Of a stretch of DNA of 53,850 nucleotides, positions 1 to 53,850 are shown piece after piece. Position numbers and translations under genes: made by a program. Source of the stretch: Lama guanicoe (taxonomy: Eukaryota); contig MU053352.1 of assembly GCA_013239625.1 (NCBI GenBank), positions 1,001,079 to 1,054,928 on the forward strand, written 5' to 3'. The stretch's first letter is position 1. Each line of letters starts with the position of its first letter. Below the pieces are notes generated by a model, which was given only the letters and a program-made list of their open reading frames with translations, was not told the origin of the DNA and did no database searches.

Positions 1-712
1 AGCCTCGGGAACACCCAATCTCTGGCCACAGTTATCCAGTGGGACCTCCTCAGCCATTAGAATTGACCACTTGCCCCTTAAGGCCACTCCCTTGCCCCAC
101 CCTAATAGTAACACCTCCTCTCTCTTCCAGCCCAGGACGGCCCCCTCGAGGCAGGCAGATGGAAGCTGAATCACCAAGGCCACCCACAGCTGCGGAAGCA
201 GGGTCTTGCCGGCTGGCATCTATCCCCAGCCAGCGGCCCCTGTCCCATCCCCTGGGCACTCAGAGCTGACTCATAGCTGGACTTCCTGGGGTCTACCCTC
301 TGCCTCTAGCCCTTGCAGGACAAAGAGCCCTAGGTGGGCTGGGAGCCAGAGCAGCTGCCACTAAGCCCTTGCCCTTGCCTGGTTCTTGCCTTTCCCATCG
401 TAACAGACGGTTCCTCTCTGAACTCAGGGTCTGGGAAACAGCACACACTCTCAGAGCAGGACAGGCTGATCAGGATTCCAGGCTGGGCCGTGGCCTCTCT
501 GAGCTCTGGAGTCCAACTGTGAAAGAATCATAGGTGCCCAGTGCCAGCTGCTAACCTCTTTCCTGATGTTGGGCTTCCTTCTCTGTGTAAGCCCCTTGCC
601 CACTGGGACACGGTTCATCCCCCTAGCCTGTTGTCTCACCAGTAAGTCCTTGATGACAGCAGCCTGTCTGGAGGAGTAAGACCACAAAGAGGGATGGCTT
701 AATACGGTCTAT

Positions 713-730
713 GTCGCCCTCTTGTGGTCA
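713..730 (-). promoter_or_regulatory. CTCF-like motif
   Basis: Minus strand TGACCACAAGAGGGCGAC fits CCACNAGRGGGCR. Confidence 0.55.
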
Positions 731-789
731 GAATGCAGAATTGCTGCAAATGTCCCCTCATCTCCATCCCAATCTTTGGACTGGGATTA

Positions 790-910
790 AAATCTCCCAG
801 CCCCACTGTTGATTCAGATGCCCTCTAGTGGGCCCAAGAATGTGCTTTTCTTTTTTTCCATTTGCCTCTGGTGATTCTGATGCCCACAGGAGCTTGCAAA
901 TCACTGCTGG
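790..910. mobile_element. MER5-like hAT-Charlie fragment
   Basis: Characteristic GGGCCCAAGAATGTGCTTTT...GGTGATTCTGATGC...AATCACTGCT. Confidence 0.55.
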
Positions 911-921
911 ATAGTCCAAAT

Positions 922-1383
922 TGTAGGGCGGGAGATTTCTACGTGAAGGCCTGGGTAGGACCTCTGCCTCTACAAGGATTAAATCCTGAGCTGCTTCAGC
1001 CGCTGACCTTCAACACACCCTGAAAGGTGATCAGGAATGAGGCACTCTGTGCTCTGGGAAAACTGGCAGAACAGGCTTCAGATATTTTCGGGAGAATTTT
1101 ATGAGCCCTAATTCTTGCATCTCCTCATATCTAGAAAAGAACTAAAATCATTAATGGTGACATCTGCTCCTCATGACCAGAGGCAAGCCTCTGCCAAAAT
1201 GTGTGCTTGACTGCACGTACCCCCCTTCACTGAACTCGTATATAACACTGAGTTCCCCCTGCCTCTTCAGAGCAGCTATTCGGAGCTCTCTGTAATGCTG
1301 TCTCCCTGGCTGTAGTCCTCATCTTGTCCCAAATAAAACTGAACTCACAACTCTCACGTTGTGGGATGTTATTTCAGCTGACA
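922..1383 (+). mobile_element. Solo ERV1-class LTR
   Basis: TG...CA ends, TATATAA 1239-1245, AATAAA 1332-1337, and a U5 end TTCAGCTGACA similar to the LTR at 23405-23854. Confidence 0.65.
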
Positions 1384-1940
1384 GTAGGCCTTGGTGGGAG
1401 GGAGCAAGCTCTACACCCTGGGAGGGTAGCGGGGGGGAGGCTGAAGGCAGAGCCCAAAGCAGGGGTTGTGCAGCAAGTGGGGTGGCGTCCTAACTGTGCT
1501 TTGGGGAAAAGCTCTGGGTCCTGAGCCACCAGTTGAATTTGGACTCTGCCATGTAATCTTAACAATCATTGAAGCCCCCAGTTTTCAGTGCTTGAGTGGA
1601 GGAGCCAGGAGGCCACCCTAGAACAGATCTGTCTCTTAGCCACGCCCCCAGCCTGACACTGTGAGTGAGTCATTCTCCCTCTCTGAGCACCGATTTCCTT
1701 GTCTGTAAAGCAGAGAGGAAAACAGAAGTATGAGCAACCTCAGAGTTGTGCAAGAAATTGTCTAGCATGTACATGCTCCCTAGACAATAATCAACGTCAC
1801 AACCGCCACATCGGTCCCCCCAGTACCCCAGAGAACGCTCACCCTGCTCCTGCTCCCTGAGGGGTATCTCCCCCTTTTCTGCTCTAGTCCCTGCATTGGT
1901 TCCAAACATGAGGCTCAGGATGCTGGGACTCAATCAACTC

Positions 1941-1946
1941 TTTAAT
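1941..1946 (-). terminator. Probable TCN2 polyadenylation signal (ATTAAA)
   Basis: ATTAAA on the minus strand about 470 nt past the stop codon. Confidence 0.6.
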
Positions 1947-2414
1947 CATTTTAGTGGCCGGATGAAAGCAGCCCTGCAGAGCTCTCTCCGGCTGCTACAC
2001 CACTTAGAACAGCTCTGGGGCTGCTTTGATGGCAGAGTGGGGAGCTGGGGTCAGGGCCGCAGAGCTCTCCTCGCAGGACCCCAGTTCCAGAGCGAGCCGT
2101 ACTCACAACGCTGGCGGCAGCGGCCTTCACCTCCTTGTGCCGAGGTGTCTGAGATGCTTGTGCCCTCCAGCCTCTGAGCAGCCTTCACAGGACGCCAGAC
2201 CCAGGCAGACAGATCTCCCGGGGGAGGTGTGGGCTCCCAGCTCAAGGGTGAGTGGTGGCTTAGGACCCCCGCAGGGGTGGTGGCTGGGGTGATCTGGGGA
2301 CAAGGGCGCAAGAGGAGGCAGCAGGGTCAGGCATGTGCCTAATACAGGGATATCTGGAGGGAGGGCAGAAGCCCAGGAGGTGTAGGAGGCGGCTGTGGGG
2401 CTGAGCCCAGGGGG

Positions 2415-2476
2415 CTACCAGCTAACCAGCCTCAGCTCGATGGTCTCTCCATCCCTGGGTCTGTAGTCAGCAAGGC
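2415..2476 (-). CDS. TCN2: TCN2 exon 9 (coding part, ends at TAG)
   Basis: [20 protein letters not shown]; acceptor TTTCTGCAG. Confidence 0.96.
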
Positions 2477-5400
2477 CTGCAGAAACAGGTTGAGCAGGGG
2501 GTTAACAGGGCAGAGTGTCCCACCCACCAGCCCTACCTTCTGGACTCCTACCCTGTCGCCAGGGTCTGTAAGATGGGCTCAGGGCTTAGCAGTGGGAAAT
2601 TAGGGACTGCCCAGAGTCAGTCTGGAGACTCTGAACTCAGTTGTGACCCTGGGGTCGCTGAGACCCACAGGCTCATTTTGCAGTGGGGGAACCCCCAGAG
2701 AGCATGGAAGGGTATGGGATAGCATGCAGGATACCCAACATGGGGCCAAAGGAACCTGACAACACCTGACGGGCTGGGCCACTGCCTTCATAGTCCCCCC
2801 GAGGGGCATCAGGAGGAGGGACCTGCTTGTTGTGGTCTGGGGAGAACCAGGACCACGAGTGAAGTCTCCTGGAAGCCAGCCTTTGCTCACTACAGACAAT
2901 CCAGTCTCCAGCAGGACACTGGGGTTCAAGCCCCAGCTCTGCACTCACTTGCAGCCCAAAGCACCCTAGTGGATGATATATTCCAAGTGGCTATTACAAA
3001 CAAAGGGGGAGATCTACACAGAGTGACATAGACAGATGTCCACAATACGCTAAGGCTGAAAAAAATAAGTTACAGTACAGAGAGCTGTGCCATCCGATAT
3101 GCCAGCCATTAGCCAGATGTGGCTACTGAGCACTTGAAACCTTAACCAAAAAAAGGCATAAAAAAGGGTGGGAGGATATAGCTCAGTGGTAGAGCATGTG
3201 CTTAGCATGCACGAGGTCCTGGGTTCAACCCCTAGTACCTCTGCATAAGTAAATCAGCGCCTAATAAATCAATACCTAATTCTTCCCCCCAAATTTTAAA
3301 AATAAAGTTAAAAATTACAAAAAAAATTTTTAAGGCATGAAAAATATGTCATAATCATTTACACCAATTACATCTTGGAATAATATTTTGGATGCATTAT
3401 TAATATTAGTTTCAGCAACAACGAAATTTAGAATGACACATACGGCTCACAGTTTGTTTCGATCAGACAGCACTGCTGTAGAGTATGACTTCATTTTTAT
3501 GAAAAACAAAAAACAAACTTACATATCTGAAAAATTATCTGGAAGAAAATATACCAAAGGTAAAAAGAAGTTATTTCTGGGTATTGAATTATAAGTAGTT
3601 TGAATTTTCTTCTTTTTTGCTTATCTGATTTCCTAGAGTTGCACAATAACATACAGAAAAATTCTTACACTTGAATACATGATACTCAATCTTGAGCATT
3701 AGTGATTTTTTTTTGAAGGTAGAGAAAGAAGTTTTTAATTTTTTTATTATTATTGTTTTGAGCAATAGTGATTATCTGAGGCTGAGGCCCAGGAAAGTTT
3801 GGGAGAAAGCTGGGTCAAGACTGGGCTGGGGCTGGGGCAGGGTCACATCCAAGGTGGCTGGCCACCAGACTCACCTTGCAGCAGCGGGGTGTTGGGGGCC
3901 CTGAGGAGCTGCCAGAACTCACGTCCCTCAGCCTTTTTCCCCATTACAGAGGTCAGGTAGGGGCCTGACAAGGAGGCCTGTGTTCCGTACCTACCGAAGG
4001 GACAGGCAAAGAGGGAGAAAAGGTGACATTTGGTCCCCTCAACCCAAGGGCAGAAGTAGAATCACCCCCACAAGGAAAGTGCTGCCCTGACTCTCAGGAC
4101 CAGCGCTAGCCAAATCTTCCTGGGACACCTCAGCTTGGGTCTCCCCTCCACCCCTCTTCTCTGGCCCCTCGGACACTGCCCACGCAGGGGACTCCATCCC
4201 CTCTGCGTTGTCCACAACCCGGGATATGGAGGGTCACCTGTTACATTATTGACCCAGCAGCGCTCCCTTTCCGGGGGCTGAGGTTGCAGGCAAGCCGCCA
4301 GCAGCACACAGATGCCAACACCCGACCAGACAGGGGACGCCAGCCCTGCAGGGAAGCGGGAACCCACAAGACGGAGGCAGAGACACACCCCCGGCGGCAC
4401 TGGGTCTCAGGTTCCAGCAGTTTCTGTGACTCAGGGGCACTCCCCACTCTTGTGGCTGGATGGCTCCGTCTTCTCTCTGATTCCTACACCCTGCGCTCCC
4501 CGTTAGCGGAGAGGGCTGGGGTCCGATTTCTGACCTTGGCAACCAAGAGGCTCCTTCCTCTCACCACCCCGCCCGGAGCTCCAGACTCTGCTGCCAAAGG
4601 GAGCCTCTTAAAGGCTGTGGGCCGTGCCGTCCTCCCTCCTAAAGGCTTACAAATGGCCTTGGTCTTAGACGGTGAGGGTTTTTATAGTTTTACAAAACAG
4701 AAACACAGGGTGACCTAGTCAAAGGGAGGGTGTCGTTATAGGGAGCAGCCTGTCCCCAGTCATTCCCAGCGTGCAGGGCCCCGTGGCTGCTCGGAGACCT
4801 CTCTCTGCCTGCCCGTCTCTCTCCGTTTCTCTCTCTCTCCTCTCTCTCTCTCTTTTTCTCAGTCTCTCTCTGTCTCTCTTCTTCTAGAATCTGGTTTTCT
4901 CTGCTGTGCATTCACAGGCCTCGAACGTGGCCTCCGGCCTGGCCTCTTAACCTGGCTCAGGCACCCACCTCCACTTCCAAGAGAATTATTTCTCAGATTG
5001 GTATCCCTGTTGTCTTCTCAGAGGTCCTGGAGTTTTGAATAAAGATATTAAGTTCTATTTTTTTTTCTTATTTTGATGACAATGTCCAAACATGAATACC
5101 AGCAGGTTCTAGGTAATAATTCCAGTGCCTGCTGGATGGAGAGAAGCCTGCCAAGGGCCCCCGGTATCTCTCACCCCCAGCGGTGCTGCCCTGCAGGCTA
5201 CAGCGAAATAGGACAGAAATGGGCTTGGTAGTGAGTGGAGAGTTCAGGGGCCAGGGAAGAGTCTCTGAGCCATAGCTGCCTGTGCAAACTCAACCTGATG
5301 GCAGCTCACATCCAAGGGAGTGCTGAGAGCGCTGGGCTCACGGGCACCTGCGAGGACACCTGCCCCTCAGCAGATAGTCCTTATTCAAATGTTATTGGTT

Positions 5401-8400
5401 TCAGAGCTTTCTTTGTATTTAATTTCTAAAGCTTTAAAGGGGTCTTTGCATATCTCTGGCCTGAAATTCCCTGGCCCAGACGACCCCAAGGCGCCAGCTG
5501 TGGGCCTCCCTTGGCAGCAGGACACTGTTCTTTGGGAACTCCAGGTGGGGACAGAAGTTGGGGCCCTCTCAAACTGACGCACATCCTCCTAGAAGAGAAG
5601 TCTGGGGTCTGGGTGACCTGGTAGAAGGCACTTATTCTCTGGGCCAGATTCCCCATCGGTTATCACCCCCATCTTACTTAGGCAGAGGCACAGAGCTCAG
5701 GAAATGCTTGTGTTCAGACCCGTCCAATCTCAGGGTTAGAAGCAAGTTTAGGGCTGTTGTCTCACCTCCACGTGCTGCACAGGGCTTGCCCGGGTAATTC
5801 GCCGCTGGGATTAGACCAAGATTGTTTGATAATAAAAATTCTCATTCTTATGAGAGCTAACCTGTATTGAGTGTTTACTAAGGGCAGGACTCTGCACACA
5901 AAAAGCACATACCACGTCCTCTTTGTGCACTAATTATTCCCAGACTCCTCCATGGGCTCTGTGCTGGGGGTGGGGGTGCACAACTGCCGTCCTCACTGAG
6001 TTGCAGGTAAATAACTTGTCTGGGCCCCGGGCTGGAGAGGGGGGAGCTGGGTTTCCACATGTGGAGGGTCTGCCCCCTCCCAAGGGAGCTCTCTCTCCAC
6101 CCCTGTCCCATCCGTGTCCCATCTCAGGGATGCGGGGGTGGCTCGGGTGAGGGCCAGGAGGTAGGGGTCTCACATGAATCTTCCATGATCCTGGGCCTTC
6201 TTCAGGACGTCTTCCAAGGAGGAGCCAGCAGGGACAGAGATGGACTGTACGTATGGAGAAAGGATGCTGGAGACCTTCAGCGTGACATGGATGACCTCCG
6301 GGACTTGGGTCTGTGAAGAGGTCTCCATAGCTGGCTCCAACGTGACTGTGTGGAGGAGAGGGGAAGCGGCAGCTGGTCTGAGAGCAGGGGGCCGGACGTC
6401 AGCTCTCCTTTCTTCTCTAGGAGACGCTGTGGCCCCTCGGCACCTCTGTCTTCCCTGTGGTCCCATGGCAGTCAACACCTCCACCTCCTGAGCAGCTGGA
6501 GCCTGGCTGCCTTTCCAGCCTCCCCTGTCCCCCAGCTCCCACATCCTCCGGCTGCCCAAGGTCAGGCCCCTCAGTGATTTCTCTGCCTCCAGTATCCCCC
6601 CCTCACCTATCTGCCACACAGCAGCCCAGAGGGCTCTTTCTAGAATGTATATTTGTTCATATCAGCCCCTGTTCCCTCTGAGGGTCTCCCCTCCCGTTCA
6701 CTCTTCTGCCCGCTGCTCCAGCTCATTCTCCCAGACTCCACTCTTTAGTAAGCCCCTTCTCCCAATTTCCAATCTTGTCTGCCTCTGCACCTTTGTTCTT
6801 GCTGCCTGCTCTCTGCTCTGCCTTCAGAAGACTCTTATCCGCTGGCAAATCTCACTTGCTGACTGCAGTCCCTCTCCCAGATGAAGCCTTGATTCAAGGA
6901 GCTGGGACTCATTTGTTATGATGTATCAGAGCTGAGCAAAGTGTGTCTCTCCCCATTCACCTTCCATCCATCCATCCATCCATCCATTCCTGTCACATGA
7001 GGGGCTGGAGATTCATGGCCTGCCCAGAGCTCACCATCTGGTGTCTCACTCCCCACACTCTAAGCTTCTAGACTCTATGACTGCATCTTAGCTGCCAGTG
7101 TGTCCCACACCTGCCTGCAAACCCCTACACGTTAACTCAGCGAATCTGGACTAAGCGACCTCCCCTCACTGGGACATGCAGACTTCAAGGCAGATTGAAA
7201 AGAATAGGGCTTCTGTGAAAGGCTCGGCTACCTCTTGGTGCCTGGCAGTCTGGGAAGATGAGATCCACATAGCTCTTGCGGTTCAGGACTGGCAGCAGCT
7301 GAGAAATCATCATAGGATTCCGGAAGGTCTTGTGCTGCAGGCTGGCCAACAGAGCAGCCTTGGCCTTGAGGCATGCTGCGCCCAGCTCCACCGTGGGTGT
7401 GCGTGAGGTCATCAGCAACTGGTGACAGAATGGGCAAGAAGAGGAGGCGGGGGGTCAGCCAGCCCTGTCTGCTCCACCTCCCACCAGCCCCCAGGGTGGA
7501 CCATGGCCCCATGGCCTCCTTCCTACCTGCAGCGCCAGAGGGGTACTGTAGACGTTCCCGAAGTGGCCCTCGGGGGTCTGGGCCTTCAGGATCTTCTCTT
7601 GTACCCTCCCGAGGGCCAGGGTGATCCGGTCTCTCTGACTGGGGTTGAGGTTGGACAGCTCCAGACAGGAGAAAGCCAAGCCCGCCATGGCCACGGAGTC
7701 TAGCAGGGGACAAAACCCAGTGGGGTCAGGCCTGGCGGGACCTTGGGGCAACAGGCAATCACAGGGGGGCTTGAGGAAGGGGGCTGATACGGTCAGAGCA
7801 TGATTTCAGAAAGTTTCCACCAGCTAGGGGGACCAATCAGCCCCGTTTGCCCACTTTCCGGGACGGCAACCTGGGATGGTCGGTCACCCTATTCCTGTCT
7901 GCCGCCTGGGGGTCAGGGGTTAGGGAAAGAGCCTGGAGAACAGAGGGCAAAGAGGACTTTATCCTACACCACTCATTCCCCAAGCTGCCCGCACTTTGGA
8001 ATCACCAGGGGATTTTAAAATGGGCAGATGCCTGGGTCCACTCCAGGTGGTCTAGTTTAACAGGTCCAGGGAGCTGCTTGGGCTCTGGGGGGTTTTAAGC
8101 TCCCTGCCGCAAGGGGATTTAATGTATCCACAGTGCGTTTTCTGTAAGCCTCTGGGGCAGAACAAGTCCCTGCTGGCTTCTGCTCTCTGGGAACCTCCCC
8201 TCCCCACCTCTGACCTCCTCCAACCTGCCTCCCCCCATGCGAGGCACGCACACTCCAAGAACACAGCCAGGCCTAGAAGAGACCCTGACATCGCGATGAC
8301 AAGGAAGGGCACTGGAGACCCGAGGTCACACAGTGAGCTGACCCAGAATCCAGGTCTCAGGCACATCCCAGCTTATCTGATGAGAACATCGTGGCTGGGT

Positions 8401-11400
8401 GTCCAGAACTCTCTCCCTGATGGGCACCAGGCTGCGCCCTTTACTTATAAGGTATCTTTTATTGAGCTGCTGCCGAGGGGTTATTTTACCAGAGCAGCTG
8501 CACCAGAAAGGCCAGCTGATTTGTCCACTGGGACCTACAGCAAGTGTGTGATGGAGGGCAGGGTCAGGGTCTGGTCCAGCTCCACTGCGGGCAGCGCTGT
8601 GCCACAGTGAGCCCTCCTGTGACACTTCTCATGGACTTGACAGGGAGAGGTGAGCAGGGCCTGGGGGCAGAGGCCTTCATCTGGGGTGGGGTTAGAGGAG
8701 GGCCAGCCTGGCCTCAGAGGAGGGGTGTAGGGGGTTGGGGGTGGGGTCTGGCTCACTCACCCACAGAGAGGTGGGCCTGGCGGAGATGCCCTTCATGCTC
8801 CACGGCGTACAGGAGCTTGCCCACCACGCTGTCATGGACCCGCTTCTGATGGAGGCACAGGGCCAGGATGCCCAGGCTGTACTGGTAGTAGCTCGTGTGG
8901 GGGTGGCCCTTGTGATTGTGCCCTCGGGGAGAAAACCACAGGGTGTGGGCATCATGCTGGGCCTGAGGGGCTGCCCCTCTGCCCTCTCCCACAACCAGCC
9001 CTGCCAGCACCGGACCCATTGCCTACACCGCCCAACACCCTCCTTTAGGTCGTGGGATCCTTCTTGCCTTCATTCCCTTCGCCCATACTTGCTGAGACCC
9101 CGCTGTCAGGCACTGTGCTTGGAGCATGAACACAGTGACGGCAGGCCTGGCACAGTGCAGCCAGGGCCTCCGAAAATCACATAACCCAAGCTCACAAGAC
9201 CATGAATTGTGGACCAAGGTCCATGGGGCCGAGTAACAGAGGTCTTTGAGTAGCTGGGGAGTTGGGGCAGGATTCTCTGAGGCAGTGATGCTGGGGAGGA
9301 AGGGTGAGGAGAGCTAAAGGTGGAGCTAGAAGGCGAAGGAGACCTTCCAGATAGAGGGAACATATGGGAAGACCCTGGCTGGTGAGCTGAGAGGCCAGTG
9401 TGGCCGGAGCCCATGGAGGGGCAGTGGAATGGGTAGGCCAGAGGGTGGGTGGGCAAAGACTGGAGAGGAGAAAAGGGCAGGCAGGCTGGGCCTGAGGGCT
9501 GTGAACACAGCAGTGAGGAGCCCCTGCAGTGTTTAAACAGCTCTAACAAGATCAGATTTGTATTTAAAACGCTTACTCTGTGTATGCTCGGTGGAGTCAG
9601 GAGGAAGGAAAGTTAGGGAGAGAGGCTGAGGAGTGAGTAGTAAGGAGGCTGCGCAGTTGTCCCAAAGGTGGAAAATCAGGTCTATTTTGGTGCCTGAGCA
9701 GCAAGACTTGCCAACAGAGTGCATGTGGGGTGCAGGAAAGGCTTGATCAAGGGTGGCTCCTGGGGGAAGCCTGAGCCTCTAGGTGGATATCGAGACAGGC
9801 AGATGGAGGGCAGGAAAGAGGCCTGGGGAGAAAACCCAAAGTTCTGATGTAGATGCTTCACCAGACAGTGTTGTCTGGTGAGCCCTCCCCACCCTGGCAG
9901 ACCCCATCTCCTCACCAATGGCCCCCTTCTCGTCCTCCAGGAACCGCTTCAGCTGTGACACCAGCCTGTCCCCCTTGCGGCCTCCGACAAACTCGCAGTT
10001 GGCCCGGAGAGCGAGCAGGTAGAGGGCCAGCTGGCCCATGGAGGGCTTGGCCTCAGAGTCACTGTTGTCATTGCCAGAGGCAGACCTGGGACAAAGGCAG
10101 TTAACAATACTTCTGTAAGAAAGTACCACCCTGGTAAGCCTGGCTTGGGGGGCTCCCCAGCAACATTACAAAGAGGAAAAAAAATCCTAGGAGTTGGAAA
10201 GTTTACTAGACCTGCCAAACGTAGATCTAGTCAGCCTTGTGCGTTGTGAGGAGTATGCCATGCGTATTTCATAAAGATGGAAAATTAAACTCAAGAACAA
10301 ACTCTGAGGGCTCTTGCATCCAAATGACCTGTGTTTGCCCCACCCTTTGGTCACACTTTGCCTGTACATTCTCCCTTTCTTTCCTCTCCCTGCCCTGCGT
10401 CTGCTTCTCAAGAGGGAGTCCAAGCGGGAGATGCTCTATGGTGGTCCTGACCCTTCACCTCTCATTCAAACTCCCATGCTGGACCTCAGAAGAGGCCTCC
10501 CCTTAATGCTCCCTGGAAAGGGAGCACAGATAGTCAGATGCTGCTTCTGGGCTCGGTATGAAAGAGTGCAGTCATAGATTAGTGATGGCTGCCGCAGGTA
10601 TAGGAAGGTACAGCAGCCACGCAAGGGCCCTAGATCAGCATCTCCAATCTAGTCAAAACAACCTCATTCTACGGATGGAGAAAGGCCCAGAGAAGACAAG
10701 ACTTGCCCTACGGTCTCCCAACAAAGCAGTGACAGGAATGCAGGCCTCCAGTCTCTTAGGATGTGGAACACGTGAGGGAGGAGAAGAGAGAATGAGGCAG
10801 CACCTCAGGAGGCTCTGCTGGTAGCTGAGCTTGAGGCTGTGCAGGTAGTGGGCCTCCTTGGCCCCAGCTTGCAGGCTGGAGAGGCGCAGGCCCACGTAGA
10901 CACTGGGGTTCAGGTGCTCCAGGGAGAGCCGGTCCATCCAGGGCAAGAGGCGCTGGCCTAGCCTCTCCACTAGCTCGCTGTCCACCTCCGTTATTTCTTA
11001 GGGAAGAGAACAGGCCAAGTGAGGTCGCAGGGCCAGGCCATCAGCGACGCCTTACTAGGGTCTTCTCCAGGGAATGAACATCTCCATCCTACCTCCACAC
11101 GGCACACACCCTACTCGTATGGGGGGATCTGGCTGGAATGAGAGGCGGCCGGTGAAGAGTGGGGGAAGCAGACGTCCTGAGTGGCTGGAGGGGGCAGGGG
11201 GAGGTGGTGGTCCCAGGACCCACTCTGCCCACCAGCAGTGACAGACTGGATTCTGGGCAGTGTAGGGGGTCCCAGGCCCCAGCCCCACCTCCCTAGGTCC
11301 TCATGCCAGCGCTGTGACAGAGGTACTGCCATCATCACTTTGCATGAAAGAGGAAGCACAATTCAAAGCTATGGGCATGTTCCACCCATTTACAAAACTT

Positions 11401-13802
11401 CAACCCACACTGGGAACAGGTTAACGCATCCAATTTTAAAACACTGCAGACTGCTCACTGGCTAACTGGGGCTGCCTGGTGAACCTCCACTGGGCGGATC
11501 TCAGAATTAGGCCTTCCCTGCTGCCTCGGTTTAGGTGGGGAAGACCTGAGATTGTGAGGTAAAGCGTTAGAAAACCAGCCTTGTTTGCAACCATTTATCT
11601 GTGCGCTTTGGGATTTACCTGAAACTGTGTGATCAATACGGGGAAATACCAGCAGGAAGTAGAAGCCTCAGGGACAGCGCCAGGTCAGGGCTCTGGCTGA
11701 CCGGCACTCTCCTCCCTCGGGGCAGGAAGCTGAGCCAGTAGGTGGCCTTGGAGCCACTTCAGACTTTTCCTGTTTATGGCCTCCCAGTTGCTGCAGGGCT
11801 TCGACTGCCTCCAGTGGGCAGGGTGCTGGGCAGGCCGTCCTGGGGCAAAGGAACTTGGGGTGGTGGGTGGGGAGGCTGCTTTTCTTTGTCTTTCTTTTTC
11901 TCAGTGCCTTTCTGTGTCTTACTCCATTTCTGTACATACTTCCCTTTATTTCTCTGGATCTGAGTCTCTCCATCTCTCAGCCTGTCTCTCTGCTTGTCTG
12001 TCCCTCCACAGATCTCTTTTCCTTTCCCCTTTCTTCCAACTGGAGAGGGAGCCCCAGTCCCCCTCACCCCACCCACCAATCCCTGGCTCTGACCTCAAGC
12101 AGGTGAGTCAGCCCTGGGATAAGAGTGATAAGAAGAGGAGCCGTAAAGGGAGGTAGATAAACACAATTCAGCCTCCTGAGCAGGAAGGAGCCAGGCAGAT
12201 GCACCCAGGGTAATAAAGTTGACCCTGGGTGAGCTCCCTCCCCTCAGGGCCTTGGACTGGCTTTGACACTGGGAAGCACCAGCCCACCTGGAACGGGCGC
12301 CACTGCAGCATCCTTGTCAATTTCACAGCCACACAGAGCGTGAAGCTGGTAAAGCAGGTGGGTGGGCACCACACCAAGGAAGAAGGCAGGGGAGCATTCT
12401 TAGCCCATTTTACAGGTGAGGGAATGAGGCTGGGGGCGACTAAATGGCCTAGCAGCTGTGGGCTGCATCCCCAATCCCTGCCCAGGGCTCGTGGGGGTCA
12501 GGCTTGTGGACTAACTCTCGAAAGGTTCACACCCAGTGAGGGTGAGGACTGGGTCCCCGTCTCCCCTGGGGACTCTGGACAGGAACCAAGAGCCAAGGGC
12601 TGGGGGGGTCTAGTTGCACTTGTAGAACACGGGCTGGAGGCTCCTGACGCCCGGGGAAGACCCTGACCTGGAGTTCTGAGAACAGTCAGCAAAGCCCTAG
12701 AAAGCTGGGCGCCCTGGGCAGGTCACCTGGCCCCTTCGACCCTTCACTGCTTCTTCTATCACCTGGACACGACTGAACCTGCCTCTCGGCTTTTCCCAGG
12801 ATTGCAAGAGCCCCAGCTGGTGAATGAAGAGGTAATGCCGCAGGCGGAGTACGAGTAGGGAAGAAGAGAGGTGGGTGACTCAGGGTGCAGATGCCTCCCT
12901 TCCTGCCTCCAGGCTCCAGGGCACAAGTAGCCCTGAGCCTGTGTGCTCAGACTCCCAGGCGAGAGGCCCCAGGAGGCGCTGGGACAGAGCGGGAACAGCC
13001 TGGCCCCTGTGTGCAGCATGTAAAGCAAATGCCTGCCCTTGTCTCCCGCCAGTCTCTTACTTCCCTCTGCCTGGGTGCAAGCCTCCGACTCTTCCTCGCC
13101 ATCTCCTTTTCCTCCTTCAGGTCTCAGTTCCCATGTGGCCCCCTGGCCTGCTACCTCCGGCCTGGGGCTTCCCCTGGCCCTCACCACAGCCCCCATGCGC
13201 AGCGCTGAGTTGCCTCTTGACTAGAACGGAAGCTCTAGGAGGGCAGGGATGGGGCCTGCCTTACTCTTTGCTCTTTCCCCAAAGCCTAACACTGTACCTG
13301 GCACAGAGAAGGCTCAATCAACGTGTGTTGAACGAGTAAGTGAACAGAGGACTGAATTAATGGAAGAGAGCTTGTCTGGTGAGGAGTCAGATAAAGTTCA
13401 TCTCAATACAATGTGCTAAACGCTGAGGTCCAGGGTCCAGCAAAGTCCGAACAGCTTACCTGGGAACCCAGATAAGCTGCACCCGACACACATGTGAGCC
13501 TCAGTTTCCCCAGCCACACAATGAGGGACTTGGACAAGATGGTCCTCCCTCCTAAGGACCCAGGAGGAAAGAGGCACAGGGTGTCTGCCTCCCGCCTGGG
13601 GCTTCCTCTGACACTCACCCCAGCCCCACACACAGCACTGACGTGCCCCTCATGAGAACCAAAGTCTAGGAGGGCAGAGATGAAAACTGTCTTGCTCTCT
13701 GTTCTTTCCCCGAAGACTTACATGGCACAGTTACTCACCGCAGACCTGGGCGAGGGCCCCCAGGCCCCCCAGCAGGAAGAAGAGGGCCCCAAGGCGCCCC
13801 AT
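2415..13802 (-). CDS. TCN2: Transcobalamin II (vitamin B12 transport protein), complete 9-exon CDS, 1299 nt / 432 aa
   Basis: Exons 13802-13739, 10996-10804, 10085-9916, 8922-8761, 7699-7527, 7418-7232, 6345-6174, 3990-3875 and 2476-2415 all have GT-AG boundaries and join in frame. Translation runs [46 protein letters not shown]...[11 protein letters not shown], matching mammalian TCN2. Confidence 0.98.
3078..3482. mobile_element. MER3-like hAT DNA element interrupted by a SINE
   Basis: AGCCATTAGCCAGATGTGGCTACTGAGCACTTGAAA at the left end and GACAGCACTGCTGTAG at the right end. Confidence 0.55.
3166..3331 (+). mobile_element. tRNA-derived SINE (camelid-type)
   Basis: A box TAGCTCAGTGG, B box GGTTCAACCCC, A-rich tail; TSD AAGGCATAAAAAA (3153-3165) / AAGGCATGAAAAA (3332-3344). 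Confidence 0.88.
3875..3990 (-). CDS. TCN2: TCN2 exon 8
   Basis: [38 protein letters not shown]; 116 nt; not in the ORF track, read manually. Confidence 0.96.
4799..4883 (+). repeat. Imperfect (CT)n microsatellite
   Basis: Polypyrimidine CT-rich run. Confidence 0.8.
6174..6345 (-). CDS. TCN2: TCN2 exon 7
   Basis: [57 protein letters not shown]; 172 nt. Confidence 0.95.
6964..6987 (+). repeat. (CCAT)6 microsatellite
   Basis: Six perfect units. Confidence 0.9.
7232..7418 (-). CDS. TCN2: TCN2 exon 6
   Basis: [62 protein letters not shown]; 187 nt. Confidence 0.96.
7527..7699 (-). CDS. TCN2: TCN2 exon 5
   Basis: [58 protein letters not shown]; 173 nt. Confidence 0.96.
8761..8922 (-). CDS. 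TCN2: TCN2 exon 4 (contains the cobalt-coordinating His loop)
   Basis: [53 protein letters not shown]; 162 nt; donor GTGAGT. Confidence 0.95.
9916..10085 (-). CDS. TCN2: TCN2 exon 3
   Basis: [57 protein letters not shown]; 170 nt. Confidence 0.96.
10804..10996 (-). CDS. TCN2: TCN2 exon 2
   Basis: [65 protein letters not shown]; 193 nt. Confidence 0.96.
13739..13802 (-). CDS. TCN2: TCN2 exon 1 (signal peptide)
   Basis: CTGCCATGG Kozak context; [21 protein letters not shown]; donor GTGAGT; 64 nt. Confidence 0.95.
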
Positions 13803-14254
13803 GGCAGGAGCAGGGGTGGCAGCAGGCGGGGAGCAGGACACTACTGACCACGGCCGGGCACTGCTCCGAAAGAGGCGGCTTCCTGTCACTGATTAATCTC
13901 TCCACGCCCGGCGGCACCAGCACGCTAAGTCAGTGGAGAAAGTGGGAGAGAAGTTCTGTAGCTGAGGGGAAAGGAAGGCCAAAGAATGGAGGAAGGAAGG
14001 GCAGGGGAGAGGAAGCCTTCCTGGAGGTGGGGGGTGAGAGGAGGGGAGGGTGAGCAGGGTGGTGAGAGAGGTCTGGAGGCAGCCGCAGTCTGGCCCTGCT
14101 GCCCAAGAGCCCTGAACCAGTGCAGAAGGGCTGCCTTCTGATCTGCTCCCAAATCTGTTCAACTGCATGTGTCCCGTCTCCCCTTAGCTGATCCAGTGGC
14201 AGACAGGTAGGGCTGGGGTGCCTACCTGGTAGCCCTCCCAGAAGGAGCCCCGAA

Positions 14255-14410
14255 AGTGCCCGCCCTGCCTGGGACAGGGAGGAGGACTGGGGGTTGCAGT
14301 GGTCACATGAGCCACTGCTGGGTCAGCTGTTCTCTGCCCGCCCGTCCGCCCGCCCAAAGGCGGGGGTAGCTGGACCCGGACCAGACTGGCCAGTTTTCTC
14401 AGCCAATCAG
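14255..14410 (-). promoter_or_regulatory. TCN2 proximal promoter motifs (E-box, GC boxes, CCAAT)
   Basis: GTCACATGA USF/TFE-type E-box at 14302-14310, repeated CCGCCC at about 14337-14356 and AGCCAATCAG at 14401-14410; no TATA box seen. Confidence 0.55.
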
Positions 14411-15597
14411 AAAGCTGTGAGCCTCCTGGAGACAAAACAAAGCAATTTAAGGAATGAGATTTAATTATTTGAGACACAAAACCATGGTTAGCAGGGCCAC
14501 TTGTTGGGACTAGGGAAGGAAACTGAAAAAAAATCTCTGCAAGGAGGGAGAACAAAGGATTCCTCATCTAGCTCCACAGAGAACTCTATGTCCAAGAGTT
14601 AGCTCTGGCAGTGCTGTGTGACCTTGGCCAGGTGACTTAACCTCTCTGAGTTTGAAATAGTTTCTCCGTTGCAAGATGAAGGGGTTGGACAAGGTCATTC
14701 CAAGTCAACTCATGAAGATGCTATGAACTTAAAACATCTCTAACCATTCCTAAATAAAATTTATACTGCAATCATTTTATGGCAAATTGCTAAGGTTCAT
14801 TCTTTCAAGATAATTTGGTTTTGTGTCTGACTTATCACAAGCCAATAAATAAATACAGAGATGTATGTCTGTTCACAGAAGTACTTCGTAAACTTAAAAT
14901 TAGATTGTCCAGTGCAAGAAAGCTGGGTGTGGTCCATCAGGGTGAAGTTCCTGCGAAGGAGGGAGGCCAGCAGGAGGCCCCACTTCTGCAGATCCTCAGG
15001 TTTGGATTTCCAGGGGGCTTTGGAAATTTGTATGCAAAGGGGCTGCTCCGGCTCTGCAACCCTCTGCCTGTGGTAGTTGGCAATGATTCTGTTTCCTGCC
15101 GCCTCCAGGAAGACAGACTGGAGGAGACAGCTGCAGAGGAGATGCTCCCTTACCCAGCCTCTGGTGGGAAGCGGCTTCCTTGCGAAAGTCACCTCTGATC
15201 CCCGAGGTCTTGGAGGTACCACGGTGACCAGTGGGGAGGAGGTGCATTTTCTACAGCTATTAGAAATAGAGTGATTGATTGGGGGCGGAGCTGGAACTTT
15301 TTAGGTAATGCAGTTAGGGAAAGTGAGAAAGAAAGATGAATAAATCATTTTATTCAGGATTTCTATTTGGGGTCTATAGCTGAGAAAGCAAAGATTAGCT
15401 TGGAATAAGCAAGTAAAAATTTGCCTGTCCATGCATCAGGACAGGCACAAAGAAAGCCAGCTTCACAAAGGAAATAAACAGGAAACATTATTTCTCCTGA
15501 GGTCATGTTACAGCCGTAAAGTGTCCCAACAGCCGTGTTGTTTGAGTGACTGATGCTTTTTTACTGAGATTTCTCTCCCCCTCTAAAATCACAGACT

Positions 15598-15995
15598 ATC
15601 AGGAATTTACTGTTTGAAATCATATTAGTAACAAAGAAACATTCCCGGAGGAGCCAAGCCACTTTGACACAGGGAAGCAGCCCTGGTAAGGAATTTCTGG
15701 ACTCAACATTCTATGCCTGTCTCAACTTTGTAGTTTCCAAGGAAACAGGATACTTTCCTGTCCAGACCTGATGCTGACCCTTCACACAGCTTTGCATTGT
15801 GATGAGCCTATCCAAATGCTGCTTGGTTTACATTTCACCTAACCCTACCCTTCACCCAAATCCTGTAAAAAAACCTTGCCCTTTGTGTGGTCAGACTCCC
15901 ACAGTTCCTTTCCCTCATTGCAGTGGGTCAACTAAGCTGACTTTGTCAGACCAAACGTTTGTCCCTGGTGGTCTTAGGATGACTGGGCTAAGACA
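15598..15995 (+). mobile_element. LTR-like element (family not determined)
   Basis: About 400-bp segment with LTR-like organisation ending GACTGGGCTAAGACA; boundaries approximate. Confidence 0.4.
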
Positions 15996-16044
15996 CGGCC
16001 TAAAAAAGAATCCAACAGGAAAAAAATTAAACTGTAGGCATGAA

Positions 16045-16195
16045 CAAGGATATATTGTACAGCACAGGGAATACAGCCAAAATTGTATAAGAACTATAAA
16101 TGGAACTTATCTCTCAAATTTGTAAATCACTATGTTGTACACCTGAAACTTACATAATGTTATACATTAACCGTACGTCAATTTAAAAAAAAAGG
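16045..16195 (+). mobile_element. L1 3' end fragment
   Basis: TGTACAGCACAGGGAATACAGCCAA...TGTTGTACACCTGAAACT...TCAATTTAAAAAAAAA, typical of an L1 3'UTR with tail. Confidence 0.75.
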
Positions 16196-16489
16196 TGAAG
16201 TGAAAAAAACTGTATGCGTGAAGGAGGCATGAGAAGAATGAATATAACAAATCTATGATTGTATGGTTATAAATGGAATACCCATTTTCTTAAATTAAAA
16301 ATGTAAATATATTAAAATATTATTTTAGAGCCCATTTAACATAGAAATAAATTCATAATTAATCTTAAACTTTAAAAATTACATAAGTAACACATGTGGA
16401 CTGCACAAAAAATTAGCAAATGTGTGGAAGGAGGAGGAAGAGGAGGAGGGAAAGAAAAGAAAAATCACTGATGGTCCTGCAACCCAGAG

Positions 16490-16810
16490 GGTTGTTTTCA
16501 AAGTGCGGCCTGTGGATCCTTGGGGGTCTCCAACACATTTCTAGGGAGTCTGTGAGTTCAGAATTACTTTAAAGAATACTACAACATTCTCTGCCTTGTT
16601 CACTGTTTGGGCATTTGCACTGATGGTGTAAACCAGTGGCATCTAAAATTGCTGGTGCCTTAGCAGGAATCAGGGCACTGACACCAAACTACACTAGTAG
16701 TCACTGTATTCTTTGCCCCCATGACCTCCGGGGGTAGCGGGGGGAGTTGGTTTTACTTAAGAATGTCCTTAATAAGGCAAAAAAAATTAATGTATTAAAT
16801 CTCAACCAAA
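16490..16810. mobile_element. hAT-Charlie DNA transposon fragment
   Basis: TTTTCAAAGTGCGGCCTGTGGATCCTTGGGGGTCTCC terminus-like sequence and TTTGCACTGATGGTG internal motif. Confidence 0.55.
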
Positions 16811-17178
16811 ACACCCAAAATAGGGTCATCCTATAGACCTGGACTCCAGGCTTACCCCTATGGCCTTTGGCAAGAGTCCTACCCTTTCTAAGCCTGCTCC
16901 TTGTAAAATGGGAGTGGGGCACTGTGCTCACAGGTGTCTCACGAGGATCAAACAAGAATCCTCGTAAAATGCTTAGCACGGTGCCTGGCACATGGTCCAG
17001 GCACACTCGATTTCAGCTCTTATTAATATTCATCTGTCAACATCCAGGAAAGAAAATGTTACAGGGAAGAGTCAGTGTCCACTCAGCAAGTTTCCAAATT
17101 CTAAGGGTCTGGGTTCCAGCTAAGTAAGAGAAAACAGTCTTGCACATGAGACTGTGGGACCATCTTAGGCCACATAAC

Positions 17179-17673
17179 TGAAGGGGGTCAGATTGAACCT
17201 CCCCAAAACACGCCACCTTGGCATGTAGATTCTTTAGCACTAAAGGCAGTTGAGACCCTGCAGGCTCGAGAGAAATGTCTGTCTCTCCCTTAACTGCCTA
17301 GAAGAATTTAAATTGTAGGTATTTCCCAGAATGAGAGTTATTACCAGATACAAATTTTATCTGAGTGATCCATCTGGATAGCAGGGCGAACATCTCATTA
17401 CCAAGCATCTGCTCTACTTCTTGTCCTGTGAATTGTCCTGTTCTGTGAATGGTCCTCCTGCCTGTTGAAGCCCTGAGGCCCAGTCCCATTCCTTAGCTCA
17501 GGGTGGCACATATATCTCATTCTACCCTCTGTCTTTGACTCTCTCATGTACGTAAGGTTCCTGTACTTACAAAATTAAATCTGATTTTCTGTTACTGTGT
17601 CTCATGTGAATTTGATCATCGGACCAGTGGAAAGAAACTTTAAAGGGGAGAGGGAAATTCTTTCTCCTCAACA
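17179..17673 (+). mobile_element. Solo ERV1-class LTR (MER34-like)
   Basis: Starts TGAAGGGGGTCAGA...CCCCAAAA, ends TTCTTTCTCCTCAACA; ATTAAA near 17574. Confidence 0.7.
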
Positions 17674-17855
17674 TGATGCTCGGAAGCGTCCGATGATGCT
17701 GTGGCAGGATTTGAGTAGTCCTGTCTGATAGCCTTCCCCTTGTCCTCCAAGGGTAGCTGTCTTAACAGGACCCCAGGAGGGGACACACTGGAATCCTGCT
17801 AGCAGGTCCCAGGAGAGCTGTTCAGACAGATCCTTGGAACTGTCTGGAATTTGCA

Positions 17856-19950
17856 GATAAGAGAATGAGAAGCAAGCTACAAAGTGGGAGAAAATATTTG
17901 CAAATGATATATCTAATAAAAGACTATTATTATCCAAAGAATTCTTAAAACTCAACAATAAGAAAACAAACAACCCAATTTAAAAACAGACCCAAGACCT
18001 GAACAGACATCTCACCAAAGATGATCTACAGATGGCAAAAAAGCCTATGAAAAGATGATCCATTTCATATGTCACCATATAGTTGCAAATTACAACTGAT
18101 ATCACTATATAAGTATTAGAATAGCTCAAACCCAAAACACTGACAGCATCAAATGCTGGCGAGGATGTGGAGCAACAGGAACTGTCACTCATTGCTAGTG
18201 GGAATGTAATTGTCAATTTCATGGTACAGACACTTTGGAAGATACTGGTCAATTTCTAACCAAGCAAAACATAGCTTCACTGTCAGATTCCACAATCGTG
18301 CTCCTAGCCTTTTACCCAACAGACTTGAATACTTCTGTCCACACAAAAATCTGCATGTGAAAGTTTACGACAACTTTATTCATAATTACCAAATACTGGA
18401 GGCAACCAATGTGTTCCTCCATAGGTGAATGGATAAACACACTCTGGTACATATACACAATAAAATGTTATATAACTAAAAATAGCAATGAAAAGAAATG
18501 AGCTATCAAGCCACAAAAAGACAAAGATGAAACTTAAATGCATACTGCTAAGTGAAGAAAGAGGTGAGACTGAAAAACCTCCAATTATTCCAATTACGTA
18601 ACATTGTGGAAAGGGCAAAACTAGAGAGATAGTAAGATCAGTGGTTGCCAGAGGTTGCAGGGGAAGGAGTAGGGGAGAGTGGGTGGGACAGGTGAAGCAA
18701 GCACTGGGGATTTTTCAGCACGGTAAACTGTACAATAGTACAATGGTGGATACCTAATACTATGTATTTGTCAAAACCTACAGAACTTTACAACACAGAG
18801 TGAACGTAATGCATGCAAATTTAAAAACAAGTCATTTAGGATATCAGAGGATCCCAGGATAGAATGCAGATGGTGACAATCTAACTGTATTACAACTGTA
18901 TGAAACAACCTCACCAATGGGATAGGGGAAAGGGTGCTGACCTAAGAAACTGTGAAAATGAGTGGGGTCTGTAAGAATAAAGGTAAAAGGATCTGCACAT
19001 AAGCACTATATCATGAGGGCATGAGTTAATAATTCTGATGTCAGTAGACATGTGTACTGGAATTGAACAATTAAGTAAATGGATGGCAGATTACGGAAGG
19101 CAGGTTTCTCACTGTTAAGAGTGGGGGTTTACAGATCAGAATGGGGGAGGCTAGAATGATCCAAATGGTGACAGATTAGAGGTGGAGACATCAGTATGAA
19201 TTCATATCTAGCTTAATATAGTCAAAGATGGTTACACCTAGAAATATTTATAGGTATGTATGTATACAGCATAATCATATATATACAAACATACTTTTTG
19301 CTCTGTCAGCAGAGAGGGCCTAGAAGCAAAAATAGCAGCAGTAAGATTACCAGGCGCCCAGCTTTTGGTTTATAATAACCATTCTCCAATAAGAGGACAG
19401 GTTTCCCTAGAGAAGAGGCTGATACTAGGACTGGGACAAGAAATATGCAACGTGATACTAGTACATGCACACACGCTCAAAGTACCCTCTAGTGGCCAAA
19501 ACTGGAACAACTAGTGCAACAAAATAAAATGGTGTTAGATTGAAACCCAAAGTAAAAAATAAATATCCATGCGTCCATACTGATATAAATGATTAAATAA
19601 ATGAATGATGACATAGACTGAATGTTGTGTCCCCCTCAAATTCCTATGTTGAAACCTAATCCCTCATGCCATGGATTCTGGCATTGAGGCCTTTTGGGGG
19701 TCATTAGCAGCCCTCATGAATGGGATTAATCCCCTTACAAAATGTCACATGGTATTCTGGAACAGAAAAAAAAATGATAATAGGTTAAAAACTAAGGAAC
19801 TCTAAATAAAGTGTGTTAATAATAAAGTATCAGTATCGATTCTTTGAGGTATATGGAAATTCTCTGTTCTATCTATTGAATTTTTATGTAAAACTAAAAC
19901 TGTTCCAAAAAAATGAAGTCTACTTTTCTTTTTTAAAGAGGAGTTTCCTT
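17856..19950 (+). mobile_element. Old L1 (L1MC-like) ORF2 3' end and 3'UTR, decayed
   Basis: TGGGAGAAAATATTTGCAAATGATATATC...CTGAACAGACATCTCACCAAAG...GAGGATGTGGAGCAACAGGAACT are standard L1 ORF2 3' motifs; many stops. Confidence 0.85.
19610..19745 (+). mobile_element. MaLR (MLT1/MST-like) LTR fragment nested in L1
   Basis: GACTGAATGTTGTGTCCCCCTCAAATTCCTATGTTGAAACCTAATCCC...CCCTCATGAATGGGATTA. Confidence 0.75.
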
Positions 19951-20329
19951 AAAATGATAACCTCATCATTTTTCTGGGCTTTGAAGATACTTTGCTGATA
20001 TTCTTAAATAAATAATCCCATGCTCTGGGGAGTCTACTGATTTTAAGCAACTTATGGAAGGCAGGGGTCTTCTGTGAGACTACATTAAAAGTGATGATAT
20101 TTTAACCAGCTACTCAAGAACTCACATCTTGATTTTAACTGTTCTTAGTAGAAACTAAAATCTCAGTATCATCTTTTTGATAGTTTACCAAATATCATAG
20201 ATATTGATTTTAATTTTGTCTCAATCAGCCTATCCACACTAATTTTATGCTTCTTTTTGCAAGTTTAATTTTAAAAATGTGATTTCAAAAAGTATGAGCA
20301 TTTAAGAGTCACAGAAAATAGAGTACAAC

Positions 20330-21720
20330 GGTCCAACATGAATCTAGTGGAAACTACAGAAGGAAAAAAAATGGTCAGAAAGAAGAGGCAATATTTGCAA
20401 ACACAACAGTTGAGGATTTTCCAGAATTGAGGAAAGATATCAGTCATCAGAATGAGGAATCCCAGTGAATCTCAAGCTGGATCAGATGACATAAAATGAC
20501 ATGTTATCTACGAAGAGACAATAATATTACTGATGGATAACTTTTCAATAATAACAATGAAAGCCAGATCAGACTAGAACGAGATCTTCATTGTGTTGAG
20601 AGAAATCACCAGCCAATTGGAATTCTATACCCAGTGAAATTATCACTCAAAAACAAAACTTAAGAGTAAAATAAAGGTATTTTAAGATAACCAAAAACTG
20701 AGAGTTTACTTGCAGTAGAGTCTTACTAATATACCTCTAGAAAAGGAAAAATGATTCCAGGAGAGAAAGATGTAAAAAAGAATGAGAGCAAAGAAAATGT
20801 CAAGCCTGAGGATAAATGTAAACAAATGTTGACCACAGAAAACAACACCCAGGGGGTGAGAAGGGACAGACTGGGAGTTCAAGATTGGTAGATATTGACA
20901 GGTATATATAGAATAGATAAACAAGTTTATACTGTATAGCACAGGGAAATATATTCAAGATCTTGTAGTAGATCACAGTGAAAAAGGATATGAAAATGAA
21001 TATAAGTATATTCACGTTTGACTGAAAAATTGTGCCGTACACCAGAAATGGACACAACATTGTAAAATGACTAAAACTCAATTAAAAAAATAAGTAAAAT
21101 GGAAAAACAAGAAAACAACGCCCACAATGTGTACTATACAGAATTTAAAAACCAAGATAAAGTTCAACAGTTGTACACAGGTCTAGAGGGATCAGGTTGG
21201 AGTTAAAGTATACTAAGATCCTTCTACTATTTCTGAAGAGGACAAAGATAATGATTAACTTTAGGATCTGCTAAGTCTTATGATTTAGTTAAAAATTTTG
21301 GATAATTATTAAAAGAACAGGAACAAAGCATGTAACTTCATAGAGGGGGAAATGGAATTTAGTGTGGGGAGAAATTAATCTAAAAACAAAAAGGAGGGAG
21401 AGGAAAAAGAAACCTAGAAAAAGTGAATAGATAGAACAAAAATTAGAAGAAATAAACCCAAATATATCAGCTATCACAATCCATGTAAATGGATTAAACT
21501 GTCCAGTTCAAGAGCAAAGATTATCAGATTGGTTAAAAAAAATCCAGCTATATTCTGTTTTCAAGAGAAACTCCTATAACATAAAAATACAAGATTGAAA
21601 GGAAAAGGTCAGAGAAAGAGATACCAGATAAATACCAACCAAAAAAAGTTGGTTTAGCTATATTAATATCTGATCAAATAGTCTTGGGCAAAAAGCATTA
21701 AGAGATAAAGACGGTATTAT
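20330..21720 (+). mobile_element. Ancient L1 ORF1 end / ORF2 start remnants
   Basis: A-rich; GAATTCTATACCCAGTGAAATTATCA (ORF1) and AAATGGATTAAACTGTCCAGTT...CCAGCTATATTCTGTTTTCAAGAGA (endonuclease N-terminus). Confidence 0.7.
20852..21109 (+). mobile_element. Younger 5'-truncated L1 with TSD
   Basis: L1 3'UTR (ACTGTATAGCACAGGGAAATATATTCAA) with A-rich tail; TSD AGAAAACAACACCCA (20837-20851) / AGAAAACAACGCCCA (21110-21124). Confidence 0.85.
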
Positions 21721-21724
21721 CAGA

Positions 21725-22190
21725 TTGTCTTTTGCAAGGATGGCTGCATCTTTGTCCACCCCCCACCCCCGGCCCACGGTGATCTTCTATAATTTTGTCA
21801 TTCATCCGCAAAGTCTAAACCCCCTCCCTTTGAATCTGGGCAGATTTGTAAACTGCTTGTAAGTAGCAGAATGTAGGATAAGTGATAAGGTCAGAAAAGA
21901 AAATGCACTGTCACCTTGCTCATGGCAAGCCTTGAAAGCTATTGTGTAAGCAGTCCAACTGCCCTTAGGCTGCTACCCTGGGTGGACGCCTCAACTGGCC
22001 TACAAAAGTAACCCACAGGACTACCTGAAGAGAGAGAGCCCCCAGCTTCTCCAGCCCTCAGACTAGTCCAGCTTTTATGACTGCAACTGCACAGAAGACT
22101 CAGACTGAACCATGAGATAACAAAATGATTCTTGTTTTAAGTCACTACATTTGGGGATGATTTGTTACACAAGAAGAGTGACTAGAACAG
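21725..22190 (+). mobile_element. MLT1-type MaLR LTR
   Basis: CCCTTTGAATCTGGGC inside and 3' end TTGTTTTAAGTCACTACATTTGGGGATGATTTGTTACACA. Confidence 0.75.
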
Positions 22191-22319
22191 AGACTTACTA
22201 CATATTATATTAATAAAAGAGTCAATTCACTAAGAAGGTTTTTTAAAAATCATTCTAGACCTAAAAATATAACTGAAAAATATAAAGTGAATTGTGATAA
22301 AACTGCAAGGAGAAACAGA

Positions 22320-22910
22320 GTTCTGGCCTTTGCCCTTGGCTTCTGGGAGATAATCTCTAAGCCCATGGAATGTCATGCCTGATAGGAGTGCCTTTGTTTG
22401 CCTAGGAGTCTGAAACCAGACAGACAGTAACAGTGTGATTTAGGGTGGGGACTTTGGTTCATGTGATACCAGCTTTGCACTTCCTGAGGGCTGGAAATTG
22501 ACATCAGCTACACGGGCAGTCAACCCTGTTTATGTGATGGAGCCCCAATAAAGACTCTGGACACCAAGACTTAGGTGAGTTTCCTGGTTGGCAATACTCC
22601 GTGCTTAGAGTCACACATTGATACCAGGAAAGTAACACTGTCCTGAGTCTCTGGAGAGAGGATGACTAAGCTCTACGTTTGGTACTTTGCTATACTCTGT
22701 CCCACCTGTCTCTTCCCTTGGCTGATTTTAATGTGTATCCTTTCCCTGTAATAAACAGTTAACTGTGAGTATAACAGCTTTCTGAAGTTCTGAAAGTCCT
22801 TCTAGTGACTTATCAAAACTGAGGGTGATCTCAGGGATCCTTGAACTTGCGACTGTTATCAGAAGTGAGGGTAGCCTTGTGGTCTGTTCCCTAACTCCAC
22901 AGTTGTTACA
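22320..22910 (+). mobile_element. MER21-like LTR
   Basis: TCTCTAAGCCCATGGAATGTCATGCCTGATAGGAGTG...CCCCAATAAAGACTCTGGACACC...TTCCTGGTTGGCAATACT. Confidence 0.7.
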
Positions 22911-23404
22911 CTTTTGCATGACCTGATTTCCATCAAGAATAGAATGGATAAAGTATGGTACATTCTGCATGGCAGTTAGCATGAGTAAACATCCACACAG
23001 CAATAGGGATGAATTTCACAAGCATAATGTTGAATGAAAAAAGCCAGACAAAAATGAAAACAGCCTGCAGGGAACTAAGATCTCCGTGAACGTCTCAGTG
23101 CTCCTGCGAAAAGCCCTAGCCTCCTCTAACTTTCTTTAAGGGGAGTAAATTGGCACTCATATAGAAAGTTTCCATCGACTCTCATTTCACTGCCTTTGGG
23201 TCTAGGTGTGAGGAATTAATGTTACTCTGGCTGTTAATCTGAGTATCAACACAGAGTTCTTTTCCCTGACCCAGAAGTCTCGTGTTTCTGCAATTTTCAT
23301 ATATAAAAATTACTTATTTGTGTGAGGTGGGTAACAACTCTGGCCCTTCACTGTTCTTTAGCTAGCAGACAAAACATGCTATGAGATTAAATTGATATTT
23401 TAAA

Positions 23405-23854
23405 TGTCGACTGAAAAAATTGCACAATCTAAAAGTTGAAAATTACGTTTTATTTGGCAGACTTGCTGAGGACTTAAGCCCAGGAGACAGCCTCTCAGAT
23501 GGCTATGAGGGACTGTCCCAAAGAGGTAAGGGAGAAGCCAGGATATACAGGAGTTTTTGAAGAAAAAAAACAAACCCAGGTAGTCATAATGTCCAAAAAT
23601 TACTGTTAATTAAATAAAATACAGACATCGCAAGTTAATGAATTTAGTGCTTTTCTATGTGTGGGAAGATGCAAGAGTCTGGGCTCACTGAAATCATTCC
23701 TTTGATAAACATCTTAACTATCTAGGACCAGGATCCTGATTTTCTCTATTCCAAATCCCCTCAGGGTGCAGTCTGGGCAGCTGCAGTAGCTGACAATTTG
23801 ATGGTTACAACATCCTTTGTTTACTGATACAGCAGGCAACAATTTTCATTCACA
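23405..23854 (-). mobile_element. Solo ERV1-class LTR
   Basis: TG...CA ends, AATAAA on the minus strand, minus-strand end TTCAGTCGACA, near-TSD TAAA/CAAA. Confidence 0.75.
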
Positions 23855-25449
23855 CAAAGTTCAAAAATAGGCAAAACTAAGGTATGACGTGGAAAGTCAG
23901 ATTAATGATTGTTTTTGAGGGACAGGAAGTGGAAGGGTGCACTACCGGGAGGGCTCCTGGGTGCTGGTCATCTTCTGTTTCCTGAGCTGGGTGCTGGTTA
24001 TATGAGTGTATTTGGTTTGCAAAAAATAATCAAGCTATAAATCTATGACTGGTTGCATTAGTCTAGATTCTCTAAGAGCAGATGCCAAATGGGATAAAAT
24101 GTGCATAGGACTGACTGGGGAAAATTCTGTATAAAGGGAGAGGGAACCAGAGGAACCAAGCCCTGGTCTTTCATTATCGGTCTGCAGGGCACTCACACAA
24201 CTTGGCAACAACCAATCCACCTTCTTTATCTTCATAGGCATTGTTCACCACTCTTCAGTATCCTTCAAATACCGCAATCAGTGCACCTGACACAGACCTT
24301 CCCTCCACTCGGATATTTTCCCAGGTCACCACCAGTGAAATCTTTTGCAACTAAGCTGCCACCTTGCACCATGGACTCTCTATGCCCACCTACCAACTGG
24401 GCTGGCACCTCTGTGCTTGCCAAGCTGTGAGTGAGCCAGTTTCGGATGCCCATTTTATCACGCGTTTAATGGTCTAAGGACAATTACTAGTACCATTTGT
24501 ATTACCTATGTTCCGCAGTAAGCAGATGCCAAGACAGGGTGAATGTGCAAAAGTTTTTTGGGAAAACGTCTATGAGGGAAATGGAAGGGAGCTGGAAGCT
24601 GGGAAAGCAGGAGTCAGCAATGTAGGTCTGACCCGTTCCCTCTGCAGGGGGCCTGAAATGTGCATTTCATGGCTAGCACATTTGTCCACTGTTCTGTACG
24701 CCTGTTATATTTCAATAACAAGATCTTCAAAGTCAGTAAGGAGGAAAAATTTAAATAGACAAGGAACAAGCTTAGACTTTTGGACACAGGTAGAACCTTT
24801 CACTCAAGGGCTCCTGAGATATTCCTAGGTACCAGGTGCTTCACATGGTCATCTCACTTACTCCTCCCTTGAAATGTGGCTACTGTGATGAAGGGACTTA
24901 ATTTTTACTTGATTTTATTTTAAATTTACATCGTCACACGTGGCTGGGGGCCATACTGGATGATGCAGGTTAGAGGCTTCATTCTTCATTATTATTACCC
25001 CAGTAACAATCCCAACACCTTAATTTTTCCAGCACTTCATGGTTTACAAAGCATTTTACTATATTACTCTTCCATGATCCTCATGGCATTTCTTTTCCAA
25101 GACTCTGTGGGGAAATGTAATCTCAGCAATGAACAATGTGAAAAGGAAATTAAGAAAAGTTGCAGTCGTCACCTTTCCCGATTTCAAAACCTACTGCAAA
25201 GTGACTGTGAGCAAAACAGTGTGGCATGAGGATATACGTATAGACCAATGGGACAGAATTGAGAGAATGGAAATAAACCCTCAAATATACAGTCAGGTGA
25301 TTGTTGACAAGTTACCTGTGTCATCATCTTTTTTTCCCCGCTCTCTTCAGAGACGATGTTCATACATTTATAAAACTGTTCAATTATCTCGTCACATTAT
25401 GCATTCCACCCTGGGATTCCGCTGACCCCCAAAGTGTTTTTTTTTTGTT

Positions 25450-26005
25450 TATCTGCATACATAATTCAGTCTTTGTGCTGTGACATTCTATGAGTTTTGG
25501 CAAATGCATAGGGTCATATATCATCCCAGATAGAATAGTTTCATCACCTAAAACACCCCTGTGCTTCATCAATTCAACCCTCCCTCCTCCCTCCCATTGA
25601 CCTTCTGTCAACCATTGATCTTATAACTGTCCTTAGTTTTCCTTTTCCAGAATGTTATAAAACTAAAATCTTGCAATACGTAGTATTTGTAGACTGGCTT
25701 TTTTTTTCACTTAGCAAATATGCATTTAAGATTTTCCATATCTTTTCATGGACGATAACTCATGAAACATACCACTGTGCGTTTACCCATTCATCGATTA
25801 AAGGACACCTTGGTTGCTTCTAAATTTGGACAATTATGAATAAAGCTGCTATAAATATTCCCAAGGAAGTTTTGTGTGAACATTTAGTATTCACGTCAAT
25901 TGAGCAAATACCTAGAAGTGTCATTGTTGGATTGAATGGTAAGGCCCCATCTATCTTTGTAAGAAATTGCCACACTGCCTTCCAAAGTGGCTGCACCACT
26001 ATTAT
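25450..26005 (-). mobile_element. Old L1 3' region (L1MB/ME-like)
   Basis: TTTACCCATTCA...TTGGTTGCTTCTAAATTTGG...ATGAATAAAGCTGCTATAAATATT...TTCCAAAGTGGCTGCACCA antisense L1 motifs. Confidence 0.8.
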
Positions 26006-26243
26006 CCATTTTTTAAAAACAATTTAAAAATATCTAGATCGACGACTCTATGCAGTTGGTGTTGCCCTCATTTTACACGCGAGGAAGAGAGGTACAGCGA
26101 GGTGAAGTGGCCTGTAGCTTGGCAGTAAGACCAGGTGTGTCTGCCTGCAGCCTGGGTTCTTCACCACAATGGTATTGGAGGATCGGTATTTCACAAAGCA
26201 TTCCATGAGTGGGCGGCTGTAATGGTTAAAAATCTCTTCCCTT

Positions 26244-28804
26244 CAGCCCGGAATCCGGCGGCGACGGGAGCGCTGCGAGCGAGAGGTGCGGAGGGGAGGG
26301 CGGGCGACTCTGGCAGTGACTGTGGCGGCAGTGATCGCCCCGCTGTGGGAGGCTATGGGAGCGCGCGCATCCTCTGGGTATCCAGCGCGCGGCGGCTCGG
26401 AGTGACCTGCCCCGGTGCTGTAGGGACAGGCCATGGAGCAGTTACTCGCTGAAGACCCCCGGGACCCACTGGTCTTGGCCCGTGGCTCGCCGTGCCTCTC
26501 CCAGGCTCCGAGGGCGCGGAAGAGGAGCCGTACTCCGAAGCGGGAGTAGCAGCATGGGGACAGGGGGAGGCGCTGGATAGGCGCGCCGGTGGCTCCCTTG
26601 GCTAGGGCTCTGCTTCTGGACGGCGGGCTGCGGCTGCCCGAGGTAAGCGGCGGGCTGAGCGAGCGGGGCGATTGAGCGGGACCTGCAACCATGGCGCTGG
26701 CCCCCGAAGTTACACCCTGCACCTCTCCGCGCGCCGAGCCCAACGGGACGGGACTCGGGCGGAGGACCTCCGAGGAGACCACTGCCTCCCACCCCAAGTT
26801 CGCGATCATCGTCAATCCTACAGGTTGCTGGGACGGGGCCCCTGCCCTTCCTTTACTCTGGTCGCTTGCTCCATTTTCCAAGCCCTCCCCAACTGCTGCA
26901 GACTGGAGTCCCCACCTCTTCACTCCAGTCTCGCTCTCCCCAGACCTCTCCACTTTCTTCCGAGGCTAGATCGTTCGTGGATGGGCGTCTGTAGGGGTGT
27001 CTGAGAGTTCCTGGGGAGAGGGGCCGGCTGATGGGAGTCTCTGCAGGGGAGGCTTGACTAGAGAGGTGCCTTTTCCCTTCGGTAAGCAGCATCCAGGCTG
27101 AAGTCCTCCAAGCTTGACACCCCTCCAGCGACACCAGCCTGAGGTCCTAGGCAGCAGTGGGCTTCCTTTGGAGGAGGCCGTGTGTGTACGGGGAGCTCGG
27201 GAGAGCTGCGTGCACCATTCGCTTTTAACTGCGCCTGCAGTGCCCAGCCGGGTCAGCAATTGGTCCCAGGCGGCTCACCCGGAGCCTCCTCTCCCTGCCC
27301 GGTGCCCGACCCAGCTCGCGAAAGCGGTGTCCGCTGAGCGGCAGGGAAACCACTGCTTCTTTCTGACTTAGAAACGTAGACCCCATTTTTCCTGGATCCT
27401 CTGGATTCCAGAAGAGTGAAATTTTGCAGCTGGTTTCAGCTCCACCTTGAGTGAAGACAGAGCACATCAACTTAAAGATAAAACCCGCAGACTTGTTTTG
27501 AAGATGATCAGAGACAACGTGACATATAGCTTTACCATGGAAATCGTCAGGGAGCTTCTCCTTCCCGCTCTTCTTTACCTTTTCCTGGGTGTCATACATT
27601 AGGCTTAGCATTTGTAATTGCATCAAATGATTCACCTAATGCTTGTCTGGCGAGAGGTGAAATTGATCTTTCCACCTCACCTCTGCTCTGCTGGCTACCT
27701 TGAACATATTGTGAGTAGCTAGGAGACAGAAAAGGGCAGAAAGGGGAGAGGACGATCAGAAATGAACCAATATAATCTCATTTTTATAAAAAGCTACCAG
27801 TGTGTTAAAAGGAGTTGTGCTGTCTGAAATGAACAATTTAAAAAAAGATGGATAGAGGCTTTCCCTTTTATGATCCTATTCAGTGGCTATTTACATTTCA
27901 TTTCCTGTGAAGTTTTTCACCCCCCACAATGGAGCAGGTTTTTTAAAAAGCAGGAAAGGTTTAAAAATGAGCTTCAGGGATTGACCACACTAGGTTACAG
28001 TGAAGCAGAGTTCTTTTGCTTGCTGGAAGAAGCACCAGCTTCAGCCATTTATTTTACTACAGAGGATGCCTCCTTGCAAAGTCAGCTCTGAGTTGTTTTT
28101 AATACACTGTCATGGGGGAAAGGGGGCCTTTTCTTTTCTGAATGTTGAGCTAAATGTCTGAGTCCCAACTTAACTGTTCTCTGCTGAATACCTAATGGTG
28201 ATTGACTCCCTGTCCTGACCCCTGGAATTTGGTTGATGGGGCTGTCTTGAAGCCAGCTTGAAACCAGAGTGAAGGGGACCTGCCAAAAGCCTCTTAGATG
28301 GAGCTTTGCTGGCTGTGAAACTAAGGCTAGCACCTCTTGTCTGCAAGCTGTTCTTCAAAGGACTCCTAGAAAACATACTGCACACTCTGCAGGCTTATTT
28401 ACAACAAATGTCTTGCACAGATCGTAGTAATGTTCAGGACACATGGAATGGAGCAGTACATCTGACTAATATTTCCCATGTAATATTTTACTTTCTGGGG
28501 AAGGAAGCCCATGACCCTTAGCATCTGTCAGAGATTCCCCAAGAAAGGAACGGTAAGCAGCCTGGAAATCTTGAGAAGCCCATGCACCTGGCTTTGGACA
28601 GTTGGATGCAATGGGAGTTTTCAGAACAAATGGTGTGTTTCAATGTTCCTTAAGTTCTCCCAGCCCAGGAAGGTTCCCATTCCTTAAAAGCCAGAAGAGG
28701 TGCACTCTGGGGACATGTTTGCTGAGTAGTCTTACCACACTCTCAGCGTTGGCCCTACATTGTTCTTACATATGCAAATAATTTTTTTTTTTGTTCTGAA
28801 AAAT
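26244..28804 (+). pseudogene. UNC5D: Retroposed fragment of UNC5D (5'UTR, disabled exon 1, start of intron 1)
   Basis: 26554-26642 reads [23 protein letters not shown], then after a frameshift AAAR(G) followed by GTAAG, matching the UNC5D signal-peptide exon ([22 protein letters not shown]). Flanking direct repeats AAAAATCTCTTCCCTT (26228-26243) and AAAACTCTCTTCCCTT (28805-28820). Confidence 0.82.
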
Positions 28805-29186
28805 AAAACTCTCTTCCCTTTACAGAACTAAAATCTGCCTCACTTGGTCCTGGAGTCACATTAACAGTTTCCACAAAACAGAGAGAAGGGAACTGAGTGT
28901 TGGGTGCCCCGGCCTGTCCACAACTCATTAGGCAGTGGCATGTGATTTCAGCAGCAGGCCCTGCGACAAGGCTGCCTAGTCAAAAGTCCGTTTTCTACTA
29001 CTCATCAGCTGAGTGACCTTTGGGTGAGTCTCTTCCCTTCCCTGAACCTTAGTTTCCTCACCTATAATACCTGGTACCTATTTTGAGTTCCAGACCTGAA
29101 AGTACAATTACTTTCCTAGACACCTCCACCCGTGTCTTTCACTGACCCCTCCAAATCAACATGAGCAAAACAGGGTACCTCCTGTG

Positions 29187-29350
29187 CAGAACCAGCTACA
29201 AGATTTGCAAGGGCGCAGCGTGAAATCAAAGTGCAGAGCGCCTTCTTAAAACATTAGGAAGAATTCAAGACAGCAATGGAGCAGTAGATCAAGCACAGGG
29301 CCATGGGTGACTGGGCCGGCCAGGTCACACGCCCCATGACACTGGCCTTG
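29187..29350 (-). mobile_element. MER45-like hAT-Tip100 element
   Basis: Right end CAGGTCACACGCCCCATGACACTGGCCTTG is the reverse complement of a MER45-type terminus. Confidence 0.5.
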
Positions 29351-30199
29351 CTCCTGTGTTCCTTTGATGAACCAGCCACTGCTGTCCCCTTAGGTCCTTC
29401 CCTCTCCTCTTGCCCGGTCACACCCTCCATGCTCCCATCATAATGGACTTCTGTCATTCTCTGAATGTCCCAAACTTTTGCCTCTGGCCTGGGTAATCTT
29501 TCTCCTTTCTCTTTGCCAGCCCCTCTCCTTTTATCCTCAGATCGTTTCTGAAACACTGCACGGTCTTCTGCTGTGAGCACCACATGACCCTAGTTTTCCT
29601 CACACCTCTCTGGCAAATTCCTTCCAAGTCTTCACAAGCTCGCTGTCCCCAACCTGGTTTTCATTTTACTCCATTTTTCATTGTTTGTAGAATCACTAGG
29701 TTTTTATTTTGTTTTAGCTTTAATTGAAAGTAGATAATAAAAAATGCATTGTTCAAAACAAGCACGTTAGTCACTGCTTAAAGTCTGTATCTGTCTCTAA
29801 AGGGTAAGTTCTATGACCATGAACTTGGGTCCGGTCTCATTCACAAGGACCTCAAATTTAAAATTTAGAGGCAATCTCCAAATGGAGTTGAGAGGCCTGA
29901 AGGAAGAAAACATCAAACAACCTTACAAAATTTTGTCTACTTCCTAGACCACACCACCTTGGTGTGACTATTTGTATAAATCTTGTAATTATCCTTTGAG
30001 GAACACAATAAGGAATCTGCGTACATATATTAAAAGCTCAAACGCGTTAAACGTACATTTAAAAATACACCACGAATTCTGTAACTCTACTTGGCGTTTC
30101 GTCAGTTTTCAACCTACCGCTAAGGCTCAGAAAGTAAGTGGTCTCTCAGGCCTCTCCACCTATGTGAGGATAAAAGCCTGCTTTTGCTCTATTTATTCC

Positions 30200-31080
30200 A
30201 GTATCAGCGAATGGACCAAAGGAAAAGCCAACGGCCAGCGGCGAATTGAGCGCAGCCTCCCTTACCGCCCCTGGTGGCCGCTTCTCAGTCAAAAGAACCA
30301 GGTTCCAACGACACCAGCAACCGTTTCCGTGGCAACGCAATTCACGCGGCCTCACTGAGGAGTGCGGCTCCTCTCTGCATCCCAGAAGGCGCTGCGCTGC
30401 CTCTAAGCCTTCCGCCCCCTTCCATCCCAACATGCAATGGGGCTCATGACGTCAAACGTTCGTTATCAGGATGATTATAGAAATGCCTGAATAGCCGCCT
30501 TCGCTTAAACATTAAAAATGTACGTAATAAGCTCATGTGTAAGAAAAGTCCCAAAGAGCGGCCTTAGTGATTTTTCCAGAGGTTTTAGTTTTAAATCTTG
30601 ACAAGAAAATCCCATCTTTCCCTAGATTCTCTCAGGCACCTCCTTGGGCAGCCCGCGCAGGCCGGCAGCGTTGGGACCTCGGGGTCCTAGGCAGGGCACA
30701 TGCGGGGGGAAGTGGCGCTGTCTGTCCGCGCGGCGGTTGTAAACCCTTCAGCGTGGAGCCATGGGAGGCCTAGAGAAAAAGAAGGTGAAGAGCGAGAGGC
30801 CTCGGTGGGAGTGTCGGTAGGGGGGTGCTCCGGGATGTAAGAGACAGGACCAGCAGAGCCTGGGGACTGCCCCTTTCCCCAGCCTTGGTCCCTCGTAGGT
30901 GTAGAAGCGGCTGGGATCAATGCGACATGAGACAGTAGCCAGAAGGGGTCCAAAGGTGGGCGAGGGCGGCAGTTACTCCTCCGGTGAAATCCAGGATAGA
31001 ATTCTAGAGTAGAGCTGTGTAAGAGAGTTGAGGTTACCAAGCAAAGCTGCACGCCCCCAGTCAGGCCGAGCCAAAAGACC
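30200..31080 (+). promoter_or_regulatory. PES1 CpG-rich promoter
   Basis: High CpG density around exon 1; X-box-like GTTTCCGTGGCAAC 30323-30336, CRE TGACGTCA 30447-30454, CACATG 30697-30702, ETS GGAAGTG 30708-30714. Confidence 0.75.
30761..30784 (+). CDS. PES1: PES1 exon 1 (coding part)
   Basis: GCCATGG Kozak; MGGLEKKK; donor GTGAAG. Confidence 0.93.
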
Positions 31081-34000
31081 GTTTACTGAAAGACTGATGA
31101 ATATTTCGTAGAGCCCACCATGATGTCCATTTTATCATTTCTAAAACTTGTTACTCCCTTTTCTACTGAACCAGGCCCTGTCCTAGACACGGGGGATGGA
31201 GACATAAACAATCAGATGTGGTCCCTGCATTCCCCAAGCTCATTTTCTGGTGGGGGAGATGGACAGTAAAGTAAGCAATCAGATAAGATGATCACTGACA
31301 AGCCTGGCAGGGGAAACTAAGTGCCAGGAATCTTAGTTGGGAAAGGGTCGCTGTGTGCAAGGAATCGGAAGGACGTCAGGATGGCTGGGGTATAGTAAAC
31401 CAGGGGAAGAATGGTATCTAGTGTGGTTGGGGTTGGACAAGGACCAGGTCATACAAGGCCTGTCAGGCACAGTGAGGAGATTGGCTTTTATTCAAAATGC
31501 AGTAGGAATCAACTACTTCTAAGTGCTTCGCATAGCACCAGATCCACAGCAACCCTGTGGTCCCTGAATCATGCAGATGTATGTGTCCTCTGTGCTGACA
31601 GCTGAAGATAGTGCAGGAGAGCTCCTTCAGGCATGTGGGCTCCCTCCCCATGGTGTTTTTTGTCCCAGGAGCCTTTTCGCCACTTATCCAAGGTGATAGT
31701 TGCCTCTGGCATGAGGAATATCCAGAGATTGCTGTCTATCACTGCAATCATTGCTAATGGAGAATTGTTTTTTTTTCCTCCCCAAGTATGAGCGAGGCTC
31801 TGCCACCAACTACATCACCCGAAACAAAGCCCGGAAGAAGCTGCAGCTCAGCCTGGCCGACTTCAGGTGAGGTTGGAGAGGAGAGGGGGACCTCTGGATG
31901 CCTGGGCAGTGCATTACGCAGCTAAAACTCAGCCACACCCCTGTCTAAGCTGCACTGCTACAGACTCTGTTTGGGATTCTGATGTTCCTCCTCTTTCTTG
32001 CCTGGCCTTGCTTTGGTGAGCTGTGCTTTGCCAACTGTGGTCCATGGGGAATCTGGAGCACTGGGTCATGCTGCCCTTAGTCATCAGAATGGACCTGCTG
32101 GTACTATGCACTCTCCCCCATCCTCTCCCTTCTGGCAGTAGAGACCCCTTAATCTTGCAGCTGGGGGTTCTCAGCACCTCAGAGAGTGAAGTCCAGACTC
32201 CTCCACAGCCTGTGGGTCCTACCGCCTGGCCCACTTCTCATCTTCCAAGCATACCCAGCACTTTCCAGTCTTACTGCCTTTGTCCTTCTGAGGATGCTCT
32301 TCCCTCTGCCCTTTATAGGCAGACCTCAGAGATACTGTGATTTGGTTTCACTGCAGTAAAGTGAATGTCACAGTGAAGCAAGGCATGTGAATGTTTTGGT
32401 TTCCCAATGTGTAAGAGTTATGTACTGTATTATATACTGTACCATAGTCTATTAGGTGTGCAACAGTATTATGTCTAAAAAGCAATGTCTTAACTTAAAA
32501 TATTTTGCTGGTAAGAAATGCTGATCGTTTTCTGAGCTTTCAGGGAGTCATCATCTTTTTTTACTCTTGGAGGGTCCTGCCTCGATGTTGATGGCTGCTG
32601 AGTGATCAGGGTGGTGGTTGCTGAAGGTTGGGCTGTGAGTGACAACTTCTTAAAATAGGATAACAATGAAGTTTGCCGCATTGACTGACTCTTCCTTTCA
32701 TGAACGTTTCTCTGTAGCACCCAGTGCTGTTTGATAGCATTTTACCCATAGTGGAGCTTCTGTCAAAATTTGACTTAATCCTCTCAAACCCCACTGCTGT
32801 TTTACCAACTAAGTTTACATAATATTCGGAATCTTTTGTTGTCATTTCAACAGTCTTCACAGCTTCTTCACCAGGAGTAGATTCCATCTCAAGAACCTCT
32901 GTTCATCCTTAAGAAGCAGCTCCTCACCTGTTAAAGTTTGATCATGAGGTTGGCGCAGTTCAGTCCCACCTCAGGCTCCACTTCTGGCTCCAGTTCTCTT
33001 GCTATTTCTACCACATCTGCAGTGACTTCCTCCACTGAAGTCTTAAACCCCTCAAAGTCACCCACGAGGGTTGGGAGCAACTTCCTACAAACTCCTGTTA
33101 ATGTTGATATTTTGACCTCTTCCTTTGAATCATGAATGTTCTTAATGACCTCTAGAAGGGTGAATCCTCTTCAGAAGGCTTTCAATTGACTTTGGCCAGA
33201 TCTGTCAGAGGAATCACTATCTATGGCAGCTACAGCCTTATGAAATCTATTTCTTAATTAGTAAGACCTGAAAGTTGAAGTTAGTCCTTGATCCACGGAC
33301 TGCAGAATGGATATTTTGGTAGCAGGCATGAAAACAACCTTGCAGTTTCTATATCAGTATTTGCTGCTCACCCTACTCCTCATGAACCAATCTCAGCTGG
33401 CATCACACTTTTTCCTGCAGCTTCCTCACCTCTCTCAGCCTTCATAGAATCAAAGAGAGCAGGGCCTTGCTCTGGATTAGGCTTTGACTTAAGGGGATGT
33501 TATAGCTCATTTGATCTTCTGTCCAGTCCACTTAAACTTTCTCCATATCAGCAATAAGGCTGTTTTGCTTTCTTACCATTCATGTGTTGACTAGAATAGC
33601 ATTTTAAATTTCCTTCAGGGGCTTTTCCTTTGCATTCACAACTTGGCTGACTGTGGTGCAAAAAGCCTAGCTTTCAACCTGTCTTGGCTCTCAATGTGCC
33701 TTCGTCACCAAGCTTAATCATTTCTAGCTTTTTATTTAAAGTAGGGGACGTGTGACTCTTCCTTCCAGTTGAACACTTAGAGGCTGTTGTGGGGTTATTT
33801 ATTAGCCTAATCTCAATATTGTGTCTCAGGAAATAGAGAGGCCCAAGGAGAGGGAGAGAGATGGGAAAGGCCATCAGTGGAGCAGTCAGAACACACACAA
33901 CATTTATTGATCAAGTTCACCATCTTATATTTGCGTGATTCATGGAGCCCCCAAAATTATTATAACAACAATTTCAAAGATCACAGATCACCATACCAAA

Positions 34001-37000
34001 CACAATAATGATGAAAGAGTTTTGAGATATTGTGAGAATTACCAAAATGTGATACAGAGACGTGAAGTGGGCAAATGCTGTTGGACAGTGGTGCCAGTAG
34101 AGTTGCTCAGTGCAGGGTTGCCTCAGACCTTCAATGTATAAAAAAAAAACTCCATAAAATGAGGTATGCCTGTATGTGGCCAAAATGTTGATTTCTCAGG
34201 GAGACTTTTCCTGACTCCTCTTGCTGAAGGGAGTGCCTGCCGGTGTGGCCCCTGGCAGTATCCTGATGTTTCTTTCTGGTACTCAGGACAGTCTGCACTC
34301 TGTTTTTCAGGGAGCTCATGATTATCAGACTCTTGCACCAGGATGGGAGTTCCTTAAAGTCAGGGCGCCCATGTTCTGTGTTCCCTGCTATTTCCAGGCC
34401 CCACATGGCCAGCACTCAGCACAGGTACTGACAGAAGGAATGGCCTTTGTTTTTCAGACGGCTGTGCATCTTGAAGGGCATTTATCCCCATGAACCCAAA
34501 CACAAGAAGAAGGTTAACAAGGGCTCCACGGCAGCCCGAACCTTTTACCTTATTAAAGACATCAAATTCCTCCTCCATGAACCCATTGTCAACAAGTTTC
34601 GGGAATACAAGGTGAGGCCTGGGCTCTGGGGGTCTGGGTGGGGCCCTTCGCTGCTCTGTGCAGCCCCACTAACACTGACCTTGGGCAGATTGTTTAAACT
34701 CTGAGCAAGCCTGTGTGAAGGGTGAGGTAATTCTACCTCAAAGGGATTGACTGAGATCTCAGGTGTGCAGATCATTTCCACGGGACCTGGCCAATGGTTA
34801 ATGTTTCACCTGTCATACTTTCCCCTGGTTCTTTTGGAAAAGAGTAAATTTGTTGCCTCTGAGACAGATTGTGGTCTTTCAGGGGTTCTCTGGTAGTTTT
34901 TCTTTTTTTTTTTTTTTTAAAAAATTTTTTTTTTTTTTAAATGGAGGTGCTGGGGATTGAACCCAGGACCTCACACATGCCAAGCATGTGCTCTACTGCT
35001 GAGCTCTACCCTCTTCCCCCATCTCTGGTGTGTTTTCTGCCCAAAGAAACCCCTCCTATTTGGGTTCTTTTTCCCGAGACCAAGCTTTTCATTTTGCAAA
35101 TAGAAACCGTTAAATGCTTAACTACCACGGGAAAAGTAGATGCCTAATTCTACCAAACCGAATGCAAATGATCGAAGCCTTTGCAGAGAAGCAGGGCCGG
35201 GCTGGGGGGCCTGCTCACCAGAGCCCACTAAGGCGGGTGCCTCTTCTGCTGCTGGGTTTGGCGGCCACTAAACTCACCACGTGGGGAGTGGGCCCCCGTG
35301 GGACTGGCTGCCTCAGAGCTGCTGCTCTGACCCCAACGGAGGTGGCCTCTGAGCCTCTGAAGAGCACTGAGGGCAGGCCTGACCTGCAGCACTCGGAGGG
35401 AGAAAGTCAGTCGGTTTGGAGGACTTTTGGGGCCCCCACCAGCCTCGGCTGCGTTTTCCTGTGTGGCTCAGCCCCACACATGCAGACTGGTGTGAGAACG
35501 AAGGCCCAAGCCCCCGGCTCTGAACTGCCTCACTCCTCAGCTGGAGAATAGGGCTGAAAATGTTATACCTCCATGTAAATAGGTGGAGTCAGCACGACTG
35601 AGTGGGCATCCCTGTCCATCCATCGCTGGGGTGCTGTGGGCGGGCTCGTCTTCAGCCTGGGTCAGGTTTGCTGCTCCTTGGAGTCGGCTGTTGTGCAGAT
35701 CCTGGGCTGGGGGCCGGGTCATACAGGCAGACAGCGTGGTCAGCTGCAAGCGGCCTCGTGTGTCCTCCTGCCCTGGGTATTCTCCTGCACCCAAGAGGGT
35801 CTCGTCCTCTCTTCCAGGTGTTTGTCCGGAAGCTGCGCAAGGCCTATGGGAAGAGTGAGTGGAACACAGTCGAGCGGCTGAAGGACAACAAGCCCAACTA
35901 CAAGCTCGACCACATCGTCAAGGAGCGGTGAGCAGGGGGCTCTGACCTGGTGCTGGGGATTTGGTGGGAATGAGACCAAGACCCCGCTCACAGAGCTGGC
36001 ATCCTCTTGGAGGAAGCAGGCTAAAAGCAAACTGGCAAGTTTTTCTAATGCAATTCCATGTGTGTGCCGTGAGGGATGCCAGCCTTGAAGGGAACTGGAG
36101 GACACACGTCAGTTACAGGCTTGTCAGAGGAGATGTCTCAGAGGGGAGCCATTTGAGCCAGCCAGGGGAAGTGTGGTTCATGCTGTGCAAAGAGCAAGTG
36201 CAAAGGCCCTGTGGTGGGAGAGAGCTGGAGTTCCGGGGTACACATGGGATGCATGATTAGCCCTGGAAGACGTAGCTGGACACCTCTGATCTTAACCTTT
36301 TTCTTGCCCAGCCTTCTCAGCAGTCCCCCTCATTCATCGGCTAAATCAGTGGTTCTTAGCCTGGGGTCATTTTGCCTCCCAAGAGACACCTAGCAATGTC
36401 TAGGGATGTTTCTGTTTCTCATGACTTGGATGGCAGGGGGTCTACTAGTATTTAATGAATAGAAGCCAGAGGTACAGCTAAACACTCTACAGTATAATAG
36501 GACAACCCCTACGGCACAGAAAACCTGGCCCAGTATGTCAGTAGTGGTGAGGTTCAGACACCCTGGACTGCCTAAAATCTCTTGTCTTCTCTTGGGGTCT
36601 GATGGCCTGGGAAACTTAGCTCCAGACTGGATGGATTTGACTCCACCCTGGTCCCCTAGGGCAGCTTCAGCCTTTTCCCAGCTGTCTGTTCAGGAGATGG
36701 TGGTGGCGGGTCCTGACCCAGGGAATGGGGCCTTGGAATGGCTAACAGGCTGGGGCCAGGAGGTCAGAGCCTGGGCTGAGTGACCCCGTGAGTGCTGCCT
36801 TCCTGGCCCCGCAGGTACCCAACATTCATAGATGCCTTGCGGGACCTGGACGATGCCCTCTCCATGTGCTTCCTCTTCTCCACATTCCCACGGACTGGCA
36901 AGTGCCACGTGCACACCATCCAGCTGTGCCGCCGGCTCGCTGTGGAGTTCATGCACTACGTCATCGCTGCCCGTGCCCTGCGCAAGGTGAGCCCGGGGTG

Positions 37001-40000
37001 CCTGGGAGGCCCCAGCCTGCTCCCTGCCCTGCCGCCCGTGTTCTCACCATGCTGTCCCTCCGCCGCAGGTCTTCCTGTCCATCAAAGGCATCTACTACCA
37101 GGCCGAGGTGCTGGGGCAGCCCATTGTGTGGATCACGCCCTATACCTTCTCCCACGATGTGAGTGTGCCCGTGGGGTGCAGGGGGGTGTGGGGGTGCGGG
37201 GCCGGTGCTCCCTCTCTGGTCCCTAGACAGAGATGAGAGAGTGAGGGGGGTGCTTCCTGTCCTGCAGAGAAAGCTGGGCTCCTGAGTGCTGGCCGGAGGG
37301 TGGGGAGTGTGTTGTGCACCATTGTAACAGGAGCCAGAGCCCGCCTGACTCCAGACCTGCTGGCTGGTTGACCTTAGACGTGTTCCTTTACTTCTCTGCG
37401 CCCCAGTTAATAACATGTTTCCATGTTCTAAGCCTTGTCGTGAGGATCTAAGGAAAAAAAGCTTTAGAAGTGCCTGGTGGTTGGCCCTTGGGGTTTGCTG
37501 AGCAAACAGGGAACAGCTGTATCACTGGACTCCTCTGCCCCCCCATTCCCATCCCCGACCCAGGGCTGGGGGCTGCGTGAGATCTGGGGGTGAGCATTGA
37601 GTGGCACTACTTAGGGATACTGCTTCTTATTTATCTTTTTTTCAGACTGTGGCAATATTTGGCCGGATCCATTGAGAGAAATCCAGGGTTGGCCTCTGTA
37701 TGGGGGGTGGTTAGCCTCTAGTCTCCCACAGGGTCCCCGTCAGGCTCCCCTCCTACTTACTATGCTGTGGGTCTGTTTGGCCCCGCTTTCTGCTGAGAGT
37801 TGAGCAGAATCTGGTGCCTCCGGTGGAGAGCAGGTGCACCAGCCTGGCTGGATGGTGGGTTTGCTGGCCAGGGGGTGGGTATCCAGGTTGAGCTGGTGGT
37901 CTGGGGGCCTTGGGACCCTGCCCATTACTCTGGGCTGTTGGGGGCCCGGGCTGGAACCACGTCTTAGTGTGGAGCAGTGGTGATGTTTGGTGGCAGCCTG
38001 CGGTCTCTGTGGGAGAAAGGCGGGTGTGGTCCTCAGCCGCTGGCGTGCCCACTCCCTGGGGTGGGTGTGTGTGCCAGAGCCTGTGCTCTCCCCTTCCCCT
38101 GTCCTCCCTGCCTTCCCTCCTTCCTCTCTGGCCCTCCCTCTCCTTCCTTCTCTTTGATGTCCCACCCCTGCGCTGCTCAGACTGGTCTTTGTCCTCCCGG
38201 GTGGTGAATAGGGCCCTGTGGAAGCCGGCCTCCGCACAGCTGGCCCTGGGGATCAGGGGAAGGGAACAGGCCGCCCCTTCCTCCTTCCTTTCTGGCCAGC
38301 TCACTGCCACTGCTTCCTCTTAGCAGGAGGATGGGGGACCGGTCCTGAGTTGTCGCTGGGGCCCCAATATGCCCCCTCCCCCGGTGCAGCCAGTGCTGGG
38401 CACCCGGCAGCATGACCCAGGCAGGTAGTGGGGGCCAGAGGGCTGCTCAGCACTGTGCTGGGGGGGAGTCGCTGCTCACGTGCTCCTGGGCGTGTTGAAG
38501 GCCCTGGCAGATGCTCGTGTAAGGACTGGGGGTCGTTGGGGGACAGATGGGGCACCTCTCCAGCCCTGCACCCCCACAGCCCAGTTGCTGCCTGATGGCA
38601 GGATGGAGAAACAGCTCAGTGTCACGGGCGCACAGGCACCGAAGGGTTATTGTGAACGTTACCAATTTTGACGTTGCTTGACACATCCTCCTGTCCAGGT
38701 CCCTGGAGTTGGCAGGCCTCCCTGGTTTTGGGGGCGGTGCTGCTTAGGCATCGAGGCACTTTGGTCTCGGTCTCAGATCCTTGCCCTGTTTTGCTTTATC
38801 GTCTCCAAGGTTAAGGACGAGCCCCCCGTGCCTCTTGCTTGCTCTGTGCTTCTGCCCCAAGCAGGCAGCTCTTCTGCCCATTTCTCCAGAGCTCCCTGGG
38901 GCTGAGCCAGGCAGCTGCCCAGCTCATCCCCGGTCCTCGGGTTGTGCCTTTGTCTCTGGCTTGGCCCCAGGGCAGGCTTGCTGGATTCTGAGTGTCTGTG
39001 CCAAGGCTGCTGCCAAGGCTTGTAGGCTCTGAGTGCCGTCCACCCACTGCCCCCACCCAGGCAGATGGACTGTTCCAGGGCTGCCTCTCCCAGCTGGGCC
39101 TCCAGGTGCTTGTGGGCTAGCCCTGGAGGCGACATTATACGAAAATTGTGGGATAAGTAATGGAGGAGGCACTAGCGGCCTCTGGAGGGACAGAAGTCTG
39201 ACTTGCAGATTGAGGGGGAGAGCTGGGGCAGGGGAGTCCTGGAAACATCGTGTCAAGGGCTTCCCTTTTCTAACACCTCTTGTCCCCTTTATGGCATGGG
39301 GATCGGGCTCTGGCCTCCAGGACACCCCTAACCCTTGGGACCGTGTCTAGAGCCTCACTGGTGCCCAGAATACTCCTGGGTGGGGACATGCCACATGGCC
39401 TCTTCCCATGGGCAGAGCTCTGAAGACAGGGCCACCTTGAGTTGGGGGGTCCTGATCCTTGGGCAGGCAGAACCCCCACCCTGCCTGGGTTGTCAGTGCA
39501 GTCTTTGCACCCACACTGCTGATTTGCCTCCTGTGTCCCCAGCACCCAACAGACGTGGACTACAGGGTCATGGCCACCTTCACCGAGTTCTACACGACTC
39601 TGCTGGGCTTCGTCAACTTCCGCCTCTACCAGTCCCTCAACCTGCACTACCCACCCAAGGTAGGCCCGGCCCAGCCCAGCACCTTCTCCTCCCCCAAAGG
39701 GGCCCTGGCCTTTCTCTCCCCACATGGAGGTGGGGGCCGAGGTGGGAGCAGTGGGCATCCTTTTTCTCTGACCTTCCGCCTGCCTCCCAGCTCGAGGGTC
39801 AGCCCCATGCAGAAGCGAAGACCAGTGAGGACACTTATGCTTTGGACTCCGAAAGCTCTATGGAGGTGAGAGAAGCTGTCAGAGCACGGGCCCCGCCTCC
39901 CCCAGAAGGGTGGTTCCTGGTCTGGGGCTGGGAGTGGTCTCAGGGCTGGTCTTTTGAACCCAAACCTGCTGATATCCATCCCAGAACTGTCAGTGCCACC

Positions 40001-43000
40001 CCTGCCCCACCCCATCCATGCCCCCCGACAACCCCCCAACCTGCAAGCAGCAGCCCTGCTTCTTTCCCGCAGAAACTGGCTGCCCTTGGTGCCAGCCTGG
40101 CCCGCGTGGTGGTGCCCACGGAGGAGGAGGCTGAAGTGGATGAGTTTCCTGCCGATGGGGTGAGGACTGTGCTGTCTTTTAGAAGGGGCGCGGAGGCAAA
40201 ATGGGGAGGCATAAGGACTGGGAGTTAAAAGGAAGCTGGAGAGGCTCCAACCTCTGCGTCCAGTGGGGGTGTGGGTGGGGCTGACGGTATGAGCGACCCC
40301 TTGTCGCGGCAGGAGGTGTCGGCGCAGGAGGAGGACCGCAGGAAGGAGCTGGAGGCTCAGGAGAAGCACAAGAAGCTCTTTGAGGGCCTGAAGTTCTTCC
40401 TGAACCGCGAGGTGCCCCGTGAGGCCCTGGCTTTCATCATCAGGTGGGGAGGCTGATGACACTGGCTCTGCCACAGCTTGGGCTAGGTCCCGCTCTGGAC
40501 CAGGCAGCCCTGGGAGCCTGTGGGTAACATCAGGCTGGTGTCAGCATCCACTGCTTAGGGCTGTCGGGAAGATTTGACAGAATGGGCGAGGAAAGTTCTC
40601 AGCCTGTCCCCAGCATGTGGGAAACACTCACGGGAGGGCAGCTGGCATCACTTTCTTACCAGCTCAGGGCAGGAGGTCTCTGCTGGGCCATGGTGGGCAC
40701 CCCATGCCTGAGCGCTCTTGTGGGCTCTCCCTGTGCCTGTAGGAGTTTTGGGGGGAACGTGTCCTGGGACAGATCTCTGTGCATCGGCGCCACCTACGAC
40801 GTCACAGACTCCAGCATCACCCACCAGATTGTCGACCGGCCTGGGCAGCAGACCCCCATCATTGGCAGGTGGGCCCCCGAGGCCCTCGTCTTCCTCCGCT
40901 TGTTTGGGTTTCTGGTTATAGGGGTCTATGTCAAGTTCCCTGCAGATGTGATGACTCTCTGCCTCTGCCCTGTGCCAGGTGCTATGTGCAGCCCCAGTGG
41001 GTGTTCGACTCTGTGAACGCCCGGCTCCTCCTCCCCGTGGCAGACTACTTCCCCGGGGTGCAGCTGCCCCCACACCTCTCGCCCTTTGTGTCAGAGAAGG
41101 AAGGCGATTATGTCCCCCCTGAGAAGCTGAAGTTGCTGGCGCTGCAGCGGGGGGAGCACCCAGGTGAGGGGCCGGGCCGGGGGTAGGGGGCAGTGGGCAG
41201 GTTTCTCCAGGCTGTCCTTGGCCCTGGGCCTCAGCTGGCTGTTTCCCTTCTTGGCTATGAATGTAGAAAGCTCCAGAGAGCAGGACAGCAGGGGCATGAA
41301 GCCCTTTAAACCCACCTCTGGAATAAGGCTTAGGGGGAGGGCCGTTTGTGTTCTATAGTCAGGTGTTCTTGATGTTCGGAGTAGCTCAGCGGAATGGTCT
41401 GGAAGTTTACATAGGAGGCGACAGAGCTCAGGTGTCCAGAGCCTGGAGTTTCCTCTGTGGGGCAGTGCCAGAGGGGCCATGGTTGGGACAGCCCTGCACC
41501 GCCTTTGGACCATCCCTGTGGCCAAAGAGGGTGGTGCCCAGTGCCAGGTGCCAGGTCTCACGCCACGGGGGAAGAGCATCAGTCCTTGGCTGTTTGTAGG
41601 AAATTTGAACGAATCTGAAGAGGAGGAGGATGAAGAGGACAATGAAGGTGATGGTGATGAAGAGGAAGGAAAAGAAGAGGAGGAGGAGGATATGGAGGCT
41701 GGTTCAGAAAAGGAGGAGGAGGCCCGTCTGATGGCCCTGGAGGAGCGGAGGATGGAGGCCCAACAGACAGCCCCAGAGGAGCGGAGGACAGAGGCCCGAC
41801 AGACGGCCCCAGAAGAGCAGAGGACAGAGGGGAAGGTACCGGAGAGTTGACTGGGGTCACAGCCTTGGCAGCAGCCCCCTGGCTGTCTTGGTGCCCATTT
41901 GGGGGTGGAGGGTGGTGGGCAGCCTGCCTCCACGAGTGTCTACCCTGTTTCCCCAGAAGCCCAGGGTGATGGCGGGCACGGTGAAGCTGGAGGACAAGCA
42001 GCGGCTGGCTCAGGAGGAGGAGAGCGAGGCCAAGCGCCTGGCCATCATGATGATGAAGAAGCGGGAGAAGTACCTGTACAACAAGATCATGTTTGGCAAA
42101 AGGCGCAGAATCCGCGAGGTGAGCCTCCCACCTGCCCGAGTTGAGCTTCGAGGCCGCGAGCTCTCCCGGGCAGACTTGGGGCCTCTCTTAACCCTTTTCT
42201 GAGGTTGCTTCCTGGCCCGGCCCAGCGTCTGGGGCCCCCACCCAGGCCCATGTGGGCATCTTGGTGTCAGTGTCCTTCCTGCATCCGGCGCTTTCTGAGT
42301 CTGTGGGGTCCGGGGCCAGAGCCGTTTCAGCAGAGCCAACATGCTTTTATGAAGGAGCGCCTTACAGAAGTGCATACACCTGGAGGGACTACGGGAGGTT
42401 TTGGTTCACCTTCTGTTTCTTTCTCATTCACAAAGCCACATACACTTACTATTTTTCAAAGAGTTTCATGCACACCGGAACTCTAATGGACGGCCTGAAA
42501 GCGACTCAGCTTTGCCCATGGGGTGATCCGTAGTAACAGCCGCCCAGGTTTCTTTTGTGCACGTAATGACATGGACATTATTTGGGGGGTGTGGTGCTGC
42601 ATAGACAAGCAGACCTCCTTGGATTGCGTTTGCTTTACTGCATTTCATAGATACTGTTTTTTAACAAATAGGAGGTGTGGCAGCCCTGTGTTGAGCACGT
42701 CTGTTTAGCGCCATTTTTCCAAGAGCATTTACTCATTTCATGTGTCTGTCACCAGCGACATTGATAATTCTCACATTTCAAACTGTTTCATTATTATGTT
42801 TGTTCTGCTGATCTGTGATCAGTGTTCTTCGATGTCAGTATTGCTAAAAGATCACAACTCATTAAAGGCTCAGATGAAGGTTAGCATTTTTTTTTTTGGC
42901 CATGAAGTATTTTTTGATTAAGATATATGCATTATGTTTTTAGACATAATGCTATTGCACCCTTGATAGTCAACAGTGTAGTATAAACGTAACTTTTAAA

Positions 43001-43782
43001 TGTGCCTGGAGACCGGAAAGTGGCCGAGAAGTTCGGGTGACTGCCTTTATCGCAACCTTCAGTTTGTCGGGGTGAACTGGAACTGAACCTGCAGTATCTC
43101 CAGGGCCTGCCTGCAGGTTGTTTTGCTGTGTGTTTATCATTTAACCGTAGCCTGAACCTCTGTCCACGGCATCTTACAGTGTTCTCTGCTGACAGGGTTA
43201 GGTTGTCTGCCATTTTTAGTCATTCTTAGAAGACACTTAAGCACCTCTCACTTCCATCCAAGTGTCTCTGTAGGGTAGATTCTTAGGAATGTAATCGCCG
43301 GGTTGAAAGGCCTACCTGCTTTGTAATAGATGCTGCCAAACGGCCCTGGGGGAAAGCCTGTTCCAGGTTGACTCCTCCCCAGCAGCTCCTGGTGAAGGTT
43401 GAGTGGCACCCAGCTTTCCCAGGTCAAGGCGTCAGTGGGGCGGTTGCTTCCAGCTCTGGGAGCCTGTGATCCTCCTAACTTGCTGTGGGCCCATAAAATA
43501 CTGAGTTAGAGAGGCAAAAGTGAAGGCATATTTCTTCACCCAAGGTGGTTCAGATTGGTTTGTTTTCCCCCATGGTAGTAATTTGCCTGTTAGCTTTTCT
43601 GGAAGCTTGCGTTTTACGGGGTGGCCTTGAGTGGGAGAAAGGGGGTTGGGTTCCTTCCCTGCCCCATCACAGCTCAGTCCTCCCTTTTCTCCTCACAGGC
43701 CAACAAACTGGCGGAGAAGCGGAAAGCCCATGATGAGGCTGTGAGGTCTGAGAAGAAGGCCAAGAAGGCAAGGCCGGTGTGA
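30761..43782 (+). CDS. PES1: Pescadillo ribosomal biogenesis factor 1 (PeBoW complex, BRCT domain), complete 15-exon CDS, 1833 nt / 610 aa
   Basis: 15 GT-AG exons join in frame, from [48 protein letters not shown] to [27 protein letters not shown], matching mammalian PES1. Confidence 0.98.
31090..31510 (-). mobile_element. L2 fragment in PES1 intron 1
   Basis: CCAGGCCCTGTCCTAGAC...GGTCCCTGC...AGCTCATTTTCTGGTGGGGGAGA...GGCTTTTATTC antisense L2 motifs. Confidence 0.55.
31787..31866 (+). CDS. PES1: PES1 exon 2
   Basis: [27 protein letters not shown]; 80 nt. Confidence 0.96.
32316..34172 (-). mobile_element. Tigger1 (Tc1/mariner-pogo) DNA transposon, internally deleted, in PES1 intron 2
   Basis: TIRs TAGGCAGACCTC...GAGGTATGCCTG flanked by TA on both sides; minus-strand transposase remnants ([39 protein letters not shown]). 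Confidence 0.92.
34458..34611 (+). CDS. PES1: PES1 exon 3
   Basis: [51 protein letters not shown]; 154 nt. Confidence 0.97.
34904..35020 (-). mobile_element. tRNA-derived SINE (camelid-type)
   Basis: Reverse complement of the 3166 element with poly-T tail; degenerate TSD TCTCTGGT...TTTTCT at 34887-34903 / 35022-35038. Confidence 0.88.
35818..35927 (+). CDS. PES1: PES1 exon 4
   Basis: [37 protein letters not shown]; 110 nt. Confidence 0.97.
36347..36565 (+). mobile_element. MER20 (hAT-Charlie), full length
   Basis: CAGTGGTTCTTAGCCTGGGGTCATTTTGCCTCCCAAGAGACA...GAGGTTCAGACACCCTG; 219 bp. Confidence 0.85.
36815..36986 (+). CDS. PES1: PES1 exon 5
   Basis: [57 protein letters not shown]; 172 nt. 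Confidence 0.97.
37069..37158 (+). CDS. PES1: PES1 exon 6
   Basis: [30 protein letters not shown]; 90 nt. Confidence 0.97.
39543..39659 (+). CDS. PES1: PES1 exon 7
   Basis: [39 protein letters not shown]; 117 nt. Confidence 0.97.
39791..39865 (+). CDS. PES1: PES1 exon 8
   Basis: [25 protein letters not shown]; 75 nt. Confidence 0.95.
40073..40159 (+). CDS. PES1: PES1 exon 9
   Basis: [29 protein letters not shown]; 87 nt. Confidence 0.95.
40313..40443 (+). CDS. PES1: PES1 exon 10 (start of BRCT domain)
   Basis: [44 protein letters not shown]; 131 nt. Confidence 0.95.
40743..40868 (+). CDS. PES1: PES1 exon 11 (BRCT)
   Basis: [42 protein letters not shown]; 126 nt. Confidence 0.96.
40979..41163 (+). 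CDS. PES1: PES1 exon 12 (end of BRCT)
   Basis: [61 protein letters not shown]; 185 nt. Confidence 0.96.
41600..41835 (+). CDS. PES1: PES1 exon 13 (acidic tract, with 3x36-bp internal repeat)
   Basis: [79 protein letters not shown]; 236 nt; donor GTACC keeps the frame. Confidence 0.92.
41719..41826 (+). repeat. Coding tandem repeat, 3 x 36 bp
   Basis: Units at 41719-41754, 41755-41790 and 41791-41826; units 2 and 3 are 32/36 identical, units 1 and 2 are 27/36. Confidence 0.92.
41957..42118 (+). CDS. PES1: PES1 exon 14
   Basis: [54 protein letters not shown]; contains the VKLE SUMO consensus; 162 nt. Confidence 0.96.
42606..43113 (+). mobile_element. Short non-autonomous Tigger1 derivative in PES1 intron 14
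   Basis: CAAGCAGACCTC...GGGCCTGCCTG ends; both halves are homologous to the ends of the intron-2 Tigger1 in opposite orientation. Confidence 0.82.
43699..43782 (+). CDS. PES1: PES1 exon 15 (coding part, ends at TGA)
   Basis: [27 protein letters not shown]. Confidence 0.96.
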   Translation, partial: ANKLAEKRKAHDEAVRSEKKAKKARPV

Positions 43783-44165
43783 GTGGCGGCAGCCCCTCAA
43801 TGTGCAGGGCCAGCTCTGGACCAGTGGACTTGGCACAGGCAGGCCAGAGGGCCTAGGCTTGGTGACAGACCAGCGTCTCTTCTGTTTTCATCCTTCTCCT
43901 CCCTCTGCTGGCCTGGCCTCCACTCAGCCTCTGGCTGGGCCTCTGGGCAGCCCCAGCCTCCCTTAGATTGCGCTCCCTGCTGGTGGCTGGGTAAGGAGAG
44001 GCTTCCATACTCAGCCGACTTGATTCTCCCAGGAGTCAGCAACACATTCACCCTGGCTTTCCGCCGGCCCTCCCCCCGCCATTCCCCATACCTACCCCTG
44101 CCGTGGGTTGGAACCATGGCTCTCCCAGTGCTGTGATGGGGGGTGAGGGTGGGGGAGTGTTTGTT

Positions 44166-44171
44166 ATTAAA
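44166..44171 (+). terminator. Probable PES1 polyadenylation signal (ATTAAA)
   Basis: ATTAAA about 385 nt after the stop, followed by GT-rich sequence (TCTGTGTCCGTGAGTTTT). Confidence 0.65.
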
Positions 44172-45799
44172 CGGCTTGAGTTTTGCAGCCAATTGAATTC
44201 TGTGTCCGTGAGTTTTCCTGGGGTTGGCAAGAAGGGCCACCTACTACCCTGTGCTCTAGGCTGGCCAGCCTTCGGTATTCACTGAGAGGTGCTGGTCACT
44301 GCTCAGAGCTTTCTGGATGTCCATGGACCACTGTGGGTCCAGAGTTGCCAGAAGGTAGGCACACATTTCAACCCAGATACTTTTGCTCTGTTAACCTCCT
44401 TCATTGTGTGTAAGTTAAGTGTAGAAGTTCTGGAGACTTTCTCTCAGGGATGTGTGGAGGGTTCAATGATAATGTTACAGAGACTCACTAGTGTCAGGTG
44501 TCTAGAGGGAAAAGTACTCAGGAAATGCTGTGATTGTCATCACTTCCTGTTGGAGTCAATCCAGGAGGTAAAAGCCAGTGTCTGAAGGGTCTGTGGGGCC
44601 TGAGTTGAAGGTTCCTAGCTTTACCTTGTGGGCTTATGGACAAAACTGCCAAGCACCCCCAACGTGGGCTTTGTCAGCAGGCTGCCTTGAAACCCTGTCT
44701 GGGCCATCCTTACAGCTTCCCACCTGGCCCTGGTGGTTCCCTTGCAGAGGCCCAGGGGGACATGCTTTTGCTTGGACTGCCAGTTCCTCGTGGCAGAGTG
44801 AGGGCTGAAATCTGGAGCTTGGAATGGTTCTGCAACCTCTCCCAGGTCCAGTAGGGAGTTTCTAAATAGCACCCCCAGGGCACCCCTGTGGATTGAGTGC
44901 TGTCAGGAGCAGAGGCTGGGTGGGGAAGGATGGGTTTGGAGCTGGACTTCACTAGGTACATGAGGGCCTTGGCCTCCCCACCCCCTCACTCTGTAGAAGT
45001 GTCCAGGCTCTACAGAAGTTTTTTGGGCAGTGTCTTCAGGACCATCCTGTGCAGGGGGAAGGCAGGCGCTTGGTCAGGCTCTCTGGCTGAGGGAGCAGAG
45101 AACCCAGGGCCCTTGTCTTGCTGGGCCTCACTGTGGGTGAGAGATGTGTTCCACTTTGACACACTTCATGATTGTCGGGGGAGGGAGCAGGTTCCTTCTA
45201 GGGCCTCTGGAGTCTGCAGTCCTGGGGGATGACTTGGGCCTGGGTGCATGTGCATTGCAGGGCCATGGCAGGGGTGCCAGAGAAAGGCTGGAGAGCAGGC
45301 CCATCAGATATGGAAAAATCCCTGGCAGCCATGCTGATGTGGAATTTTCCCCATTCCAGAGTCGCCCAGTAATGGCGGGGGCAGTGGGGCTCTGACGTGG
45401 CTTATGCCCCTCTGGGTGGCCAGCTGGTTTTGCACTGCCCACAGCTGGAGCTGAGCATTCCCAGCTCCAGGCCGTTATTAGTCCCCATCCTTGGTCCTGC
45501 TCCTCTGAGGGTGAAGGAGGGAAGCTGGGGACTGGGAAAAGGTGGATCCTGAATGGGGCACCTGCATCCTGATGGCCCTGTGCTCAGCCCTGATGGGCAC
45601 CCTGGAGGGGCGGGGTCAGCCGAGACCTCTCAGGGATGTGACCAGCCCCTACTCTCATCAACATTGCAGACGCCAAAAACGTGTGTCTGCACTTTGCGCG
45701 GCCTTTAGAGCCGGAGGCCATACTTCCACTGAATGAAAGTTAAGCAACTGTCTAGCCTCCTCCCTTTTTCCCAGAGCTGGGCTGCCCTCACCACCACCA

Positions 45800-46460
45800 C
45801 GCCACCCCGTTTCTCGGGCACCCTCGAATCCCCTTCAGGGCTGGGAGCTCGGCCGAGCCTCAGGGTCCGGCGGCGGGACAATGGCCCCGTTTGCACGTCC
45901 GAGACAAACGCGCCTTGTTGGGCCGGCGGCGGGGGCGCGGCGGTGCGCCCCGGCGCGCTGAATGCGGCTTCTGTGCGTCCCGGGCAGGCGCGGAGGGGCG
46001 GGGAGGGGGCCGGGACCCGGGGCGCCATTGGCCGCGGCGTCGGGGGGCTGGGCCAGGCTGGCGGCCGCACCTGGCCGGAGCGGGAGCGGGTGCGGCGGCG
46101 GCGGCGGCGGGGGCGGGAGCATGGTCCAGGCCGGGCCGAGCCGGGGGACCCGGCGGGTACACCCCGCCGCCTAGTAAGCGCCCCGGGCGGCGCGGCCCGG
46201 GGCCGAGCCTGCACTCCAAGCCCGAGAAGGACGGGGACAAGGTACGTCCTGTGAGCCCAGCACCTTCCACCAGCTTGCGCCCTGCCTCAGTCTACCCTCT
46301 GGGGTCCAGGCCCGCGCTACCCTAGCCCCAGAACTGGGACTGCGCACGCCAGACCCTCAGACCTGAGGGGTCCGGGAGTGCTACACGGACGCTCCAGGGT
46401 CCGCGTGCCCGTCCCGGGGCCAGGGAGGGTGCAGGTTGGTCCTTGCCCGGCCGTTGGTTT
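45800..46460 (+). promoter_or_regulatory. GAL3ST1: CpG island with probable non-coding first exon of GAL3ST1 (donor after 46241)
   Basis: Very GC/CpG-rich, with GC boxes, inverted CCAAT (ATTGG near 46027) and donor AAG|GTACGT at 46241/46242. Gene identity is by the conserved order TCN2-PES1-GAL3ST1 only; no GAL3ST1 coding exon was seen. Confidence 0.6.
46093..46110 (+). repeat. (CGG)6 trinucleotide repeat
   Basis: Six perfect CGG units in the CpG island. Confidence 0.9.
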
Positions 46461-47194
46461 TCTTCCCCAGGCTCCTATTTCCAGGGTTTACCCGGTCCTT
46501 GGACTTGGGGTGGGTGGGGCTGGAGCTGGGCTGGAGCTGGGAGTTCATTAATGATTAATCTCGGACACTGCGCCAGAGCCGTTGGGGAGGAGGGGCAGGG
46601 ATCTTCCCTCTTCCCACCAGCCCTCCCCAGAAGAGGGGCGGTTAGAGCAGGGGCTGGGTGTCAGGGTAAAAGACGGATCCCTTCTGCCTGGGGAAGACCC
46701 TGTGCTGTCCCACTTAGGAGGCAAAGCCACCAAGGAAAGGCTTGTGGGAGTGGGGCAAACTCTGGATACCCAACAGTTCCCTTGTTTCCTGGACCAGTGC
46801 CCAGGAAGGGGGTCCAGCTTGGTCTGCCCCGCTTGGTGCCAAGCCAGCATTTTGGTAACAGCACAGAGCAACACTGTGATCCCTTCCCAGTGGGGACCCC
46901 CTTCCCACCTGCCTAGAGCAGAGGTGATAGGTGCACATCTGGCTGCAGTAACCCTAACCAGTGGGAGGGAGGGAGAGAGGGCCGCAGGCCTGACACCTGA
47001 TCCCTGGGTTGCCAAGGTGACAGGTGCCATGGAAATCTTCAGGAGGACAGTCCAGTTGGGAGAATCCAACCTCTTCCTTTATGAAGAGGGTGACCTGAGG
47101 CCCAGAGAGGGTAAGGCTGTGGGCTTGGCTAGACCGGAACAGCCCTATGCTGCTGTACCCTACCTTGCCCTGTGGAGGAGGCATTGTCACTAAC

Positions 47195-47280
47195 CCCATT
47201 ATCTGAAAGGGGAAACAGGTTCAGGGAGACTCAGTGACTTGCCCAAGGTCACACAGTTCAAAGGTGGCTAAATTGACCCC
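47195..47280 (-). mobile_element. MIR SINE (one of many; others near 1640, 13495, 14605, 16880, 26065, 29000, 48300, 52800)
   Basis: MIR core CCCCATT...GGGGAAAC...GTGACTTGCCCAAGGTCACACAG. Confidence 0.7.
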
Positions 47281-49419
47281 AGATACAGTGACTTGCCCCA
47301 GCCCCCATTTCAAGACCCCAGCCTGGCTCATGACCTCTCTGCCCTTCTGAGGTCCTAGCCTCTTGGAGCTGCCATGGACTCCCCAAACCCCTTCCCCCTT
47401 GCCTGCTTAGCTCCCAGCTCTGCCTGACACTCGGGGGGTGGGCAGGCTGCTACCCTGGGAGCAGAGACAACGGAGCCCTGTTCCCAGCTGCCACCTCGGG
47501 CTGCTTCCTCCCTGCTTGTCACTAGGGCAGAGCCCTGCCTGATGGAAGCGCCCTGTGGACAGAGAAGCACACCTCCCTGCCTTGCATCCTCTTGTCTGAT
47601 GAGCATGGGTCCGATATTTGAGGGCATGGGTCCAATGCCCTCCTGTCACCCAGCAAGGGAGGAATGTGTCCCTACGGCCCCTCCCTCTGGGCTCTAAGGG
47701 ACTGAGTGTGCCATCCTGGTGCAAGAGGCAATGATTAACCTGGGAAAATGACACACAGATGGTGGAATTCCAGGCACAGCAGCAGGTTGGTGAAGGGCTC
47801 TTTCTTCCCTCAAACTGGGCGAGGACTATGGACCAACTCCTTTTAGAAGCCCCATCCTCCTCCAGATTGAGAGGGCAGAATGGAGCACTGTGCCCACGGT
47901 GGTCAGCAGGCTGGGAGCCAGAGGAGTCGCCAGGTGAGAAGTGATGGTTCAGAGGAAGTGGGGTTTCAGAGGAAACCTACCTCCCAGCCCCAGGGCAGAG
48001 ATGAGGTGGGGCTTGGGCACCCCCAGATCTGATTCCAGCAGTTTCCAGACTTGCCAGGGGACCCCAGGCAAGTCCTTCCCTCTCTGTGCCTTGGTTTCCT
48101 CAGATGTGAGATCTGGGGGTTAGGGACCTTGGGTCTGGAGCACGGGAAGTATAGATGCTTGGATGGGGAGGGGGTGGCCCTCCAGGAGTCCCGCTTCTGC
48201 CAGGTGGGTCTAGAAGGGTCAGGATAATAATCTGGGGGTGTGCAAAGGGCTCCGCATGCCTCATCTCATGTGCTCCTCACCTCAAGCCCACAAGAAAGTT
48301 GCATTATCCTCATTCGTTAGGGAATGGAGGCTCAGAGAAGGTAGGTCACTTGCCCAAGGTCTTCCAGCTGGGGAGTGGTGGAGCCAGGACTCAGAGCCAA
48401 AGCCTCTCCAGGATGAGCAAGGCAGGTGGGCAGATCCAAGGCTTTGTGCATAGCAAGTGCTTAGCACCTTTTGAAGACCTTTGTCCTTTCCATATTTTTA
48501 TGCAACCAAGTGCCTGACATCTGTTTAAAAAACATTTCAGTCATACTGGGAGGTACAGAGAATGGTTAATATCCACTCCCACATACTCACCTCCCGGGTT
48601 CTCAGGAATTTTGACTAAGAGAACAGGGACGGACTTCTCCGTTAACCTGTGTTTTGCCACTTCTCATTTAGAGCTACTTGGGGTGACTGAAACCTGCCAT
48701 CTGGAGGTGTGGTGGTTTTGCCTGGACAAAGCAGTGTAGCAGGCAGACCTGTGGGCTTGCTCGGAGTTTCTGACTGGGCCATTTCGCCCCTCCACAAGTT
48801 TCTGAGGCTCAGTTTCCCTGCCATCATGTGAGTTAGCAGGTGACACTAAGGATGTCTGTCCAGGATACAGATGTGGTTGCCATTTGAAATGGTAGAAATA
48901 GGTGACGTTGCAAGATCAAAAAGTATCTTCTGAGTCATCAAAGAACATTGATTTCTTCTTAATTAGCTGCCGGGCCCCATGCCCAGCTGCAGCCATTCCC
49001 CCAGCCAAGACGGCAGTGGGGGAAAGATGTCAGGGCTTCTCTACATGTTTGGAGGGGGTCCTGCCAGCCAGCAGGCTAAAATGCCCCTCCAGGTGATCCT
49101 CCACGTCTCTACTCCAGCGCCCCACTCCAGAGGGCCTCAGAGCGAGGAAGCTTCTGGACTTTTGCTAGTCACTGCCCCAGTGTGCCTGGACTGAGGGCCA
49201 CCCTCTCCATCTGCACCTTCATCTGTGCAGCTCACACTTCTCAGCTTCTCTGTCCCAGGTCCCTGCTGCCTCTTCCCCACTTTAGGAGTTGGAGTTTCAG
49301 AGAGGGCCGCATGGCTGCCGAGGTCACACAGCAAGGTGGGGCATGGTTCAGACTAGTCATAGTTCCCTCCTCCTCCAGCCAGACTGCAGTTTTTCAAAAT
49401 GGAAATATCTTTGTTTTAT

Positions 49420-49770
49420 TTTAATTTTTTTCAAAGTAATACAGACTCTGTAAAACAAAATTATATGTGTGTACTATATTTATGTGTGTACATATATGTG
49501 TGTGTATATGTATTTTTTCATGTCATTATAAATTGTGGACATCATTTTAATGAGTATAAAATAGACCATTGGATGAATGTCATATATTTTCTACCATCCC
49601 CTATTGCTGGATACCTGTTTCTATTTTTCCCCTTTGCTAAAACACTACAATGAACATCTTTGGGCTTCATCTCAGATCTCTTGTTAGATTTTCTTCTTTG
49701 AACAAATTCCCACAGGTAGAAGTGCTGGGTTTTAGACCTGTAATAGTTGCTGTCAAATATGTGCTCTGAG
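49420..49770 (-). mobile_element. Ancient L1ME-like fragment
   Basis: CCCCTATTGCTGGATAC...AATGAACATCTTTG...AAATTCCCACAGGTAGAAGTGCTGGGT antisense L1 motifs. Confidence 0.55.
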
Positions 49771-50579
49771 CACTGTAGGGACAGTCTTTCTGCCCTGCTT
49801 TTAAAAAAAGTCTTCTCCAGTGTCCCCATGAGACTCCCTTCTAGCCACAGGAAACAGCCCTAGGACACCCTCACCCCACCACCTTCTCTGCCAGAGCCCT
49901 GTTTCCTTGTGTGCCCACCAAACAGTACGAATGCCTGCCGACCAGTGAATGGTTCACGGGAGCAGTGGTTCCACAGAATGTTCTGCAGCCAATGGCTTTG
50001 GAGGCCCTTTTGTCTCCTTGGGGGTCTCTTCCCCACCCTGTTCCCCTAAGTGCAGGGGTCTTTCTCCTTCCTCACCTGCTCCTCCTCTGACCTCAGTTCC
50101 CACCTCTGTGCTCATGACCCCCAAGATCTCCCTCTGGTGCTCTAAGCAGGGGCTCCTTCTGCTCTTTGCACATTCTGCGAGCCTCCCACATCCCCCGGAC
50201 TCAGTGTGCCCTAAACCCAACCCCCACTTTGACCCCCCCAACCCCACACTAAACCTGCCCCAGTACTAAGCCTCCCCTAATCAGGGACTAGCTCTACCCC
50301 CAGCCAGCCAGTCACCCCAACGGGGGATTCTTTCCTCCTCTCCTCCACACCCTGTCACTCACCAGTGCTGTCCATGCCATGGCCTACAGATGGTTCCAGT
50401 CCCTTCCTAGCCTTCTCCTTGGTCCAGGTCCCTTCACACCTGGACAGTGTAACACCCAGCCAACCTCTGACACACACACATATTGGACACTCCAGCCAGG
50501 CTGAACATTTGTTAGTTTTTCGATTGCCCTGGCTTTTTGCACATGCTTTTCTCTCTGCCTGGCTTATTGTAGGGTAACA

Positions 50580-50960
50580 GGTGCATTAGCTAATGCTAGC
50601 TGTTGTAACAGATAAGCCCCAAGTTCCAAAAGCCTTAACACAAAGGCAGTTTGGTTGTCATTTTCCTGAAATCCAATCAGGTGTTTGGTGAGCAGGGATG
50701 CAGAGACCCAGGTTCCTCCTATCTCATGGCCCTGCCCACCTTTAGATCCTTAGAGATGTCCCCATTCATCCAGCAGGTGGGAAAAGAGACCACAGAGAAG
50801 GTCTGCCCACTTAACCTTATCAGCTGTCATTCTGCTCGTATTCCATTGGCCAGAATTCAGTTACATGAGGATATTGAACTGCAAGTGCAGATGGGAAATG
50901 TAGTTTAGGGAGAAAGGGAACTAATTGCCTTTGGAAATCAGAAAACACTCAGTAGCTTCT
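50580..50960 (-). mobile_element. MLT1-type MaLR LTR
   Basis: GCAGAGACCCAGGTTCCTCCTATCT...CATTCTGCTCGTATTCCATTGGCCAGAATTCAGTTACATG...GGGAAATGTAGT. Confidence 0.6.
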
Positions 50961-51224
50961 GCCACCGAGCCCTTTAGCCCAGGAAGTCTCCCTGATCATG
51001 CCCCTCCCACCTCCCAGGCTGGGTCAGGTGTTTTCTCTCTGCTCCAGGAAGCCCCGCCAGTGGGTCCTCCATCCCAGACCTGCAGCTGTCTGCTTGTCCC
51101 TCTGTCACCCGCAGCACCTTGAGCCCGAGCTCCATGCACTGGGCACCATGAACCGCAGTGCTGGGCACAGTGCAGGTGCTCAGTAAATACCTGCAAAACA
51201 GATCAATTTAAAACTCACTGTGGT

Positions 51225-51294
51225 GGGGGGGTGCTTAGCATACACGAGGTCATGGGTTCAATCCCCAGTACCTCCATTTAAAAAAGAGAGAGAG
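51225..51294 (+). mobile_element. Internally deleted tRNA-derived SINE
   Basis: G-run joined directly to GTGCTTAGCATACACGAGGTCATGGGTTCAATCCCCAGTACCTCC with an A/GA tail; degenerate TSD at 51210-51224 / 51295-51310. Confidence 0.75.
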
Positions 51295-53850
51295 AAAACC
51301 TCATTATGATCACAAAAAGATGTCCACAATCTATTGATATGAGGGGGTTGAAAGCAAGTTAAAAACAAAGTGTGCTCCCCAACAGAGACCCCTCCCATCA
51401 CCAATATAGACAGAAAAGGAGGAGGCTGGTGCTGAAGCTTAAAGGGTGGTGAACTCTGGGTATGGAGCTCTTTTCACTGTCCTCTCAATATTTTTCTGTA
51501 ACAGTAAAGTTACAGAAACTTTAAAGTTCAGAAACTTTTTTTCAGTGAGCATGTGCTGCTTTTACAGTTAAAAAAAATTATTTTTTCGTTGGGGGCAGAA
51601 CCAGCCACAGCCAGTGGCACTGATACTCTGGGAAGAGACCCCTCTGGCGAGGCTGTTCTGTCATCAACGCTCCCTCCTCTGGAAAGCTTGGCTTCAGGTG
51701 GCTCTTCTGTTCCTCCCATGCTCTCTCTCTGTGCTCCACCACCACCTGGACAAGGTTCTTGCCCTTGTGTGCCCTGGGCTTGTCACTTCCTCACTTCAAC
51801 TCCTTGGGTCCTCAGTTCCCTCGTCTATGATAAAGTAGGGGATAGGGACGGCTCCCTGTAAAGATCCTGAGGATACGTGATACATGGCAAGTCCTGAGCA
51901 CAGGACCAGACTCTGGTCTAGAGTCCACGCTCATAAACCACTGTGCCTGCTGTTTGATGTCAGCTCTGCCCCTCCTCACCCCCATGCACCTGTCTTCAAG
52001 TTAGCTCAGCCCAGTACAGATAAAACATCTCTACCCTGTACTCTGGACCTGATCCAGCACTCAGGGAGATCAGCACTCTGAGTCTTCCTGTGTCTCATAG
52101 GTGCTTGGAGGACTGCTCCCTGGCTGGGCGGGGCTGTGGGGGAAAGAGCATTCAGAGCACAGTATCAGATGCTCCCTGACCTATGAAAGTGCTCCGAGTG
52201 GGATAAATGACTGTCACAGTAGTGATTATTAACAATTGATGGTGACACCTGGGTCCCCAGAGCCCCATGCATGGGCCATGGTGGGGGCTCTGGGCATCAG
52301 AGCTAAAGGAAGGATGTGGGGGCTTTCCTGGGCACCCTCTGTCCATGGGCAAGGCTGAGGCAGACCTGATCGCAGCTAAGAGCAGAGTGTGAGAGGTTCC
52401 AGTCCCTGAGCTGAGCCTGAGGGCCGCTGGGTTTAGGACCAAGGCCCCTAGAACTTCCTCTTCCTACCAAGATCTTGGAAAGGATGAGCGTCTCTGATCA
52501 GCCTGAATCCCTCGAGGCTGGACCAGGGTGTCCCATGCCACCATCCCTCACACAGGGTGGAGGCAGCGCAGGCAGGATTCTGGACTGCACCTCAGTACTG
52601 CAGTACTGATGAAGAACTTGGAGCTCTGAGAAGAGAAATCTCATCAGACTCTCCCTGCCCTGGCCAGAGGCTCCGCCTCCAGGAGGCCTTCCAGGCTGAG
52701 CTTCTCGCTCTCTGGGCTCTCACAGATTTTAGACAAACCTTGGTGGTCTGAGGTTGTGTCTCAGCATCTTAAAGCCCTAGAGTTTGGCAAGTCCATGTTT
52801 GGATTCTGGTTCTATCTGCCTCTCCTCTAACTGTGTGACCTTGGACAGGTGAGCTCATCTCTCTGAGCCTGGGTATCTTCACCTGTTTGACTCACAGGGC
52901 AGACATGAGGCTTAAGTCAGATGTGATCAGAGGAGCAATGACCTTCCCCACCCCACCTGCCTCTCTGCCCCTCCTGTGGCCTTCAAGCCTGTCCCAGGTT
53001 CTCCGCAGGGCTCTGCGGCTGCTTGTGTCCTTGATCCAAGGACACCTGGGACCTTGCTGAGCCCTCAGATGAAGGAGCAGCCTGGCTGCTGAGGTCCAGA
53101 GAGGATCGAGGAGCACCTAGGGGGCAGAGAGCCAGGGCGGCACCTGCAGGGTACAGGCACATGCCACCTGCTATCCCAGGGGAGGGAACTCATGAATATT
53201 CACACCCACTGGAGCATGAGGGAGCTGGCCAGCACACTGCTGGGTGTCATTGGAGCGTTCCTGTTTCCCAGTGACCACAGAGGCAGCCTTGGGAGTCAGA
53301 CGTGGCTCAGGCAGGGAGAGGGAAGGGGCAGCCAGCCACGGCCCAAGGTGAGTGTGTCTTCCTCTGCTGGGTCCCTGGGGGAGCAGGACACCCGGGAATC
53401 AAGCCTGCCTGGTGGTGATGCTGTAGCCCAGAAGGGTCACTGTCCTGTGCTCAGTTTCCCTGTGTGCACGCGGTGGGGGGTGAGTCCTGTTTCTCCTTCA
53501 TTCCTTGGAGGCTGCTGGTCCAGCCAAACAGGAGCGTTGCTGGGCCTGGCCTGGAGCCAGCTGTCAGCACAGATGGAGGGTGACGTGTCTGGGGGCACTC
53601 AGAGGACAGAAGTAAATGGAGTGGGCTAGGGAGCGGGACCGTCTGCCCCGAGTGCCTGGGACTGTCATCACCATAGGCAGAGGAAGGAGACTCAGGTTCT
53701 AATCCTATCTTTGCTACTGCTGTGCTTTGTGACCTTGATGGTGGTTCTGCCCTCTCTGAGCCTCAGCCTCCCTGCTGCGCCGTCTTCCAGACTGGAGGAT
53801 TCTCAGGCTTGGCTGAGATTGTCCTCAGTACCCCATGGCCTTAGTCCTGG

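Follow-up and report, generated by a model that had tools for sequence, protein, structure and literature searches.

How a GC-rich block that reads like the start of the netrin receptor gene UNC5D comes to lie between TCN2 and PES1 is the question raised by this locus of a camelid-like genome. The window, the whole stretch of 53,850 nucleotides that we analysed, places the block on scaffold C697 just upstream of PES1. Both flanking genes named in the original prediction were located: a Cobalamin_bind gene at 7224-11000 on the minus strand, whose best solved match is transcobalamin II (E 5.7e-29), and the Pescadillo_N exons of PES1 at 34453-39674 on the plus strand, with MGGLEKKK at 30761. The abrupt compositional step noted at 26244 was reproduced; GC rises from 0.37 (25501-26000) to 0.58-0.66 and the CpG observed/expected ratio (o/e) from 0.30 to 0.84 and 0.75. 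The block is indeed set in repeat debris, as the segment at ~25331-26015 matches ~40 other places in the genome. This old interspersed repeat gave 44 other matches at 67-87% identity out of 2674 first-look candidates and presumably resembles L1 3' ends and MIR elements. Pfam searches with 29 ORFs from the intergenic flanks of the window gave no match. An Rfam scan of 24000-31000 matched no family, and a protein search with the ORF crossing the 5' junction (26129-26449) returned nothing at E ≤ 0.001 among 12 candidates.

A genome-wide search with 26244-~28798 found exactly two places, the block itself and C5475:8282337-8284921, the latter at 90%. The expected colinear match within the genome was thus obtained, and this second copy is the UNC5D first exon. 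The alignment is one HSP covering window positions 26233-28795 when 1.5-kb flanks are included on both sides; neither flank matched the parent scaffold, and homology running past the direct repeats, as in a segmental duplication, was not seen. Copy and parent are 92% identical at aligned bases and ~90% counting gaps (193 mismatches in 2534 aligned bases, K2P 0.081, 16 indels). The parent's exon-1 translation matches the start of P0001, netrin receptor UNC5D of Vicugna pacos, at 36/36 residues, bearing out the proposal that the UNC5D exon-1 signal peptide is the source. The 120 protein matches listed comprise 108 named netrin receptor UNC5D or UNC5, 11 unnamed and 1 'uncharacterized'. In this assembly UNC5D exon 1 lies on the plus strand of C5475, 100 kb from the scaffold end, and exons 2 onward on the minus strand of C7217, 180 kb from the end, an arrangement compatible with one UNC5D gene. 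A null ZU5 result on the parent scaffold, considered as a sign against UNC5D, was dropped because the protein search puts exons 2 onward on C7217. Parental coordinates below refer to L002, a 5.6-kb extract of the parent locus, in which the CpG island covers ~1000-2750 and homology with the copy begins at 1489-1502.

The copy preserves the order of the parent on the plus strand. A 310-nt part derived from the UNC5D 5' UTR (26244..26553; 91% identity to the parent) is followed by the coding remnant of exon 1, encoding the signal peptide (26554..26642; 89 nt versus 109 nt in the parent), and by unspliced proximal intron 1 (26643..28798), which runs for 2.16 kb from an intact GTAAGC donor, its GT at 26643-26644, to the parental cleavage site. 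The reading frame from the ATG at 26554 is present as described and continues to the donor GT. Relative to the parent, the remnant has a TAG at codon 9, a 12-nt gap and a frameshifting 8-nt gap; the '~2-nt deletion' first proposed holds only against the shorter version in non-camelid proteins, and against its own parent it is the 8-nt gap, the 12-nt gap being a separate one. The block is a pseudogene. Of what a functional UNC5-family gene would show in an open frame (Ig, TSP1, ZU5, UPA and death domains), only the exon-1 remnant was found, and searches with ZU5 and with UNC5D protein gave no matches in the window. The copy was dead on arrival because it carried only 36 codons of a receptor of ~900 residues, and later decay added a stop codon, a frameshift and further indels.

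The edges of the block carry the marks of an insertion. AAAAATCTCTTCCCTT at 26228..26243 and AAAACTCTCTTCCCTT at 28805..28820 are identical at 15/16 positions, or 16/17 with the preceding T; the direct repeat recognized at the outset is the best one within 25500-29500. Chance is no explanation for this pair, because both repeats abut the ends of homology with the second genomic copy. The TT reported before the left repeat is present as GGTT, giving a target GGTT|AAAAA of the L1 endonuclease type. The L1 endonuclease consensus is TTTT/AA. At the other end the block closes with GTTCTG plus AAAAAT (28799..28804, plus strand), where the parent reads CAAGCCTTTTCATG, and then enters the right repeat. 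The A-rich terminal remnant AAAAATAAAA of the original prediction was therefore correct as to the AAAAAT tail, and about half of it is the right repeat.

The 3' end coincides with a polyadenylation signal in the parent. In L002 1489-5585, the part that follows the start of homology, the sole AATAAA/ATTAAA hexamer is at 4067, and parental homology ends at the CA dinucleotide 4098-4099, 26-27 nt past it, with a T/GT-rich stretch next. Because the copy ends at this distance after the only AATAAA, the template would have been an unspliced, intronically polyadenylated UNC5D transcript, and we infer that an intronic poly(A) site of UNC5D was used. A poly(A) signal followed by an A-tail, expected of a retrocopy, is thus represented by the signal in the parent and the AAAAAT tail in the copy. 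Some observations count against reading the block as an L1 retrocopy: the copy's own hexamer is now AATAAT, the tail remnant is only 5-6 bases, and intron retention is atypical for retrocopies.

Between the 5' edge, which falls inside the parental CpG island, and the ATG are 310-320 nt; the edge shows microhomology with the parent at the junction (TCTCTTCCCTTCAG versus parental TCTCTGCTCTGTAG; 8/11, or 10/14). Microhomology joins occur at truncated L1 insertions. Since the join was made through imperfect microhomology, the edge sets a minimum for how far upstream the transcript began and is no proof of a TSS. The boundaries of the copy can accordingly be compared with a transcribed region as follows: a 3' CA 26-27 nt after AATAAA, and a microhomology-joined 5' edge inside the island.

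Taken together, the block is very probably a LINE-1-made semiprocessed retrocopy, that is, a retropseudogene, of the UNC5D 5' end. Parentage, boundaries, target-site duplication (TSD), target motif and the poly(A)-signal coincidence support the L1-mediated origin from UNC5D RNA that was originally predicted, in which L1 would be the enzyme responsible. In the proposed sequence of events, a transcript from the UNC5D CpG-island promoter would have been left unspliced at the exon-1 donor and, ~2.2 kb into intron 1, would have received its poly(A) tail after cleavage at the first AATAAA there. In the intergenic DNA between TCN2 and PES1, L1 ORF2p would have cut the bottom strand of the target GGTT|AAAAA and used the poly(A) tail for priming; reverse transcription would have reached at least ~310-320 nt upstream of the ATG. 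The second strand could then have been joined via the imperfect 11-14-nt microhomology of TCTCTTCCCTTCAG with parental TCTCTGCTCTGTAG, and fill-in would have produced the 16-bp TSD. The empty target before insertion would carry a single AAAA[A/C]TCTCTTCCCTT. Among the features of retrocopies in the available part of PMC3449122, the lack of ancestral introns does not apply, as 2.16 kb of intron 1 is retained, and the promoter left behind does, the upstream ~450 bp of the parental island being missing from the copy. A TSD with an L1 endonuclease-type target and a single dispersed copy at a new location (C697, with the parent on C5475; two places in all) are also found. Because intron 1 follows an intact GTAAGC donor, we file the copy as semiprocessed or unspliced, not processed.

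The microhomology at the 5' junction, which leaves the edge unproven as a TSS, would also suit an orphan transduction or read-through, in which RNA from an upstream L1 or other promoter read across the UNC5D promoter and exon 1 as far as the intronic poly(A) site and lost its 5' part on insertion. This origin is very improbable: the edge falls within the CpG island, and the 310 nt from there to the ATG would make a plausible 5' UTR; the 24 ORFs of at least 80 aa found within 10 kb upstream of the parent gave no Pfam matches, L1 domains included, a search that decayed elements would escape. Capture of the UNC5D promoter region at the DNA level, by duplicative transposition, a small segmental duplication or a repair patch with no RNA intermediate, would account for the kept intron and the very short A-tail, and 5' microhomology also arises in DNA end-joining. 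We give it a very small chance; 4 kb of the parent contain a single poly(A) hexamer, with the 3' edge 26-27 nt past it, an A-run preceded by TT opens the 16-bp TSD, the island's upstream half was not carried along, and one dispersed copy sits on a different scaffold. Homology extending into the flanks with ends unrelated to transcript landmarks, as a segmental duplication would leave, was not observed. Misplacement of a UNC5D fragment between TCN2 and PES1 by the assembly, which is fragmented (55231 contigs) and splits UNC5D over two scaffolds, is scarcely credible, as 8% divergence and 16 indels set the copy apart from a misplaced parent, it has a TSD, 0.83-0.90 of the 31-mers of the stretch occur in 14 DNA runs (six studies, four organisms), and its specific frames recur in a protein, P0121, from another genome.

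That protein also bears on the age of the retrocopy. P0121, from a diverged genome, aligns in one frame to the antisense strand of the copy (255/286 residues identical); its alignment to the parent (205/300) requires changes of frame. P0121 has the frame-shifting gaps of the copy and lacks the copy's 12-nt gap. In 195 three-way columns, compared at the protein level for P0121, 25 had P0121 agreeing with the copy against the parent, 7 had it agreeing with the parent against the copy, and in 6 copy and parent agreed against P0121. The genome of P0121 thus appears to carry an ortholog of the copy, which would not be confined to one species; a single feature, a stop codon matching the junction of the copy, suggests that P0121 sits at the same site. 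The copy is old, because a protein of another, diverged genome has its frameshifts, and we infer that the insertion predates the split of the source-genome lineage from that of P0121. The copy further keeps ARRW, as do 10/14 fetched proteins, and L occurs there only in the two named camelid proteins. The insertion thus probably took place on the camelid stem, before the R-to-L change common to the named Camelus and Vicugna UNC5D proteins. The available part of PMC8605555 gives a camel rate of 2.5e-8 per generation with 5-year generations; the absolute age of ~8 My obtained with this rate was set aside, as it fits badly with a copy that a ~3% diverged genome also carries, and we give the age as a relative estimate only.

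The only unusual point of this otherwise ordinary dead retrocopy is that its CpG island has been kept. CpG islands are defined by at least 200 bp, GC of at least 0.5 and o/e of at least 0.6. The retained portion (26244..27350; GC 0.668, 88 CpG, o/e 0.71 versus 0.81 in the parent) qualifies by composition. In this part 75/98 parental CpGs are kept, versus 7/23 in the rest of the copy (Fisher p = 9e-5); non-CpG divergence is equal at 6.5% and 5.9%, respectively, and the stretch separating the copy from the PES1 island is depleted of CpG (o/e 0.04-0.27). The PES1 start codon follows 3.4-4.5 kb downstream of the retained island, and the two have the same orientation. It seems doubtful that the copied half-island has both been germline-unmethylated since insertion and now works as an orphan promoter or regulatory element specific to the lineage. 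The hypomethylation half of that proposal is supported by the CpGs retained in the island, the equal non-CpG divergence and the CpG-depleted neighbouring DNA. The 5' splice donor at 26643 is intact and might serve a new non-coding RNA or supply PES1 with another first exon. RNA-seq runs contain 0.27 (X15) and 0.24 (X16, same study) or 0.08-0.18 (X17-X20) of the words of the whole stretch, shares that say nothing about expression of the copy. One idea holds that CpG islands owe their protection from methylation to their own sequence. Island retention in the copy fits this idea; the locus amounts to a natural 'transgene' experiment, in which a promoter-less half-island keeps a CpG content of island grade in a new chromosome context and the CpG-poor DNA copied with it decayed.

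The retrocopy thus accounts for a stray CpG island beside PES1 by a pseudogene not annotatable by homology, and it offers a clean insertion marker for camelid phylogeny. It would also be fossil evidence that, tens of millions of years ago, UNC5D RNA made up of exon 1 and intron 1 sequence was polyadenylated at one specific site within the intron. Pipelines based on exon-exon joins or protein homology would probably miss such a copy, in agreement with the remark, in the available part of PMC5470649, that intron-containing retrocopies may be overlooked; the same source treats partially processed retrogenes. The available text of PMC2584115 mentions none of 'partially processed', 'retained intron', 'unprocessed' or 'pre-mRNA'. 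Our literature search found no paper joining retrocopies with intronic polyadenylation, and none of the 10 papers listed for UNC5D with retrocopies, pseudogenes or retroposed genes mentions UNC5D.

Semiprocessed retrocopies are already known, and the UNC5D copy is a new case. According to the portion of PMC3449122 at hand, rodent preproinsulin I is a semiprocessed retrocopy derived from preproinsulin II. Like such retrocopies, the UNC5D copy combines an incompletely spliced, reverse-transcribed transcript with direct repeats, an A-tail and a new location; it differs in that no splicing took place at all, the transcript ended inside intron 1 and 36 codons only were carried. Preproinsulin I is a complete working gene with upstream regulatory sequence, whereas the UNC5D copy is a pseudogene lacking the upstream promoter. 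With classical L1 processed pseudogenes it has in common the TT|AAAA target, the 16-bp TSD, a 3' end at a poly(A) site and the missing upstream promoter, but it is neither intronless nor derived from a mature mRNA 3' end. Intronic (premature) polyadenylation isoforms occur in genes with long first introns. The putative UNC5D template resembles them in consisting of exon 1 and proximal intron 1 and ending at the first AATAAA; in contrast to them, it is known here from a fossil DNA copy only. Finally, in the accessible part of PMC4772013, ~3% of expressed retrocopies inherited the parental promoter and many novel retrocopy promoters lie in CpG islands. Like orphan CpG islands and inherited retrocopy promoters, the UNC5D copy brings parental sequence of CpG-island grade to a new intergenic site; unlike inherited promoters, it includes only the transcribed part of the island and is known from sequence alone.

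The DNA between TCN2 and PES1 contains a block with sharp edges (window positions 26244 to ~28798). At 26244, within AT-rich DNA, GC content jumps from 0.37 to 0.58-0.66 and CpG o/e from 0.30 to 0.75-0.84, as had been described in the original prediction; the CpG-island-grade part of the block fades past ~27350 to ordinary DNA. The block is bracketed on the left by AAAAATCTCTTCCCTT (26228-26243) and on the right by AAAACTCTCTTCCCTT (28805-28820), which are identical at 15 of 16 bases, or 16 of 17 if the preceding T is included. These repeats lie where they had been predicted and are the top-scoring direct repeat within 25500-29500. The predicted exon-1 frame is likewise readable from an ATG at 26554, and the exon-1 donor GTAAGC is intact at 26643.

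Cobalamin_bind exons on one side (7224-11000, minus strand; best solved match transcobalamin II, E = 5.7e-29) and Pescadillo_N exons on the other (34453-39674, plus strand) make the block intergenic. It is oriented like PES1 and stops 1.9 kb short of the likely PES1 start, MGGLEKKK at 30761; from that start to the first Pescadillo_N exon (34453) is 3.7 kb. This start lies within the only other CpG-island-like stretch of the intergenic DNA (30001-31000), the TCN2 side having no CpG island (o/e 0.14-0.33). An old interspersed repeat in the left flank (~25331-26015; 2674 first-look candidates, thousands in the genome at 67-77% identity), which we take to resemble the L1 3' end and MIR, stops ~210 bp short of the insertion site. 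No Pfam family was matched by the 29 flank ORFs. Fourteen of the 24 listed sequencing runs (four organisms, six studies) contain 0.83-0.90 of 332 words sampled over 25900-29100, a measure of word content; the run with the highest share may be the source sample.

Searching the same assembly (2.05 Gb) with 26244-28804 gave two places and no more: the block and, at 90%, C5475:8282337-8284921 on the plus strand. The second place is UNC5D exon 1, the colinear match that had been anticipated. Homology running on past the direct repeats would have told against the prediction, but it stops there: when the query was widened by 1.5 kb in both directions, a single HSP (26233-28795) was still all that the two loci shared, and neither flank matches C5475. 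The parental exon reads ATG...GAG/GTAAGC and encodes 36 residues. When queried with four upstream codons added (40-aa minimum), it gave 120 listed proteins, 108 named netrin receptor UNC5D or UNC5, 11 unnamed and one 'uncharacterized'. The best match, Vicugna pacos UNC5D, has the same first 36 residues, confirming UNC5D as the source; Camelus UNC5D differs at one residue.

The Vicugna UNC5D protein matched only exon 1 on C5475 (8282646-8282783) and exons 2 onward on another scaffold, C7217 (minus strand, 5714400-5932041), which accounts for the lack of any C5475 hit in a ZU5 search. Exon 1 points outward 100 kb from the C5475 end and exon 2 faces the C7217 end at 180 kb, an arrangement that fits one gene across both scaffolds; its first intron would measure 280 kb or more. 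Separately, the small contig C27002 has a 171-bp match to UNC5D exon 2 (89%), and C55230:34017115-34017879 has a contiguous intron-free match to the ZU5-UPA-death region (255 residues, 40% identity, one TAG) that could belong to a large exon of an UNC5-like gene or represent a paralog's retrocopy.

The 3' edge is the telling feature for the mechanism. Downstream of the point where homology begins, the 5.6-kb parental locus has a single sense-strand AATAAA/ATTAAA, at locus position 4067. Homology ends at CA (4098-4099), 26-27 nt past the hexamer; the parent continues into a T/GT-rich stretch and the copy into AAAAAT and then the right repeat. The insertion target is GGTT/AAAAA, an L1 endonuclease type of site, and the target-site duplication is 16-17 bp. 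The 5' edge falls within the parental CpG island, 310 nt ahead of the ATG; the island reaches ~450 bp further upstream, in a part absent from the copy. At this edge the left repeat's final 11 bases agree with the parent at 8 of 11 positions, or at 10 of 14 with the next three bases, which we read as a sign that microhomology helped to join the end of the cDNA; the transcript would then have reached at least that point, a lower bound on the TSS position. In the proposed sequence of events, L1 would have reverse-transcribed and inserted an unspliced UNC5D transcript that had terminated at the intron's first poly(A) signal. Parentage, boundaries, duplication and motifs can be seen directly; the use of the intronic poly(A) site and L1 as the enzyme are inferred. 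The 3' edge at a poly(A) site, the duplication, the target and the AAAAAT tail all support the L1-mediated retrocopy of UNC5D RNA originally proposed.

Over 2534 aligned bases, 193 differences separate the copy from its parent (K2P 0.081; 6.1% at non-CpG sites), along with 16 indels. In the copy, codon 9 is TAG, and gaps of 12 nt and 8 nt are present, the second of which shifts the frame; the copy is a pseudogene. It reads ARRW where the named Vicugna protein has ALQW and Camelus ALRW; ARRW occurs in 10 of 14 fetched UNC5D proteins, and L in no non-camelid among them. The copy is thus probably older, judging from these residues, than the R-to-L change common to both camelid tribes. Named camelid UNC5D signal peptides also carry two extra alanines (locus positions 1870-1918) relative to 12 fetched non-camelid ones (AAGAAAARG-type), so the parent exon, with both changes, was altered later than the retrocopying event.

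A 240-aa antisense ORF of the copy matched five proteins, the best being P0121, an unnamed protein from another genome. A single frame suffices to align P0121 with the copy (255/286), and frame changes are needed to align it with the parent (205/300); it lacks the copy's 12-nt gap and has a terminal stop that fits the copy's junction. Among 195 frame-safe columns it agrees with the copy and not the parent at 25, with the parent and not the copy at seven, and stands alone at six. Frame, stop and columns together identify P0121 as an ortholog of the retrocopy. We estimate their DNA divergence at ~3%, and the insertion, given equal rates, as ~2.4 times as old as the split from that genome. The two camelid tribes are put at 11-25 My apart in PMC1939714, and camelids at 55-60 My from other even-toed ungulates in PMC3514880. 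If P0121's genome is Camelus, the insertion would be roughly 26-60 My old, which against the ungulate separation would place it on the camelid stem.

Of the 98 parental CpGs aligned in 26244-27350, 75 survive in the copy (o/e 0.71; parent 0.81), and of the 23 in 27351-28797, 7 do (Fisher p = 8.9e-5); non-CpG divergence is the same in the two parts (6.5% and 5.9%). CpGs are depleted in the DNA that separates the copy from the PES1 island, so regional protection is not the explanation. The simplest reading of these counts is that the island half may have been mostly unmethylated in the germline since copying, with the caveat that GC-rich DNA, even when methylated, loses CpGs somewhat more slowly. 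The retained island is the sole feature of the copy that deserves experimental follow-up. As stated in PMC4772013, ~3% of expressed retrocopies inherit the parental promoter, and CpG islands house many retrocopy promoters.

Compared with the retrocopy diagnostic list in PMC3449122, the copy agrees in all items but 'no introns', since it retains intron sequence, and the 5' boundary. It is a semiprocessed or partially processed retrocopy, a class described in PMC3449122 and PMC5470649.
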